A stretch of 64,000 bases of DNA. Source: an uncultured Verrucomicrobiae bacterium (GTDB lineage Bacteria; Verrucomicrobiota; Verrucomicrobiia; Chthoniobacterales; SZAS-18). Both the position numbers and the translations under genes were made by a program. The notes under the pieces were generated by a model. The model was not told the origin of the DNA, did no database searches, and saw only the letters and a program-made list of their open reading frames with translations. The stretch covers positions 62,635-126,634 of the forward strand of contig CAWERT010000014.1 of the NCBI GenBank assembly GCA_963811545.1, in the 5' to 3' direction. This document shows, piece by piece, positions 1-64,000 of the stretch (positions within the stretch are counted from its first letter, which is position 1; each line of letters opens with the position of its first letter).

Positions 1-194
1 CGGCCCCGAGCCGTTGAAATTAAAGTTCCCGGCTCTCGGCAGGGTATCGAAATTCTGGCTGTACGTGGGACCGGTAATCGAAATGGAGGTGCTCTGCGCG
101 CGAAGATCGCCGGCCAGAACAGTGACAAAATCCCCACGACAGCGAGCCGGGTCGACCGCCCTGATCGTCGACGGATTTGGGCCACATCAGTCAT
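1..194 (-). CDS. N-terminal part of a secreted protein; continues past the window start, with an apparent frameshift near 91-110
   Basis: Reverse-strand ATG at 194 gives MTDVAQIRRRSGRSTRLAVVGILSLFWPAIFA, which is signal-peptide-like. A second frame then reads AQSTSISITGPTYSQNFDTLP...NFNFNGSG. Each piece is under 60 aa, so neither appears in the ORF track. Confidence 0.3.
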   Translation of the reverse strand, partial: MTDVAQIRRRSGRSTRLAVVGILSLFWPAIFARRAPPFRLPVPRTARISIPCREPGTLISTARG

Positions 195-297
195 GGCGTC
201 GATACGTTCCACGGCACATCCTAGGCCAAATCGGTGCGCTCCACCCGCGTTTTCTCCTGGTTCTGTTACTGCTACGGTGCCTGTGACTGATCTGTGT

Positions 298-440
298 TTT
301 AGACGGAGAACGCGGAGGCACGGAGGAACTGCCTTAACCGCAGAATAACGCCGCTTCACGCAGATTCGCGAGAGGCTTGGTAGGAATGAACAAACAATAA
401 CGCTCACGCGGAGACGCAGAGACGTCGTGCGAGTTCGTGC
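298..440. repeat. intergenic short-repeat cluster (cggag, aaccgcaga and acgcagag modules)
   Basis: Contains agacggagaacgcggaggcacggagg, ttaaccgcagaataacgcc..cacgcagattcg and ctcacgcggagacgcagagacg. The same module types recur throughout the window. Confidence 0.5.
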
Positions 441-544
441 TTGCCATCCGGCGGTCGGTCGCTCCCTTACGATGCCTCAGCCTGCCGCAGAAGATTGTTC
501 CCACTGCGACCAAACCACTCGACCTACCTGAATGAGACGGATCT

Positions 545-1992
545 TTGCTTCCTGTTGCCTCCGCCCTCTTCCTGGCCTGCGCCGCTGCGCAGGCGGCGGA
601 CAAGCCCAACATCGTCCACATCGTCGCCGACGACCTCGGCTGGAAGGACGTCGGCTTCAACGGCTGCACGGACATCAAGACGCCGAACATCGACGCGCTC
701 GCCGCCGGCGGCGCGAAGTTGACGCAGTTCTACGTCCAGCCGATGTGCACGCCGACGCGCGCGGCGCTGATGACGGGCCGCTATCCGTTCCGCTACGGCC
801 TGCAGACGATGGTCATTCCCGGGCCGGCCGGCTACGGCCTCGACACCGAGCGAGTGGCTCCTGCCGCAGTGCCTCAAGGACGCCGGCTACACGACCGCCA
901 TCATCGGCAAGTGGCACCTCGGCCACGCCGACACGAAGTACTGGCCGAAGCAGCGCGGCTTCGATTACCAGTACGGCGCGATGATCGGCGAGCTGGACTA
1001 CTACACGCACGGCGACGCCGGCGTGCTCGACTGGTTCCGCGACAACAAGCCGGTCGAGGAAAAGGGCTACACCACCCAGCTCATCGGCAACGACGCCGTG
1101 AAGTTCATCAACGCGCAGAGCGCGGCGAAGCCGTTCTATCTCTACCTCACCTTCAACGCCCCGCACACGCCGTATCAGGCGCCGCAGGAATACATCGACC
1201 GCTACAAGGACATCGCAGGATCCGACGCGCCGGATCTACGCGGGCATGGTCGCTTGCCTCGACGACGAAATCGGCCGCGTGGTCGCCGCGCTCGACAAGA
1301 AGGGATTGCGCGACAACACGCTGATCATCTTCCACAGCGACAACGGCGGCACGCAGAACGCGATGTTCGCCGGGTCAGATGGCGGACATGTCGAAGATCA
1401 AGATTCCCTGCGACAACGGCCCGTATCGCGACGGCAAGGGCACGCTCTTCGAGGGCGGCAGCCGCGTGCGCGCGCTGCGCCAACTGGCCCGGCCACATCA
1501 AGGCGGAGACCGTGGACGGCATCATCCACGCCGTGGATATCTATCCGACGCTGGCCGCGCTGGCCGGCGCCTCGACGGCCAAGTGCAAGCCGCTCGACGG
1601 CGTGAACGTCTGGGGCACCATCGCCGAGGGCAAGCCGTCGCCGCGCACGGAAGTCGTCTACAACGTCGAGCCGTTCCGCGCCGCGATTCGGCAGGGCGAT
1701 TGGAAACTCATCTGGCGCACGCTGATTCCCACGAGCGTGGATCTCTACAACCTCGCGGAGGATCCGTCCGAGAAAAACAACGTCGCCGCCGCGCATCCCG
1801 ACAAGGTGGCCGCGATGCAGGCGCGCATCGACGCGCTCGGCAAGGAAGCCGCCAAGCCGCTGGCGCTGAAATATGTCGCGTCCGTCGGATTGGCGCACGG
1901 CAAGCCGCTCCTGGGATCCGAAGGCGCAAAGACCCCCGCGACTGCCGGCGATCATGGAGCCCTCGATCACCGACGAAGGCGCCGGCGATTAA
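545..1992 (+). pseudogene. formylglycine-type arylsulfatase family protein, at least 4 frameshifts
   Basis: Signal peptide MLPVASALFLACAAAQA, then IVADDLGWKDVG and the CTPTRAALMTGRYP (C-x-P-x-R) motif. Later conserved blocks [41 protein letters not shown] and [11 protein letters not shown] lie in alternating frames. The 3' end at 1992 is inferred. Confidence 0.85.
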
Positions 1993-1999
1993 CTCCCTC

Positions 2000-2340
2000 A
2001 CCACCAAGGAATCCAAGGACACCAAGTCTGACGAGGAACCGCAGATTTGCGCAGATTAAGGATCGGCTTGGCAGGAACGCCGAAGTATTCACCTCACGCA
2101 GAAACGCAAAGGCGCGGAGAATTTACCGGCTAACATTTCGCACGGGGCTCACGGATGACACGGAGAATGCCGACCAAAAATCCTTTGAGTTTCTTGCGCC
2201 TCCCTGCGGCCTATGCCGTCCCCGAAGCATCTGCGGAAATCTGCGTTAATCTGCGGTTGAAAAACTCAGTGTCCTCCGTGAGCACTGTGCGAAACCTGCC
2301 TTAAAAATTCGTGTTCCTTTCGTGTTCATTCGTGGTTCCC
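2000..2340. repeat. composite palindromic intergenic element (aatctgcg-type inverted arms plus internal modules)
   Basis: Left arm aaccgcagatttgcgcagattaag at 2037. Right arm atctgcggaaatctgcgttaatctgcggtt at about 2229-2258, followed by cagtgtcctccgtgagcactgtgcg and attcgtgttcctttcgtgttcattcgtggttcc. Near-identical copy at 4625-4930. Confidence 0.85.
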
Positions 2341-3053
2341 ACTTGCTTTATTTCGCCGCCGGGCTGAGCGCGGGCAGAGGAAGTCTTTGACCACATGCCC
2401 ATCGGGTGACCTGACGGATCCAGAGAAAAGGGCGATGGCCCCTCGCCCCTCGGAATGATTAACGGAAATCCTGATCGCCTTTTCCGTCGTCAGCAACGCG
2501 CGCGTGTGGAGCGCGAGAGTTTTCAACGACGCATCCAGCATCCCTGGCGAAGTCGCCCCGATGGCGTCGGAAATCACATAAGGGCGATAGCCATTTTCGG
2601 CCGCGTCGCGCGCGTGAGAGGAGATGCATGCCTCCGCCAGCATGCCGGCGAGATAGATTTCCTTCGCACCCAGGCGCGAAAGCTCGGGCTGAAGCGTGCC
2701 CGCCCAAAAGGCGGAGAAACCCTGGCGCGGTCGCAAGGTGATGTCGCCCGCCTGGGGAACGACTTCCTCCAGAATTCGACGCCGGGCGTTCCTTTCAAGA
2801 GGAGCCGATTTTCAATGATGACCTGCTGTATCGCGGTCAGGGGTTCGACCGCCGGCTCGGAGGAATGGTCGAGCGCAATGGGCGAATGGATCACGGTGAC
2901 ACCGGCTGCGCGGGCCGCCGACGCAAGGCGATGCAGCCTGGCGGGTACGTCGTTCTGTTCGACCGTGGCGCGCACGAGCGCCCATGCTTTTCCCGAAGGA
3001 TGGAGCAGGTCGACTTGAGCTGAGGTGAGGAGGAGGACTTTCTTGTTTTTCAT
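2326..3053 (-). pseudogene. isochorismatase-family hydrolase with one frameshift (about 2775) and a chimeric C-terminus
   Basis: MKNKKVLLLTSAQVDLLHP...VTVIHSPIAL in one frame; RPRQGFSAFWAGTLQPELSRLGAKEIYLAGMLAEACISSHARDAAENGYRPYVISDA in the next. The last roughly 40 codons (SEGRGAIALF...) belong to the duplicated VOC-gene tail. Confidence 0.7.
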
Positions 3054-3148
3054 GCCCGCAGTTAAGCCCGGGGCACCGGATCGCTCCGTGACCTGAATCA
3101 CAGTGCGCGCAAAATTTCCTCCGCCCCGGTTGTGCGTTAGGATTGCCC

Positions 3149-3814
3149 ATGACCCCGGTGATGCGCGCGGAGCTGTTCTTCCCCTTCCTCGGCAAACTGT
3201 CCGCACCGCTTCGTCTCCGGCTGAACCGGGAAGCCCGGCAAACGACGGCTCGAAAAGGTCGGCTGCTGCTCAGCCGTGGCGATCGCGCCGACGGCGCCTA
3301 TCTGGTGCTGGCCGGCCAGCTCGAGGTCTATGCGCTGCGCGCCGATGGCCGGGAAACAACCCTTTATCGGATTCGCCGCGGCGAGACCTGTCTGTTTGCG
3401 CTCAATTCCGTCTTCTCCGGTGTCGCTTACCCGGCCTGGGTCCGCGTCGTGGTCGACGCGAACATTCTCTTCCTCCCGGGCTCGCTGGTGCGCGATCTGC
3501 ATGACCGCGAAAAGGCGGTGCGCGACTGGGCCTTCGCGGCGCAGTCGCGGCGCTTGCTGGATCTGGTTTCCACCCTGGAGGAAGTGCAGACTCTGTCGGT
3601 GGCCGAACGGCTCGGCAGCTACCTTGTTCGTGCCGCCAACGATCGAAACGAAGTGCGCGAAACGCATCAACAGATCGCGAACAGCCTGGGAACGGTCCGC
3701 GAGGTTGTCAGCCGTCATCTCAATCAATTCGCCCGCCGCGGCTGGATCACCAAAGCGCGGGGATGCCTCACGATCAGGGATCCCCGAGCACGAAATCGGG
3801 TCGCGCATCTCTAG
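3149..3814 (+). CDS. Crp/Fnr-family transcriptional regulator
   Basis: cNMP-binding-like N-terminal half (GDRADGAYLVLAGQLEVYALRADGRETTLYRIRRGE) and C-terminal HTH (ETHQQIANSLGTVREVVSRHLNQFARRGWI). Intact ORF. Confidence 0.85.
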   Translation: MTPVMRAELFFPFLGKLSAPLRLRLNREARQTTARKGRLLLSRGDRADGAYLVLAGQLEVYALRADGRETTLYRIRRGETCLFALNSVFSGVAYPAWVRVVVDANILFLPGSLVRDLHDREKAVRDWAFAAQSRRLLDLVSTLEEVQTLSVAERLGSYLVRAANDRNEVRETHQQIANSLGTVREVVSRHLNQFARRGWITKARGCLTIRDPRARNRVAHL

Positions 3815-3888
3815 CTTTGGAGGACGCCAATCGGCGCCCGCCTGGGGTTCTCCCTTTCCATCGATCCGATCCAGGCCCAGAGTGCCGC

Positions 3889-4509
3889 ATGGCTTCAGCG
3901 CGATTCGATGCCATCGCCTTCGATCTATTGACGGCGTTGATCGACAGCTGGTCGCTTTGGTCGGCGGTGGCTGGAGAGGAAAAACTCGGTCGCGCGTGGC
4001 GCCGGGCGTCGTTGGCGCGGGTCACGGCAACGGGCGTGTATCGACCCTATGAAGCCGTTGTCCGCGAGTCGGCGGTCGAGGTGGGTCTTCCCGCAGCGAA
4101 GGCCGACGCTTTGATCGCGCGCTGGCCTGAGTTGCGAGCATGGCCGGAGGTGCCGGGAATAATGCAGCGACTTCGGGGGCGTCGCCTGGCGATTGTGACC
4201 AACTGCTCGCAGCGCCTGGCGGAGCTGGCCGCAGCGGCCACCGGCGGGGGGTTTGAAATCATCATGAGCGCGGAGCAAGCGGGCTACTACAAGACGTCTC
4301 CGCAGGCTTACCAGGCGGGATTGGCGGCGCTGGGGCTTCCGGCAGACCGCGTGCTCTTTGTTGCCGGCTCGCCGCACGATGTGCCCGGGGCCGGCGCGGT
4401 CGGCATGCCGGTGTATTGGGCGAATCGGGCCGGCGCACCAATCCCGTCCGGCGCGCCTCCGCCTGTCATGATCGCGTCCGATCTCTGTCGCCTTCCCGAA
4501 ATGATCTAG
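3889..4509 (+). CDS. HAD-superfamily hydrolase (haloacid dehalogenase-like)
   Basis: N-terminal FDAIAFDLLTALID (motif I-like), LAIVTNCS (motif II) and LFVAGSPHDVPGAGAVG (motif III/IV-like). The ATG at 3889 was chosen over the upstream start given in the ORF track. Confidence 0.7.
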   Translation: MASARFDAIAFDLLTALIDSWSLWSAVAGEEKLGRAWRRASLARVTATGVYRPYEAVVRESAVEVGLPAAKADALIARWPELRAWPEVPGIMQRLRGRRLAIVTNCSQRLAELAAAATGGGFEIIMSAEQAGYYKTSPQAYQAGLAALGLPADRVLFVAGSPHDVPGAGAVGMPVYWANRAGAPIPSGAPPPVMIASDLCRLPEMI

Positions 4510-4574
4510 CGATCGGAGTGACATTGATTCTCACGATTAGGGTCCTGACCCCTTGTCCCCACGAACTTCCTAGG

Positions 4575-4930
4575 TCTCACAACGGAGGACACGAAAAACG
4601 CGGCGAGATCGCAGCACAGATTGAAACCGCAGATTTGCGCAGATTAAGTATCGACTTGGCAGGAACGCCGAAGAATTCACCTCACGCAGAAACGCAAAGA
4701 CGCGGCGAATTTGCCGGTAGAAATTTCGCACGGGGCTCACGGATGACACGGAGAATGCCGACCAAAAATCCTTTGAGTTTCTTGCGCCTCTTTGCGGCCA
4801 ATCCCGTCCCCGAAGCATCTGCGGAAATCTGCGTTAATCTGCGGTTGAAAAACTCAGTGTCCTCCGTGAGCACTGTGCGAAACCTGCCTTAAAAATTCGT
4901 GTTCCTTTCGTGTTAATTCGTGGTTCCCAC
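4575..4930. repeat. composite palindromic intergenic element, paralogue of 2000-2340
   Basis: Same arm and module order as 2037-2340, with only scattered substitutions by eye. Confidence 0.85.
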
Positions 4931-4935
4931 TTGCT

Positions 4936-5427
4936 CTATTTCGCCGCCGGGCTGGGCGCGGGCAGGGAAGCCTTTGACCACATGCCCATCGGGTGACCTG
5001 ACGGGTCCAAGAAAAGGGCAATGGCCCCTCGCCCCTCGGAAAGATTAAAAGGGAATCCAGGAACAATCTTGCCGCCCAACTGCTTAACGAGTTCGCAACT
5101 CACCACAATGTCAGCGACCTGCACATAAACCACGCCGTTGGCATCGCTGATCGTGCCATTCGCCACCCGCAGCGTCCCGATGCTCTTGCCATCCGCTACG
5201 ATTTCGACCGCCTTGTTCGTGGCCTTCAATTCCTCGAAGGTCCAGCCAAACAGCTTGCCGTAGAAATTCTTCGCCTCGTTCAGGTTGGTGGTGGTGATGT
5301 CGAACCACGCCACGCGTCCCACTCCCACGTCCGCGGGCGGCGTCCGGCCGAAGACCGCGGAGCAAGTGCCCGCCAAGAGAAGCATCGAGAACAAAAGCGG
5401 AACCAAAAATGAGCGTCGGTTTTTCAT
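4936..5427 (-). CDS. secreted VOC (glyoxalase/bleomycin-resistance fold) family protein
   Basis: MKNRRSFLVPLLFSMLLLAGTCSA signal peptide, then VAWFDITTTNLNEAKNFYGKLFGWTF...GRGAIALFLDPSGHPMGMW, typical of VOC domains. Confidence 0.75.
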   Translation of the reverse strand: MKNRRSFLVPLLFSMLLLAGTCSAVFGRTPPADVGVGRVAWFDITTTNLNEAKNFYGKLFGWTFEELKATNKAVEIVADGKSIGTLRVANGTISDANGVVYVQVADIVVSCELVKQLGGKIVPGFPFNLSEGRGAIALFLDPSGHPMGMWSKASLPAPSPAAK

Positions 5428-5579
5428 ATGGAAATGCCGTTCAATGGCCGAAGGAATGCTTGAGAACTCAAGCCCCAAAATTGAGCGATCGACTTGGCGC
5501 AAAGTAAAGTCTCAATGCGGCTGTGGTGTCACTCTGCCGGGGTGCCCCAGGCGAAGCGGGGAAGCCCGGGGGACCGTTC

Positions 5580-6580
5580 TTAACTGATCTGCACCACGAC
5601 CTTCCCTTTGGCCCGGCCCGTTTCGAGATACGCCAGCGCTTCCCTGGCTTGATCGAACGGAAACACCCGGTCGATGACCGGACGGATGATCCCCGCTTTG
5701 AGAAGCTCGCCAATTTCTGCGAGTTGGCTGTTGTCTGGATGCGCGAAGAGAAATGAATACGCGACGTCGTGTTTCTTGGCGAGGCGACGCACCTTGCGGC
5801 TCAAGAACCACAGCACAAACAGCACGACCGAGTTCATGCCCTGCGCCCGACCGAACGCGGGGTCCGGCGGCCCGACGAGCGAGATGACGCTGCTCCCAGG
5901 TTTCAGAATCTGGAAGGATTTCTCCAGCGATTCGCCCGGAACAGTGCCCAGCACGGCATCGTAGTCCCGCAGCACGTCTTCAAATTTCTGCTTTTGGTAG
6001 TCAATCACCACATCGGCTCCCAGGCCTCGCACCAATTCCGCGTTCCCGGCGCTGGTCGTGGTCGCCACGGTGGCGCCGAGGTGTTTCGCGAGCTGGATCG
6101 CAAACGTGCCAATGCCTCCGGCGCCGGCGGGGATGAACACCTTCTGGCCGCGCTTGAGCTGCGTCCGCTCCTTCAGCGCCTGCCACGACGTCAGCCCGAC
6201 CATCGGAATGGAGGCAGCCTGCACGAAGTCCAGATTCGCCGGTTTGAGTGCGGCCGCGTTTTCGGGCACGACCGCAAACTCAGCGAGAGCGCCCGTGCGC
6301 AGCCCGAAGATGTTGGCGAAGACGCATCGCCCGGCTTGAAACGCGTCACGTCACGGCCGACCTCAAGCACCACACCGGCCAAATCGCTGCCTTGGGTGAC
6401 GGGTAATTGAAGCCGGAGGACGGGCTTCATTTCCCCCGCCCGAATTTTGTTGTCCACCGGGTTCAAGCCAGCGGCGTGAACCTGAACGAGAATTTCGTCC
6501 GGCTCCGGCACCGGCCTGGGAATGTCAGAGAACGTGACGTGATCCGGTCCGCCATAGCGATTGAGAACAAGGGCTTTCAT
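5580..6580 (-). CDS. zinc-type alcohol dehydrogenase / NADPH:quinone oxidoreductase family, one 1-nt deletion near 6325
   Basis: MKALVLNRYGGPDHVTFSDIPRPVPEPDEILVQVHAAGLNPVDNKIRAG, then after the shift VFANIFGLRTGALAEF...GQKVFIPAGAGGIGTFAIQLAKHLGA (Rossmann GxGxxG). The break is at gatgcg-tcttc, where gcg gtc is expected. Confidence 0.85.
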
Positions 6581-6810
6581 ATCGTCGTCAGGTGCCGCGT
6601 CAGCCATTCCGAGACTTGCATTCCTCATTGTAGCGTAATTTCCCCATCTGGCGCAGACGACGCTCCGGGTTACGAAATCATGCGCGACCGGCGAGGCGGA
6701 AAGTAAAGTCTCAGAGCGAACGAGACGCCACGCTCCACGCCTAGTCAGATCCAGCAAAGATATCGCAACGGCACCCTCAGCAGGATAGGCTGAATTCATG
6801 TCTCTCCCGA

Positions 6811-7148
6811 TTGCCTGTCGCGCTCGCGGTCGGACTCGCTTTTGCGTTCTGTGCGCGGAAGGCAGCCGCAGCGCGCCCGCATATTACCGTGAAAGCCGGT
6901 CACTATGACGGGAGGCTTTGGACGGCTGTCACGAATGACGGAAACGTGACGATCACCCGCATGAAATGGGTCGTGAGATTTGTGAAGGGTCCAGCGGGTG
7001 AGCAAAGAGGAACTGATCAAGTATGTCTTACGGCCCGGTCAGACGGTTAACTTCACCAGCAATTTGGAGGTTCCCCCGGCAGGTCAGCACTGGCGAGCCG
7101 ATCACATCATCCTTTCCGTTTACGCGGCCGGAAAGTGGATCGAGCCCT
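6811..7148 (+). CDS. hypothetical small exported protein, probable frameshift near 6995
   Basis: The hydrophobic N-terminus LPVALAVGLAFAFCA...ITVKAGHYDGRLWTAVTNDGNVTITRMKWVVRFVKGPAG continues plausibly in the +1 frame as VSKEELIKYVLRPGQTVNFTSNLEVPPAGQHWRADHIILSVYAAGKWIEP*. Confidence 0.35.
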
Positions 7149-7164
7149 AAGTCGATTCGGATCG

Positions 7165-7496
7165 CTCACACGGAGCTGCACGAAGGCACGGAGAGGACTC
7201 AAAATCTGAGCGAAGCAAGCGCAGAGATCGCAAAGACGGCGATAGAAACGCGGATGACACGGAAGGACTGGCGGAACTAGGAAAGGCTACTCGAATGAAA
7301 CCACGAATTTTTTCGGACAGATCAGACGTTTCCTCCTCCGATTCCATTCGCGTCGATTCGTGTCAATTCGTCGGTTTCACGGCCTTCCGTTGGCGTTCTT
7401 GGATTTCTTGGTGGTGAACTCTGTTCTGAAAAATCTGCGGAAATCTGCGTTAATCTGCGGTTAAGGATCTTCTGCGTCTCCGCACCGCTGCGCGAG
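7165..7496. repeat. composite intergenic repeat cluster
   Basis: Modules cacggagctgcacgaaggcacggag, attcgcgtcgattcgtgtcaattcgtcgg and aatctgcggaaatctgcgttaatctgcggtt (about 7432-7462). Confidence 0.75.
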
Positions 7497-8063
7497 TCAC
7501 CCTCCGTTCTCTGCTCGGTACCAAACGTATACCAGTCCGTTGGCGAATTTGCGCTCACCGAGAAGCTCGAGATTCACGCGGACCTCGCGTGGAAAATACG
7601 GATTGCCGCCGCCCGCGATGACCGGCGCGATGAGCAGGTGAAATTCGTCGACCAGGCCGGCTCGAATGGCATGCGCGGCGAGCGTCGCTCCGCCCACCGC
7701 CAGGTCGCGGGTCGCTCCGGCCTTGAGCTCCCGGACAACCTCCGCGTCGAATTTCCGTTCGAGCCGCGTTTTGGGTGCAGTGACCGTCGGCAGCGTCGTC
7801 GAGTACACGATTTTTTCGGCCGCCTGCCAGATCGGCACGTACGCCAGCATGCCGGCGGTCGGATTCGGAATCACCTCCGGCGTCTCCCAAACGGCCATCG
7901 TCTCGTACACCTTGCGCCCAAAGAGATAGGTGCCGACGCGCCCTTCGCGTTCGTTGATGAAGGCGAAGACTTCCTCATCGAGCTCCGCCCATTCGAAGTT
8001 GCCGGTTTCATCCGCCACATACCCATCGAGCGACGTAAACGCGGAGTAGATCAGTTTGGCCAT
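7497..8063 (-). CDS. dihydrofolate reductase-family protein (RibD C-terminal domain-like)
   Basis: MAKLIYSAFTSLDGYVADETGNFEW...YLFGRKVYETM...LAVGGATLAAHAIRAGLVDEFHLLIAPVIAGGG, characteristic of the RibD_C/YwjB-like family. Intact. Confidence 0.8.
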   Translation of the reverse strand: MAKLIYSAFTSLDGYVADETGNFEWAELDEEVFAFINEREGRVGTYLFGRKVYETMAVWETPEVIPNPTAGMLAYVPIWQAAEKIVYSTTLPTVTAPKTRLERKFDAEVVRELKAGATRDLAVGGATLAAHAIRAGLVDEFHLLIAPVIAGGGNPYFPREVRVNLELLGERKFANGLVYVWYRAENGG

Positions 8064-8162
8064 CGTGCGTCCTCCTTTCTCCTTGCTGGAGTTGGCGGTT
8101 TCCCGGAGACGCAAATTCCCAGAGTTTACCAAATTTGGAACTCAGAATTCAATCTTTGGGGT

Positions 8163-8497
8163 CTGCGTGAGAGTACTTGGATTTCGCACGCAGAGCCGCA
8201 AAGGCGGGGCGAGACAGCACGGTCAGACCGCGAAGACGGACAACGACCGCGATGACGCGAGGACGCACAGATCACGGAGGACCTGGAGAGACGAACAACA
8301 AGATCTCTGCAGCCTCTGCCGTGAGGAATTCAATGTTATCGCGTGTCCTGCGGACAATTCGTATTCTGTGGCGAATCCGTCGAAAATCTGCGAAAATCTG
8401 CGTCAATCTGCGGTTGAAAAACTCAGTGCTCTCAGCGGGCTCCGTGTGAAACCTGTCCTTACCATTCGTGTCGGCTTCGTGTTGATTCGTGGTTCAC
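8163..8497. repeat. composite intergenic repeat cluster
   Basis: Contains acgcagagccgcaaaggcgg, aatctgcgaaaatctgcgtcaatctgcggtt (about 8384-8415), cagtgctctcagcgggctccgtgtg and attcgtgtcggcttcgtgttgattcgtggttc. Overlaps the 3' tail of the next ORF. Confidence 0.75.
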
Positions 8498-8996
8498 TTC
8501 TCGGCGGCTTTTTCTTCGCAGCGGGTTTGGCTTTGGCTTTCCCTTTGCCCATCGCGTCGCGCATCGCCTGATAGCCGGCGGCGTATTCCTTGACCGGGAG
8601 TTTGGCGATGGTGTTCTCAATCACATCGAGCGCGAGGTCCGACAACTTCTGGAAACGGAGGCAGCCCTGGCCCATGTCGAGTTTCTTGCCGCTCTTCTTG
8701 TATTGCGCGTCGAACCATTCGCGCAGCGCCGGCTGTCCGTAAAAGCAAAGCATGTGCAGCGAGATGCACGATTTCTGCGACACCAGGCTGACGAGCGGCA
8801 GCGCCACCTTGGGATTGCCGCCATAGCCGGCCGGATACGTCGACAGCGGAACGAACCAGCTGATCATGCCCCACTGGATTCCTTCCTCGTATCCCTTCGG
8901 CAGGGCCCGGTTGATGGCCTTGCGCACTTCGCTCAATGCCTCACGGCGATCCGCGGGGAGCGCGGCCAGGTATTCGGTCACGGTGGCTGCTGGCAT
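8403..8996 (-). CDS. DUF1801 (YdhG-like) domain protein with a Lys-rich, repeat-derived tail
   Basis: MPAATVTEYLAALPADRREALSEVRKAINRALPKGYEEGIQWGMISWFVP...CLRFQKLSDLALDVIENTIAKLPVKEY matches DUF1801-type proteins. The last roughly 30 codons run through the repeat cluster. Confidence 0.7.
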   Translation of the reverse strand: MPAATVTEYLAALPADRREALSEVRKAINRALPKGYEEGIQWGMISWFVPLSTYPAGYGGNPKVALPLVSLVSQKSCISLHMLCFYGQPALREWFDAQYKKSGKKLDMGQGCLRFQKLSDLALDVIENTIAKLPVKEYAAGYQAMRDAMGKGKAKAKPAAKKKPPRSEPRINTKPTRMVRTGFTRSPLRALSFSTAD

Positions 8997-9166
8997 GGGG
9001 CAGATTTACCAAAATGGATTTGATGCAGCGACTGTATTCTCAACAGCGCGCGTCCTTTCGACAGAAGAACTGTACCTTTGTATTTTTCCAACGAGCCCGG
9101 GCAGATTCGTCGGCATCCCCATTTGTCGTATTCCCTTGCCATCATGAAATCGGTATTTGTGGGCGC

Positions 9167-10349
9167 ATGCGTTCCCCCCTCCTCACCTCATTTCTCTTCG
9201 CGTCGGCCCGCTGGACTGCCCTCCTCGCGGCCGGCTGGCTCGCGCCGGCATCCGTTTTCGCCCAAGGCTCGCTCACGCCGCCGGGAGCACCCGTGCCGAC
9301 CATGCGGTCGCTCGACCAGATCGAGTCTCGCACCCCGATTAACGCCGCGACCACGCCGGGCAACGCCGGCGCGCTTTTCATCATCTCGACGGCCGGCTCG
9401 TACTACCTGACCGGGAACGTGACCGGCGTGGCCAGCAAGGTCGGCATCGCGGTCACGGTGAGCGATGTGACGATCGACCTGGGAGGCTTCACGATGACCG
9501 GCGTGGCGCTGGCCACCTCCGCCATCTCCTTCACCAACGTCGACCGCATTCACATCCACAACGGCCGGGTGCGAAACTGGCCGGCGGCCGGCATCAATGG
9601 AAACGGCGGCGATGGCGCGCGGCTGGACAACGTCGTTTGCGAGGCGAACGGAGCGCAGGGAGCGCTGCTGGGTCAGAACGCGGTCGTGACCAACTCTTTC
9701 TTCCGCAACAACACCGGCGCGAGCGGCAGCGGGTTGCAGGTCGACAACGGATCGGTCGTGACGCACTGCACGTCCCGGGGCAATGCGTTGCACGGCTTCG
9801 CCATCGGCAACGACTGCGAGGTCTCGGATTGCACAGCCCTGAGCAACACGGGCAACGGCTTCAATGTTCTCTCCGCCTCCCGCCTGCAGGGCTGCACCGC
9901 GACCAGTAATACGGGCGCCGGCTTCAGCGGCCTGAACCTGGCCCCCATCCTCGTCCACTGCATGGCCCGCACGAACACCGGTTCGGGGTTCGAGGTCGGC
10001 AGCGATGCCATCATCACCCAATGCACCTCCCATCAGAATGCCCACGGCTTCACCTGCGGCTCCGGAACGATGATCACCGGCTGTGTCAGTTCGACCAATA
10101 CCCCGGCAGGCAGGGGCCACTTCCGGGGCCGGCTTTCGCGTGACCGGCGCCACGGCGCGGCTCGAGGGCAACACGTCGCGCGGAAACAACCGCGGTTACG
10201 AAACCACCGTCACCAGCGTGCTGCTCATTCGCAATCTGGCGGACACCAACGGAACGAATTACTCCCTGACCGGCACGGGCTCCGGCGCCCTCGTCACCGC
10301 GGCCAACGTGGCCACCAACACCAACCCGCACGCCAATTTCGATTTCTGA
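9167..10349 (+). CDS. secreted right-handed parallel beta-helix repeat protein, one frameshift near 10095
   Basis: Signal peptide MRSPLLTSFLFASARWTALLAAGWLAPASVFAQG, then SLTPPGAPVPTMRSLDQIESRTPI, then repeated about 22-aa units (C/V)T(A/S)xxNTGxGF. The C-terminal piece GAGFRVTGATARLEGNTSRGNNRGYE is in the next frame. Confidence 0.7.
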
Positions 10350-10432
10350 CGCGGCGGATATCACACGAAGATGCCGATGCCCTTGGATTTCTGGTGGCAA
10401 ATGCCTGAAAGCTCGGTCAAACAAGAAATCGT

Positions 10433-10765
10433 TCACCACAAAGAACACAAAGAAATCAAAGACCGGTCTATTTGGATGCGATTCTGTGTTGTCTCCCCTG
10501 CCTCCCTGGACTTCCGGCTTTTCGGTAATCTTGGTGGTCGATCCCCTTCCGAAGAATCTGCGGAAATCTGCGTTAATCTGCGGTTAACAAATCAAGCCGG
10601 TTTCCTGTCTTTCAATTTGCTTCGTTGCGCTCCCGTCGATTCCCCGCTTCCCTCGCGGCCTGACCGGCTATCTCATCACTCCTTTGTGATTCGTTTCGTG
10701 TCGGCCACCGCGCCTCGTTGATTCCGGCTTTACTTTCGGCCTCGCCGGTCGCTCCATTTGGGCCG
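10433..10765. repeat. composite intergenic repeat cluster ending in a conserved upstream motif
   Basis: Contains caccacaaagaacacaaagaaatcaaag, aatctgcggaaatctgcgttaatctgcggtt (about 10554-10586), and tcggccaccgcgcc..ccggctttactttcggcctcgccggtcgctccatttggg (10697-10763). Confidence 0.75.
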
Positions 10766-10865
10766 TTAGGCGTTGCTCGCCCGGCCGATCAACGTCACCA
10801 GGTTCTTCGCACGCTGATGCCTGGCTGTAGCTGTTGATCTTGAGCGACACCAAATTTTCGCGACC

Positions 10866-11496
10866 ATGAAATCGGCCATTGTTGCAGGAACCATCTTGTT
10901 GATCGGAGGCCTTTTCGTGGGGATTGGCTTTCAGGAGTCTCAGATCAAAAAGGAGCAAGCACTGGCCCTGCGAGCTCGCGAGGCCGGCGAGCCGGGTCCA
11001 CTTCCCCTCGATTTATGGCCAGCGGAGCCTTATCGAACCGCCAAGAAGAAAATAAGCGCCGCGAACAACGGCGCTGGCCTTGGCGGAAACTACGGAGCCC
11101 GGCGAAGTGAGAATCGAGAGTGCGCGATTTGCGGAAGTCCCCTGCCATTTCAGCCTCGACTTTCTCGATGGCCAGCTGATGCGCATTCACATCGCGTTTT
11201 TGAGGAAAGATCCTGCCGATGTGGGGCGCGTCCACGAACTCCTCAAGGCCCGCTACGGTGAGCCAACGCGCGACACCACGTCGAATAGCTCCTCTTTCGC
11301 AACGTGGCGCATCGCCTCGCCCCTGCCGTTTAGTGTGGTCAGCAGCGAGTCACCGTCTGATTTTTCAATCACCTACAGCGACGCAGGAGCCTTGGGACAA
11401 ACGGCCAGCGCCCAGACGGCCGAGGCGATCCTGCGCGCGAGTGAAGAAAAGGAGAAGCGGGCCAAAGAAGGCGGAGAAGAAGTAACCGCAGATTAA
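10866..11496 (+). CDS. hypothetical membrane-anchored protein, one frameshift near 11075
   Basis: N-terminal TM MKSAIVAGTILLIGGLFVGIGF. The second frame continues ...EVRIESARFAEVPCHFSLDFLDGQLMRIHIAFLRKDPADVGRVHELLKARYGEPTRD. No recognisable family. Confidence 0.45.
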
Positions 11497-11868
11497 CGCA
11501 GATCGACGCTGATTGGGAAGGCACGGCAGAGGAACCATGCCAGAGTGTGTGGGAGCAAGATCTTGAATGATAGAGCACAGACGACAATGACCGAGACTTG
11601 CTCTGACCTCCCCCGCCTTCGCGGCGGCTCCGTGTTCTTGCTTCACTCGGTCCGCTCGATCCACCGCGGCCTCATCGCGGCCTGACTGGCTGAACCGCCC
11701 TGCCACCGCAGCGCTCGGCCGTGGTTATTCTTCTGAAATCTGCGGGAAATCTGCGTTAATCTGCGGTTAAAAAATCAAGCTGGCTTTCCGGTCTTTCAAC
11801 TTCGTGTCGGCCACCGCGCCCTTTGCTTCCGGCTTTACTTTCCGCCTCGCCGGTCGCTCCATTTGGGT
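11484..11868. repeat. composite palindromic element plus a conserved upstream motif
   Basis: Arms aaccgcagattaacgcagat (about 11484) and aatctgcgttaatctgcggtt (about 11736-11769), then tcggccaccgcgcc..ccggctttactttccgcctcgccggtcgctccatttggg (11804-11868), paralogous to 10697-10763. Confidence 0.8.
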
Positions 11869-11881
11869 CGTCGCCGCACCT

Positions 11882-14297
11882 ATGAAGGACTTGCTGCCGG
11901 ATATTCGCTACGCGCTGCGGGCGCATCCGGAGGTCGCCGACGTTACGCTGGTCACGTTGCTCACGCTGATGCTCGGGATTGGCGCAAACGTGGTCGTCTT
12001 GGAGTGGTGAACGCACTCGTCTTGCAACCGCTGCGACGTGCGCGACCCGCAGAATCTTTATCAGCTTCGTCTAGCCTCTCGGATCAAACATGGTAAAGCC
12101 GTGACGATTGGTTTCCTGCCTTTCAGGACTATCAGCGGCGGAACACGACGTTCAGTGAAATGGCCGCTGTTTACTCGCTGGGCCCAGGCGAGGATGACCC
12201 CGGGTAACACCTCCAGAAATCTTTATGGCTATGCGGTCACCGGCAATTACTTCGAATTGCTGGGGGTGAGCCTCAGCTCGGCCTGTTCATCCAGTCTGCC
12301 GACGACCATGGTCTCAACTCGGAGCGCCCTACATCGTCTTGACTGACAAGCTTTGGCGAAGCGCCTTTAACGCCGTCCGGCGGTGGTGGGAACGGTCGTC
12401 CGGCTCAACGGGGATCCGGTTTACAGTCATCGGTGTTGCCCCGCCGAGTTTCGGCACGGAGAAATTTACCCGCTTCAGTCCGGACTACTATATTCCGATC
12501 GGGAACCACCTCGATCGGGATCGCCTGGAGGACCGCACGCCCCCGCCGCTGATGGTGTTTGGCCGACTGACATGCGTGACCCCCGGCAAGCGGCGAAAAT
12601 ATCAGTGCCATCTCGGCGCAATTGGCCGAGGGAATATCCAGCGACCGAGACCGGAATCGCCTGGCGACTGATTCGGCCGGGACTCTCCGGGGATCACGGT
12701 GACGTCATTCGCGGATTTCTTTATAGCGTGAGCGGACTGGGGTTGCTGGTGTTGGTGGCGGCTTGCGCCAATCTGGCCAGTCTCTTCGCGGCGCGCGCGG
12801 CGGATCGCAGCCGTGAGCTCGCCGTCCGCGTGGCGCTGGGGGCGAGCCAATGGCGACTCGTCCGGCAAGTCCTGACCGAAGTGGTGGTCTTGGCGGCGGT
12901 GGGTGGCGGCGCAGGCCTGGCGGGCGCAGGGCTGTTGCTGTTCGCGCTGCACCGATGGCAATCGCCCTACGGCCAAATGCCGATCAGTGTCGATGCCCCC
13001 GTGTATCTGGTGGCTCTGGCCTTGAGCGTGGTGAGCGCGCTGCTCCTGGCGATGATTCCCGCGCGGCAGGTGCGGCAGACCAATCCACAGCAGGCGATGA
13101 AAAGCGGAGCGGCGGATGCGACGCTGCGGCGCCGGTGGGGACCGCGGGATTTGTTGCTGGGCGCACAGATCGCCATCTGCATGCTCCTGGTCACGGCTTC
13201 GCTCATCGCAGTGCGAGCGATGGTGCGGGTGATGCACACTCCGCTCGGATTCCAGCCACAAGACGTGACGCTGGCCGACGTCGACTTCAGTTTGCTGGAA
13301 GAGAAGAACGTGCCGCTCGAAACAAAGAAAGCGATGCTGGAAGCGCTGCGGAACATCCCCGGCGTCACTGCGGTCGCGGCGATCAACAGGCCGCCGCTCA
13401 CCGGATCCCTGCGCGGTTATCCGGTTTTCGCGCCCGGGACGGCGGAACTCAACGTGAACAATTCCGTGCTGTCGTCTTACAATTACACCGTTTCGCCGGG
13501 CTACTTTGAGATCGCCCCCGTCCGGCTCATGGAGGGGCGCGATGTCTCGTGGCATGACACGACCGACACGCCGCTTGTCGCAATCGTGAACCAGACGTTC
13601 GCGCGCAACATGTGGGGCGAAGCATCGCCGATAGGGAAAACATTTCATTTTCCAGGACCAATTGAGGGAAGTCGTGGGTGTGGTGGAGGATGGAAAATAT
13701 GAAGAAGTGACCGAAGCGCCGCAGCCGGCGGTGTTTCTGCCGTGGTCACAAAACGAGCAGATCTCGCCGACTTTCGTGGTGCGGTCGCATCGGGCGCAGA
13801 ACGAACTGACGCCGGAAATCCAACGAACGACTGCTCGCGCTCGAACCCGAGGCGTTCGTCACGGTGCGTAGTTGGCGGACGCCATTGCGTGGGTGGTATT
13901 TCCGGCGCGGGCCGCGCACCGTCGCCTTGGGCATCATGAGCGGACTGGCCGCGATGCTGGCCGTCACCGGCATCTTCGGGATGGCGGCCTACAACGTGAG
14001 TCGCCGGATGAAGGAGTTCGGTCTCCGCGTGGCCTTGGGCGCGCAGGCGCGACACGTCCTGCGCGCGGCGGTGGGCCGCCCCATCGTTTTGCTGGCCGTC
14101 GGATCCTTGCTGGGGCTGCTGACCACCCTCTTCGCCGGCGGGCTCCTTCGCAGATTGTCGATCAGGCCGACCCGCGCGATCCCGTCGTCGTACTCGGTGC
14201 CGTGCTGACCATGATCCTTTTAGGCATCGCGGCGTCTGCCATTCCGGCGATGCGCGCGCTCGCGGTCGACCCATCCAAACTCATGCGGGAAGAGTAA
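11882..14297 (+). pseudogene. ADOP-type duplicated FtsX/MacB-like ABC transporter permease, many frameshifts
   Basis: N-terminus MKDLLPDIRYALRAHPEVADVTLVTLLTLMLGIGANVVV is typical of the family. The long in-frame block 12383-13702 has FtsX-like TM segments (LVLVAACANLASLFAARAADRSRELAVRVALGAS). The C-terminal FtsX repeat (FGLRVALGAQARHVLRAAVG...AIPAMRALAVDPSKLMREE*) lies in other frames. Confidence 0.8.
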
Positions 14298-14445
14298 CAC
14301 TCGTGTCAGATATTTTGTCCTGACCCCCTTTTCCACGTAGCGCGCCCACATCAAGTCTTCTTCTTGATGATAGGTCCTTGTCCTTTCACCGGTGTCTCAG
14401 TTGGCTTTGCCGAAAGTTGAGCTCCGATGATGTCAACCATCTTAG

Positions 14446-15135
14446 CTACCGGTTTGAAATCGGACCATTGGATTCCTCATGTATCGGCCACTTGCCATCC
14501 GAGGTGAGGTAAATCGATGCAGGCACTTGGTGTGCCCGATGACCGCTTATGAAATAGCTCAACACGGCTCCGCAGACCACACAGGTCATAGCGCGATGTC
14601 CTAGCAGCATTCCCGCCTCCGGGGGCTTGATGAAGGCGCCGACCCACCTGCCACCCATCGCTGCCGAAAGCGTGAAGACCGACGTCGTACATGCATAGCG
14701 CCAATCTTCACCCGGGTCAGAAGCCAGAAGCATTTTTCTTAGCCGTTCCTCATGCGGTCCTAAGTCCAAGGGATAAAAGGGAGCAGTGCTAACGCCGAAT
14801 CGCCAAAGCATCGACATCTGGAAGAGCTTCACCTTCGCGTAGTCGACTGAAAGCACGAGTGTCGTGCCGGTCTTACAGGAAATTTTTGGAGTTCCGTCGT
14901 CGTTGAAAATCTGGTTGGAGACGTAGCCCTCCCACTCTGCAAATCGCTGCTCGCATTCTTTGCAGAGCAATTTCTCGGAGAACGTCGAAAAGAATTTCTT
15001 CGCTGCGACATCCTCGTTCGTCGAGTGCGCGTCAAACGTTCCGTCGCCGTCGAGCAGACGCTTGAACAAGAAATCAGGAATAATGTGCGAATTGCACAAA
15101 GTTCTGTCCTCCCGGCAAAGTTTGCAGATTGCCAT
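14446..15135 (-). CDS. hypothetical Cys/His-rich protein with an HNH/treble-clef-like N-terminal motif
   Basis: MAICKLCREDRTLCNSHIIPDFLFK ... LLCKECEQRFAEWEG: two CxxC pairs flanking an SHIIP motif. Intact 229-aa ORF in a lower-GC region. Confidence 0.6.
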   Translation of the reverse strand: MAICKLCREDRTLCNSHIIPDFLFKRLLDGDGTFDAHSTNEDVAAKKFFSTFSEKLLCKECEQRFAEWEGYVSNQIFNDDGTPKISCKTGTTLVLSVDYAKVKLFQMSMLWRFGVSTAPFYPLDLGPHEERLRKMLLASDPGEDWRYACTTSVFTLSAAMGGRWVGAFIKPPEAGMLLGHRAMTCVVCGAVLSYFISGHRAHQVPASIYLTSDGKWPIHEESNGPISNR

Positions 15136-15478
15136 GGTCAGACGTTCCTTGTGAACCTTAGAATTCCACCCCTTTCACACTCCAAGAGCCGAACCGGAAG
15201 CGGCCACCAAGCTCCAATACGGAATATGGCCTTTTAGGTCGGCGCGTGCTGCGGTTAATGCATAGCACGTCTCAATTTGACAGGCGTTGGGAACTGGCAG
15301 AGTCGTACGGCGGGAGAGACTAGGTCGCCCTACAACCAGCCGCACGGTTTGCCGTCCTTCTGGGAGTTGGTCGATCAGGGTCACTTTCGTCGCAGTTAAG
15401 GTCGCAAACCCACCTAACGCAGAAAGAAAAAACTATGAACGCTGGAGCTCCGCGGTCGGCAGCGCTGACACGCTGCCC

Positions 15479-17230
15479 ATGTCAGTCGCGAATATGACGT
15501 TTCTTGTCAATCGTCTTGGTGAAGACTGCTCGCCTCTTCAATACGTCCGCGAGCTGACGCAGAATGCTATCGAAGCAGTCGCGCATCGCGGCGACGAGGC
15601 CGGCCAGGTTATCTGGGACGTGGACTGGTCGTACTTTGACCTCGAGGGAGTCAAAAGCTCTGTTGTATTGACAAGGGCGTCGGGATGACAGGTCCCGAGA
15701 TGGTCAAGTACATCAACAACTGTCGTCGTCGATTCACGAGCAGTCGGCGATTGGCAACTTTGGCGTCGGCGCGCAAGATTGCGGCAGCGCCGCGGAATCC
15801 GCCGGACTAAATCTGCTACTGAGCTGGAAGGACGGCGTCGGCCACATGATTCACTTGTGGTTCGATCCCGTGGAGAGGGTCTACGGTCTGAAGCGGTGGC
15901 CGAAGAACAACGGGGAGTTCTGGGCCGTAGTTTCGAACGATCTCAAACCCAAGGAGATTAAGGAGCAACGGGACGGTGGTGGTTCTGCTCGGCCGTTCGG
16001 ATGATGATGTGACGATGGAGCCGTCCGAGGGGACGCCGATGCGCTCTCGTTGGATCTTTGGTACTTAAATACCCGTTACTTTCGCTTTCCTGAGGGCGTC
16101 ACGGTCCGCGCGGGAGGGGTGGGAGCTACCGCGGCGAAATCCCAATTTCCTTCGGGTCGTTGACGGGCAAGGCGTGTGGCTGGATGCAAGAGCTGGGACG
16201 CAAAGGGTTCAATTGAACTTCCGGTGGGCGTGCGCATTGGTGGATTATCGGCGGGGTCGACTAGGACTCGGGTCACGTCGCACGGGGTGGACACGTCGCC
16301 GCCTTGTTTCAAAACGAGCTTTACGAGCTCAGTTGGGCCGCGCAGGCATTGCGCAGCTTCAGGCGTTTGGCGTGATCTTCGGCACCGATCGCGTCGCCGT
16401 ATATCTTGAGCCGAGTTTCGCCACTGAGTGCTCTGTGACCTCGAATACCGCGCGGACGCAACTGTTGATCGCCGGCGCGCCGTTGGATTGGGCGCGTGGG
16501 CCGCGGAATTTAGCGATCAGATGCCTGACGAGCTCGTTCGCCTTCAAGAACAGATTGGGGCCGGGCTGGTGAGAAGGACCACAAGAAGGCGATCCTGGAA
16601 CGTCTCAAGCAGATCGAGGATTTGCTTCGCTTCTCGCGCTTTCGTCCGGCGCGAGATGGAGTACCGCGGTGAACGTAGACTCGTCTGCAGGCGGTGAGTC
16701 GGCCGTCCACGGTGCTCAGCGGGCAGGGACTCGCGAGCCCGGCAAAAAGGGTGGCCAAGCGGGCGATATCTTTGCGCTATTTGCTGAGGCCGGCGGGTCA
16801 GTGCCGATTCGGTGGACAGCTTTTAGGAGCCGAAGACTCAGTGGGTTAGCAGGGAGGACGGGACTCGTTCGGCTGGAGACCTTGATGATCGTGCGGCGAG
16901 GTTCTTTCTGCAACAGAATTTGCTGCTGATAAACGCGGACTTTCGGGTGTTTACGGACATGGTCGATCGGTGGGTCCGACTCTATGATCACGTTCCTGGT
17001 GCGCTCGGAAGTGTTAGGGAGGTAGTTCATGAGTGGTTCGAGCAGCACTCATTGAAACGGTCATGAGCGCGCAGGGGCTGAAGAAGACAGGCAAGTGGAG
17101 TCTCCAGGAGCTTGAGGCACTTTGGAGCGAGTCGGCGCTTACCGCGGCCGTTCTTCCTCGCTGGCACATTGATCAAAGCATTAAGCGAAATCTCGGCCAC
17201 CGGCTCGGGAGCCTTAAGACCGCAGCATGA
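15479..17230 (+). pseudogene. GHKL (Bergerat-fold, HATPase_c_3/MORC-Hsp90-like) ATPase, about 580 aa when at least 8 frameshifts are repaired
   Basis: N-box LQYVRELTQNAIEA, G1 box CIDKGVGMTGPEM, G2 box GNFGVGAKIAAA. Protein-like continuation pieces (HLWFDPVERVYGLKRWPKNNGEFWAVV, YLNTRYFRFPEGVTVRA, FFLQQNLLLINADFRVFTDMVDRWV, LIETVMSAQGLKKTGKWSLQELEALW) are spread over three frames. An alternative start is ATG 15435, which needs one more shift. Confidence 0.65.
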
Positions 17231-17287
17231 AACTCCTGTAGGAATGAAAAACCGGGAAACGATTGTGCCACCAACTAACCCGCGGCC

Positions 17288-17795
17288 ATGTTGACCGAGT
17301 GGGCGCTATGCGCCAAACCGTTTGTGGACGTGATTGCGCCTGTTCTGACGCTTCTCGTGGCTGTCGGGGTGGGCTGGGTCGGTTATCAGCAATGGTTGAT
17401 AGCGCAGGCGCAGCGTTCGTTGTCCGAGGAAAAGATTCGTCTCTACTGTTGATCATCGCTATGAGGTCTTTAAGGCGTCACGGCAATTCATTCTTCTCAC
17501 GGCGCAGGTCGGCAGATTTGATGATGCAAATTGGGCTGACTTTCAGCTTAAGACTGCCGACGCCGTATTCCTTTTTGACGAAGACGTTCTTACTTATCTC
17601 AAGACCCTTCGCGATCGCTCGATTGAGGCATCTGCCACGCCGTCAGTCTATAGAATTGTTGCCGCCGCATCTGAGCAGGAGCATGTGCGTCTTGTGAACC
17701 TCCAGCGAGACTACCTTGCATGGCTAAATGAAAAGACGACGGCGATATCGACTGTGTTCGCGCCGTATCTGAGTTTCCGAAAGTTTAAGCCATGA
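17288..17795 (+). CDS. hypothetical single-pass membrane protein (about 168 aa), one 1-nt insertion near 17450
   Basis: MLTEWALCAKPFVDVIAPVLTLLVAVGVGWVGYQQWLIAQAQ (TM helix). The +1 frame continues VDHRYEVFKASRQFILLTAQVGRFDDANWADFQLKTADAVFLFDEDVLTYLKTLRDRSIE...YLSFRKFKP*. That C-terminal frame has no start codon of its own. Confidence 0.5.
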
Positions 17796-17803
17796 CAGAC
17801 TTT

Positions 17804-20133
<2,330 letters not shown>

Positions 20134-20184
20134 GGGCGTACTGTCGGATTCGACAGGACCGCTCCCACCGGCTGCACTCTCTGC

Positions 20185-20275
20185 TACGGACTTCCTGCGG
20201 CGGCATTACCCGCATCAGGTTCAAAGGGTTCCTTTCGAGAAGGTCTCAGCCGGTGTTTGGGCGCCCCTGTCTTGG
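20185..20275 (-). promoter_or_regulatory. TPP (THI-box) riboswitch in the thiC leader
   Basis: The reverse strand reads caggggcgcccaaacaccggctgagaccttctcgaaaggaaccctttgaacctgatgcgggtaatgccgccgcaggaag. This carries the conserved GGGG..CUGAGA..ACCCUUUGAACCUGAUCxGGxUAAUxCC..GGGAAG pattern, about 50 nt upstream of the thiC ATG. Confidence 0.9.
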
Positions 20276-20324
20276 TTTGCCTGACGCTAAGCAACGCGCG
20301 CGTCCAAGTCAATGCACGGCAGGG

Positions 20325-20570
20325 TTCACCACGAAGGTCACGAAGGACACGAAGGAAGAGAGGAATTCACCACGGAGAACACGGAGTGCACGGAGTGAAA
20401 GCAGGACACAAAGGGGTGGTAATCTTACGGAGCAGGTTGGCCGCAATACGGCACAGACCATGGCGTCTGCGCCGTATTGCGGCCATTCGCCTTTCCTCAG
20501 TGGCTTCTGTGACCTCCGTGGTAGATCCTTCCGCCTATCCTTCGTGCCCTTCGTGCGCTTCGTGGTGAGT
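20325..20570. repeat. three-layer nested palindrome (cacgaagg / cacggag arms around a 14-bp perfect hairpin)
   Basis: Outer arms are ttcaccacgaaggtcacgaaggacacgaagga and tccttcgtgcccttcgtgcgcttcgtggtga. Inner arms are caccacggagaacacggagtgcacggag and ctgtgacctccgtggta. The core is ggccgcaatacggc (20439-20452) paired with gccgtattgcggcc (20471-20484). Confidence 0.85.
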
Positions 20571-20572
20571 TC

Positions 20573-21759
20573 CTAGTCCAGCCGCGGCATCGGCATGGTG
20601 CGCATGCTGGTCGGCACCCATTCGCTGGCGGGGAAGGTGGAACTCGGCTCCTCGATGTCGGCCAGGTTTCCGGGAATCCGGTCGGATTTGTAGTCGGCCA
20701 CCAGCTTCGGCGGACGCCGGAAGAGCGCCAGGCCGCGGTAGGCCTCCACGCCGTCGGCAATCGATTCGCACAGGCTGTTGCGCCAAAGCGGATCGTTGAT
20801 CTGCTTGCCATCCTGCAGATTGCTGAGGAAGCCGCCTTCCACCAGGACCGAGGCCGACTTGGTCAGCTTGAGCACGGCGAAAGCGCGCGCGCTTCACGCC
20901 GCGATCGAACTCGCCCATGTTGCCGATGAGCGCGTGCTGGATCGAGGTGGCCAGCGCGAGGCTGGCGTTCTCGGAGTCGTGGCCGGGGAGCTGCGCGAGC
21001 AGGTCGGCGTAGGTGTATTCGTCGTGCGTGGCCGGGCGCGCCGCGCGGGGCCAGGGCGAAGACCTCGAAGCCGGTGGCGTCGCCCGAGTTGTCGCCCGAG
21101 GCGTTGAAATGGATGCAGACAAAGATCGAATCGGGCACCGAGTTGGCGCGGCGCGCGCGCTCCTCCAGCGGCACGAACTCGTCCGTGCTGCGCACCATGA
21201 CGGTCTTGAAGCCGCGCTTCTCGAGCATGGTCTTGAGCTCCTTCGAGACGAGAAGGTTGTAGTCCTTTTCCATCCCGAACGGGCTGGCCGCGCCCTTGTC
21301 GTGACCGCCGTGGCCGGCGTCGATCACCACCGTCCTGAAGGGCTTCACCGCGGGCACCATGTTCGGGCGCAGGGCGGGGTCGAGCGTCTTGGCCAGGTCG
21401 AAGCGCGAGACGAGCAGCTTGCCGTCCTGCTCGCGCACGGGGAAGGAGAGCCACTGCTTGACGCCGTTGATGAGGACGATGCGGCCGTCGGTGCCGGTCT
21501 CCAGGGTGGAGCGGCCGTTGGTCAGGAGGATGCGGCGGTCGCCGGGCTTGAGCTCGCCCTGCAGCTTGTAGAAGCGCGCGATGTTTTCCAGGGTGAGGTA
21601 GTCGCGGCCCTCGTACTTGACGATCTTCCAGTCGGGATTGACCTCGGCGGGCTTCTTGTCGGCGGCGGCCCGGGCGCCCCTTTTCTCCGCGGCGTGGGCG
21701 CAGATCGTCCCGCCGAGCGCCAGGAAGGCGAGGAGAACGGTCAGACGACGGAGATTCAT
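20573..21759 (-). pseudogene. N-acetylmuramoyl-L-alanine amidase (Amidase_3 family), 2 frameshifts
   Basis: Signal peptide MNLRRLTVLLAFLALGGTICAHA, then TVVIDAGHGGHDKGA, SIFVCIHFNAS, and in other frames DRGVKRARFAVLKLTKSASVLVEGGFLSN. Confidence 0.85.
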
Positions 21760-21847
21760 GAAGCGCGGCGATCGCAAAACCTTGAGACGCCGATGGCGGG
21801 AAAACGTTCAGCGGCAATCGTGCCGTTTGCTAGTCGCACCCGCGTCA

Positions 21848-21921
21848 TGGCTGCCTCGCAAGGATTCGAACCTTGACAAGAAGCTCCAGAGGCTTCCGTG
21901 CTACCGTTACACCACAAGGCA
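21848..21921 (-). tRNA. tRNA-Gln (anticodon CTG)
   Basis: The reverse complement tgccttgtggtgtaacggtagcacggaagcctctggagcttcttgtcaaggttcgaatccttgcgaggcagcca folds as a cloverleaf, with acceptor TGCCTTG/CGAGGCA, anticodon loop CTCTGGA, a TTCGAAT T-loop and an encoded CCA. Confidence 0.9.
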
Positions 21922-22202
21922 ATTGCTGGGGCGGAATCATGCCAGCATCCGGGGGTTTGCGCAAAAATATTTTTCCGGCGGCGGCGGCCGCGATCGGTTC
22001 GCCAACTTGTTCACCAACCGCGGATCACACTTCGTGCCGCATCGCGCGGGAACCCTGATAAAATCAGGAAAAAACTTCCATTCGATTTCCAATAATCGTT
22101 TGACACCCCCAACATCGAGTGACAAAACGACCGCCTATATCGCGCGCCCCGATTTTCCCCCCGGCGCCCGGTTCCCCAACCTAACCTCACAGTCGTTTCT
22201 TC

Positions 22203-22478
22203 ATGAACAAAGCCAAACTTATCGAAGCAGTCCAAAAGTCGCTCGGCGGCGACACCAGCAAGGCCCACGCGGGCCATGCGGTCGAAGCCGTCATTGATGG
22301 CATCAAATCCGGCCTCAAGAAAGAGAAGTCCGTCCAACTGATCGGCTTCGGCACCTTCAAGGTCGCGCAGCGCAAGGCCCGCATCGGCGTCAATCCCAAG
22401 ACCGGCGAGAAGATCAAGATCAAGGCCTCCAAGACGGTCAAGTTCGTCGTCGGCAAAGAGTTGAAATCCAAGCTGTAA
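22203..22478 (+). CDS. HU-family nucleoid-associated DNA-binding protein
   Basis: MNKAKLIEAVQKSLGG...VQLIGFGTFKVAQRKARIGVNPKTGEKIKIKASKTVKFVVGKELK is the canonical HU/IHF fold sequence. Intact, 91 aa. Confidence 0.92.
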   Translation: MNKAKLIEAVQKSLGGDTSKAHAGHAVEAVIDGIKSGLKKEKSVQLIGFGTFKVAQRKARIGVNPKTGEKIKIKASKTVKFVVGKELKSKL

Positions 22479-22517
22479 GCCCGTTTTCCCGACGTTTCCC
22501 TCCTGAATCTCCAACCA

Positions 22518-22554
22518 CCCGTTCCGTCCAACAGGCGGAACGGGTTTTCTTTTT
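22518..22554 (+). terminator. intrinsic terminator after the HU gene
   Basis: Stem cccgttccg / cggaacggg with a 9-nt loop, followed by ttttcttttt. Confidence 0.8.
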
Positions 22555-22588
22555 GGCGCGGGCACCGCAAGTTAGGCGGAGCCCTCCC

Positions 22589-25363
22589 ATGATCGCCCCG
22601 GCCGCCACCCACATCGAGAAAGTTCGCGCCCACGCGGCGCGCGAGCTCTCCGAGTCGTCCAGCGGCGATCCCTTCATGGCGCGCTACCGGCGCTTCCTCA
22701 AGGTGGAGGAGCACCGCCTGCGCCTGCAGCATCGCGCCGGCGAATCCGGCCTGGCCATCGCGCAGCGCCGCGCCGCCATGGTCGATCTTTTCCTCACGCA
22801 CCTCTTCGACGAGGCCTGCCACGCCGGCGGCTCGCGCGGCGAACCGCCTCGCCTCGCCCTGCTTGCGCTTGGTGGATACGGCCGCAGCGAGATTTGTCCG
22901 CACAGCGACATCGACATCCTCTTTTTGCACGGCCGGGCGGGCGACGATCCGGCGCCGGGCGTGACGGAGATCATCCAGCGGCTGCTCTACCAGCTCTGGG
23001 ATCTGGGCTTCCGGGTGGGTCACTCCACGCGCTCGCTGGCGGGGGCGACCGATCACGCGAACACCGACCTGATCTTCAAGACCTCGCTGCTCGAGGCGCG
23101 CCTGCTCTCGGGCGACCGCGAGCTCTTCGGGCGCTTCGAGGAGTGCTTTGAACGCGTGTGCATCCGCGGCCGCGAGCGCGAGTATCTCGACTGGCGCGTC
23201 GTCGACACGGCGGACCGGGTGAAGAAATTCGGCCCGACGATCTTCCTGCAGGAGCCGCACGTGAAATGCAGTCCCGGCGCGCTGCGCGACTACCACAACG
23301 TCCTCTGGACCCTGCATTTCACGCCGCATCGCGCGGACCTGCTGCGCGGCGGCATGCCCGCGCTGGTGGAGGCGGGCCTCCTGGAAAGCCGCGCGCTGCG
23401 CGCGATGGCCGCCGCGCGCGATTTTCTGCTGCATGTCCGCACGGAGCTGCACTACCTCGATCAGCGCGCGGCCGACACGCTCACGCTGCATCACCAGTCG
23501 CAGATCGCCACGACCTTCCGCTACCCGCAGACCAACGCGCTGCGCCGGAACGAGGCGTTCATGAAGGATTATTACAAGCATGCGCGCGACATGCACCTCG
23601 GCACGACCGAGCTGTTCGAGAGCCTGGTGCATCCCTCGCCCGGCCTCGCCATGACGGCGTCGGAGCCACGCCCCCGGGAGGTCGAGTTCGACGGATTCTT
23701 CAGCCGCGACGCGCTGTTGCACGCCGTCTCGGCGCGGGTTTTCGACGAGGATCCGCTGCGCCTGCTCCGGCTTTTCCAGCTCGCGCAGCTGCGCAACGAG
23801 GATCTCAGCCCGGACCTGCTCCAGCTCGTGCGGCGCAAGCTCGGCCTGATCAACCGCACCTATCAATACTCGCGCGCCGCCCGCGACATCTTCCTGATCA
23901 TCCTGTCGCAGCGCGGCCGGGTGGCGCGCATCCTCCGCCGCATGCACGACGCCGGCGTGCTCGGCCGCTACCTCCCGGAATTCGGCGCGCTCTTCTGCCT
24001 GGTGCAGCACGAGTTTTTCCATCGCTACACCACCGACGAGCACACGCTGGTGTGCATCGAGAAGCTCGACGCGCTGCTTTCGACGGATGACGCGCGCATG
24101 TCGGAATACCGCACGCTCTTCGAGGAGCTGGAGGATCCGGCCATCCTGTATCTCGCGATTTTGCTGCACGACACGGGCAAGGCGACCGGCGCGCGGCACC
24201 ACGCCGAGGCCAGCGCGCTCTACGCGCAAAAGGTCGCCTCGCGCCTCGTGCTCGCGCCGGAGCGCCGGACCGCTCTCATTTTCCTGGTCGATCACCACCT
24301 CACGCTCTCGAGCACGGCGCAGCGGCGGAACGTGGACGATCCGGCGACGGTGATCGAGTTCGCGCAGATCGTGAAGACGCGCCCGCGGCTCGACGCGTTG
24401 ATGCTGCTCACGCTCGCCGACGGCCAGGGCACGGGCGACGAGAACTGGAGCGACTGGAAGGAATCGCTCGTCTGGAAGCTGCACCGCTCGACCGCGCGCT
24501 ATCTCAAGGAGGGCGAGTACTTCGCGCGCCTGAGCGATCGGCAGCGCGAGCAGACGTTGAACGAACTGCGCGGCTCGCTCGGACCGGGTTACCGCGACGA
24601 AATCGACGCGCAGTTCCAGTACATGCCGGAGCGGTATTTCCAGGCGTTCGGTCCCGCGGCCATCGCGGAGCATCTCGTGCTGATGCGCAAATTCCTCGCG
24701 CAGCTCGAGGCCTCGCCCGCGCCCGAACAGGCGCTGTCCCCCGCCATCGCGTGGAAGGCCCGCCCGGAGAGCGGCCACAGCGAGGTGTGGATCTGCACGT
24801 GGGATCGCGCGGACCTGCTCGCGAAGATCGCGGGAGCCTTCGCGGCGGTGGGCCTCAACATCCTCGGCGCCGATCTCTACCCGCGGAACGACAACATCGT
24901 CTTTTATCTCTTCCGCGTCTGCAGCGCGGGCTTTCACGCGGTCGAGGATCCGCGCGATCAACGACCGGTCGAGGTCACCCTGGCCGCGGCGCTCAGCGAT
25001 CTGGAGCCCTTCGACTTCCGCCCGCTCTGGCTGCGCTCGCGCCGCCGCCGCGCGCCGCTCCTGCCCGGCCTCGATTTCCCCACCCGCGTGGCCATCATCA
25101 ATCCGCCGACGAGCGACTACACGCTGGTGGAGGTGCAGACGCCCGATCGGCTCGGCCTGCTCTATGATCTGCTCGACGGCTTTGCCACGCTCGGCGCGCG
25201 CGTGTCGTCGTCGCGCATCGCCACGCAGAACGGCGCGGCCATCGACAGCTTTTACCTGACCGACCCCGCCAGCGGTGGTCGCATCACGGATCGCGAGCTC
25301 CTGCGGCGGGTCGAGAATTCCATCCGCCAGATTACGGCCGCGCCGCCGCCCGTCGCCGCATGA
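22589..25363 (+). CDS. glnD: bifunctional [protein-PII] uridylyltransferase / uridylyl-removing enzyme
   Basis: Nucleotidyltransferase block LLALGGYGRSEICPHSDIDILFL, HD domain FHRYTTDEHTL...LLHDTGK, and two C-terminal ACT-like repeats. Intact ORF of about 925 aa. The internal ATG at 22589 is preferred over 22553. Confidence 0.92.
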   Translation: MIAPAATHIEKVRAHAARELSESSSGDPFMARYRRFLKVEEHRLRLQHRAGESGLAIAQRRAAMVDLFLTHLFDEACHAGGSRGEPPRLALLALGGYGRSEICPHSDIDILFLHGRAGDDPAPGVTEIIQRLLYQLWDLGFRVGHSTRSLAGATDHANTDLIFKTSLLEARLLSGDRELFGRFEECFERVCIRGREREYLDWRVVDTADRVKKFGPTIFLQEPHVKCSPGALRDYHNVLWTLHFTPHRADLLRGGMPALVEAGLLESRALRAMAAARDFLLHVRTELHYLDQRAADTLTLHHQSQIATTFRYPQTNALRRNEAFMKDYYKHARDMHLGTTELFESLVHPSPGLAMTASEPRPREVEFDGFFSRDALLHAVSARVFDEDPLRLLRLFQLAQLRNEDLSPDLLQLVRRKLGLINRTYQYSRAARDIFLIILSQRGRVARILRRMHDAGVLGRYLPEFGALFCLVQHEFFHRYTTDEHTLVCIEKLDALLSTDDARMSEYRTLFEELEDPAILYLAILLHDTGKATGARHHAEASALYAQKVASRLVLAPERRTALIFLVDHHLTLSSTAQRRNVDDPATVIEFAQIVKTRPRLDALMLLTLADGQGTGDENWSDWKESLVWKLHRSTARYLKEGEYFARLSDRQREQTLNELRGSLGPGYRDEIDAQFQYMPERYFQAFGPAAIAEHLVLMRKFLAQLEASPAPEQALSPAIAWKARPESGHSEVWICTWDRADLLAKIAGAFAAVGLNILGADLYPRNDNIVFYLFRVCSAGFHAVEDPRDQRPVEVTLAAALSDLEPFDFRPLWLRSRRRRAPLLPGLDFPTRVAIINPPTSDYTLVEVQTPDRLGLLYDLLDGFATLGARVSSSRIATQNGAAIDSFYLTDPASGGRITDRELLRRVENSIRQITAAPPPVAA

Positions 25364-25686
25364 GGACGAAGTGGTTCATCGCGCTGGGGGTCGCCGTGGC
25401 CGTCTTTCTGGCCACGGTCTATTTCGGAATTTTTCACGGCGCGGCCGCCGCGGCCGCCAAGGAGGCCCTCTTGAAGGATCCCGCCGTGATCGAGAGGTGC
25501 GGGACGGAAATCGAGGTGGAGCCCTCGTACTCGGGTCGAAGTTACGTGCGACCCGGCGGCAGCCGCGAAGGGTCGGCCCGCTTGCGTTTTCGTTGCGGCG
25601 GTTCCAAGGGGCCGGCGACCGTCACAGTGACGTTGAAGCAATTGAATGGGGCGTGGAGCGCGACGGAGGTCGCCGTCGACCCCTAG
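25360..25686 (+). CDS. small membrane-anchored protein, possibly Coa1-like (tentative)
   Basis: N-terminal TM WFIALGVAVAVFLATVYFGIF, then ALLKDPAVIERCG...GSARLRFRCGGSKGPATVTVTLKQLNGAWSATEVAVDP. The ATG overlaps the glnD stop (atga). Confidence 0.6.
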   Translation: MRTKWFIALGVAVAVFLATVYFGIFHGAAAAAAKEALLKDPAVIERCGTEIEVEPSYSGRSYVRPGGSREGSARLRFRCGGSKGPATVTVTLKQLNGAWSATEVAVDP

Positions 25687-25716
25687 GAGCCTGTTGATGA
25701 CGATTTTTGAAACGCC

Positions 25717-26052
25717 ATGAAATCGTCCATCAGGAAATTCCTGCTGCTCGTGGCGGCGCTCACGGTGGTCGTGCTGATCGCGATTCACATCCTCATCTAT
25801 CAAAGCCCCGCCGCCGGGGCCGCCCGCGAAGCGCTGCTCCGGGACGGGCTGATTGCGGAGGTTTGCGGCCGGAATATTCGGGTCAGTCCGTGGTACTTGG
25901 GGCGGCATTTCGTCAGCTACAGCGGGGACGACAAGGGAACCGCGCGGCTCCATTTCGAATGTGTCGGGTCAAAGGCGTCCGTTCGCGTCACGGTCGACAT
26001 GCGCAAGGCGGGCGATACCTGGAGCGCGCGGCAGATCTCGATTGACCCCTGA
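25717..26052 (+). CDS. paralogue of the preceding small membrane-anchored protein
   Basis: Same layout: TM, ALLRDGLIAEVCG...GTARLHFECVGSKASVRVTVDMRKAGDTWSARQISIDP. Confidence 0.6.
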   Translation: MKSSIRKFLLLVAALTVVVLIAIHILIYQSPAAGAAREALLRDGLIAEVCGRNIRVSPWYLGRHFVSYSGDDKGTARLHFECVGSKASVRVTVDMRKAGDTWSARQISIDP

Positions 26053-26125
26053 CTTGTCGGAATGCCGCGAAATTCCCGTGCTTCCGGCTTGAGATGGCCG
26101 GGGCCGCGCCTATCCTGACCCCGTC

Positions 26126-26656
26126 ATGAGCACCCGTTCCGTCACCCCCGTGGGCTACGACTCCAAGATCGAGGGGAACATCATCATCACCCGCGTGGAC
26201 GCGGCGATGAACTGGATGCGCAAGAATTCGCTCTGGCCGATGCCGATGGGCCTGGCCTGCTGCGCGATCGAGATGATGGCCGCGGCCTGCTCGCGCTACG
26301 ATTTGGCGCGCTTCGGCGCGGAGGTGATGCGCTTCAGCCCGCGCCAGGCCGACGTCATGATCGTGGCCGGCACGGTGACTTACAAGATGGCGCTGGCGGT
26401 GAAGCGGATTTACGACCAGATGCCCGAGCCGAAATGGGTCATCGCGATGGGCGCGTGCGCCTCGAGCGGCGGCATGTATCGCAGCTACGCGGTGCTGCAG
26501 GGCATCGATCATCTCATTCCGGTGGACGTGTATGTTTCCGGATGTCCGCCGCGTCCCGAGGCGCTGATCGAGGGGCTGATGAAGCTGCAGGAGAAGATCC
26601 TCACGGAGCCTTCGCTGGCGGCGCAGAAGCGCGAGTTGCTCGAAACCCTGAGCTGA
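26126..26656 (+). CDS. nuoB: NADH-quinone oxidoreductase subunit B
   Basis: [61 protein letters not shown]: all four Fe-S ligand cysteine motifs are present. Confidence 0.93.
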
Positions 26657-26663
26657 AATCGCC

Positions 26664-27257
26664 ATGCCCGCGCTGACCCTCGAGGCGGTGGCCTCCAAAT
26701 TCGCCGAGAAATTCGCCGGCTCCGCGCCGCAGCGCGTGGATTTCCGGGGCGAGACGACCTTCACGCTGGCGCTGGCCGACACCAAGCCGGCGCTCGCCTG
26801 GTGCAAGGACGAGATGGGCTTCGATTACCTGCTCGACATCAGCAGCGTCGACAATTTCGGCGAGGACCCGCGCTTCGAGATGGTCTATGAGCTGTACTCG
26901 CTGACCACGCATCTGCACCTGCGCATCAAGTGCCCGGTGTCGGAGGAGGAATCCGAGAAGATCCCGACCGTTTCGGATCTGTGGCCGACGGCCGACTGGC
27001 ATGAGCGTGAGATGTACGACATGATGGGCCTGAAGTTTTTGGGGCATCCGGATCTGCGGCGGATTTTGATGTGGGAGGGCTATCCGTTTTTCCCGCTGCG
27101 GAAGGATTTCCCGCTGGAGGGCAAGGCGAGCGACATGCCGGATGTGGCGTTCACCGACGCCGCGCCGCTGGCGGGCGGTCCGTTTGTGACCTCGCCGACG
27201 TCCGCCACCGCGGATCGCCGCGAGCCGCGCGCGAAGGATTTTCTGGATCGGGAGTAA
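26664..27257 (+). CDS. nuoC: NADH-quinone oxidoreductase subunit C
   Basis: LDISSVDNFGEDPRFEMVYELYSL...VSDLWPTADWHEREMYDMMGLKFLGHPDLRRILM is the typical NuoC/30-kDa subunit signature. Confidence 0.9.
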   Translation: MPALTLEAVASKFAEKFAGSAPQRVDFRGETTFTLALADTKPALAWCKDEMGFDYLLDISSVDNFGEDPRFEMVYELYSLTTHLHLRIKCPVSEEESEKIPTVSDLWPTADWHEREMYDMMGLKFLGHPDLRRILMWEGYPFFPLRKDFPLEGKASDMPDVAFTDAAPLAGGPFVTSPTSATADRREPRAKDFLDRE

Positions 27258-27308
27258 ACGGTTGCGACAATTCCGCACGCCGGATCGTTTTCTGCGGCGA
27301 CGATTTTT

Positions 27309-27557
27309 TTAGACGGAATTTATAGAATTAGGGGAATTAACGGAATTTTTTGGGTACGCAACGCGACCTCCGAGCGCGTTCGGAATTGGTAGGGACGACC
27401 GTCCTCGGTCGTCCCAAATCAATGGGCTGAACGTCTGCATGGACCGGATATCCGCGTCGTCGGCCATATTTCGTTCGCGATGCTTGGGACGACCGGGACG
27501 GTCGTCCCTACCCTCCGCCCCTCCTCTAATTCTGTAAATTCCGTAAATTCTGTCTAA
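27309..27557. repeat. nested palindromic element (ttagacRgaatttacRgaatt termini, gtagggacgac..gtcgtccc inner arms)
   Basis: Termini are ttagacggaatttatagaattaggggaattaacggaatt and aattctgtaaattccgtaaattctgtctaa. Inner inverted pair is ggtagggacgaccgtcctcggtcgtccc and gggacgaccgggacggtcgtccctacc. Paralogue at 48260-48507. Confidence 0.8.
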
Positions 27558-27587
27558 TCCCCTCCGCCGTTGGATAAGATCATCCAA

Positions 27588-28933
27588 ATGAGCGAGCCGA
27601 CGTCTCCCACGCAATCGCGGCAGACGGAGATCTATCTCGACGGCGTGCGCGGAAGATTGCCGGTCGTTCCCGTCGATTCCAACCGCCTCGAGGCGCGCGC
27701 GGCAGGCGTCCATCCCGGCGGCGGCGTTTGCCTACTTCGCGGGCGGGCGCGGGTCTCGAGCGCACCATGGCGGCAAACCGCCGCGCCTTCGATCGCTGGC
27801 AAATCGTGCCGCGCATGCTCCGCGGCATCGAGTCGCGCGACACCAGCATCGAGCTTTTCGGCCGGCGCATCCCCGCGCCGCTGCTGCTCGCGCCGGTCGG
27901 CGTGCTCGAGCTGGCGCACCCCGAGGCCGATGTCGCCGTGGCCGCCGCGGCCGCGGCCTGCGGCGTGCCGATGATCTTTTCCAACCAGGCGTCCAAGCCG
28001 ATGGAATCAGCCGCCGCGGTGATGGGCGATTCGCCGCGCTGGTTCCAGCTTTATTGGAGCCGCTCCGACGAACTCGTCGCCAGCTTCCTCGCGCGCGCGG
28101 AGGCCTGCGGCTGCAGCGCGCTGGTGGTCACGCTCGACACGACCCTGCTCGGCTGGCGCACGCGCGACCTCGACGCGGCGCATCTGCCCTTCCTGCGCGG
28201 CAAGGGCATCGCGCAGTACACCAGCGATCCGGTGTTCCAACGGTTGACCGACGAAGCGTTGCGCCAGCCGCCCGCGAGCACGGTGCGGCCCTCGCTCGCC
28301 GCGCTCGGCGCGCTGCTGGACATGGCGCGCACCCATCCGGGATCGACGCTTGAAAACCTGCGCAGCGGACGCGCGCGCGCCGCGGTGCAGGCCTTCATTT
28401 CGATTTTTTCGAAGCCATCGATCGCCTGGGAGCATCTGCCGTTTCTGCGCCAGCACACGCGCCTGCCCATCTTGTTGAAGGGCATCCAGCATCCGGACGA
28501 CGCGCGGCGCGCGGTCGACGCGGGCATGGACGGCATCATCGTCTCCAATCACGGCGGCCGGCAGGTGGACGGCGCCATCGGCGCGCTCGACGCGCTGCCT
28601 GCGGTCGTCGCCGCGGTGCCAAGTTCGATGCCGGTGCTTTTCGACAGCGGCATTCGCACGGGCGCGGATGCGTTCAAGGCGGTCGCGCTGGGCGCGCGCG
28701 CGGTCTGCCTGGGCCGGCCGTTCGCCTACGCCCTCGCGGCGGGCGGACGCGCGGGGGTGGAGTCGGTCCTGCGCAATTTCCTGACCGATTTCGAGATCAC
28801 GATGGGCCTGAGCGGCTGCCGCAATGTGTCCGAAATCCAATGCGGGACTTTCTTGTTGAAGCGAAGTGAATCCGGCCGTGCCGATGCCCGAATCCCTCTC
28901 CGGCTCCGTCGAACGCGTGACGTTCTTCAATGA
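27588..28933 (+). CDS. FMN-dependent alpha-hydroxy-acid oxidising enzyme (lactate 2-monooxygenase / L-lactate dehydrogenase family), one frameshift near 27700
   Basis: [64 protein letters not shown] and [19 protein letters not shown] are all family hallmarks. The 3' end overlaps the next gene and is uncertain. Confidence 0.85.
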
Positions 28934-31103
28934 GGAGAACGGGTTCGCCGTCCTGCGGGTGAAGATCAAGGGCCGGCCGGAGGCGGTCACCTGCCTCTGC
29001 GCGCTGCCCGCGGTGCACGCGGGCGAATGGCTCGAGGCGGAGGGCGCGTGGCTGCGCGACCCGATTCACGGGCTGCAATTCAAGGCGACCTCCGCCCACG
29101 CGAGCGCGCCGACCAGCCGCGCAAGCATCGAGCGATATCTCGGGCAGCGGACTGATCAAGGGCATCGGCGAGGTCTTCGCCAAGAAACTGGTCGCGAAAT
29201 TCGGCGTGAAGATTTTCGACGTGATCGAAAACGAATCCGCGCGGCTCGAGGAAATTCCCGGGCGTCGGCAAGCGAGCGGCGCAAGGCGATCAAGGCCGCC
29301 TGGGCCGAGCAGCGCCACGTGCGCGAAATCATGCTCTTCCTCTACGCCCACGGCGCCGGCACGGCGCGGGCCCAGCGCATCTTCAAGACCTACGGCGAGA
29401 AATCGATCGAGATCGTGCGCGAGGATCCCTACCGCCTGGCGCGCGACATCCACGGCATTGGCTTTCGCACGGCCGACGAGATCGCGTCGCGGATCGGGAT
29501 TGCGCCCCACTCCGCCCGGCGCGCCCTGGCCGGATTGCGCCACGTCTTGCAGGAGGCGGCGGGAGCCGAGGGCCACAGCGCGCTGCCGCTGGCCGATCTC
29601 ATTGCCCGCGCGGAAAAACTTCTCGGCGTCTCGGCAACTTCGATCGCGTCGGCCCTGGCAGACGGCGTGACGAAAGGTGATTTCATCGAGGATCGCATCG
29701 ACGGCGAAACGCTGGTTTACCTGCCGCACCTGCACGCGGCGGAGATCGCGGTCGCGCGACGCGTGCGCGCGCTGGCGGAGGCGCCGTCGACCTATCCGGA
29801 GATGGACATCGCCAAGGCCACGGCGTGGGCCGAGAAGCAAAGCGGGCGCGAGCTGTCGCCCAGCCAGCGCGAGGCGCTGCGCACGCTGCTGTCGTCGCGC
29901 ATCGCGGTGCTGACGGGCGGTCCCGGCGTGGGCAAGACCACGCTGCTCGACGCGTTCCTGCGCATCGTGGTGGCCAAGAAAATTTCGCCCGTGCTCTGCG
30001 CGCCCACCGGCCGCGCCGCGCAGCGACTGACCGCCGCCACGGGCCGGCCGGCGAAGACGATTCATCGCCTGCTGGAGGCGCGCGGCGCCGGCGGATTCCA
30101 GCGCGGACCGGGCTCATCCGCTCGAGGGCGAGCTCTTCGTGGTGGACGAATCGTCCATGCTCGATCTCCCGCTCTTCGACGCGCTCCTGCGCGCGCTGCC
30201 CGCCGGCGCGTCGCTCCTGCTGGTGGGCGACATGGATCAATTGCCCTCGGTCGGACCGGGCCTCGTCCTGCGCCAGCTCATCGAGAGCGGACTCGTGCCC
30301 ACCGCGCGGCTGACGGAGATTTTTCGCCAGGCGGAGTCGAGCCGGATCGTCGTCAACGCCCATCGCATCAACGCGGGCGAGCTGCCGGAGCGCGCGCGCC
30401 AAGGAGCCGGCAGATTCCGATTTCTTTGTCATCGCCCGGGCCGAGGCGACGGAGGCGGCGGCGACCGTCGTGGAATTGGTGGCGCAGCGCATCCCGGCGA
30501 AATTCGGACTCGACGCCGCGGCGCGACATCCAGGTGCTCTGCCCGATGAACCGCGGCCCGTGCGGCACGCGCGAGTTGAACCGGCTGCTGCAGTCCGCGC
30601 TCAATCCGCCGCGCGAGGACGGCGGCATGGGCGAGGTGGAGCGCTTCGGCTGGACGTTCCGCGTCGGCGACCGCGTCATCCAGACGGAGAACAATTACGA
30701 CAAGGAGGTGTTCAACGGCGACATCGGGACGATTGCGCGGGTGGAGGCGGAGGAGCGCGAGGTCGCGGTGGAATTCGAGAATCGCAAATCCGCGGTGCGC
30801 TACGATTTCGGCGAGCTCGATCAACTCGCGCCGGCCTACGCCATCACGGTGCACAAGTCGCAGGGATCGGAATTTCCCGCGGTGGTGATCCCGATTGTGA
30901 GCGATCAATTCCTGCTGCTGCAGCGCAACCTGCTCTACACCGCGGTCACGCGCGGCCGGCGGCTCGTGGTGGTGGTGGCGCAGACCCGCGCCCTGCAGCG
31001 CGCCGTGCGCGAGACCGGCGCGCGGCGAGCGCGTCGGCGGGCTGCGGCGCGCTTGACGGGAGTCGACAGTCGACGGTCGACGGTCGACAGCCAGAACGAC
31101 TGA
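28866..31103 (+). pseudogene. recD2: RecD2-like SF1B DNA helicase (RecD/TraA family), several indels, some of them compensating
   Basis: N-terminus [25 protein letters not shown], HhH region SGLIKGIGEVFAKKLVAKFG (out of frame), Walker A VLTGGPGVGKTT, and (out of frame) [13 protein letters not shown] and [16 protein letters not shown], then TVHKSQGSEFPAVVIP and YTAVTRGRRLVVVV. Confidence 0.85.
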
Positions 31104-31106
31104 TTT

Positions 31107-31270
31107 GGAACCACAGATTTACGCAGATTTACGCAGATATTCCTGGATTGGGGAGCAATCAATTGGCAGGACGATTTACCATTCGCCTGTCCGAAATCCT
31201 CAGTGCCTCCGTGGGCTCCGTGCGAACTCCCGCTTCAAGAAATCTGCGCTTCTGCGTAATCTGCGGTTAT
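31107..31270. repeat. aatctgcg-type palindromic element
   Basis: Arms ggaaccacagatttacgcagatttacgcagat and aatctgcgcttctgcgtaatctgcggtt, with an internal cagtgcctccgtgggctccgtgcg module. Confidence 0.8.
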
Positions 31271-31404
31271 CGGCTTAGTCGTCCCGCGACTTCGACTCAT
31301 CAATTGGCAATCTTCGTCCGCTGCCCTATTCTAACAGGCCCGCGAAATGCCTTTCGGACGATTTCGTCGGTGAAGAGTCAGCATATTCCAACTATCCGCA
31401 TCCC

Positions 31405-32026
<622 letters not shown>

Positions 32027-32052
32027 TCTCGGTTGCCAGTCAGAATTTTCAA

Positions 32053-32087
32053 AGCCGCTCCGCCGCAAGGTGGAGCGGCTTTTCTTT
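32053..32087 (+). terminator. intrinsic terminator after the SOD gene
   Basis: Stem agccgctcc / ggagcggct with a 10-nt loop, followed by tttcttt. Confidence 0.8.
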
Positions 32088-32268
32088 AACCACAGATTAA
32101 CGCAGATTTCCGCAGATTTGGAAAGATCGGGGAGACCACGAATTTCACACAAATGAACACGAATTGAAGAGTCTACAGAGTCCGCAAAATTCGCGTCAAT
32201 TCGTGTAAAATTCGTGGTTCCTTTTCTTCTCCAAATAATCTGCGTAAATCTGCGTTAATCTGCGGTTA
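32087..32268. repeat. aatctgcg-type palindromic element
   Basis: Arms ttaaccacagattaacgcagatttccgcagatt and aatctgcgtaaatctgcgttaatctgcggtt, with internal inverted cacgaatt modules. Confidence 0.8.
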
Positions 32269-32273
32269 CCTCC

Positions 32274-33503
32274 TCAGATCGCATCCCAGTCGATCGGCTT
32301 GGTGATGTCGATGCGCGGAAGTTTCTCCTCGACGGCCTCGGGATATTTCTGGGCGGCGCCGGTGTTGAAGATGACGATCCGTTCGTCGGGCCGGATCGCG
32401 CCGCGCGCGAGCAGGACTTCCAGCGCGCCCAGGCAAACCGCCGTTTCGGGACAGAGCGAAATGCCCTCGCGCGACGTCGCCAGTTGCATCCACTTGGGAA
32501 TGTCGGCCTCCGGCGTGGCGAGGGCGACGCCGCCGCTCTCGCGCACGGCGTCGAGGATCATGAAGTCGCCCACCGCCGCCGGCACGCGGATGCCGCTGGC
32601 GATGGTCGCGGCGTTTTCAAACTTCGTGGCGAAGCGCTCGCCGCGCTCGAAGGCCGCCGCGATCGGCGCGCAGCCGGTGCTCTGGCAGGAAATCATGCGC
32701 GGTCGCTTCGTCGAGCGCAGCCAGCCGATCGCCGCCAGCTCGGCGAACGCCTTCCACATGCCGATCAAGCCGGTGCCGCCGCCGGTCGGATAGAGGATCA
32801 CGTCGGGCAGCTCCCAGTCGAATTGCTCGGCCAGCTCGAGGCCCATCGTCTTCTTGCCCTCGATGCGATACGGCTCCTTCAGCGTGGAGAGGTCGAACCA
32901 GCCCTTGCGCGTGCGGCCCTCGCCGACGATCCGGCCGCAGTCGGTGATGAGGCCGTTGACGAGGAAAGTCTTCGCGCCGGCGAGGAAGCACTCCTTGCGG
33001 TTGATGCTCGGCGTGTCGTCGGGCATGAAGACATAGGCCTCCATGCCCGGCGCGCGCGGCATAGGCGGCCATGGCGCCGCCGGCGTTGCCCGCGGTGGGC
33101 ACGGCCACGCGCTGAGATGCCGAATTCATGCGCCTTGGAGATGGCGAGCGCCATGCCGCGCGCCTTGAAACTGCCGGTCGGCAGCCGGCTCTCGTCCTTC
33201 ACCGCGAGATGGCGCACGCCAAAATGCGCCGCCAGGCGCGGCGCCTCGAGCAGCGGCGTCATCGTCTCGCCGAGCGAAACGATGTTGGCGTCGTCGCGCA
33301 TCGGCAGCAGCTCCGCGTAGCGCCAAAGCGTGGCCGGTCGATCCGCGCAGCGCCTCGCGCGGAAAATGCGCCTTCACCACCTCGAGATCGTATTTCACCC
33401 AAAGCGGCCGCTGGCAGGCGGGGCAGAGATTGTGGATCTCGCCCGCGGCGTAGTGCACGCCGCAGAGCGCGCATTCCAGATGGGTGACGAATGGCTTCAT
33501 CAT
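32274..33503 (-). pseudogene. thrC: threonine synthase, about 3 frameshifts
   Basis: N-terminal zinc-ribbon-type MKPFVTHLECALCGVHYAAGEIHNLCPACQRPLWVKYDL, PLP lysine context ESRLPTGSFKARGMA, and the long block GGTGLIGMWKAFAEL...STGCAPIAAAF...LCPETAV. Confidence 0.9.
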
Positions 33504-33509
33504 TCTTTC

Positions 33510-33689
33510 TTAACCGCAGATTAACGCAGATTGACGCAGATTATTCTGAAACGATCGGCGCCAAAATACTGCGCCAACTGTACGAGAAAGGCGACGCGAA
33601 GCCCCTCGATCATTCGTGTCAATTCGTGTGGAATTCGTGGTTCTCCCTGCCTTTCAAATCTGCGTTAATCTGCGATAATCTGCGGTTCC
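33510..33689. repeat. aatctgcg-type palindromic element
   Basis: Arms ttaaccgcagattaacgcagattgacgcagatt and aatctgcgttaatctgcgataatctgcggtt, with internal attcgtgtcaattcgtgtggaattcgtggttc. Overlaps the last roughly 24 codons of the next ORF. Confidence 0.8.
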
Positions 33690-34609
33690 TATCCGTCCGA
33701 TTCGCCCAGACCGCCTGCAGGTACTGTTCGCCGGTGAAATCGAGCGGCATCGCGACGTTCTCCAGCCGCCAGGATGAACCGAGGGCCGAGGACAGGATCA
33801 GCCGCAGTTCGCCGCGCGGAAAGCCACGGTGATTCGTCGAGCACAACAGGCTGCCGCCCTCGCCGACCAAGGACGCGGCCAGCGTCGCCAGCCGGTGGTA
33901 GTCCCGATCCACGCGAAAGGTCCCGCCCTCGCCGTCGCGCGAAAAAGTCGGCGGATCCACGATGACCAAATCGAACCGGCGTTTCCGCTTGGCGAGGAGT
34001 CCGAGGCGATCGAAGACATCGCCCGCATGGAACTCGTGCCCGAACAAATCGAGACGATTCGCCCGAAAATTCTCCCTTCCCCATTCCAGATAGCGCTTCG
34101 AAAGATCAACGCTGGTGGTGAGCGCACCGCCCATCGCGGCCGCGACCGAGAAGGCGCAGGTGTAGGAAAACAGATTGAGGACGGTCCGCGCGCCGGCGGT
34201 GGCCTGCACGTGGACCCGGCGCCGATTCTCCCGCTGATCGAGAAATATTCCCTGCGAGTAGCCGGCGGCGAAATCGATGCGATAGGCGATTCCGTATTCC
34301 CGAATTTCGAAGGGAGCGTCCACTCGTCTCGCCGTGCCAAAAGACGGGCCCCTTGCGATCGCTCTTCTCGAGCCGCTTCCAATAGATGGATTGCGGCGCG
34401 GGCCCAACCTCCCGCAGCCAGGCGGGAGGCGATGAGACAAAGCGCTCGTCCGTCTGCACGAGCCAGCGGCCGGCGTAGTCCTCGAGGATGAGGCCGGCGA
34501 ATTCCGGGCCGTCGCCCGCGCCGTCGATCAGGCGCATGGCGTCCGTGCCGTCGTCGGAATGCAAGGCGGCGCGTCGGCGCAGGGCGGCGGAGAAGGCGGG
34601 CGGGACCAC
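33619..34609 (-). CDS. class I SAM-dependent methyltransferase (RlmI/RlmK-like, no PUA domain seen), 1-2 frameshifts
   Basis: DAMRLIDGAGDGPEFAGLILEDYAGRWLVQT, then GIFLDQRENRRRV, VLNLFSYTCAFSVAAAMGGA, DLVIVDPPTFS. Start (GTG about 34609) and stop are uncertain. Confidence 0.65.
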
Positions 34610-34645
34610 GACCCGACACGCACTAACACGAAACTCCGCAAAACG

Positions 34646-34839
34646 TAACCACCAAGAAATCCAAGGACGCCAAGGCGGACAGATCGGGAAACCACAGATT
34701 AACGCAGATTTACGCAGATTTATTGGAAAGCCTGAAAGCGCCGACTTGAGCGGAACGACGCGAATGAAGCGGTCTCCCAAACCCCAGTTTTTTTGCAGTC
34801 AAAAAATAATCTGCGTAAATCTGCGTAAATCTGTGGTTC
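34646..34839. repeat. aatctgcg-type palindromic element
   Basis: Contains ccaccaagaaatccaaggacgccaagg, with arms aaaccacagattaacgcagatttacgcagattt and aatctgcgtaaatctgcgtaaatctgtggtt. Confidence 0.8.
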
Positions 34840-34928
34840 CAAACCTTTCGCGCCCCTGCGGTTCCCGTGCGAGACGAATTGAATGGTGGAAGCGAAGAGG
34901 AACTTTCGTGTAAATTGACCCTCCCCCA

Positions 34929-36903
34929 ATGCCCGCCACCCTCGCCGAACCGATCCGCACCGCCGTGAAGGGCGGACAGTTGCTCGAAGCCAGCGCCCGC
35001 AACCTTGCGCGCCTGCTCGCCGGATCGACCAACCCGCTCTACGCCCGCAGCATCAAGGAGCTGGTCGACGCCGGGGAATGGTCGGAGCTGAATGACCGTT
35101 TTTTCACCACGCTGGCCTTCGGCACGGGGGGATTGCGCGGCCGCACCATCGGCAAAATCGTCACCCAGGCCGAGCAGGGCCGGGGCGGTCCGCTCGGGCG
35201 GCCGGAGTTTCCCTGCGTCGGCACGAACGCGATGAATTATTACAACGTCGCGCGCGCCACGCGCGGCCTGGTGGCCTACCTGCGCAAGTACGCGGCGGAG
35301 CGCGGCCTGCCCGGCAAGCCGAAGCTCGCCATCGCCCACGACCCGCGGCATTTCTCGGCCGAGTTTTGCGCGCTGTCCGCCAGGGTGGCGAGCGAGAATG
35401 GTTGCGATGTGGTGGTCTTCGACGGGCCGCGCTCCACGCCGGAGCTTTCCTTCGCCGTGCGCCACACCGGCGCGACCGCCGGCATCGTCATCACCGCCAG
35501 CCACAACCCGCCGCATGACAACGGCTACAAGGTCTACTTCGCGGATGGCGCGCAGATCATCGAGCCGCACGCGAGCGCGATCATCGCGGAGGTCAACGCG
35601 ATCGAGGACGAGGCCTACCCGCCGCTGCCCGCGGCGGAACAGGGCCGGATCACGACCGTGGGAGACGAAGTCGACGATCCCTATCTCGAGCGGCTGAAAA
35701 CGCTGGTGATCGATCCGGAGATGCTGGCGAGGCAGCGAGCATTCCTTGAAGATCGTTTTCACGCCGATCCACGGGACCGGCGCCGTGATTTCCACCCGGG
35801 CCCTCGATGAATTGAAGGTCCCCTTCCAGGTGGTGCCCGAGCAGGACAATTTCGACGGCCGTTTTCCCACGGTGCAAGTCGCCGAATCCGGAGAACGCCG
35901 AGGCGCTCAGCCTGGGCATCGCGCTGGCGAAGAAGATCGGCGCCGACGTCGTCATCGCCACGGATCCCGGACGCCGATCGCATGGGCGTGGCCTGCCGAA
36001 CGCCCGACGGGGAGATGGAGATCATCACCGGCAACCAGATCGGCTCGCTCCTCGCCTATTACCGCACGAAGTCGCTCTTCGATCGCGGGATCCTGCACGG
36101 ACGAAAACAAAGTCGCGCGCCTGCATCATCAAGACATTCGTCACGACCGACCTGCAGCGGGCCATCGCGCAGCGCTACGGACTGCGCTGCGTGGAGACGC
36201 TGACCGGGATTCAAGTACATCGGCGCAAAGCTGGGCAAGTACGAGGCGGCGCTTGCCGGACGCGGCGCGCGCCGACTACCGCGCGAAGAGCGAGGAGGAA
36301 ACGCGCGCGGCGCGTTTGAAGGGATCGACCTATCTCGTCTTTGGCGGCGAGGAGAGCTATGGCTACACCGGCGCCGACTTCGTGCGCGACAAGGACGCCA
36401 ACGCCGCGACCATCATGTTTGCGGAGGTGTGCGCCTACGCGAAATCGCGCGGGCTGACGGTGGGCGGCCTGCTCGACGAGGTCTACGGGACGTTCGGCTA
36501 CTACGACGAGAAGAACGGCGCGATCCAGATGGAAGGGGCCGACGGGGCCGCCCGCATCCAGCGGTTGCTGGCGTCCTACGAGACCTCGCCGCCCCCGAGG
36601 CTGGGCGGAGATCGCGTGGTCGAGGTTCGGAATTTCGCGCGACAGAAATTTTACGACGTGGAGGGCGACCTGATCCCGCCGGAGAAGATGCTGCTCTTCG
36701 AGCTGGAGAGCGGCGGCCGCGTGGCCGTGCGCGGATCGGGCACGGAACCGAAGATCAAATACTACCTGTTTGCGCGGCGCGCGCCGGCGGCCGGCGAGAC
36801 GTTCAGCCCCGCGCAACTGGCGCCGATCAAAACCGAGGTGAAGCAGCGGCTCGAGGCGGCCTGGGCTTGGCTGCAGGCGGACGCGGACGCGCGGCTGAAG
36901 TAG
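34929..36903 (+). pseudogene. phosphoglucomutase/phosphomannomutase-family phospho-sugar mutase, at least 5 frameshifts
   Basis: FGTGGLRG, active-site loop GIVITASHNPPHDNGYKVY, KIVFTPIHGTG, then (shifted) metal-loop and sugar-binding pieces, ending GGEESYGY...VRGSGTEPKIKYYLF. Confidence 0.85.
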
Positions 36904-36974
36904 CCATTTCGCGCACAGTCCGGCGGACGGAAAATCGCTTGTCACCGAGCCGGACACTCCGCCATGCTGACGGC

Positions 36975-37530
36975 ATGACTACGACAACCGCAGACACTTC
37001 CGCCGTCGGACAACTAAGGGCAAACTGGGGCTGGCTGCTCGGGCTGGGCATACTCTTTCTCGTGCTCGGCTTCGTCGGCCTGAGCTGCCTGGTGTCGCTC
37101 ACGTTGAGCAGCACGATTGTCTTTGGCATCCTGATCCTGATCGGCGGTGTCGCCCAAATCATGGAGGCCTTCAAGTGCACGGGCTGGAAGAGCGTGCTGT
37201 GGCACGTCATGATTGCCGTGCTCTACATTTTGGCGGCGATTTCCATCCTGATGGATCCGCTGGCGGCATCGATCCTCTGGACCGCCATCATCGCCGGCGC
37301 GCTGATCGTGATCGGAATCTTCCGCATCGCCATTGCGTTGAAGCACCGCGGCTCAGGCAGCTGGGTCGCGCTGATGCTATCCGGCATCATCTCGGTCCTG
37401 CTCGGCGGCATGCTCTTCGCCAAGTGGCCGTACTCGGGCCTCTGGGCCATCGGCCTGTTCGTTGCGGTGGAGCTGATTTCGCAGGGCGATCTCGCTGATC
37501 ACGCTGGCGCTCTCCGCCAAGAACGCCTGA
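36975..37530 (+). CDS. HdeD/DUF308-family membrane protein, one frameshift near 37488
   Basis: Six hydrophobic segments with the repeated pattern GWLLGLGILFLVLGFVGL...GIFRIAIAL...GLWAIGLFVAVELISQG. The shifted frame ends ISLITLALSAKNA*. Confidence 0.7.
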
Positions 37531-37567
37531 GGCCGCGGTCGACCGCGCATCCGGCCGCGGAAACGCG

Positions 37568-39186
37568 TTGATGAAACGACAGTCTCGGACCGCCCGAGCT
37601 GTCGCGGCGAAGCGCTTGCTGGCGTTTCTGCGCGATCCGCGCTCCTACCCGGGGCGGCCGCGCAGCGTCCAGTTGATCCAGACGCACGCCTCGTACCTCG
37701 TGCTGGCGGGCCGGCACGCCTACAAGGTGAAGAAGCCGGTGAATTTCGGCTTCCTCGATTTTTCGACGCTGGCGAAACGGCGCCGAATCTGCGAACGCGA
37801 GGTCGCGCTTAACCGCCGGCTCTGCCCGTCGATCTATCTCGGCGTGCTGCCGATCTCGCTCGACGGAAATCGGCTTCACTTCGGGACCGGCGGACGAGAT
37901 CGTCGAATACGCCGTGAAAATGCGGCGGCTGCCGGAGCGGTATTTCATGCTGCGCCGGTTGGCGCGCGGAGAGAGCGGTCCGCGCGACGTGGACGCGATC
38001 GTCGCCACGCTCAAGCCCTTCTACGAGGCGCACGAACCGACGCCGGAAATCGCCGCGTGGGGCCGCGTCAGCCGGCTGCGCATCAGCACGCGGGAGAATT
38101 TCCGGCAGATGGAGCGACTTCGTCGGCGAGACCCTCTCGCCGCGCCGCCTTCGAGGCCATCCGGACTTACACCAATGACTTCTTCCGGCGGCACGCCACG
38201 CTCTTCGCCGCGCGCATCCGCGAGCGTCGCATTCGCGATTGCCACGGCGACCTGCATCTCGAGCACATCCATCTCGGCCCGGCGGGCGTGACGATTTACG
38301 ACTGCATCGAGTTCAACGATCGCTTCCGCTACATCGACGTCGCGAGCGACGCGGCCTTTCTCGCGATGGATCTGGATTTTCGCGCGCGGCCGGACCTGGC
38401 CCGTCATTTCGCCGCGCGCATGGCGCAGGCGCTGCGCGACCCTGGCATGGACGCGCTGCTCGATTTTTACAAATGCTACCGCGCGTGCGTGCGCGGAAAG
38501 GTCGAGAGCATTGCGGGCGGTGGCAGCCGGCGTCGCGCCGGCAGAGCGCCGTGAAAGCGCGGCGCGCGCCAAGCGGTATTTCCAGCTCGCCCTGCGTTAT
38601 GCGGTCTGCGGCTCAAAGCCGACGGTGCTGATCGTGATGGGCCGCGTGGGCTCGGGAAAAAGCACGCTCGCTCGCGCCGCCGGCGATATTCTGGGCTGGA
38701 AGGTCTTCTCGTCCGACCGCGTGCGCAAGGAACTCGCCGGCGTGCCGCTGCATCGCCGCGGCGGAACGGAGATTCGCCGCCGACTCTATGCGCCCGCCAT
38801 GACCGATCGCACCTACGCCGCGCTCACCCGCGCACGCGCTCGAACACATCCGGGAGCATCGCTGCGTTATTGTCGACGCCACATTCGGGAGCCGCCGGCG
38901 GCGTGATCGCTTCCGCCGGGCGGTCGCGCGCGCGGGCGGCGATTGCCATTTCATCGAGGCGCAGGCCCCGGTGGCGGCGATTCGAAAGCGCCTCGCGGCG
39001 CGCGAGTCGTCGGCTGTGGAAATCTCCGACGCGCGCCTGGATGACTGGCCCGAGCTCGAGCGCGGATACGAGCCGCCGCGGGAAATTCCGGCCCGGCAGT
39101 TCGTCGCGGCGAAGACCAACCGCGCCGCCGGTTCGGTGGTCGCGGCCGTGCTGAAAACACTCGCCGCCCGCCGCGCGGAGTCGTGA
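37568..39186 (+). pseudogene. bifunctional aminoglycoside-phosphotransferase-like kinase / P-loop (AAA/adenylate-kinase-like) protein, at least 5 frameshifts
   Basis: IQTHASYLVLAGRHAYKVKKPVNFGFLDFSTL, catalytic loop IRDCHGDLHLEHIHL, IYDCIEFNDRFRYIDVASDAAFLAMDL, then Walker A VMGRVGSGKSTLA and IVDATF. Confidence 0.75.
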
Positions 39187-39283
39187 GGGTTCCGCAAAAT
39201 CGGGCCAGCGTTTCGCAATCGCCGTGTAGCGCACCCCGAGCACGGGCCTGAGGCTTGGAGCGAAACCCGAACCCATCACGACC

Positions 39284-39568
39284 ATGCTGGCCAAATACAC
39301 CATCGACTACGCGATTCACTTCAAGCATCACGACCAGCCGCATCAGCACTTCACCGACGATCCGGTCGCCTGCGAGGAATTCCTGACCGAATTGCTGGAG
39401 CGCGGCTTCAAGATACGCGCGGTCCTGCACGACGGCGTGGCGCTGGCCCAGCCGGCCTTCGACAAGATGATCCGGACGGCGGCAGGGATCTTAACGACGC
39501 GGCACGTCTGTCATTCGCTGGGCATCGACACGAGCGAGGCGCACCATCGTTTCGGCTCGCCGGCCTAG
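39284..39568 (+). CDS. hypothetical 94-aa protein
   Basis: Intact ORF with protein-like composition (MLAKYTIDYAIHFKHHDQPHQHFTDDPVACEEFLTELLERGFKIRAV...). No family recognised. Confidence 0.5.
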   Translation: MLAKYTIDYAIHFKHHDQPHQHFTDDPVACEEFLTELLERGFKIRAVLHDGVALAQPAFDKMIRTAAGILTTRHVCHSLGIDTSEAHHRFGSPA

Positions 39569-39614
39569 GGCGCTTCCCGCCCGCCGGGAGCATGTCCATT
39601 CCTCAGAAGGGAAG

Positions 39615-39689
39615 TGGAGCGGGTGACGAGACTCGAACTCGCGACGTCTTCCTTGGCAAGGAAGTGCTCTACCACTGAGCTACACCCGC
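39615..39689 (-). tRNA. tRNA-Gly (anticodon GCC)
   Basis: The reverse complement gcgggtgtagctcagtggtagagcacttccttgccaaggaagacgtcgcgagttcgagtctcgtcacccgctcca folds as a canonical cloverleaf, with anticodon loop TTGCCAA and an encoded CCA. Confidence 0.93.
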
Positions 39690-39763
39690 ATAACGAGCCG
39701 GAAGGATAGGTGGGAGGCCCCTCCGCGCAAGCGGATTTTGGGCGCCCTCGGGGGGGGTCTAGG

Positions 39764-39853
39764 ATTCACCACGAAGGACACGAAGGTCACGAAGAAAGGC
39801 ATTTTCAGCCAATCCTCCAACCCTTCGTGAACTTCGTGACGCTTCGTGGTGAA
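39764..39853. repeat. cacgaagg-type palindrome
   Basis: attcaccacgaaggacacgaaggtcacgaaga ... cccttcgtgaacttcgtgacgcttcgtggtgaat. Confidence 0.8.
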
Positions 39854-39908
39854 TATCCCATGCGATCGACGTTGAACCGATCCGCCAGCGGTGTTTCGTG
39901 GGGACGTC

Positions 39909-40704
39909 ATGCCCGATCGCCTGCGCGAAATCCTGGAATCCAAACGCGTCGAAATCGAGGCGCTGCTGCCGCGCGCCGAGACGCTCCGCCGCGAGGCGCC
40001 TGCGGCGCGACGACTTCCGCGGTTTTCGTCGCGCGCTCGAGCCCCGGCCCGACGGCTCGCTCGGCCTGATCGCCGAGATCAAGAAGGCGTCGCCCTCCGC
40101 CGGCGTCATCGCCGCCGATTTTGATCCCGTCGCCATCGCGCGACGCTACGAGAAGGGCGGCGCCGACTGCCTCTCCGTCCTGACCGACGCGCCATTTTTC
40201 CAGGGCCGGCTCGATTACCTCCAGGCCGTGCGCGAGGCCTGCGCGCTGCCGCTCCTGCGCAAGGATTTCATCCTGCACGAGACGCAGATCTACGAGTCGA
40301 TCTGCGCGGGCGCGGACGCGATCCTGCTCATCGTCGCCGCGCTGGAGACGGGCGAGCTGGATCGCCTGCTGCGCCTGGCGCGCGATTTCCAACTCGATGT
40401 GCTCGTGGAGGTGCACACGCTCGCGGAGATGGAGCGCGCGGTGGACAGCGGCGCCGATCTCATCGGCATCAACAACCGCAACCTCAGCAGTTTTGTCGTC
40501 GATCTCGCGGCGACCGACGCGCTGGCCGACGAGGTGCCCGACGAAATCACGCTGGTGAGCGAGAGCGGGCTGCGCACGGCGGAGGACAGCCGGCGCGTGC
40601 AGGAGGCGGGCGCCGACGCGATCCTGGTGGGCGAGACGCTGATGCGCTGCGCGCCGGCCGAGCTCGCCGCGAAGATCCGCGAGCTGGCCCTGCGCGAGGG
40701 TTAG
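39909..40704 (+). CDS. trpC: indole-3-glycerol-phosphate synthase, one frameshift near 40000
   Basis: MPDRLREILESKRVEIE, then LIAEIKKASPSAGVI, LSVLTDAPFFQG, PLLRKDFI, LLIVAAL, LVEVH, IGINNRNL, VSESGL. Confidence 0.92.
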
Positions 40705-40715
40705 CGTGTGTGGCT

Positions 40716-41075
40716 CTCACTCTCGAGCCGTTCTGAGCGCCGGAGGCGCGACCGACGGTAGCCGGTGATGAAAGTCACCGGTCAGATCCCGGAGGAAATC
40801 GGAGCCCCGGCGGGGCGACGGAGGATAGCACGGACGCAGCGCAAACATTCCATCGCCCCTCCGGGGCTCAAAACATACAATCGTGATTCCGGTGGCTTTC
40901 ACCACCGGCTACCATCCGTCGCCCCGCCGGGGCTCGAATTCGCTCCTCAATTTAATGGGATGACCTTCACCACCGCCAGCCGTCTGTCGGGTCTCAGGCG
41001 CTGTCACATTTGTGTGTGAGTTTCGAGATTGGAAATTTCTTCGAGTTTCGAATTTACTTCGAGTTTCGAACTTCT
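40716..41075. repeat. nested inverted repeats (caccggctacc..gtcgc(c/g)cc..ccgg(g/c)gctc type) plus cgagtttcgaa tandem units
   Basis: Copies in opposite orientation at about 40737-40785 and about 40887-40935, with partial copies between them. 41017-41075 holds ttcgagtttcgaa repeats that overlap the 3' end of the next gene. Confidence 0.7.
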
Positions 41076-41584
41076 CCTTTTCCGTCTTTCAATTCCTGCC
41101 GGCGCATGGGCATGGCGTCGATGAGGGCGAAGAGTGGACCGGCTTGAAAGGGCTGGGCGCTCGCGCTCTTCACCTCGCCGTCCTGGCCCACGAGAACGGC
41201 GAGAAATTGTCCCTCGGGTACGTGATAATCGGCGCGGACCTTGGCGAGGTCGCCAATCGCCCGCGCCACCGTCAAGGCCTGCGGCCAGGTTTCGCGGGAG
41301 TCGGAAACCACCACCACCATCACTTTCCGCTCGACGAGTCCCGCCACGGTGGCGGGATCGCTGAAAAAGGTCCGCTGCGCATTCCACTTCATCCCCTGGA
41401 TGCCCTGGGCCTTCCCGGCGGGACCGAAGAGGATGACGACGCGCGCCTCGTTGCGCAGGCCATGCAGGTTGGGCGCGGGCGCGTCCTGCAGAGCGAAATT
41501 TGGGGCGGGTTGATCCACGGGCGGGGCGGCCATGGCCTGCGCTGTGATGAGGCCGGCCAGCAGCACGAGGCGAAATCGGCGCAT
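41054..41584 (-). CDS. DUF4174 domain-containing secreted protein
   Basis: Signal peptide MRRFRLVLLAGLITAQAMA. FLAVLVGQDGEVKSASAQPFQAGPLFALIDAMPMRRQE matches the DUF4174 C-terminal signature. Confidence 0.7.
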   Translation of the reverse strand: MRRFRLVLLAGLITAQAMAAPPVDQPAPNFALQDAPAPNLHGLRNEARVVILFGPAGKAQGIQGMKWNAQRTFFSDPATVAGLVERKVMVVVVSDSRETWPQALTVARAIGDLAKVRADYHVPEGQFLAVLVGQDGEVKSASAQPFQAGPLFALIDAMPMRRQELKDGKGEVRNSK

Positions 41585-41676
41585 GACGAAGCGTAGCTGC
41601 CCGGATGCGTTCTGGCTAGACGGTGCCACAGTTGACCCTTTGACTGATTTCGCGAGATTCCCGGCCCGTTTTCATC

Positions 41677-44055
41677 ATGAAGCTCTCTCTGAAATGGTTG
41701 CGCGATTACGTCGATTACGACGGAACGCCCGACGAATTGGCCCATTTGCTCACTTTCGCGGGGGTCGAGGTCGAGGGCGTCCACACCCACGGCGTGGCCA
41801 TTGATCAGGTCGTGGTCGCCGCCATCCTCGACTCGAAACAGCACCCCAACGCCGATCGGTTGAGCGTCTGCCACGTCGACGACGGCTCGGGCCAGGCCCC
41901 GCGGCAGATTGTCTGCGGAGCGAAGAATTACCAGGTGGGCGACAAGGTGCCGCTGGCGCTGCCGGGCGCGGTGCTGCCGGGCGACTTCAAGATCAAGGCG
42001 GGCAAGCTGCGCGGCGAAGCCAGCGAAGGCATGATGTGCAGCGCCAAGGAGCTGGGCCTGGGCGATGACCAAAGCGGCCTGCTCATCCTTCCGCCGGAAA
42101 GCCGACTGGGCGCGCCCATCTCGGAGATTTTTCCGCCGGAGACGATTCTCGAGATCGAGGTCACGCCCAACCGGCCCGATTTGCTTTCGCATGTCGGCGT
42201 GGCGCGTGAAATCGCCGCACTGACCGGCCGGAAGCTGAAGCCACCCACGATCACGCGGGAGACCGCCGCCGGCGGCGATGCGCAACTCACGGTCACCATC
42301 GACGCGGACGCACGAGCCGGCTGTCCGTTCTACACGGGAACGCGAATCGACGGCGTGAAGGTCGGCCCGAGTCCGGCGTGGCTGCGCGAGCGGCTCGCCT
42401 CGATCGGACTTCGGCCCATCAACAACATCGTCGATGTGACGAACTACGTGATGTTCGAGCTGGGCCGGCCGTTGCATGCGTTCGACGCGGCCAAGGTGGG
42501 AGGCGGAGGCATTCGCGTGCGACTCGCCGCGGCCGGCGAGGAACTCAAGGCGCTGGACGGCAAGACCTACAAGCTCTCGGCCGATCAAGTGGTGATTGCC
42601 GATGCGACCGGCGTGGGCAAAGCGCTCGGCGGCGTGATGGGCGGAGAGGAATCGGGCGTCACCGACGCGACGACCTCGATCATTTTGGAGTGCGCCTATT
42701 TTCAGCCGGCCTTGATTCGCCGGACTTCCCGCGAAACAGGCTTGAGCAGCGATTCGAGTTACCGGTTCGAACGCGGGGTCGATCCCGACGGCGTGGTCGC
42801 CGGCGCGCGACGGGCCATTGAACTCATCGTGCAGGTGGCGGGCGGCAAGGTGCATCCGATGGTGCAGGCCGGTGATCTGTCCGCATTGATCAAATCCTTT
42901 GAAATCCCACTCCGGCCGGAGCGCACGCGCGCCATCCTCGGCATCGAGGTGCCGGTGGAAAAGGTCGACCAGATTCTCACCGCGCTGGGACTGACCAAGT
43001 CCGCGCAGGGCTGGCGGGCGCCGAGTTACCGCGGTGATTTGCAGCGCGAGGCGGATTTGATCGAGGAAATCGCCCGGGTGGTCGGGCTCGAGGCGGTCCC
43101 CGGCCGCGCGATTGGCCGCGCCACGCCGGCGTCGGAGGTGGATCGCGAGTACGACGCGCGCCTGGCGCTGCGTCGCCGGCTGGCGGGGCTCGGCTTCCAC
43201 GAAGCGCGCAATGTTTCGCTGGTCAGCCGGCGCGACCTTGCCTCGGTGAATAACGCCCCGATGTTGAAAAATCCGCTGAGCGAGGATCAGAATGCGCTGC
43301 GGCCGAGCCTGCTGCCCGGCCTGCTGCAGGTGGCCGCCCGCAACGCGCGCGCCGGGCGCGCCGATCTGCGACTCTTCGAAGTGGGCCGCGTCTTCGATCA
43401 AGCGCTCGCGCTTGGTGTGCGCGAACCGGTCAGGCTCGCCTTGTTGATAACGGGAGCGGCGACACTTTCCTCGTGGCGCGGCGGCAGCGAGCGCACGCTC
43501 GATCTGGCCGACTTGCGCGGCGTGCTCGAATCGCTCGTCGAGGGCACCGGAGGCAAAGTGGAATTTGTCCGCGCCGAACACGCGGACTTCGCCCTGGCGG
43601 TCGCCGTGCTGCTGGACGGCAATTCGATCGGTCGCGCGGGACAGCTTGCGCCGGCGGCGGCCGCCGCGCTGGATCTGCGCGCGCCCGTGCTGGTGGCGGA
43701 GGTGGAGGCCGACGTTTTCCATGCGGCGGCGCCGACGGAGTCGCGCTTCACGCCGCTGCCGCGCTTCCCGGCGGTGACGCGCGACATCGCGCTGGTGGCC
43801 GATCTGGGTTTGCCGCACGCGAAAATCGCCGAGACGGTCGCGGCCGCGCAGGAGCCGCTGCTGGTTTCGGCGGTGCCCTTTGATTTTTTTGTGGATCCGA
43901 GCGGCGCGAAGTTGCCGGCGGACAAGAAGTCCGTGGCATATTCGTTGACTTACCGCGCCGAAGATCGCACGCTCACCAACGAGGAAGTGAACGCGGCCCA
44001 CGCGCGAGTGAAGCAGAAGCTGACGGACGCGCTGGCTGTTCAGTTCCGCGAGTAG
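41677..44055 (+). CDS. pheT: phenylalanine--tRNA ligase beta subunit
   Basis: MKLSLKWLRDYVD, tRNA-binding domain HPNADRLSVCHVD...QIVCGAKN, B3/4 and B5 regions, C-terminal FDxxxD...SxAYSLTYR. Intact, 792 aa. Confidence 0.95.
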   Translation: MKLSLKWLRDYVDYDGTPDELAHLLTFAGVEVEGVHTHGVAIDQVVVAAILDSKQHPNADRLSVCHVDDGSGQAPRQIVCGAKNYQVGDKVPLALPGAVLPGDFKIKAGKLRGEASEGMMCSAKELGLGDDQSGLLILPPESRLGAPISEIFPPETILEIEVTPNRPDLLSHVGVAREIAALTGRKLKPPTITRETAAGGDAQLTVTIDADARAGCPFYTGTRIDGVKVGPSPAWLRERLASIGLRPINNIVDVTNYVMFELGRPLHAFDAAKVGGGGIRVRLAAAGEELKALDGKTYKLSADQVVIADATGVGKALGGVMGGEESGVTDATTSIILECAYFQPALIRRTSRETGLSSDSSYRFERGVDPDGVVAGARRAIELIVQVAGGKVHPMVQAGDLSALIKSFEIPLRPERTRAILGIEVPVEKVDQILTALGLTKSAQGWRAPSYRGDLQREADLIEEIARVVGLEAVPGRAIGRATPASEVDREYDARLALRRRLAGLGFHEARNVSLVSRRDLASVNNAPMLKNPLSEDQNALRPSLLPGLLQVAARNARAGRADLRLFEVGRVFDQALALGVREPVRLALLITGAATLSSWRGGSERTLDLADLRGVLESLVEGTGGKVEFVRAEHADFALAVAVLLDGNSIGRAGQLAPAAAAALDLRAPVLVAEVEADVFHAAAPTESRFTPLPRFPAVTRDIALVADLGLPHAKIAETVAAAQEPLLVSAVPFDFFVDPSGAKLPADKKSVAYSLTYRAEDRTLTNEEVNAAHARVKQKLTDALAVQFRE

Positions 44056-44281
44056 GCGGTGTTCTTTCCAACCGAGAATTTCTTAATTTGCCCTGCGGTG
44101 TTCGAGCTCACCGGCCTCAACATCCCGGACCGATAAACACTGAAACAAGGGGGCTTGGGTGGCGCTTTTCAATGACAGGCCTTGACTGGAAGTCAGCGCC
44201 GCGCCACCGGTCACCCGCCGTTCTCAACTGGGAACGGGTAAGCGGCCACTACGGCACCAGCAGGGCATCATCTCAAATGTA

Positions 44282-44360
44282 GATTGCGGAATGCGGAATG
44301 CGGAATTAGGGAGACCCGTGGAGAAGTCATTCCGACTTCCGCATTCAAACTTCCGAATTT
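44282..44360. repeat. gcggaat heptad palindrome
   Basis: gattgcggaatgcggaatgcggaatt ... cattccgacttccgcattcaaacttccgaatt, immediately upstream of carA. Confidence 0.75.
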
Positions 44361-44364
44361 TCAG

Positions 44365-45519
44365 ATGGCACTCCTGGTTCTCGAGGACGGAAAGACTTTT
44401 CACGGCGAGGGATTTGGCGCGCCCGGCACCAAGGTGGGCGAGGTTTGCTTCAACACCTCCATGACCGGCTACCAGGAGGTGCTGACGGACCCGTCGTACT
44501 TCGGCCAAATCGTCGCCATGACCTACCCGCTCATCGGGAACTACGGCATCATCCCCGACGATGACGAAAGCTCGCGGCCGTGGGTCAGCGGTTTCGTCGT
44601 GGAGGAGGCCGCGGAACAGCCGAGCAACTGGCGCTCGGAAAAATCGCTGGGCGATTATCTTACCGACAATGGCATCGTGGGCATCCAGGGCATCGACACG
44701 CGCGCGCTGACCAAGCACCTGCGCGACAAGGGCGCGATGAAGGCCTGCGTGACGAGCGAGCGGATGACGCCGGAGGCGGCCAAGGCGCTCGCGCTGGAAG
44801 GCGCCGGGGTCGTCGGGATGGATTTTGTGCGCGAGGTCTCGACCAAGAATGCCTACGACTGGGATCCGGGCGACAAGCTGAGCGCGGCGTGGCTGCCCAA
44901 GGGCGCGCCGGCCGACGCGCCTCCGCCGCCCGCGTTGCCGTCCATCGAGCATTTCGTCGTCGCCTATGACTACGGACTGAAAATCAACCAGCTCCGCCTG
45001 CTGCGTCAGCACGGCTTCCGCGTGAAGGTCGTTCCCGCCACCACGACGGCGGAGGAAGTCCTCGCGCTGAAGCCGGACGGGATCTTCCTTTCGAATGGTC
45101 CGGGCGACCCGGCCGCGCTCGACTACGCGCACAAGGCCGTGCACGGCCTGCTCGGCAAGAAGCCCATCTTCGGCATCTGCCTTGGCCACCAGATCCTCGG
45201 CCATGCGTTCGGCGGCAAGACCTTCAAGCTCAAGTTCGGCCACCGCGGCGGCAACCAGCCGGTGAAGGATCTGCAGACGGGCAAGGTCGAGATCACCTCG
45301 CAGAACCACGGCTTCGCGGTCGACCCGGAATCGCTCCCGGCCAACGTGGAGGTCACCCACATCAACCTCAACGACGGCACCTGCGAGGGCCTGCGCCACA
45401 AGGAATGGCCGGTTTTCAGCGTGCAGTATCACCCCGAGGCGGCGCCCGGGCCGCACGACGCCGAGCCGTTTTTCGAGCGCTTCCGCAAGCTCATCAGCGA
45501 GACCAAGCAACAAGCCTAA
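44365..45519 (+). CDS. carA: carbamoyl-phosphate synthase small (glutaminase) subunit
   Basis: [39 protein letters not shown], active-site GICLGHQ, HGFAV. Intact. Confidence 0.95.
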
Positions 45520-45624
45520 ATTGCTTGGTGCATCGTCCGCGCGCTCCCGTGCTGGACAAGGCCCGGCGCGAAATTCATGATTTCCCGCCACCCTCCAAGG
45601 GCCAAACGTTTCCGAACCAATCCC

Positions 45625-47616
45625 ATGCGAACCATCCGACTCCCCCGCCCCGCGCTCTTCGCGCTCCTGCTCGCCGCTTTCCTCGCGCCGCTCGCGGCGC
45701 AAGCGGACCTGCCACCGCTCATCTCGCGCGACATTCTCTTCGGCAATCCGCAGCGCACCCGCGCCCGGCTCTCGCCCGACGGCACGCGCCTCGCCTGGCT
45801 GGCGCCGGACGACAAGAACGTCCTGCAGGTGTGGGTCAAGACCATCGGCAAGGACGACGACAAGATGCTGACCGCCGACAAGAAGCGCGGCATCCGCGTG
45901 TTTTTCTGGGCGGAGGACAACAAGACCCTGCTCTTCCAGCAGGACAACGACGGTGACGAGAATTTCCACGTGCTGGGCGCCGATCTGACCACCGGCAACG
46001 TGCGCGATTTCACCGCCATCTCGGGCGTGCGCGCCGGCATCACCGCCACCGACCCGGCGTTCCCGAACGAGGTCCTGGTCGAGATGAACGCGCGCAACCG
46101 CCAGTTGTTCGACGTGTACCGGCTCAATCTCACCACCGGCGCGCTCGTGCCCGACACCGAGAATCCCGGCGACGTGTCCGGCTGGGGCACCGATGCCAAG
46201 ATGCAAGTGCGCGCGGCGCAAATCTCCACGCCCGACGGCGGCACGGAGATCCGCATCCGCGACGACGTGAAGTCGCCCTGGAAAACTCTGCTCAAGGTCG
46301 GGCCCGATGAGATTCTGAATTTCGAGGATTTTTCAGCGGACGGAAAATCGGTGGTGCTGAAGACCTCCATTGGCAATGACACCGCCCGGCTGGTTTCGCG
46401 CGATCTCGCGACGGGCGCGGAAAAAGTCCTGGCGGTCGCGGAAGGGGTCGACGCCGGCGAGGTGCTGATCAATCCGAAAACCCACGTGGTCGAGGCGGTT
46501 TCCTTCTCGCCGGGGCGCACCAGCTGGAAGGTGCTCGAGCCCTCGGTGCAGGCGGATTTTGACGCCATTGCCAAACTGGCGCCGGGCGATTTTCAAGTCG
46601 TGAGCCGGACGGAGAAGGACGACAGCTGGCTGGTGGCGTTCACCTCGGACAAGGGGCCGGCCTCCTATTGGACCTGGGATCGCGGCGCCAAGACGGGCAA
46701 GTTTCTCTTCACCTCACAACCCAAGCTCGAGGGCCTGGCCCTCGCCGAGATGAAGCCGGTGGCGATCAAGTCGCGCGACGGCCTCACCCTCAATGCCTAC
46801 CTCACCCTGCCGGTTGGCGTGCCGCCGAAGAACCTGCCGATGGTGCTCTTCGTGCACGGCGGACCCTGGGCGCGCGACAACTGGGGCTACAATTCCTACG
46901 CGCAATGGTTCGCGAACCGCGGCTACGCGGTGCTGCAGGTGAATTTCCGCGGCTCGACCGGCTATGGGAAGAAGTTCCTCAACGCCGGCAACAAGCAATG
47001 GGGCCTCAGGATGCACGACGACCTGATCGACTCGGTCGACTGGGCCATCAAGGAGGGCATCGCCAATCCGAAGAAGGTCGCCATCATGGGCGGCTCCTAT
47101 GGCGGCTATGCCGCGCTCGCCGGGGTCACCTACACGCCCGAGAAATTCGCCGCGGCGGTCGACATCGTCGGACCCTCGAATCTCAAGACGCTCATCGGAT
47201 CCATCCCGCCGTATTGGAAGCCGATGCGCGCCGCGTTCGACGTGCGCATGGGCAACGTCGATGATCCGAAGGACGCCGAGCTCATCAAGGCGGCCTCGCC
47301 GCTCTTCAAGGCGGACAAGATCGTCCGCCCGCTGTTGATCGGCCAGGGCGCGAATGATCCGCGCGTCAACGTGAAGGAGTCGGAGCAAATCGTCGACGCC
47401 ATCGAGAAGAACAAGGGCAGCGTGACCTACGTGCTCTACCCCGACGAGGGCCACGGCTTCGCCCGGCCGGAAAACCGCATCGACTTCAACGCGCGCGCAG
47501 AGAAATTCCTCGCCCAATACCTCGGGGGCCGCGCCGAGCCAATCACGGGCGAAAAGGTGCCGGGCTCGACCGCGGTGGTAAAGGTGGTCGGCTCCGAGAC
47601 CCCCGTGCGCCAGTAA
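45625..47616 (+). CDS. S9-family serine peptidase (prolyl oligopeptidase / DPP-like) with signal peptide
   Basis: MRTIRLPRPALFALLLAAFLAPLAAQA, a beta-propeller-like N-terminal half, catalytic GGSYGGY, later GANDPRV and DEGHGF. Confidence 0.88.
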   Translation: MRTIRLPRPALFALLLAAFLAPLAAQADLPPLISRDILFGNPQRTRARLSPDGTRLAWLAPDDKNVLQVWVKTIGKDDDKMLTADKKRGIRVFFWAEDNKTLLFQQDNDGDENFHVLGADLTTGNVRDFTAISGVRAGITATDPAFPNEVLVEMNARNRQLFDVYRLNLTTGALVPDTENPGDVSGWGTDAKMQVRAAQISTPDGGTEIRIRDDVKSPWKTLLKVGPDEILNFEDFSADGKSVVLKTSIGNDTARLVSRDLATGAEKVLAVAEGVDAGEVLINPKTHVVEAVSFSPGRTSWKVLEPSVQADFDAIAKLAPGDFQVVSRTEKDDSWLVAFTSDKGPASYWTWDRGAKTGKFLFTSQPKLEGLALAEMKPVAIKSRDGLTLNAYLTLPVGVPPKNLPMVLFVHGGPWARDNWGYNSYAQWFANRGYAVLQVNFRGSTGYGKKFLNAGNKQWGLRMHDDLIDSVDWAIKEGIANPKKVAIMGGSYGGYAALAGVTYTPEKFAAAVDIVGPSNLKTLIGSIPPYWKPMRAAFDVRMGNVDDPKDAELIKAASPLFKADKIVRPLLIGQGANDPRVNVKESEQIVDAIEKNKGSVTYVLYPDEGHGFARPENRIDFNARAEKFLAQYLGGRAEPITGEKVPGSTAVVKVVGSETPVRQ

Positions 47617-47641
47617 CCCGCGCCGCCTGTCGGAAAAATTG

Positions 47642-48236
47642 ATGTCGATCGACCTGCCGCGACTGCGTTGTTCGCGGCAGGACGATCGACGCAGGCGCGG
47701 CGGAGCAGCTGCGGGAAAACACCTCGGGCGAGGCGAGCGCGCAGCGGACCACGCTGCGCGCGTGGTGGGAGCCCGGCGCGTGGCACCTTCGCTTCGAGTG
47801 CGAGGACGCCAGGCCGTGGGCGACGATCACCGAGCGCGACGGCCGGCTCTGGACGGAGGAAGTGGTGGAGGTGTTCTTCGATCCGGTTGGGGATCTCAAC
47901 GCCTATTTCGAGATCGAGGTGAACCCGCGGAACACCGTCTGCGATCTCATCCTGCGCCGCACGCGCAGCGGCTGGCGCAAGTCCTTCGGCTGGCATTGCG
48001 CCGGTCTGCGCACAGCGGTGCGGATCACACCCGGCGGATGGAGCGCGGAATTGCACATTCCGTTTGCCGCGGTGACCAATGATCCGGTGGAAGCGGGCAC
48101 GCGCTGGCGGGGTAATTTTTTCCGCATTGATCGCCCGGGCGGTCCCGGCGGCGCGCCGGAGCTCAGCGCCTGGTCGCCCACGCTGGGGCCGACCTTTCAT
48201 CGGCCGGAGTTTTTTGGGACGATTGAGTTTGTGTAG
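47642..48236 (+). CDS. carbohydrate-binding family 9-like / DOMON-like domain protein, frameshift close to the start
   Basis: TTLRAWWEPGAWHLRFECEDARPWATITERDGRLWTEEVVEVFFDPVGDLNAYFEIEVNP...WSAELHIPFAAV...WRGNFFRID. The frame carrying this has no start codon; the ATG at 47642 is in another frame. Confidence 0.5.
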
Positions 48237-48259
48237 ATCAATCGCTGATCCACGATTTC

Positions 48260-48507
48260 TTAGACAGAATTTACGGAATTTTCAGAATTAACGGAATTTT
48301 CCGAGGGATGAATCTGGTGGAACGCGACCTCCGGGCGCGTTGACAATGGTAGGGACGACTCACCGAGGTCGTCCCAAGCGTGACGGATATGATCTTTCCA
48401 CGAGGCATGGCGCATATCATGGAATGGACCGCTCCATGCCGCAAACTTGGGACGACTCGGCGAGCCTGTCCCTACCTCAAAGACGCGCCCGGAGGTCGCG
48501 TTCCACC
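48260..48507. repeat. nested palindromic element, paralogue of 27309-27557
   Basis: ttagacagaatttacggaattttcagaattaacggaatt; ggaacgcgacctccgggcgcgtt paired with aagacgcgcccggaggtcgcgttcc; ggtagggacgactcaccgaggtcgtccc paired with gggacgactcggcgagcctgtccctacc. Confidence 0.8.
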
Positions 48508-49242
48508 TTACTTCGTTTCCGCTGCCGTCTCCTTCAGCACGACGATGGCGAGGCGGCCGTCGGTGTGCCAGGGATCGCCGCCGCCGTTGCGGCCCGAGCG
48601 GTCCTCGTGAAAATCATCCTCCCAGCGCAATGACTTCACCCGCCCCGCCTTCTGCAAATCACTGATCAGGAAGTCACGCTCCACGTCGATTGCCGGGGCG
48701 ATGTGGTGCGTCACCTGCCCCGTGGTGCGGCTGAGCTCGACGCCCATGTCGTAAATGGCGGCGCCGATCCACACCTCGCGATTCTCGTCGACGCGCTCGG
48801 TGCGCCAAAGGCGGACGTGGTGCCGCTGCTTCGGACTCCCGTCGACCGGCTTCTCGAAGGCCAGGTCCTGCTTGCGGCCGTAGAGAAAGAGGTTGCTCAC
48901 CGGCGCCTGGTCGTCCGGCCGGCGAAAAACCGTGTCGACCGCGATGCGCACGCTCGTTTTGAAGGTGATGGGATCCGCCGGATACCACCCGGCGGCGGTG
49001 AGCGCGCGAACGACATCAGCCTTCGAACCGACCAGCGAGATGTTGAGCGGATCGCCGGGGATGCCGGTGCCCGTGTGCGTCACCCTCGGCTCGTTGCGCA
49101 AATTCGGATGCCGCTGCATGTCGACGCGCCAGATCAGCGGCGCGATGAAATACGCGAACAGCCCGTAGGCGGCCAGCAGACCGAGCAAGAACCAGAGCAG
49201 TCGCAGCCGGTCGTGCCTGGGCGATGAATCGGAAGCGGTCAC
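48508..49242 (-). CDS. LssY-like C-terminal domain membrane protein
   Basis: N-terminal TM LLWFLLGLLAAYGLFAYFIAPLIW, then PLNISLVGSKADVVRALTAAGWYPADPIT...QRHHVRLW...GAAIYD, as in LssY_C proteins. Confidence 0.7.
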   Translation of the reverse strand: MTASDSSPRHDRLRLLWFLLGLLAAYGLFAYFIAPLIWRVDMQRHPNLRNEPRVTHTGTGIPGDPLNISLVGSKADVVRALTAAGWYPADPITFKTSVRIAVDTVFRRPDDQAPVSNLFLYGRKQDLAFEKPVDGSPKQRHHVRLWRTERVDENREVWIGAAIYDMGVELSRTTGQVTHHIAPAIDVERDFLISDLQKAGRVKSLRWEDDFHEDRSGRNGGGDPWHTDGRLAIVVLKETAAETK

Positions 49243-49322
49243 AAATGGGTGGGGCTGTCCGGCCGAGGCGATGCCGGTGAAACGACATCCGGTCGGCGAC
49301 GGCCTTGGGAGCGGAGCGGCGG

Positions 49323-50394
49323 CTACTTCTTTCCCTCGTCGTCCTTCTGGTCGTGATCGTGCTTGTGATGCTTGTCGTTGCCGCGGTGATGCTCGTCGTC
49401 ATCCACATCCAGCACGAGGCCGGAGGCGCCGGCCTTGGTGCCCTCGCGTTTGGCCAGGTCGGCCATCAAGCCCTCGTCCGTGAGATCGAGCGCCTTGGAA
49501 TTTTCCCAGTCCTCCTCGGCCACCTTGCGCAGCCGCTTCACCACCTCTTCGTCGTGAATCTCGATGGCCAGCTCGCGGCGATCGTCAAAGCTGCCCGGCG
49601 CCAGGTTGATCGATCCGACGATGGCCCGCTCGTGATCGGCGAGCAGCATCTTGCCGTGCAGCCGGAGCTTCTTGAGCTTGTGAATCTTGATGCCGACGTC
49701 GGACATGATGCGCAATCCGCCGACGCCTTCGATGAGCTTTTCCTTCTTCAGGGTGTGGGGCGGCCGCGCCATGACGTGGACCTTGACGCCGCGCACGGCG
49801 GCCCGCACGAGGCGCTCGATAATCACCGCGTCCTGGTAGCGCTCGTTCTGCACGAAGAGCGTGTGCTTCACGTTGTCGATGAAATGCGCCACGCGCTCGC
49901 GGCCGTTGTAGCGGCACCAAATCAGGTGGGAGTCGGCGGGCGGCTTGAACTCCTTGCGCTGCCAGTCCGCCTCGAAGCAGTCGAGGATCTCCTTCGCCTC
50001 CGCCGGATGATCCGTGATGATGGCGTAGTCCCGCGTCTCGTTGAGGTTTTCCGTGACCCAGTTCAGCGACTTGATGAAGGCCGACTCGCCGTCGACGACC
50101 ATCGACTTCTCGTGCGTCAGGCCGAATTCCGGATTGCTGTCCTTCACCTCGATGCCGGCGGCCTGCAGCAGCTTGCGGCTGTCGGCGTTGTCGTCGTCGC
50201 CGTTGCGGCGCGCGGGATTGAGCATCACCTGCACATCGACCCCGCGTCTGCTTGGCGGCGATGACCGCCTTCAGCAAGTCCGGATCGGAAAAGACGAACA
50301 TCTTGATCCGCAGCGATTTCTTCGCGCCGTTGATGGCGTCGATGATCGGCTTCGAGGTGTCATCGGGAAGGATGACGACGGAACGGGAGGACAT
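49323..50394 (-). CDS. phospholipase D-family protein (two HKD motifs), one frameshift near 50245, with a His/Asp/Lys-rich tail
   Basis: HKD 1 is LTHEKSMVVDGESAFIKSLN and HKD 2 is RLHGKMLLADHERAIVGSINL. N-terminus MSSRSVVILPDDTSKPIIDAINGAKKSLRIKMFVF. Tail DDDEHHRGNDKHHKHDHDQKDDEGKK. Confidence 0.85.
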
Positions 50395-52249
50395 GGGGCG
50401 TGAGTCGGCGGTTGAAATGCGAGCGGCTGAAATCAGGTTGCCGTGTTCGGCGGCGGGCGCCGCGGGGGCGGCGGGCTCGGCGGGCGGGGCGGCCTGCGTG
50501 CCCCAAAGCTCGGCGTAAATGCCGCCCTTTGCGACCAATTCATCGTGCGAGCCCTCCTCGGCCACGTAGCCGCCCTTGAGCACGAGAATCTTGTCGGAAT
50601 CGCGAATGGTGCTGAGGCGGTGCGCGATCGTCACGACCGTGCGGCCCTTCATCAGGCGCTCGAGGGCCTCCATGACCAGTTTTTCCGACTCGGTGTCGAG
50701 CGCCGCGGTCGGCTCGTCGAGCATGAGAATGGGCGAGTTGCGCACGACCGCGCGGGCGATGCCGATGCGCTGGCGCTGGCCGCCGGAAAGCGTGGAGCCC
50801 CGCTCGCCGACCATCGTGTCGTAGCCGTGCGGCATGCGCCCGATGAACTCGTCGGCGTTGGCGAGCCGGGCGGCCTCGATGATCTCGTCCTCCGTCGCGC
50901 CGGCCTTTCCGTAGGCGATGTTTTCCCGGATGGTGCCGCGGAACAGCACGGTCTCCTGCAGCACGAAGCCGATCTGCGCGCGCAGTCCGCCCAGCTTGTA
51001 ATCGCGCACGTCGACGCCGTCGAGCGTGACGCGGCCGCCGGTCACATCGTAAAAGCGCGGGATCAGGCTCATGACGGTCGACTTGCCGCCGCCGGTCGGT
51101 CCGACCACGCCGATGCGCTGGCCCGGCTTGATCGTGAAGTTCACGTCGCGCAGCACGATGGTCTCGGCGTTGTAGGCGAAGGCCACGTGCTCGAAGGCGA
51201 TCTCGCCGCGGATCATGCCCGGCGTGCGCGCGTCCGGCTTTCTCCGGAATGATCGTGTCGGTGTCGAGAATCGCGCGGACGCGCTCGAGGCCGACCGCCG
51301 TGGCCGCGATGGTGTTGGCCATCTTGGCCAGATCCTGCACCGGCTTGAAGAACTGCTTGAGGTACGCCAGGAAGACCGTCAGCGAACCGACCGTCATGGC
51401 GCCGGCGAGAATGAGCGAACCGCCCCGCCACATCACGAAGGCGGTGCAGAACGACACGGTCAGGCCCACGATGGGCGAAAGGAGCGACTTGATGCGCCGG
51501 GCCTTGAGCGACGCCGCCACGATGTCGAGGCTGACCTCGCCGAGGCGCTTCTCTTCCAGTTCCTGGCGGCCGAAGGCCTTGACCGCGCGCATCGACTCGA
51601 GCCCCTGCGTCACGACCGCCACCATGTCGCTCTGATTTTTCCGGACTTCGTGCGTGGCTTTCTTCACCGCCTTCTTGAAGCGGGAGACAAACCAAAGCAG
51701 GAAGGGCGTGACGCTCACCGCCACCAGCGCGAAGTCCCAGTTCAGCCACAGCATGATGACCAGGATGCCGACGATGGTCAGCATATCGATCAGCATGGCG
51801 AGCGTGGTGGACGACGCGAACGACTGAATCGTGGCGACGTCCGCCGTGATCGTGCTGAGCATCGAGCCGGTCTGATGCGTGTCGTAATAACTCAGCGAGA
51901 GCCGCTCGAGGTGATGATAGACGCGCTTGCGCAGATCGTTCGCGACCCACTGCCCCACGCTCTCGGTGTAATAATTGTCGATGTAGGTCGCGATGCCGCC
52001 GACGAGCGCGATCAGGATGATGGAAACGCCGGCCCAGATCGCGAGGCCCTGCTTGGTGTCGCCCATCGGCAAGTCCTGCACCCAGGCCAGCCACTCGGGC
52101 ATCTTGTGGGTGCCGACCACATTGTCGATGACCACCTTCAGCGGCCACGGGGCGAGGAGGGTCATGCCGGTTTCCACCAGCATCGCCAGGAAAACAATGA
52201 TGAGCCACTTCTTGTACGGGCGCACCATTTCGGTGACGAGGCTGAGCAT
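50395..52249 (-). CDS. MsbA-like ABC exporter (fused TMD-NBD), one frameshift near 51215; no in-frame stop before the PLD start
   Basis: Six-TM domain (MLSLVTEMVRPYKKWLIIVFLAML...), Walker A GPTGGGKST, signature LSGGQRQRI, Walker B ILMLDEPT. The frame continues ...GGIYAELWGTQAAPPAEPAAPAAPAAEHGNLISAARISTADSRP directly into MSSRS of the PLD gene. Confidence 0.85.
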
Positions 52250-52543
52250 GGTCTGACCCGGCTTGCCCGCCTGCGTTCGCGGCGGAAGCGTCCAGCATGG
52301 CCACCCGTCCGGTTTCGGCCGCGAGATCCTTGCCTGGTTCGATGTGGCTCATGGGGAGAAAATTTGGTGGCCGCGAGGAAGTTTTTTGGCGGCCACAAGT
52401 CCTAGAACCCCGCCGCCCCAAGTGTCAAGACGCTGCATCTCGCGGCGGCAGGATCTGCGCAATTTGGCCATGGCAGGCGGTTCCACCCGCCCCCTTGAAC
52501 CAATCCGCTTGCGTCCACCGCCGGCCCGCGGCGAGGCTGGAGC

Positions 52544-53920
52544 GTGCTGCCGGAAATCGTCACCGCCATCCCGGGCCCGCGCTCCCGCGAGCTGGCCGGC
52601 CGTCTGCGCCAGAGCGAATCGCGCAACGTCACTTTTCTCGACGCCGATTTTCCCGTTTTCTGGAAGCGCGCGCGGGGCGTCAACGTGTGGGACGTCGACG
52701 GCAATCGCTACCTCGATCTCACCTCCGCCTTCGCCGTCGCCGGGCTCGGTCACGGGCATCCGCCGATCGTCGGGGCGCTCGAGGAGCAGGCCGCCGAGCT
52801 GCTGCATGCGATGGGCGACGTGCATCCCACCGAGGTGAAGGTCCGGCTTTGCGAGGAACTCGGCCGCATCACGTTTGGTCGATGGACCGGCGCGCCGGCC
52901 AGGACGATTCTCGGCTCGGCGGGATTCGAGGCGGTGGAGGCGGCGCTGAAGACCGCCTTCCTGCGCACGGGCCGGCGCGGGGTGATCGCCTTCCGCGGCG
53001 GCTACCACGGACTCGGCTACGGCGCGCTGGAAACCTGCGGCTGGCCCTATTTTCGCGAGCCCTTCGGCCGTCAGCTCGCCCATTTCGCCACGCTGCTCCC
53101 CTACCCGCATTGCTTCCGTTGTCCGTTCGAACACGCGGATGCCGCCCGGCTCTGTGGCGACGTGCCGGCGTGTTCGCCCGAGTGCCTGGCAAAACTCGAG
53201 GAGCAAATGCGGGCGGCCTTCGCCGGCGGCGAGATCGGCTGCGTGCTGGTCGAGCCCGCGCAGGGCCGCGGCGGCGAGATTTTCCCGCCGCGCGAATTTC
53301 TCCCGCTGCTTCGCCGGCTGAGCGATGAATTCGGCGCGGTGCTGGTCTTCGACGAAATCTACACCGGCTTCAACCGGACCGGCCGGCTCTTCGCCTGCGA
53401 CGAATCCGGCGTGGTGCCGGATCTGATTTGCCTCGGCAAGGCGCTGACCGGCGGCTTCCCGCTCTCGGCCTGCGTGGGTCGCGCCGCCATCATGGATGCC
53501 TGGCCGGTGTCGACCGGCGAGGCGCTGCACACGAGCACGTTTCTGGGACATCCCGTCGGCTGCGCCATGGCGCTGGCGTCGATCGCCGAGCACGCCAATC
53601 CGGCGGTCGCGATCGCGGTGAGCGAGACGGGGGCGCGCTTCAAGTCGGCGCTGCGCGCGATCGATTCGCCGCTCATCGGCGACGTCCGCGGCTGCGGCCT
53701 GATGCTGGGCGTCGAATTGGTGCATGGCGCGCGCGACCCGCGCCCGAACGCGTCGGCGGCCATTCGCGTCGTGAAGGAAGCGTTGCGCCGCGGAATGCTC
53801 CTGCTCGCCGGCGGCCCGGAAGGAAACGTTCTTTCATTCAGCCCGCCCTTTGCGCTCAGCGAAACCGAGATGGCATGGGTCGCGGCGCAGTTGGGGGAGC
53901 TGCTCAAGGCGGAGAAATGA
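52544..53920 (+). CDS. class-III (aspartate aminotransferase fold type I) aminotransferase, GabT/ArgD-like
   Basis: GNRYLDLTSAFAVAGLGHGHP, GFEAVEAALK, VLVFDEIYTGFNRTG, PDLICLGKALTGG (PLP lysine context). Intact, 458 aa, GTG start. Confidence 0.88.
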   Translation: MLPEIVTAIPGPRSRELAGRLRQSESRNVTFLDADFPVFWKRARGVNVWDVDGNRYLDLTSAFAVAGLGHGHPPIVGALEEQAAELLHAMGDVHPTEVKVRLCEELGRITFGRWTGAPARTILGSAGFEAVEAALKTAFLRTGRRGVIAFRGGYHGLGYGALETCGWPYFREPFGRQLAHFATLLPYPHCFRCPFEHADAARLCGDVPACSPECLAKLEEQMRAAFAGGEIGCVLVEPAQGRGGEIFPPREFLPLLRRLSDEFGAVLVFDEIYTGFNRTGRLFACDESGVVPDLICLGKALTGGFPLSACVGRAAIMDAWPVSTGEALHTSTFLGHPVGCAMALASIAEHANPAVAIAVSETGARFKSALRAIDSPLIGDVRGCGLMLGVELVHGARDPRPNASAAIRVVKEALRRGMLLLAGGPEGNVLSFSPPFALSETEMAWVAAQLGELLKAEK

Positions 53921-54011
53921 GTTTGTGATGGTGAAACGCACCCGGAGGTTGCGTTTCACCAGGTCAAAATCATCTACATCCCGCTGTGCCCGGTGCCGCG
54001 ATTCAGCCGCG

Positions 54012-54434
54012 ATGGCCACCATCCTCCTGCTCGTTGTCTCCAACATCTTCATGACCTTTGCCTGGTACGGGCACTTGAAATATGGCCATGCGTGGCCGCT
54101 CTGGAAGGCGATCCTGGCCTCATGGATGATCGCGCTGATTGAATACAGCCTGGCGGTGCCGGCCAACCGCCTGGGCTACGGCGAGTTCACGGGATTTCAG
54201 CTCAAGATCGCGCAGGAAGTCATCACGCTGATCGTCTTCATCGGCTTTGCCGTCACCTTCCTGAAGGAGAAACTGGCGTGGAATTACGTCGTGGCCTTCG
54301 CCTTCCTCGCCGGAGCCGCCTTCTTTGCCTTCGCCTTCAAGGTCCCGCCGGTCGCGGCAGGCTCGCCGCCGACCGTAAACGTTCGACCTTCAAATTACGA
54401 GAATCGCACGTCCTTGCCCGGGTCGAGTTCGTAG
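54012..54434 (+). CDS. DMT-superfamily small membrane protein (DUF486-like)
   Basis: MATILLLVVSNIFMTFAWYGHLKY...LIEYSLAVPANRLGY...FQLKIAQEVITLIVF matches DUF486-type proteins. The 3' tail overlaps the convergent gene and may be over-extended. Confidence 0.7.
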   Translation: MATILLLVVSNIFMTFAWYGHLKYGHAWPLWKAILASWMIALIEYSLAVPANRLGYGEFTGFQLKIAQEVITLIVFIGFAVTFLKEKLAWNYVVAFAFLAGAAFFAFAFKVPPVAAGSPPTVNVRPSNYENRTSLPGSSS

Positions 54435-54712
54435 TTCAGTTCGGAAAACGCGATGATGTGCGGCCCGAGAATCTGCTCGCGGTAGCGCGTGCTCAGCGGG
54501 TTCGCCCGGAAGCTGGCCAGACGCTCCATGCTTTCAAATTCGAGCGTCACGAAGAAGCCCCACTCGTGCGGTGATTCGATCCGCCGGCCGCAGCGGATCG
54601 ATTTCACCTCCGGAATCTTCAGCAACTGCGCGCGCGTCTTGCGCATCATGCCGTCGATGTCGGCCGACGTCACCCCCTCGCGAAGCTGGCAAAGGACAAT
54701 GTGCGAAATCAT
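54395..54712 (-). CDS. Dabb (stress-responsive alpha/beta-barrel) family protein
   Basis: MISHIVLCQLREGVT...IPEVKSIRCGRRIESPHEWGFFVTLEFESMERLASF is the typical Dabb layout. 105 aa. Start overlaps the murA stop. Confidence 0.75.
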   Translation of the reverse strand: MISHIVLCQLREGVTSADIDGMMRKTRAQLLKIPEVKSIRCGRRIESPHEWGFFVTLEFESMERLASFRANPLSTRYREQILGPHIIAFSELNYELDPGKDVRFS

Positions 54713-55980
54713 GCGCGAACCCGTTCAATCGTGGCGCCCAGGCCGGAGAGCTTGTCGTCGAGGTGCTCGTAGCCGCGGTCGATGTGGTACACGCGGCTGA
54801 TTTCCGTCGCGCCCTCGGCCTTGAGCGCGGCCAGCACCAGCGCCGCAGAGGCGCGCAGGTCGCTCGCCATCACCGGCGCCGCGCTCAAGTGATCCACCCC
54901 CGTCAGGATGGCCGTGGCGCCGTCGAGCCGCGCGTTGGCGCCCATGCGCTTGAGCTCGGAAAGATGCATGAAACGCTGCGGGAAAATGTTTTCGGTGACC
55001 ACGCTGATGCCCGGCGTCGTGCAAAGCAGCGCGCACATCTGCGCCTGCATGTCCGTGGGGAAACCCGGGTACGGCTCGGTCGAAATTTCCAGCGGCCGCG
55101 CCACCCCGTTGGGCCGGATGGTCATGGTGCACGCGGTCTGCTCGATCAGAAAACCCGATTTCGCCAGGGCCTCGGTCACCGCCGTGAGGTGCTCCGGCAC
55201 CACGTTGCGCAGCGTGACGCCTTTCTCGTTGCCGCAGATCGCGCCCGCCACCAGGAACGTGCCCGCCTCGATCCGGTCGGGAATCACCGCGTGCTCGGCG
55301 CCGTGCAATTCCTTCACTCCCGTGATGGTGATGCGCCGGGTGCCCGCGCCCTCGATCTTCGCTCCCATGGCATTGAGGAAATTGGCGAGATCGACCACTT
55401 CTGGCTCGGCGGCTGCGCCCTCGATCACGGTCGTCCCCTCGGCGAGGACCGCCGCCATCATGACGTTGTCGGTCCCCAGCACGGTGGGGCCGTGCTTGCC
55501 GCGCATGCTGATCTCGGTCCCGCGCAGCGACTCGGCGAAGACGCGGACGTCGCCGCCCTCGACGCGGACCATCGCGCCCAGTGCCTGAAAGCCTTTCAAA
55601 TGCAGGTCGATCGGGCGATCGCCGATGACGCAGCCGCCCGGCAGCGCGACGGTGGCCTCCTTGGCGCGGGCCAGCAGCGGACCCAGCACGCAGACGCTGG
55701 CCCGCATCTTGCGCACGAGATCGTAGGGCGCCACGCTTTTGATTTTCTCGGCGCAAACCTGCACCGTGCCGCTGGCCCGCTCCACCTCGGCGCCGAGGTG
55801 GCTGAGGATTTGCAGCATGAAATTCAAATCCGAGAGATCCGGCACGTGATTGATCACGCAGGTCTCGCGCGTCAGCAGGGTCGCGGCCAGGATCGGCAGC
55901 GCGGAGTTTTTCGATCCGCTGATCCGCACGCCTCCGGACAGCGAGGCGCCGCCGTGCACAATGAGTTTTTGGAGAGACAT
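54709..55980 (-). CDS. murA: UDP-N-acetylglucosamine 1-carboxyvinyltransferase
   Basis: MSLQKLIVHGGASLSGGVRISGSKNSALPILAATLL, LPGGCVIGDRPIDLH (active-site Cys), FPTDMQAQ. Intact, 423 aa. Confidence 0.95.
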   Translation of the reverse strand: MSLQKLIVHGGASLSGGVRISGSKNSALPILAATLLTRETCVINHVPDLSDLNFMLQILSHLGAEVERASGTVQVCAEKIKSVAPYDLVRKMRASVCVLGPLLARAKEATVALPGGCVIGDRPIDLHLKGFQALGAMVRVEGGDVRVFAESLRGTEISMRGKHGPTVLGTDNVMMAAVLAEGTTVIEGAAAEPEVVDLANFLNAMGAKIEGAGTRRITITGVKELHGAEHAVIPDRIEAGTFLVAGAICGNEKGVTLRNVVPEHLTAVTEALAKSGFLIEQTACTMTIRPNGVARPLEISTEPYPGFPTDMQAQMCALLCTTPGISVVTENIFPQRFMHLSELKRMGANARLDGATAILTGVDHLSAAPVMASDLRASAALVLAALKAEGATEISRVYHIDRGYEHLDDKLSGLGATIERVRA

Positions 55981-56018
55981 GGGAAGGCGCTCGTGCGGCG
56001 GGCGCGCAAACTATCCGA

Positions 56019-56891
56019 TCACGCTGCCAGCGCAAAAACGAACCGGGCGATCTGCTGATAGTCCGGGGCGGTACTAATGCCCGTCCAGCCCGTCTCGGCC
56101 AGAAGTTTCTGCACCCGTTCGGCTTGATCGTGCCCGATCTCCAGCGCGAGCAGCCCGCCCGCGCGCAGGCGGGGCCGGGCCTCGCGCGCCAGCCGCGCCA
56201 CCAGGTCCAGGCCGTCCGCGCCCCCGTCCAGGGCCAGCGCGGGATCGCGCCGCACCTCGCGGCTCAACCTCGCGATTTCCGCCGTCGGCACATACGGCAG
56301 GTTCGCGACGATGATGTCAAATTCCCCGCCGTCGAGTGCGGCCAGCAAATCGGACTCGACGAATTTCACGCGCGACTCGACCCCGAGCCTGGCCGCGTTC
56401 TCGCGCGCGAGCGACAGAGCGTGGGAGGATCGATCCAGCGCCACGACGCGCACCCCGGGCCGCTCGGCCGCGAGGGTCAGCGCGATCACGCCGCTGCCGG
56501 TGCCGACGTCGAGCACCGCGCCGGTCGCTTCCGACGGCAGGCGCTCGAGCACGAGCTCCACCAGCCGTTCCGTCTCGGGCCGCGGCACCAGGGCCCGCGC
56601 GTCGCAGAGGAATTCGCGGCCATGAAATTCGACCGTCCCGAGGAGGTGCTGCAGCGGCTCGCCCGCGGCGCGCCGGCGCAGCAAGGCGCGCATGGGGTCG
56701 AGCTCGGTCGGACCCAGCGGACGATCGAACTCGAGGTAGAGATCGATGCGGTTCTTCTTGCCGAGAACGTGGGCCGCGAGATGCTCCGCGTTGAGCCGCG
56801 CGGATTCCACCGCGTGTCGCTCAAGATATTCGGTGGACGACCGCACCACCTCCAACAGGGACAACGGGCCTTTGCGGGCGGGGGCGGACAT
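56019..56891 (-). CDS. prmC: peptide-chain-release-factor N5-glutamine methyltransferase
   Basis: LLGTVEFHGREFLCDARALVPRPETE, VLDVGTGSGVIAL, IIVANLPYV (NPPY-type motif). The internal ATG at 56891 is preferred over the 409-aa ORF-track start. Confidence 0.85.
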   Translation of the reverse strand: MSAPARKGPLSLLEVVRSSTEYLERHAVESARLNAEHLAAHVLGKKNRIDLYLEFDRPLGPTELDPMRALLRRRAAGEPLQHLLGTVEFHGREFLCDARALVPRPETERLVELVLERLPSEATGAVLDVGTGSGVIALTLAAERPGVRVVALDRSSHALSLARENAARLGVESRVKFVESDLLAALDGGEFDIIVANLPYVPTAEIARLSREVRRDPALALDGGADGLDLVARLAREARPRLRAGGLLALEIGHDQAERVQKLLAETGWTGISTAPDYQQIARFVFALAA

Positions 56892-56922
56892 TCGCAGCCA
56901 AGATGCGACGGGCAGGAAAAAA

Positions 56923-57011
56923 GTCGAACGGTCGAAAGTCGAAGGTCGAACGCCCTCAGGATGCTCCGCGCCCGGCGGATTGCTTGCCAGCTTTCGACCT
57001 TCGACCTTCGA
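56923..57011. repeat. gtcgaaN heptad/octad palindrome
   Basis: gtcgaacggtcgaaagtcgaaggtcgaacg ... ctttcgaccttcgaccttcgac, between the divergent prmC and leuC genes. Confidence 0.75.
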
Positions 57012-57091
57012 CATTCCGACTCCATTTGCACGTTGCCAGTCCGGCCGTTCGGAGGAATGGTCTCCATCGGGCGGCATTGGGCTGACATGGC

Positions 57092-58467
57092 ATGACTCTG
57101 ACGGAAAAAATCCTCGCCCGCGCGGCGGCAAGGCAAGGGTCCAGGCCGGCGACAACGTCTGGGTCGAAGCCGACGTGCTGATGACGCACGACGTCTGCGG
57201 CCCGGGCACCATCGGCGTCTTCAAGCGCGAGTTCGGCAAGGACGCCAAGGTCTGGGACCGACGAAAATCGTCATCATCCCGACCACTACATCTTCACCGC
57301 CGACTGCATGTCGAACCGCAACGTGGACATCCTGCGCGACTTCGTGCGGGAGCAGGGCCTGCCCGTATTTCTACGACGTGATCGACGACCCGAACGGCCA
57401 CTGGGATTTCGACGCGTCGCAAGGGCATGCTGAAGCGGCAGTACGGCTCGCACTACGCCGGCGTCTGCCACACCGCGCTGCCGCAGAAGGGCCACACGCG
57501 GCCCGGCGAAATTCTGTTCGGCACCGATTCGCACACCTGCATGGCCGGCGCGTTCAACGAGTTCGCCACCGGCATCGGCAACACCGACGCCGGCTTCGTC
57601 ATGGGCACCGGCAAGTTGCTCGTCAAGGTGCCCGAGACGATGCACTTCCGCCTCGACGGCAAGCTCGCAGCCCGGCGTGATGGCCAAGGACATCATCCTG
57701 CATTGCATCGGCGACATCGGCTTCGACGGCGCGACCTATCGCGCGATGCAGTTCGACGGCCCGGGCGCGATCGCGCTCGCCATCGACGACCGCATGACCA
57801 TCGCCAACATGGCCATCGAGGCCGGCGGCAAGAACGGCATCTTCGACTTCGACGCACGCACGGCGGAATACGTGGACGCGCGCACCCGGCTGAACGGCAC
57901 GAAGTCCACCTACGAGCCGGTCGCGCTGCGACCGCGACCAGAAGTTCGTCTACGACCAGGTCGATCGATCTCGACGAGCTCGAACCGACCGTCGCCTGCC
58001 ATCCCGATCCCGGGCCAGCGCAAGCTGGCCAAGGAGCTCGGGCACGTCAAGCTCGACCGCGCCTACATCGGCTCCTGCACCGGCGGCAAGACGAGCGACT
58101 TCCTGGCATTCGCCGCGTGCTTGCGCGGCAAGCACGGTGAAGATCGACACCTTCGGCGTGCCGGCGACGCCGGAGATCGTGCGACGATCTGCAGAACACG
58201 CGCTGGGACGGCACAGACCGTCTGGGACAGTCCTCGGAACGCCGGCGTGCAGATGACCGAGAACGCCGTCTGCGCCGCCTGCCTCGGCGGGCCGGTGGAC
58301 ACCTTCGGCCGCATGAACACAGCCCGCTCAAGTGCATCAGCGCGACGAACCGCAATTTCCCCGGCCGCATGGGCGACAAGAAATCGCAAGTCTTTCTCGC
58401 GACGCCCTACACGGTCGCCGCCACCGCGCTCACCGGCAGGATCACCGACCCGCGCGAATTCCTTTGA
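57092..58467 (+). pseudogene. leuC: 3-isopropylmalate dehydratase large subunit (aconitase family), at least 8 frameshifts
   Basis: [111 protein letters not shown]. These blocks are scattered over three frames. Confidence 0.9.
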
Positions 58468-58469
58468 GC

Positions 58470-59155
58470 ATGCTCCGCCTGCCCGCCCGCATCGCCCTTC
58501 ACTCCGCGCTGGTCGCCTGCACCGCGGCCTTGCTCGCATCGTGCAGTTCGCCGACTCCCGCCCCCGCGCCGGCACCGGCGCCGGCCCCGGCGAAGAAGGA
58601 GAAAGGCAAGCCTGAGCCGACGCCGGTGCCCGAGCGCGCGCCGCGCCCGCGCCCACCCCGGCGAAGGCGGCCGTCGCGCCGAGCAATCAATTCAAGGTCA
58701 CCGCCGCGCGGTCGCCGTTCTACAAATACGGACCGCAGCAGCCCGGCGGACCCAACATGAGTCTCGAGCGCGGCACGGTCGTCACGCTGCTCAAGCGCGG
58801 CTTCGGCTACAGCCAGGTGAAATTGCGCAACGAGCAAACCGGCTACGTCGGCACCGAGGACATCGTGGCGCTCACCGCCGAGGAACTGCTGGCGCAGGAG
58901 CAGCCCGAGGCGCCGGCCTTCGGCGACCAGGGGGCGCTGCCGCGACCCGGCGGCGTGCGCCGCTCCACGCTCCCGCCCGCCACCGCGGTCGATTTGCCCA
59001 GCGAGGCGCCGGTGAGCCTCCCGATGTCCACGGAGACCGAGCCCGCGCCCGAAACCCAAGGAGTAGTTTCGCAATGTCCGAATCCGTCACCTCGCCGGTC
59101 TATGTCGTGCGCGACAACATCGACACCGACCAGATCATCCCCGCGCAATACCTGA
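58470..59155 (+). CDS. lipoprotein with Pro/Ala-rich linker and SH3b-like domain, at least 1 frameshift; 3' end uncertain
   Basis: MLRLPARIALHSALVACTAALLASCSS (lipobox), PTPAPAPAPAPAPAKKEKGK, then (shifted) FKVTAARSPFYKYGPQQPGGPNMSLERGTVVTLLKRGFGYSQVKLRNEQTGYVGTEDIVAL. Confidence 0.55.
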
Positions 59156-59627
59156 ACCTCGTGCCGACCATTGCCGAGGAATACGAGAAGCTCGGCAGCT
59201 ACGCGCTGATCGGCCTGCCGGAGGACGTATCCCGTGCGCTTTCGTCGCAGGCCGGCGCGACTGACGACGCGAGTACCCCATCGTCATCGCCGGGCGGAAT
59301 TTCGGCTGCGGCAGCTCGCGCGAGCACGCGCCGATCGCCCTGGGCTCGTGCGGCGTGCGAGGTCGTCCTCGCCGAAAGCTTCGCGCGCATCTTCTTCCGC
59401 AACTGCGTCGCCACCGGCGAGCTCTATCCCTGCGAGACGCCGGAGCGCCTCTGCGACATCGTGAAGACCGGCGACGTGGCCACGCTCGATTTCGACGACG
59501 GACCGACTGACCGTGGGCGGCCGGACTGATTCAGCTCAAACCGCTCGGCGACGTGCGCCCGGTGATCGACGCCGGCGGCCTCTTCAACTACGCGCGCAAG
59601 AGCGGGATGATCCCGGCGAACACGTAG
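59074..59627 (+). pseudogene. leuD: 3-isopropylmalate dehydratase small subunit, about 3 frameshifts
   Basis: MSESVTSPVYVVRDNIDTDQIIPAQYL, (shifted) [40 protein letters not shown], (shifted) LKPLGDVRPVIDAGGLFNYARKSGMI. Confidence 0.88.
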
Positions 59628-59633
59628 CAACGT

Positions 59634-61339
59634 ATGGCAGATTCCACCGTATCTGCACCGTCAGTCCTCGAATTGTCGCGGGAGTCGGCGCAGAAGGTCG
59701 CGGCTGATCTCCGCATGCGATGCTGGCCCTCGTTGGACTGCTTGGATTCTAGTCTCCGACGTGGTGGATGGCTTTGGCCTGGCCAGCCAGCACCACTTTT
59801 CGTCGAACAACATTTTCTATTTCTTGTTCTCCGTTACGAGCGATGGGCGTGCGTTATGGGGTGCTCCTGAGCGCAATTGCATTCTCTATTTTCGCCGATC
59901 GGGAATTGCCACCTCGGCGCAGAAGGAGGCGCAGCCGCATCGCCGCTGGTGTCCGCTAACTGGCGGTCATGGCCGGGCTCATTGCGACCATCGGGACGTA
60001 CAGCGGTGTGCTTGAATCATCCCTCGCCATGGATGAGTTCCTGACCAATTTCCAGGCGCGAGATTTTCCTGCAACGGGAAAGTCTTCGCGCCGCTGGGAT
60101 GACTGTGGAACATTTGGCGCGGCGATGACTCCGCGTTAGCGATCTGGGATCCGACCCGCGGCACCTGGACCGCGAACTACCTGCCGTTCTATGCGGCGAT
60201 GCGAACTCCCTTTCTGGCGATGGGACTGGAACCTTGCTGAATCCGTTGTTGACATCGGGAGCGTCTGGCTCACGGCTCACATCGCGCGACGCATCTGGCC
60301 GGAGGACGCCTGGGCCCCGGTGATGGCCGGCATTTTTCTCGCCATTTCGCCGCAAGTATTGATCACGGGCATGACGGCGTATTCCATGCCGGCGCACCTC
60401 TTCCTCAATCTCCTTTGGCTTGCGCTCTACCTTGCGCGACGATCGACTCGGCCTCGGCCTGGCGCCGTGGATCGGCATCGCGTCGATGAACCTGCATCAG
60501 CCGAACATCCACGCGATCTTCGTGGCCCCGTTTCTCGTGCGCATGGTGCTCGAGCGGCGGTGGGGCCGCGTGGCGTATTTTGCCCCGGTGTACTTGCTTG
60601 GCTGCGCATTCGTCATATTTTGGATGAAGTTGAAAGCCAGTTGCCGGTGGCGGGGCAAGCGGGCGATGACCTGGGCCCGCTCAAGACGATTCTCACGATT
60701 TTTACCCAGGTCGGATTTCGCAGCTGGTTCAATACCGGGGTTCTCCTTCCGCAAATCTTCACGTGGCAGTCGTGGGTAGTGGGATTCTTCGCGCTGGCGG
60801 TACTTCGCCAGTTCCGCGTCTTATGCCCAAGCCACTCTTTGATCTCTTCTGCGGCGTGGTTCTTTGCCTCGTCTTTTTATTTCCTTTACGGCTATCGGCC
60901 AGGGACACGGCTGGGGAAACCGGACGTTTTACCCCTTCCTCGGGGGATTTTGTCTGCTTGCGGTGGCCGGCTGGAAATCCCTCGTCAATCTCCCGGCCGC
61001 CGCACCATCTGGTCGCTTCGTTCGCGCTTGACGCTGTTCGTGGAGTTTCCCTACCGCTGCTGTGAGGTGTACGCGTGACGAGCCCGTTTGCCGCCGCCGA
61101 TCGCTTTCTGCGTGAGATCAAGGAACCGCTGGTCATCGTGGACACGACTCCGATTTGGTACGGTCAGGACTTGGTGCGCAACGATCCGTTCCTCGCGAAC
61201 ACCCCGAAGTTCTTTTTCGCCGCCGCCCTGGACCGAAGGGTCGAAGGCCTTGCCACGCTTGGGAAAGATCCGGGTGGTGACGGCCCCGGAGTTGCTTAGT
61301 CTGGGCCTGTCCGATCGCCGTCGCCCGGTACGCCCGTGA
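59634..61339 (+). pseudogene. polytopic membrane protein, possibly a GT-C-type glycosyltransferase or polymerase (function tentative), many frameshifts
   Basis: Hydrophobic, protein-like segments in changing frames (VWLTAHIARRIWPEDAWAPVMAGIFLAISPQVLITGMTAYSMPAHLFLNLLWLALYL; LAPWIGIASMNLHQPNIHAIFVAPFLVRMVLERRWGRVAYFAPVYLLGCAFVIFW; ...IVDTTPIWYGQDLVRNDPFLANTPKFFFAAALD). Boundaries are approximate. Confidence 0.35.
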
Positions 61340-62268
61340 AAGAACCCACCCCCCTCTCGGTCAGCGTGGTCATTCCCTGCCTGAATGATCAGCGCGAGAT
61401 CGGCAAGGTCGTCCGCGAGTTTCCGGGAACTCTCTGCCGGACGGGAAAATTCTCGTGGTCGACAATTGCTCCACCAAGGAGACGATCGACCTCGCCCGCG
61501 AGGCCGGCGCCGATGTCATCGTGGAACGCCGGCGCGGCAAGGCCCAGGCGGTGATCTCGGCCCTGCCCTTACATCGACTCCGACGTCCTCCTGCTGGCCA
61601 ACGGCGACGGCAGTTACCCGGTCGAGGGCGCGCGCCGGCTGATCGAGTTTTACCGCTGGGAACATCCCGACATGGTGGTGGGCATACCCAAGGGCGAGGG
61701 CGCCCCGGACGAAAAGCGCGGCTTTCGCGAGCGCGTTTTGAGTTTTGTATTTGGCCATCCCCCTGAGTGCCTGGACTCCGAGCTGCGCCTGCTCTCGAAA
61801 TACTTCTACAAGAACATCCCGATCCTTCTGCGTGGCTTCAGCCTGGAGATGGAACTGACCGTACAGGCTCTCGACAAGAATTTCCGCACCGCGTCGGCGC
61901 CAGTTCCGTTCGTAAGCAGCCATGCTTCAGCCAATTCCGAAAGACACCTGACCCGCTTCCGCGGGGTCTGGGATTTGCTACATATGCTGGTGGTGTTACT
62001 TCGCGACTACAAGCCGATGGTCTTTTTCGGGGGTCTCGCGGCGCTCTTTGCGCTGGCCGGGTTGCTGTTCGGCGCCCAGCCCATTTACGACTATTTCACC
62101 ACGGGGATCGTGCACCGCCTTTCCCTGCCGGTGCTCGCCGCAAGCCTGATGATTATCGCGTTCTTTACCTTCCAGATTGGAGTGGTGCTCGCCTCCAGTT
62201 TGCGGTACCGCCGCGAGACCTATCAAACCCAGTTGCGCAAGCACTACGAGCCTCCCCGTGACCGCTGA
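61336..62268 (+). pseudogene. family-2 glycosyltransferase with C-terminal TM helices, about 3 frameshifts
   Basis: VSVVIPCLNDQREIGKVV, (shifted) ILVVDNCSTKETIDLAREAGADVI, LLLANGDGSYP (DxD-like), then LEMELTVQALDKNFR and two TM helices (PMVFFGGLAALFALAGLLFG, LPVLAASLMIIAFFTFQIGVVLA). Confidence 0.8.
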
Positions 62269-62353
62269 CGAATGAGCGACGGACCCACCAACCAAGTTTC
62301 CGGGCCTCGCGCGTGTCGCCGCCGATCAATCGCCGATCCGCGCGACTGCGCGC

Positions 62354-63330
62354 GTGCACATGTTGGCGCAATACGTCTGGCCTGATGATAGCGCCTGCGG
62401 CATTTACGCAGAACAGGTGGCAGGAGCGCTGGGTGATCTGGGCATCCGAACCGTTCTCGTTGGTGGCGTCGGACGTTACCGTCAAAGTTGCCGGCCCGCG
62501 GCCGGACGCTAATATTGTACGCTTGGACCATTTCTGCGGCCGCCGCGGCAGTCTTCCCCGGTTCGCGTGGGAGTGCCGATCGCTGGCGAAGGCATTCAAG
62601 AGTTACATTGAGCAATACGTCAACAGTGGGGACCTGGTGGTACTCGGCAGCTTTCCGCCGAACACGGCGCATCTCGCAAAGATCATCCACAACCGGGGCG
62701 CGACGGCGATCTACTGGCTGCAGGATTACTATCCCGGAATTGCTGCGGTCGCTTTACGATTATCCAAAGTGGATGCGGGCCGCGCTGGGCCGATATTGGA
62801 ATCGCCACCTCGCCGAATGGGACTACGTGGTGAAGTCGTCCGCCAATCTCGACTACGACGGTCCCAACGCCCGTGTCATCCGGAACTGGCCGTCGGTGAA
62901 CGTGGGCGCGCCGCGGCCGTTCATCCCGAAAACCGCGCTCTACTCCGGCAATCTTGGCTACGCCCACGGCATCGAACCGTTTCTGAAAAAGTGCGAGGAA
63001 CTCCACGCAGAGGGCTACGTCATCACCGTGCGGGGCGACGGTCCCGGCATCGCGAAGCTGCCCTCGTGGGTGCATCGCGAGCCACTATTCGAGGACTTGG
63101 ATGACCTGATTCGGTCGTATTGGGAGGCGGAGGTGCATCTCATCGCGGCCGACCCGCGGATTCAAACGGCTTTGTTCCCGTCGAAAATCTGGAACAGCCT
63201 CGCGACCGGCCGGGAGGTCATCTGCACCGGATTCGAGGGAAAAATGGCCGACGAGCTCGAGATCGCGCGCCACGCCCCGTTCGACAAACATCAGCAGCAG
63301 TGGGTCGAGCTGATCACGTCGCTGCTCTAG
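62354..63330 (+). pseudogene. glycosyltransferase (GT-B fold, WcaI/GT4-like), about 3 frameshifts
   Basis: N-terminus (V)HMLAQYVWPDDSACGIYAEQVAGALGDLGIRTVLVGG resembles the QYFWPE start of WcaI-like enzymes. The C-terminal half ...ALYSGNLGYAHGIEPFLKKCEEL...FPSKIWNSLATGREVI is in another frame. Confidence 0.6.
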
Positions 63331-63367
63331 CCTGGGAGGTTCGGACCCCAACGATTCTCCTCGCACC

Positions 63368-64000
63368 TTGGAACTGAACATCGTCGCCCCGTCCTTTGAC
63401 CCGGCCACGGTCGGCGGGGCCGGCACGGCGATGGTCGAGCTGATCAGGGAGTTTCTGCGCAAGGAACCGGCGACGCGGATCTTCTTGAATCCTCGCACCG
63501 CGGAACTTTATCCCGAGTGGTCGTCCGCCATCGTGGAAGTGCCTACCGGCTCGCACCCGGGATCGCGCCCGCCGGCGCTCTCGCTGCTTCAAACTGCAAT
63601 TCCTCGGCTCACCGGCCCTGCCGCGCACCGGCACGTGTTGGTTCCCGTTTGGCTTTATGACGCCATCGAATTGGCAGAGGCAGCGGGGTGGCGACGATCT
63701 ACGACACCTTGGAGTGGGACCTGCCGCATTGCCTGTCGGCTTCGCAGCGCGCTTTTCGCCGCTGGATCGTCCGGCGCACCACCAAAACTGCGAGCGCCAT
63801 CACGGCCTCGGAATTTTCCCGCGGTCAAATCCGTCGCCACTACGGCGTGGACGCTTCGGTCATTCCTCTGGCGCCGATTCCTCTGCCCGCGCCGTCGCGC
63901 GCAAAGGTTCCATCCAAACCGTATGTGTTTTTTCCCGCCAATGCCTGGCCGCACAAAAACCATCGGTTCCTCCTCGAGACCTGGCTCGCGAATCCCGCCC
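63368..64000 (+). CDS. group-1 (GT4) glycosyltransferase, partial at the window end, one frameshift near 63690
   Basis: LNIVAPSFDPATVGGAGTAMVELIREFL, then (shifted) VATIYDTLEWDLPHCLSASQRAFRRWIVRRTTKTASAITASEFSRGQIRRHYGVD...KPYVFFPANAWPHKNHRFLLE. Confidence 0.65.
   Translation, partial: MELNIVAPSFDPATVGGAGTAMVELIREFLRKEPATRIFLNPRTAELYPEWSSAIVEVPTGSHPGSRPPALSLLQTAIPRLTGPAAHRHVLVPVWLYDAIELAEAAGWRRSTTPWSGTCRIACRLRSALFAAGSSGAPPKLRAPSRPRNFPAVKSVATTAWTLRSFLWRRFLCPRRRAQRFHPNRMCFFPPMPGRTKTIGSSSRPGSRIPP

Follow-up and report, generated by a model that had tools for sequence, protein, structure and literature searches.

A compositionally foreign three-gene interval beside thiC, probably a small variable region of horizontal origin at a site of repeated insertion

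Between a permease gene and thiC, the window (i.e., the whole stretch of DNA analysed, 64 kb) carries an islet at positions 14298–17800 with three genes, designated here A, B and C. The permease gene on the left flank (11804–14297, plus strand, G+C 0.629) consists of ORF pieces in several frames, with its stop at 14297, and is followed by a junction of 148 nt (14298–14445), which extends to the stop of gene A. Gene A (14446–15135, minus strand) is an intact ORF of 229 amino acids from a large family without a name; a region of 343 nt (15136–15478) lies upstream of both A and the divergently oriented gene B (15479–17230, plus strand), which encodes an ATPase with GHKL and transducer domains, similar to MutL, MORC and Hsp90. 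Gene C (17288–17795, plus strand), an ORF of about 168 amino acids with one frameshift near 17450, starts 58 nt after gene B on the same strand. To its right are found a further copy of the thiC 3' end, without a promoter (17803–18006, minus strand), comprising the last ~68 codons with about 85% nucleotide identity, a spacer of 108 nt (18007–18114) between the two 3' ends, and thiC itself (18115–20130, minus strand), whose product is 91% identical to that of a metagenomic relative. A TPP riboswitch upstream of thiC (20175–20278, minus strand) is intact and matches the full model RF00059 with 67.9 bits (E 4e-12), the gathering score being 54.3. The three genes are located where an earlier note on this DNA had placed them, gene B being recognizable by its full-length homology after correction of frameshifts.

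The DNA of the islet is compositionally foreign. Its G+C content of 0.560, compared to 0.636 for the whole window, is the lowest among the windows of 3.5 kb (mean 0.637, sd 0.028), and its tetranucleotide usage is the most deviant, with an L1 distance of 0.358 from the rest of the window versus 0.181 ± 0.034 (maximum 0.269) for 107 other windows, which places the islet more than 5 sd higher. Values for GC3 were 0.64 for gene A, about 0.60–0.66 for gene B and 0.53 for gene C, whereas thiC has 0.90 and the permease gene 0.70. A lower G+C content of the islet had been claimed in the earlier note and was borne out; the contrast behind its hand counts (48–53% versus 73%) is significant, but its size was overestimated, since these figures were extremes of single lines of 60 nt and the actual difference amounts to about 8 points.

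Scans for ORFs, tRNAs and repeats agreed with the previous statement that integrase, transposase, tRNA and flanking direct repeats are missing. No ORF for an integrase, transposase or recombinase is on the ORF list of the islet; no tRNA gene is present within it or adjoining it, the closest being tRNA-Gln at 21848; and neither direct repeats flanking the islet nor integrase-type att repeats at both ends were found. The left junction (14298–14445) contains no recognizable copy of the thiC 3' end; a 15-nt match of 87%, probably due to chance, was the only similarity. Scans for promoters and terminators yielded nothing beyond chance level, including one weak sigma-70-like match at 15135–15164(+), the count of which was not above shuffle expectation.

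The family of gene A comprises at least 3485 cluster representatives at E ≤ 1e-3. Family alignments revealed the conserved residues C4, C7, S16-H17-I-I-P20, C58, C61, E62, W111-R112 and G126-P-H128-E-E130, with the motif CxxC...SHIIP...CxxC conserved in the family, in which the Ser-His is invariant and the four cysteines are predicted to form a zinc site. According to the alignment and the AlphaFold model (pLDDT 88.9, pTM 0.88), the invariant His closes a beta-strand and the second CxxC pair opens a helix. The model had one match in BFVD (TM 0.71); in the PDB neither a fold match nor a sequence match was obtained. No Pfam or PADLOC family could be assigned, the only PADLOC match being Cas8 at E 0.045, and a search of 149 family members against PADLOC-DB v2 gave a single stray match. 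The family is present in phages; gene A matches phrog_19960 with E 2e-24, and every match in plasmids and phages is annotated "hypothetical". Neighbourhoods of family members include Shedu, Type I restriction-modification (RM) and Wadjet genes, McrA-HNH and Mrr, TIR proteins, and a helicase with HATPase_c_3. This would appear to be a worthwhile lead, namely a family of thousands of proteins which is nameless, is found repeatedly among defence genes and in phages, and includes no relative of solved structure.

Gene A had previously been described as nuclease-fold-like. The Cys/His pattern is compatible with this description, but a fold match in the PDB is lacking and the matches to HNH_5, found in 9 of 44 family members, were weak and below the Pfam threshold (best E 0.005); among the 149 members none was seen at E ≤ 0.01. 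The putative nuclease role is based on the motif pattern and on weak, subthreshold matches. As in HNH nucleases and T4 endonuclease VII, two CxxC pairs, separated by about 50 residues, enclose an invariant His, an arrangement which recalls endonuclease VII; in contrast to these enzymes, the Asn/His residues that usually bind the metal cannot be recognized, and the other ~150 residues have no recognised fold. Like the single-gene defence proteins of the DUF4238/Rst_DUF4238 type, gene A belongs to a family of small, stand-alone proteins in phages and defence islands, and its motif H-I-I-P-x-F presumably resembles the N-terminus of DUF4238. However, matches of family members to DUF4238 (PF14022) were rare and all below threshold (1/44 with E 9e-4, 1/149 with E 7e-3), the gene A protein of the window itself had none, and PADLOC gave no match. 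In conflicts between genomes, gene A would act by itself, its product being a putative metal-dependent enzyme that works on nucleic acids in the manner of HNH nucleases or endonuclease VII.

Gene B shows full-length homology to GHKL proteins of about 600 amino acids, though only after 14 frameshift corrections (near 15653, 15718, 15774, 15802, 15966, 16060, 16107, 16186, 16334, 16492, 16563, 16661, 16795 and 17046). In the protein, the GHKL domain is followed by the transducer and a disordered linker, and the C-terminal part is a helical domain which is conserved in the family. GHKL motifs I–IV (ExxxN; DxGxG; GxxGxG; conserved Thr) are recognizable: E40, N44, D81, G83, G85, G112, G114 (the G112-G114 motif) and T181 do not vary among 26 family members, and all motif residues are present in the frame-corrected gene of the window, which retains 166 of 172 family-invariant residues. 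Foldseek searches with a model of moderate confidence (pLDDT 65.6) returned MutL-N, Hsp90, GyrB/ParE, MORC2/3, SMCHD1 and TopoVI-B with E values of 4e-9 to 1e-7, and the alignments to MutL LN40, MORC2/3, SMCHD1 and GyrB 43K, spanning 390–430 columns, included an S5-fold transducer following the GHKL domain. The invariant motif residues and the structural matches together confirm the earlier assignment as a GHKL/Bergerat-fold ATPase. Scores for Pfam HATPase_c/HATPase_c_3 remained below the cut-off of 25 (18.8 bits for gene B of the window, 15.2 bits for P0003); of the family members, 20 of 26 matched these models, with a best E of 1e-4. No PADLOC family was found for gene B, and the 26 members produced one stray PADLOC match. 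As a second lead, gene B represents a strongly conserved, mobile family of MutL/MORC-like ATPases which is overlooked by current Pfam and PADLOC models.

Although MutL LN40, Hsp90, GyrB/ParE, SMCHD1 and MORC2/3 are the best structural matches of the B protein (~390–430 columns), sequence identities to these proteins are only 10–16%, and the C-terminal dimerisation/endonuclease domain of MutL, Toprim, and the middle and C-terminal domains of Hsp90 are all missing. Judged by descriptions alone, the family fits the RM-linked radiation of GHKL+S5 proteins of Iyer, Abhiman and Aravind (2008, PMC2292703). With the MORC and paraMORC proteins described there it shares a GHKL domain with ATP motifs, an S5 transducer, a family-specific C-terminal extension, a patchy and laterally mobile distribution and, for part of the family, proximity to Dcm methylases and Vsr. 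The differences are that no conserved SF-II helicase or restriction-endonuclease partner accompanies gene B, that most members are solitary, that HATPase_c/HATPase_c_3 scores are below thresholds, and that the C-terminal domain resembles nothing known; a profile of this domain gave nothing credible among PDB sequences. The B protein might be expected to dimerise on binding of ATP and to clamp or loop DNA.

Members of the B family are spread over many phyla in a patchy manner, with 43–73% identity, and the family is strongly conserved, horizontally mobile and widely transferred. One full-length match was obtained in 72,556 plasmids and none in 50,697 phage records. In 11 of 80 loci, most of them belonging to one clade, gene B comes immediately after genes for a Dcm methylase and Vsr. 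An alternative could be that B is a housekeeping-like helper of the MutL type for Vsr, serving very-short-patch repair after deamination of 5-methylcytosine, rather than a conflict gene. Stimulation of Vsr by MutL is cited in PMC2292703, and the mean column identity of the B family, 72%, exceeds what is usual for defence genes by an unusual margin. In the other 69 loci, however, Dcm and Vsr were absent within 10 kb, neither dcm nor vsr is present in the 64-kb window, and the patchy genes are found elsewhere also near relaxases, recombinases, SMODS, HamA and AAA_21, so this alternative is regarded as quite improbable. One clade of the B family is wired to Dcm and the Vsr nickase in a manner reminiscent of the stimulation of Vsr by MutL; this clade offers a way to test whether methylation of cytosine, nicking by Vsr and a motor of the MutL type are linked. 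Gene B of the window groups with solitary proteobacterial copies, and its nearest relatives are without Dcm and Vsr.

Gene C encodes a protein with a hydrophobic N-terminal helix, in agreement with the earlier description of about 168 amino acids and an N-terminal transmembrane segment. A single homologue (P0169, 28% identity, E 1.4e-7) was found among 5.8 billion proteins, and no family in Pfam, PADLOC, NCBIfam or PHROG. Codon-position bias is small, with GC3 of 0.53 compared to a G+C content of 0.52. The gene thus would code for a nearly orphan, predicted membrane protein, which may merely travel along with genes A and B.

The occurrence of the three genes together was followed in other genomes. 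With tblastn, no convincing homologue of A or C was detected within ±10 kb of the ATPase gene in 80 species-representative genomes; a search around the 80 B loci (±10 kb) with an A-family profile HMM gave nothing at E ≤ 1; seven neighbourhoods of A-family genes contained no B-family ATPase; and in 80 thiC loci neither A, B nor C was present. Two candidates were rejected: a C-like match downstream of the ATPase gene in L040 (E 0.004) is located inside an unrelated ORF of 271 amino acids without a membrane helix, and the HATPase_c_3 gene which L167 carries close to a homologue of A belongs to a different family (hhalign probability 0.2). Since homologues of these genes were nowhere found side by side in other genomes, the trio was apparently not inherited as a unit, and the proposal in the earlier note of a single cassette did not hold, this being the outcome that had been set out in advance as refuting it. 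An undescribed anti-phage or abortive-infection cassette, with an ATPase as sensor or motor, a nuclease as effector and a membrane protein, is hardly credible: the three genes form a compact block of uniform composition, B and C lie on the same strand 58 nt apart, and the A and B families have each been seen near defence genes, but no pair co-occurs in the 80 ATPase, 7 A-family and 80 thiC loci, C has a single homologue in 5.8 billion proteins, and genes downstream of B elsewhere are unrelated among themselves. PADLOC models fit none of the three. As for its supposed defence-like character, the A and B families are indeed often located among defence or RM genes, an association which is qualitative, from a handful of loci and not a statistical enrichment; a three-gene defence system was not found. 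The main result is negative: the tempting combination of ATPase, nuclease-like protein and membrane protein would represent chance cargo and no new defence system.

A smaller unit, consisting of A and B as a restriction-like module with an HNH-type nuclease and a paraMORC-type ATPase, might be a local, lineage-specific partnership. The two genes are adjacent and divergent with a shared upstream region of 343 nt, gene A shows CxxC...H...CxxC besides the weak HNH_5 matches, and pairing of paraMORC1 genes with HNH endonuclease genes is reported by Iyer et al. (PMC2292703). Yet the A profile found nothing around the 80 B genes, the sole GHKL gene located close to a member of the A family (in L167) is of another family, the islet contains no methyltransferase gene and the window neither dcm nor vsr, and the B gene of the window clusters with solitary copies; very little credence can be given to such a module.

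The frameshifts in gene B could be due to errors or to decay. They were mapped by protein-guided alignments; a six-state codon-position HMM missed most known events and confused adjacent genes. As assembled, gene B has 2–3 in-frame stops, with TAG codons at 16262 and 16824. The thiC gene, as assembled, also has 14 frameshifts, 12 of them between 19434 and 20090, and no in-frame stops. Since thiC is frameshifted to this extent in spite of 91% identity and a position behind an intact riboswitch, indels in this assembly are not trustworthy, and the 14 frameshifts of gene B are more probably assembly errors than signs of decay. The notion of B as a pseudogene was withdrawn, in view of thiC and of the 166 of 172 invariant residues retained; true inactivation could nevertheless have occurred, since B has in-frame stops and thiC has none.

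Comparison of the second thiC 3' copy with the native one showed 34 substitutions, 25 of them at codon position 3 and 18 from GC to AT, as well as 4 gap columns; its G+C content is lower (0.544). The earlier note had regarded the right border as a decayed thiC 3' copy. A copy is present, but it is not simply decayed, as the third positions account for 25/34 substitutions; 85% identity with such a synonymous-biased pattern suggests that it derives from a different functional thiC allele. Extra direct copies of the thiC 3' end were found in 11 of 80 other thiC loci, with varying start points and, in other lineages, inserts between the copies of 60 nt to 5 kb. Because of this recurrence, we conclude that the 3' side of thiC is a recurrent insertion hotspot. 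The adjacency of permease gene and thiC occurred in 0/80 thiC loci, no close relative with matching flanks was found, and a search of the literature on thiC as an island integration site yielded nothing relevant.

We estimate a probability of about 0.6 that the DNA between permease gene and thiC represents a small variable region, acquired horizontally at the hotspot just downstream of thiC and containing three unrelated genes which were not inherited as a unit. The islet would have come from a donor of lower G+C content, where it was perhaps already located behind thiC, and could have arrived by target-duplicating recombination rather than by an integrase. Alternatively, the islet may be what is left of a larger integrative element which has lost its integrase and is in decay, with B a pseudogene, C not a real gene and only A possibly functional. 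The 14 frameshifts and in-frame stops of B, the near-orphan status and missing codon-position bias of C, and the resemblance of thiC 3' copies to attachment-site scars, with degenerate copies in L146, would be expected in that case. Against it are the equally frameshifted thiC, with its 91% identity and intact riboswitch, the retention of invariant residues in B, the lack of an integrase between the thiC 3' copies in L091 and L146 (2 of the 11 multi-copy loci), and the start points of the duplicated segments, which differ between loci, unlike a fixed att core. A remnant of this kind is considered unlikely.

For the acquired variable region, the closest comparison is the insertion of RM genes with long target duplication, as described by Furuta, Abe and Kobayashi (2010, PMC2853133), whose criteria are an insert of < 20 kb, R and M genes, a bracketing direct duplication of > 30 bp and no other mobility gene. 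The insertions described there lie next to gene 3' ends, are free of integrases and duplicate tens to hundreds of bp of their target. Common features are the location beside the 3' end of a gene, a target duplication of ~200 bp, and the absence of integrase and of mobility genes here. In contrast, the thiC copies of the window are adjacent, with a spacer of 108 nt, and do not bracket the islet; they are 85% identical with synonymous bias, and there is no R-M pair. As the copies lie side by side, the islet is unflanked and the left border is without a repeat, the mechanism of insertion can only be inferred. The repeated thiC 3' ends would provide a natural case of integrase-free insertion with target duplication beyond the usual model organisms. 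It may be speculated, with considerable doubt, that at least one of the families A and B is a new stand-alone immune gene and that, in soil bacteria, genes of this kind are captured at the thiC 3' end without the help of an integrase. Bracketing repeats and a size in accordance with Furuta et al. were found in L091, where an insert of 4.3 kb between two thiC 3' portions contains an ORF of 719 amino acids with the methyltransferase motif NPPFG and one of 364 amino acids; from the translations alone, from which its R and M genes were deduced, this insert is read as a putative restriction-modification unit, with an N6-adenine DNA-methyltransferase-like gene and a second ORF.

The islet (14298-17800) lies between the stop of the permease gene (14297) and the minus-strand thiC gene. 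Its G+C content is 0.560, compared with 0.636 for the 64-kb window, and no other 3.5-kb window had a lower value (mean 0.637, sd 0.028); its tetranucleotide L1 distance to the rest was 0.358, compared with 0.181 ± 0.034 (maximum 0.269) for 107 other windows. The compositional break claimed in the earlier note is real, and the composition is foreign, although the contrast is smaller than that note's counts of single lines implied. Third-position G+C was 0.64 for gene A, about 0.60-0.66 for gene B and 0.53 for gene C; values for thiC and the permease gene were 0.90 and 0.70. ORF and homology analysis located all three genes where they had been placed, i.e., gene A (14446-15135, minus strand; an intact ORF of 229 aa), gene B (15479-17230, plus strand) and gene C (17288-17795, plus strand). 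The ORF and tRNA scan revealed no integrase, transposase or tRNA in the islet, and no repeat pair bracketing it was found; tRNA-Gln(CTG) (21848-21921, minus strand) and tRNA-Gly(GCC) (39615-39689, minus strand) do not adjoin it. Left of the permease gene, at 5000-12000, G+C was also lowered (0.58-0.61 per kb).

When genes A and C were compared by tblastn with the 10 kb on either side of 80 B-family genes (homologues of gene B), only chance-level matches were obtained. A profile HMM of the A family, built from 149 members and scoring the window's gene A at 3e-73, detected no member in the 80 B-family loci at E ≤ 1. A marginal match in one of these loci (L040), considered as a homologue of gene C, fell within an unrelated ORF, and a GHKL gene near one A homologue, considered as a B-family partner, belonged to a different family. 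None of the three genes was present in 80 thiC loci. Against the proposal that A, B and C form one cassette, the earlier note had listed three possible refuting outcomes, the first being that their homologues are never neighbours; this was the outcome in the loci compared, and the proposal was given up. From the original interpretation, foreign DNA of mobile origin and the defence or restriction company of two gene families are retained, the three-gene system is not. The islet is best read as a small variable region at an insertion hotspot with accessory genes as cargo, a familiar phenomenon in a fresh instance; the two uncharacterised families in it merit separate study at the family level.

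At the right flank of the islet, thiC (18115-20130, minus strand) is followed, 108 nt past its true stop, by a second copy of its 3' end (17803-18006), which repeats the last ~68 codons. The two copies differ by 34 substitutions, 25 at third codon positions, and by four gap columns besides; 18 of the 34 run from G/C to A/T in the extra copy. This bias argues for divergence of the copies while both encoded ThiC, the extra one probably stemming from an allele of lower G+C, like the abutting islet. Additional thiC 3' ends in direct orientation were present in 11 of the 80 metagenomic thiC loci (L088, L090, L091:937-5841, L105, L113, L114, L123, L125, L126, L129 and L146:8928-13730), with spacers of 60 nt to 5 kb and variable starts of the duplicated segment. 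In L091, an insert of 4.3 kb separates two thiC 3' portions, the second comprising 258 codons; it contains a 719-aa ORF, in which the NPPFG motif of N6-adenine methyltransferases occurs, and a second ORF of 364 aa, and, judged from these translations, is a putative restriction-modification unit. L146 contains a REP-type transposase-like (RAYT-like) gene and a sigma/anti-sigma pair, followed by two degenerate thiC 3' copies. No integrase was present among the ORFs read in the inserts of these two loci. The thiC 3' end appears to act as a general site of gene capture. For restriction-modification genes, insertion with long target duplication has been described (PMC2853133), and the repeated thiC 3' ends of the 11 loci, including L091, resemble it. 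The window departs from this pattern: its two copies lie side by side instead of bracketing the islet, whose route of arrival is therefore inferred. No close relative sharing both flanks of the islet was found among the 80 thiC loci.

The stitched protein of gene B has over 1800 homologues with lengths near 600 aa, all of them unnamed and none with a precomputed Pfam domain; searches of PADLOC and PHROGs with the family gave no match. Across 26 members at 65-88% identity 172 columns are invariant, among them the GHKL motifs E40...N44, D81xGxG85, G112xG114 and T181, and Pfam HATPase_c and HATPase_c_3 match the family below threshold only. An AlphaFold model (pLDDT 65.6) matches MutL-N, Hsp90, GyrB/ParE, MORC2/3, SMCHD1 and TopoVI-B over about 400 columns (E 4e-9 to 1e-7), which means a predicted architecture of GHKL domain plus transducer domain. 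A disordered linker follows, and then a conserved helical C-terminal domain of ~140 aa, for which no match to anything known was found. Among GTDB species representatives the family is present, at identities of 43-73%, in Proteobacteria, Acidobacteriota, Planctomycetota, Verrucomicrobiota, Actinomycetota, Cyanobacteria, Chloroflexota and others; 50,697 phage records contained no member, and one full-length match was found among 72,556 plasmids.

Clustering of the ORFs around the 80 B-family genes revealed as sole recurrent partners a C5 cytosine methyltransferase gene in the same orientation and a Vsr endonuclease gene that is divergent, directly upstream in 11 of the 80 loci; nine of these 11 belong to one clade of a distance tree. 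Compact cassettes of Dcm C5-methyltransferase, divergent Vsr and then B-family ATPase (L025-L039, e.g., L025:2686-6272, L056 and L071) are found in Planctomycetota, Acidobacteriota and Verrucomicrobiota, mostly in one clade. Since they contain no further conserved nuclease, an analogy suggests itself, namely that the ATPase may work with Vsr as MutL does. Other neighbours of B-family genes were TrwC relaxases, serine recombinases, toxin-antitoxin genes, AAA_21/AAA_15 ATPases, SMODS, HamA, DUF3800 and Schlafen-like genes; ordinary housekeeping genes were also frequent there. The family fits the radiation of MORC/paraMORC ATPases, which Iyer et al. (2008, PMC2292703) linked to restriction-modification systems that include Dcm and Vsr. 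In the distance tree, gene B of the window clusters with solitary copies of Rhodospirillaceae, Rhizomicrobium and Pseudorhodoferax, and neither dcm nor vsr is present in the 64 kb.

Gene B required 14 single-base frameshift corrections to align end to end with proteins of ~600 aa, and it contains two or three in-frame stops. The initial reading as a pseudogene was dropped after neighbouring thiC showed 14 frameshifts too, 12 of them within 660 nt (19434-20090), despite 91% protein identity to the metagenomic ThiC of L146, against which they were mapped by protein-guided, frameshift-aware alignment. The frames of the permease gene (11804-14297, plus strand) and of an amidase-like gene (20863-21817, minus strand) are likewise split into two or more. 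The TPP riboswitch upstream of thiC (20175-20278, minus strand) gave a full-model match to Rfam RF00059 (67.9 bits), and frame-corrected gene B retained 166 of the 172 family-invariant residues, with two of the six exceptions at a frameshift junction. Because of the frameshifts in thiC and the permease gene, the complete riboswitch and the retained residues, patchy indel error in the assembly is the simpler explanation; in-frame TAG codons at 16262 and 16824 are the sole hints of real damage in gene B. Single-base indels are dense and patchy in conserved genes of the window, and any pseudogene call in it is unsafe.

Gene C, of about 168 aa, has a hydrophobic N-terminal segment and one frameshift near 17450. 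A single homologue was found among 5.8 billion proteins (28% identity, E 1.4e-7), no membership in families of Pfam, PADLOC, NCBIfam or PHROG was detected, and its third-position G+C equals its overall G+C. It could encode a small membrane protein that evolves rapidly, or be no gene at all.

For gene A, a word-indexed search yielded 48 homologues, and an exhaustive search 3485 cluster representatives at E ≤ 1e-3, of which 1543 remained at E ≤ 1e-10. The conserved residues of the family are C4, C7, S16-H17-I-I-P20, C58, C61, E62, W111-R112 and G126-P-H-E-E130; the invariant His with a CxxC pair on either side may resemble the arrangement in HNH/endonuclease VII nucleases. No family of Pfam, NCBIfam or PADLOC applies; weak HNH_5 hits (best E 0.005) came from nine of 44 members, and isolated members hit DUF4238. 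Gene A also matches three functionally unannotated PHROGs (phrog_19960 at E 2e-24). With a confident AlphaFold model (pLDDT 88.9, pTM 0.88), a fold search of the PDB gave no match (best E 0.25), and predicted viral structures gave one, an uncharacterised myovirus protein (TM 0.71).

Seven neighbourhoods of A homologues were examined. One consisted of hypothetical genes throughout; others contained Shedu, DUF3800, Type I HsdR and Wadjet, or RNase T, McrA-type HNH, Mrr_N and IS21, or a helicase and HATPase_c_3 pair with transposases. In L166 (5024-6729), with two TIR proteins, the start of the A-family gene overlaps the end of a TIR/SEFIR-domain gene by 4 nt, and a second TIR_2 gene and an ImmA/IrrE-type regulator are close by; the overlap may reflect an operon that links A-family genes with TIR signalling. 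Two distant members (L085 and L169, around 6001-6840) share a similar context: MoxR ATPase, a methyltransferase or, in one of them, a 1190-aa SIR2_2 protein, DUF58/VWA and the A-family gene, followed by an epimerase, a histone-deacetylase-like gene and a caspase-like Peptidase_C14.
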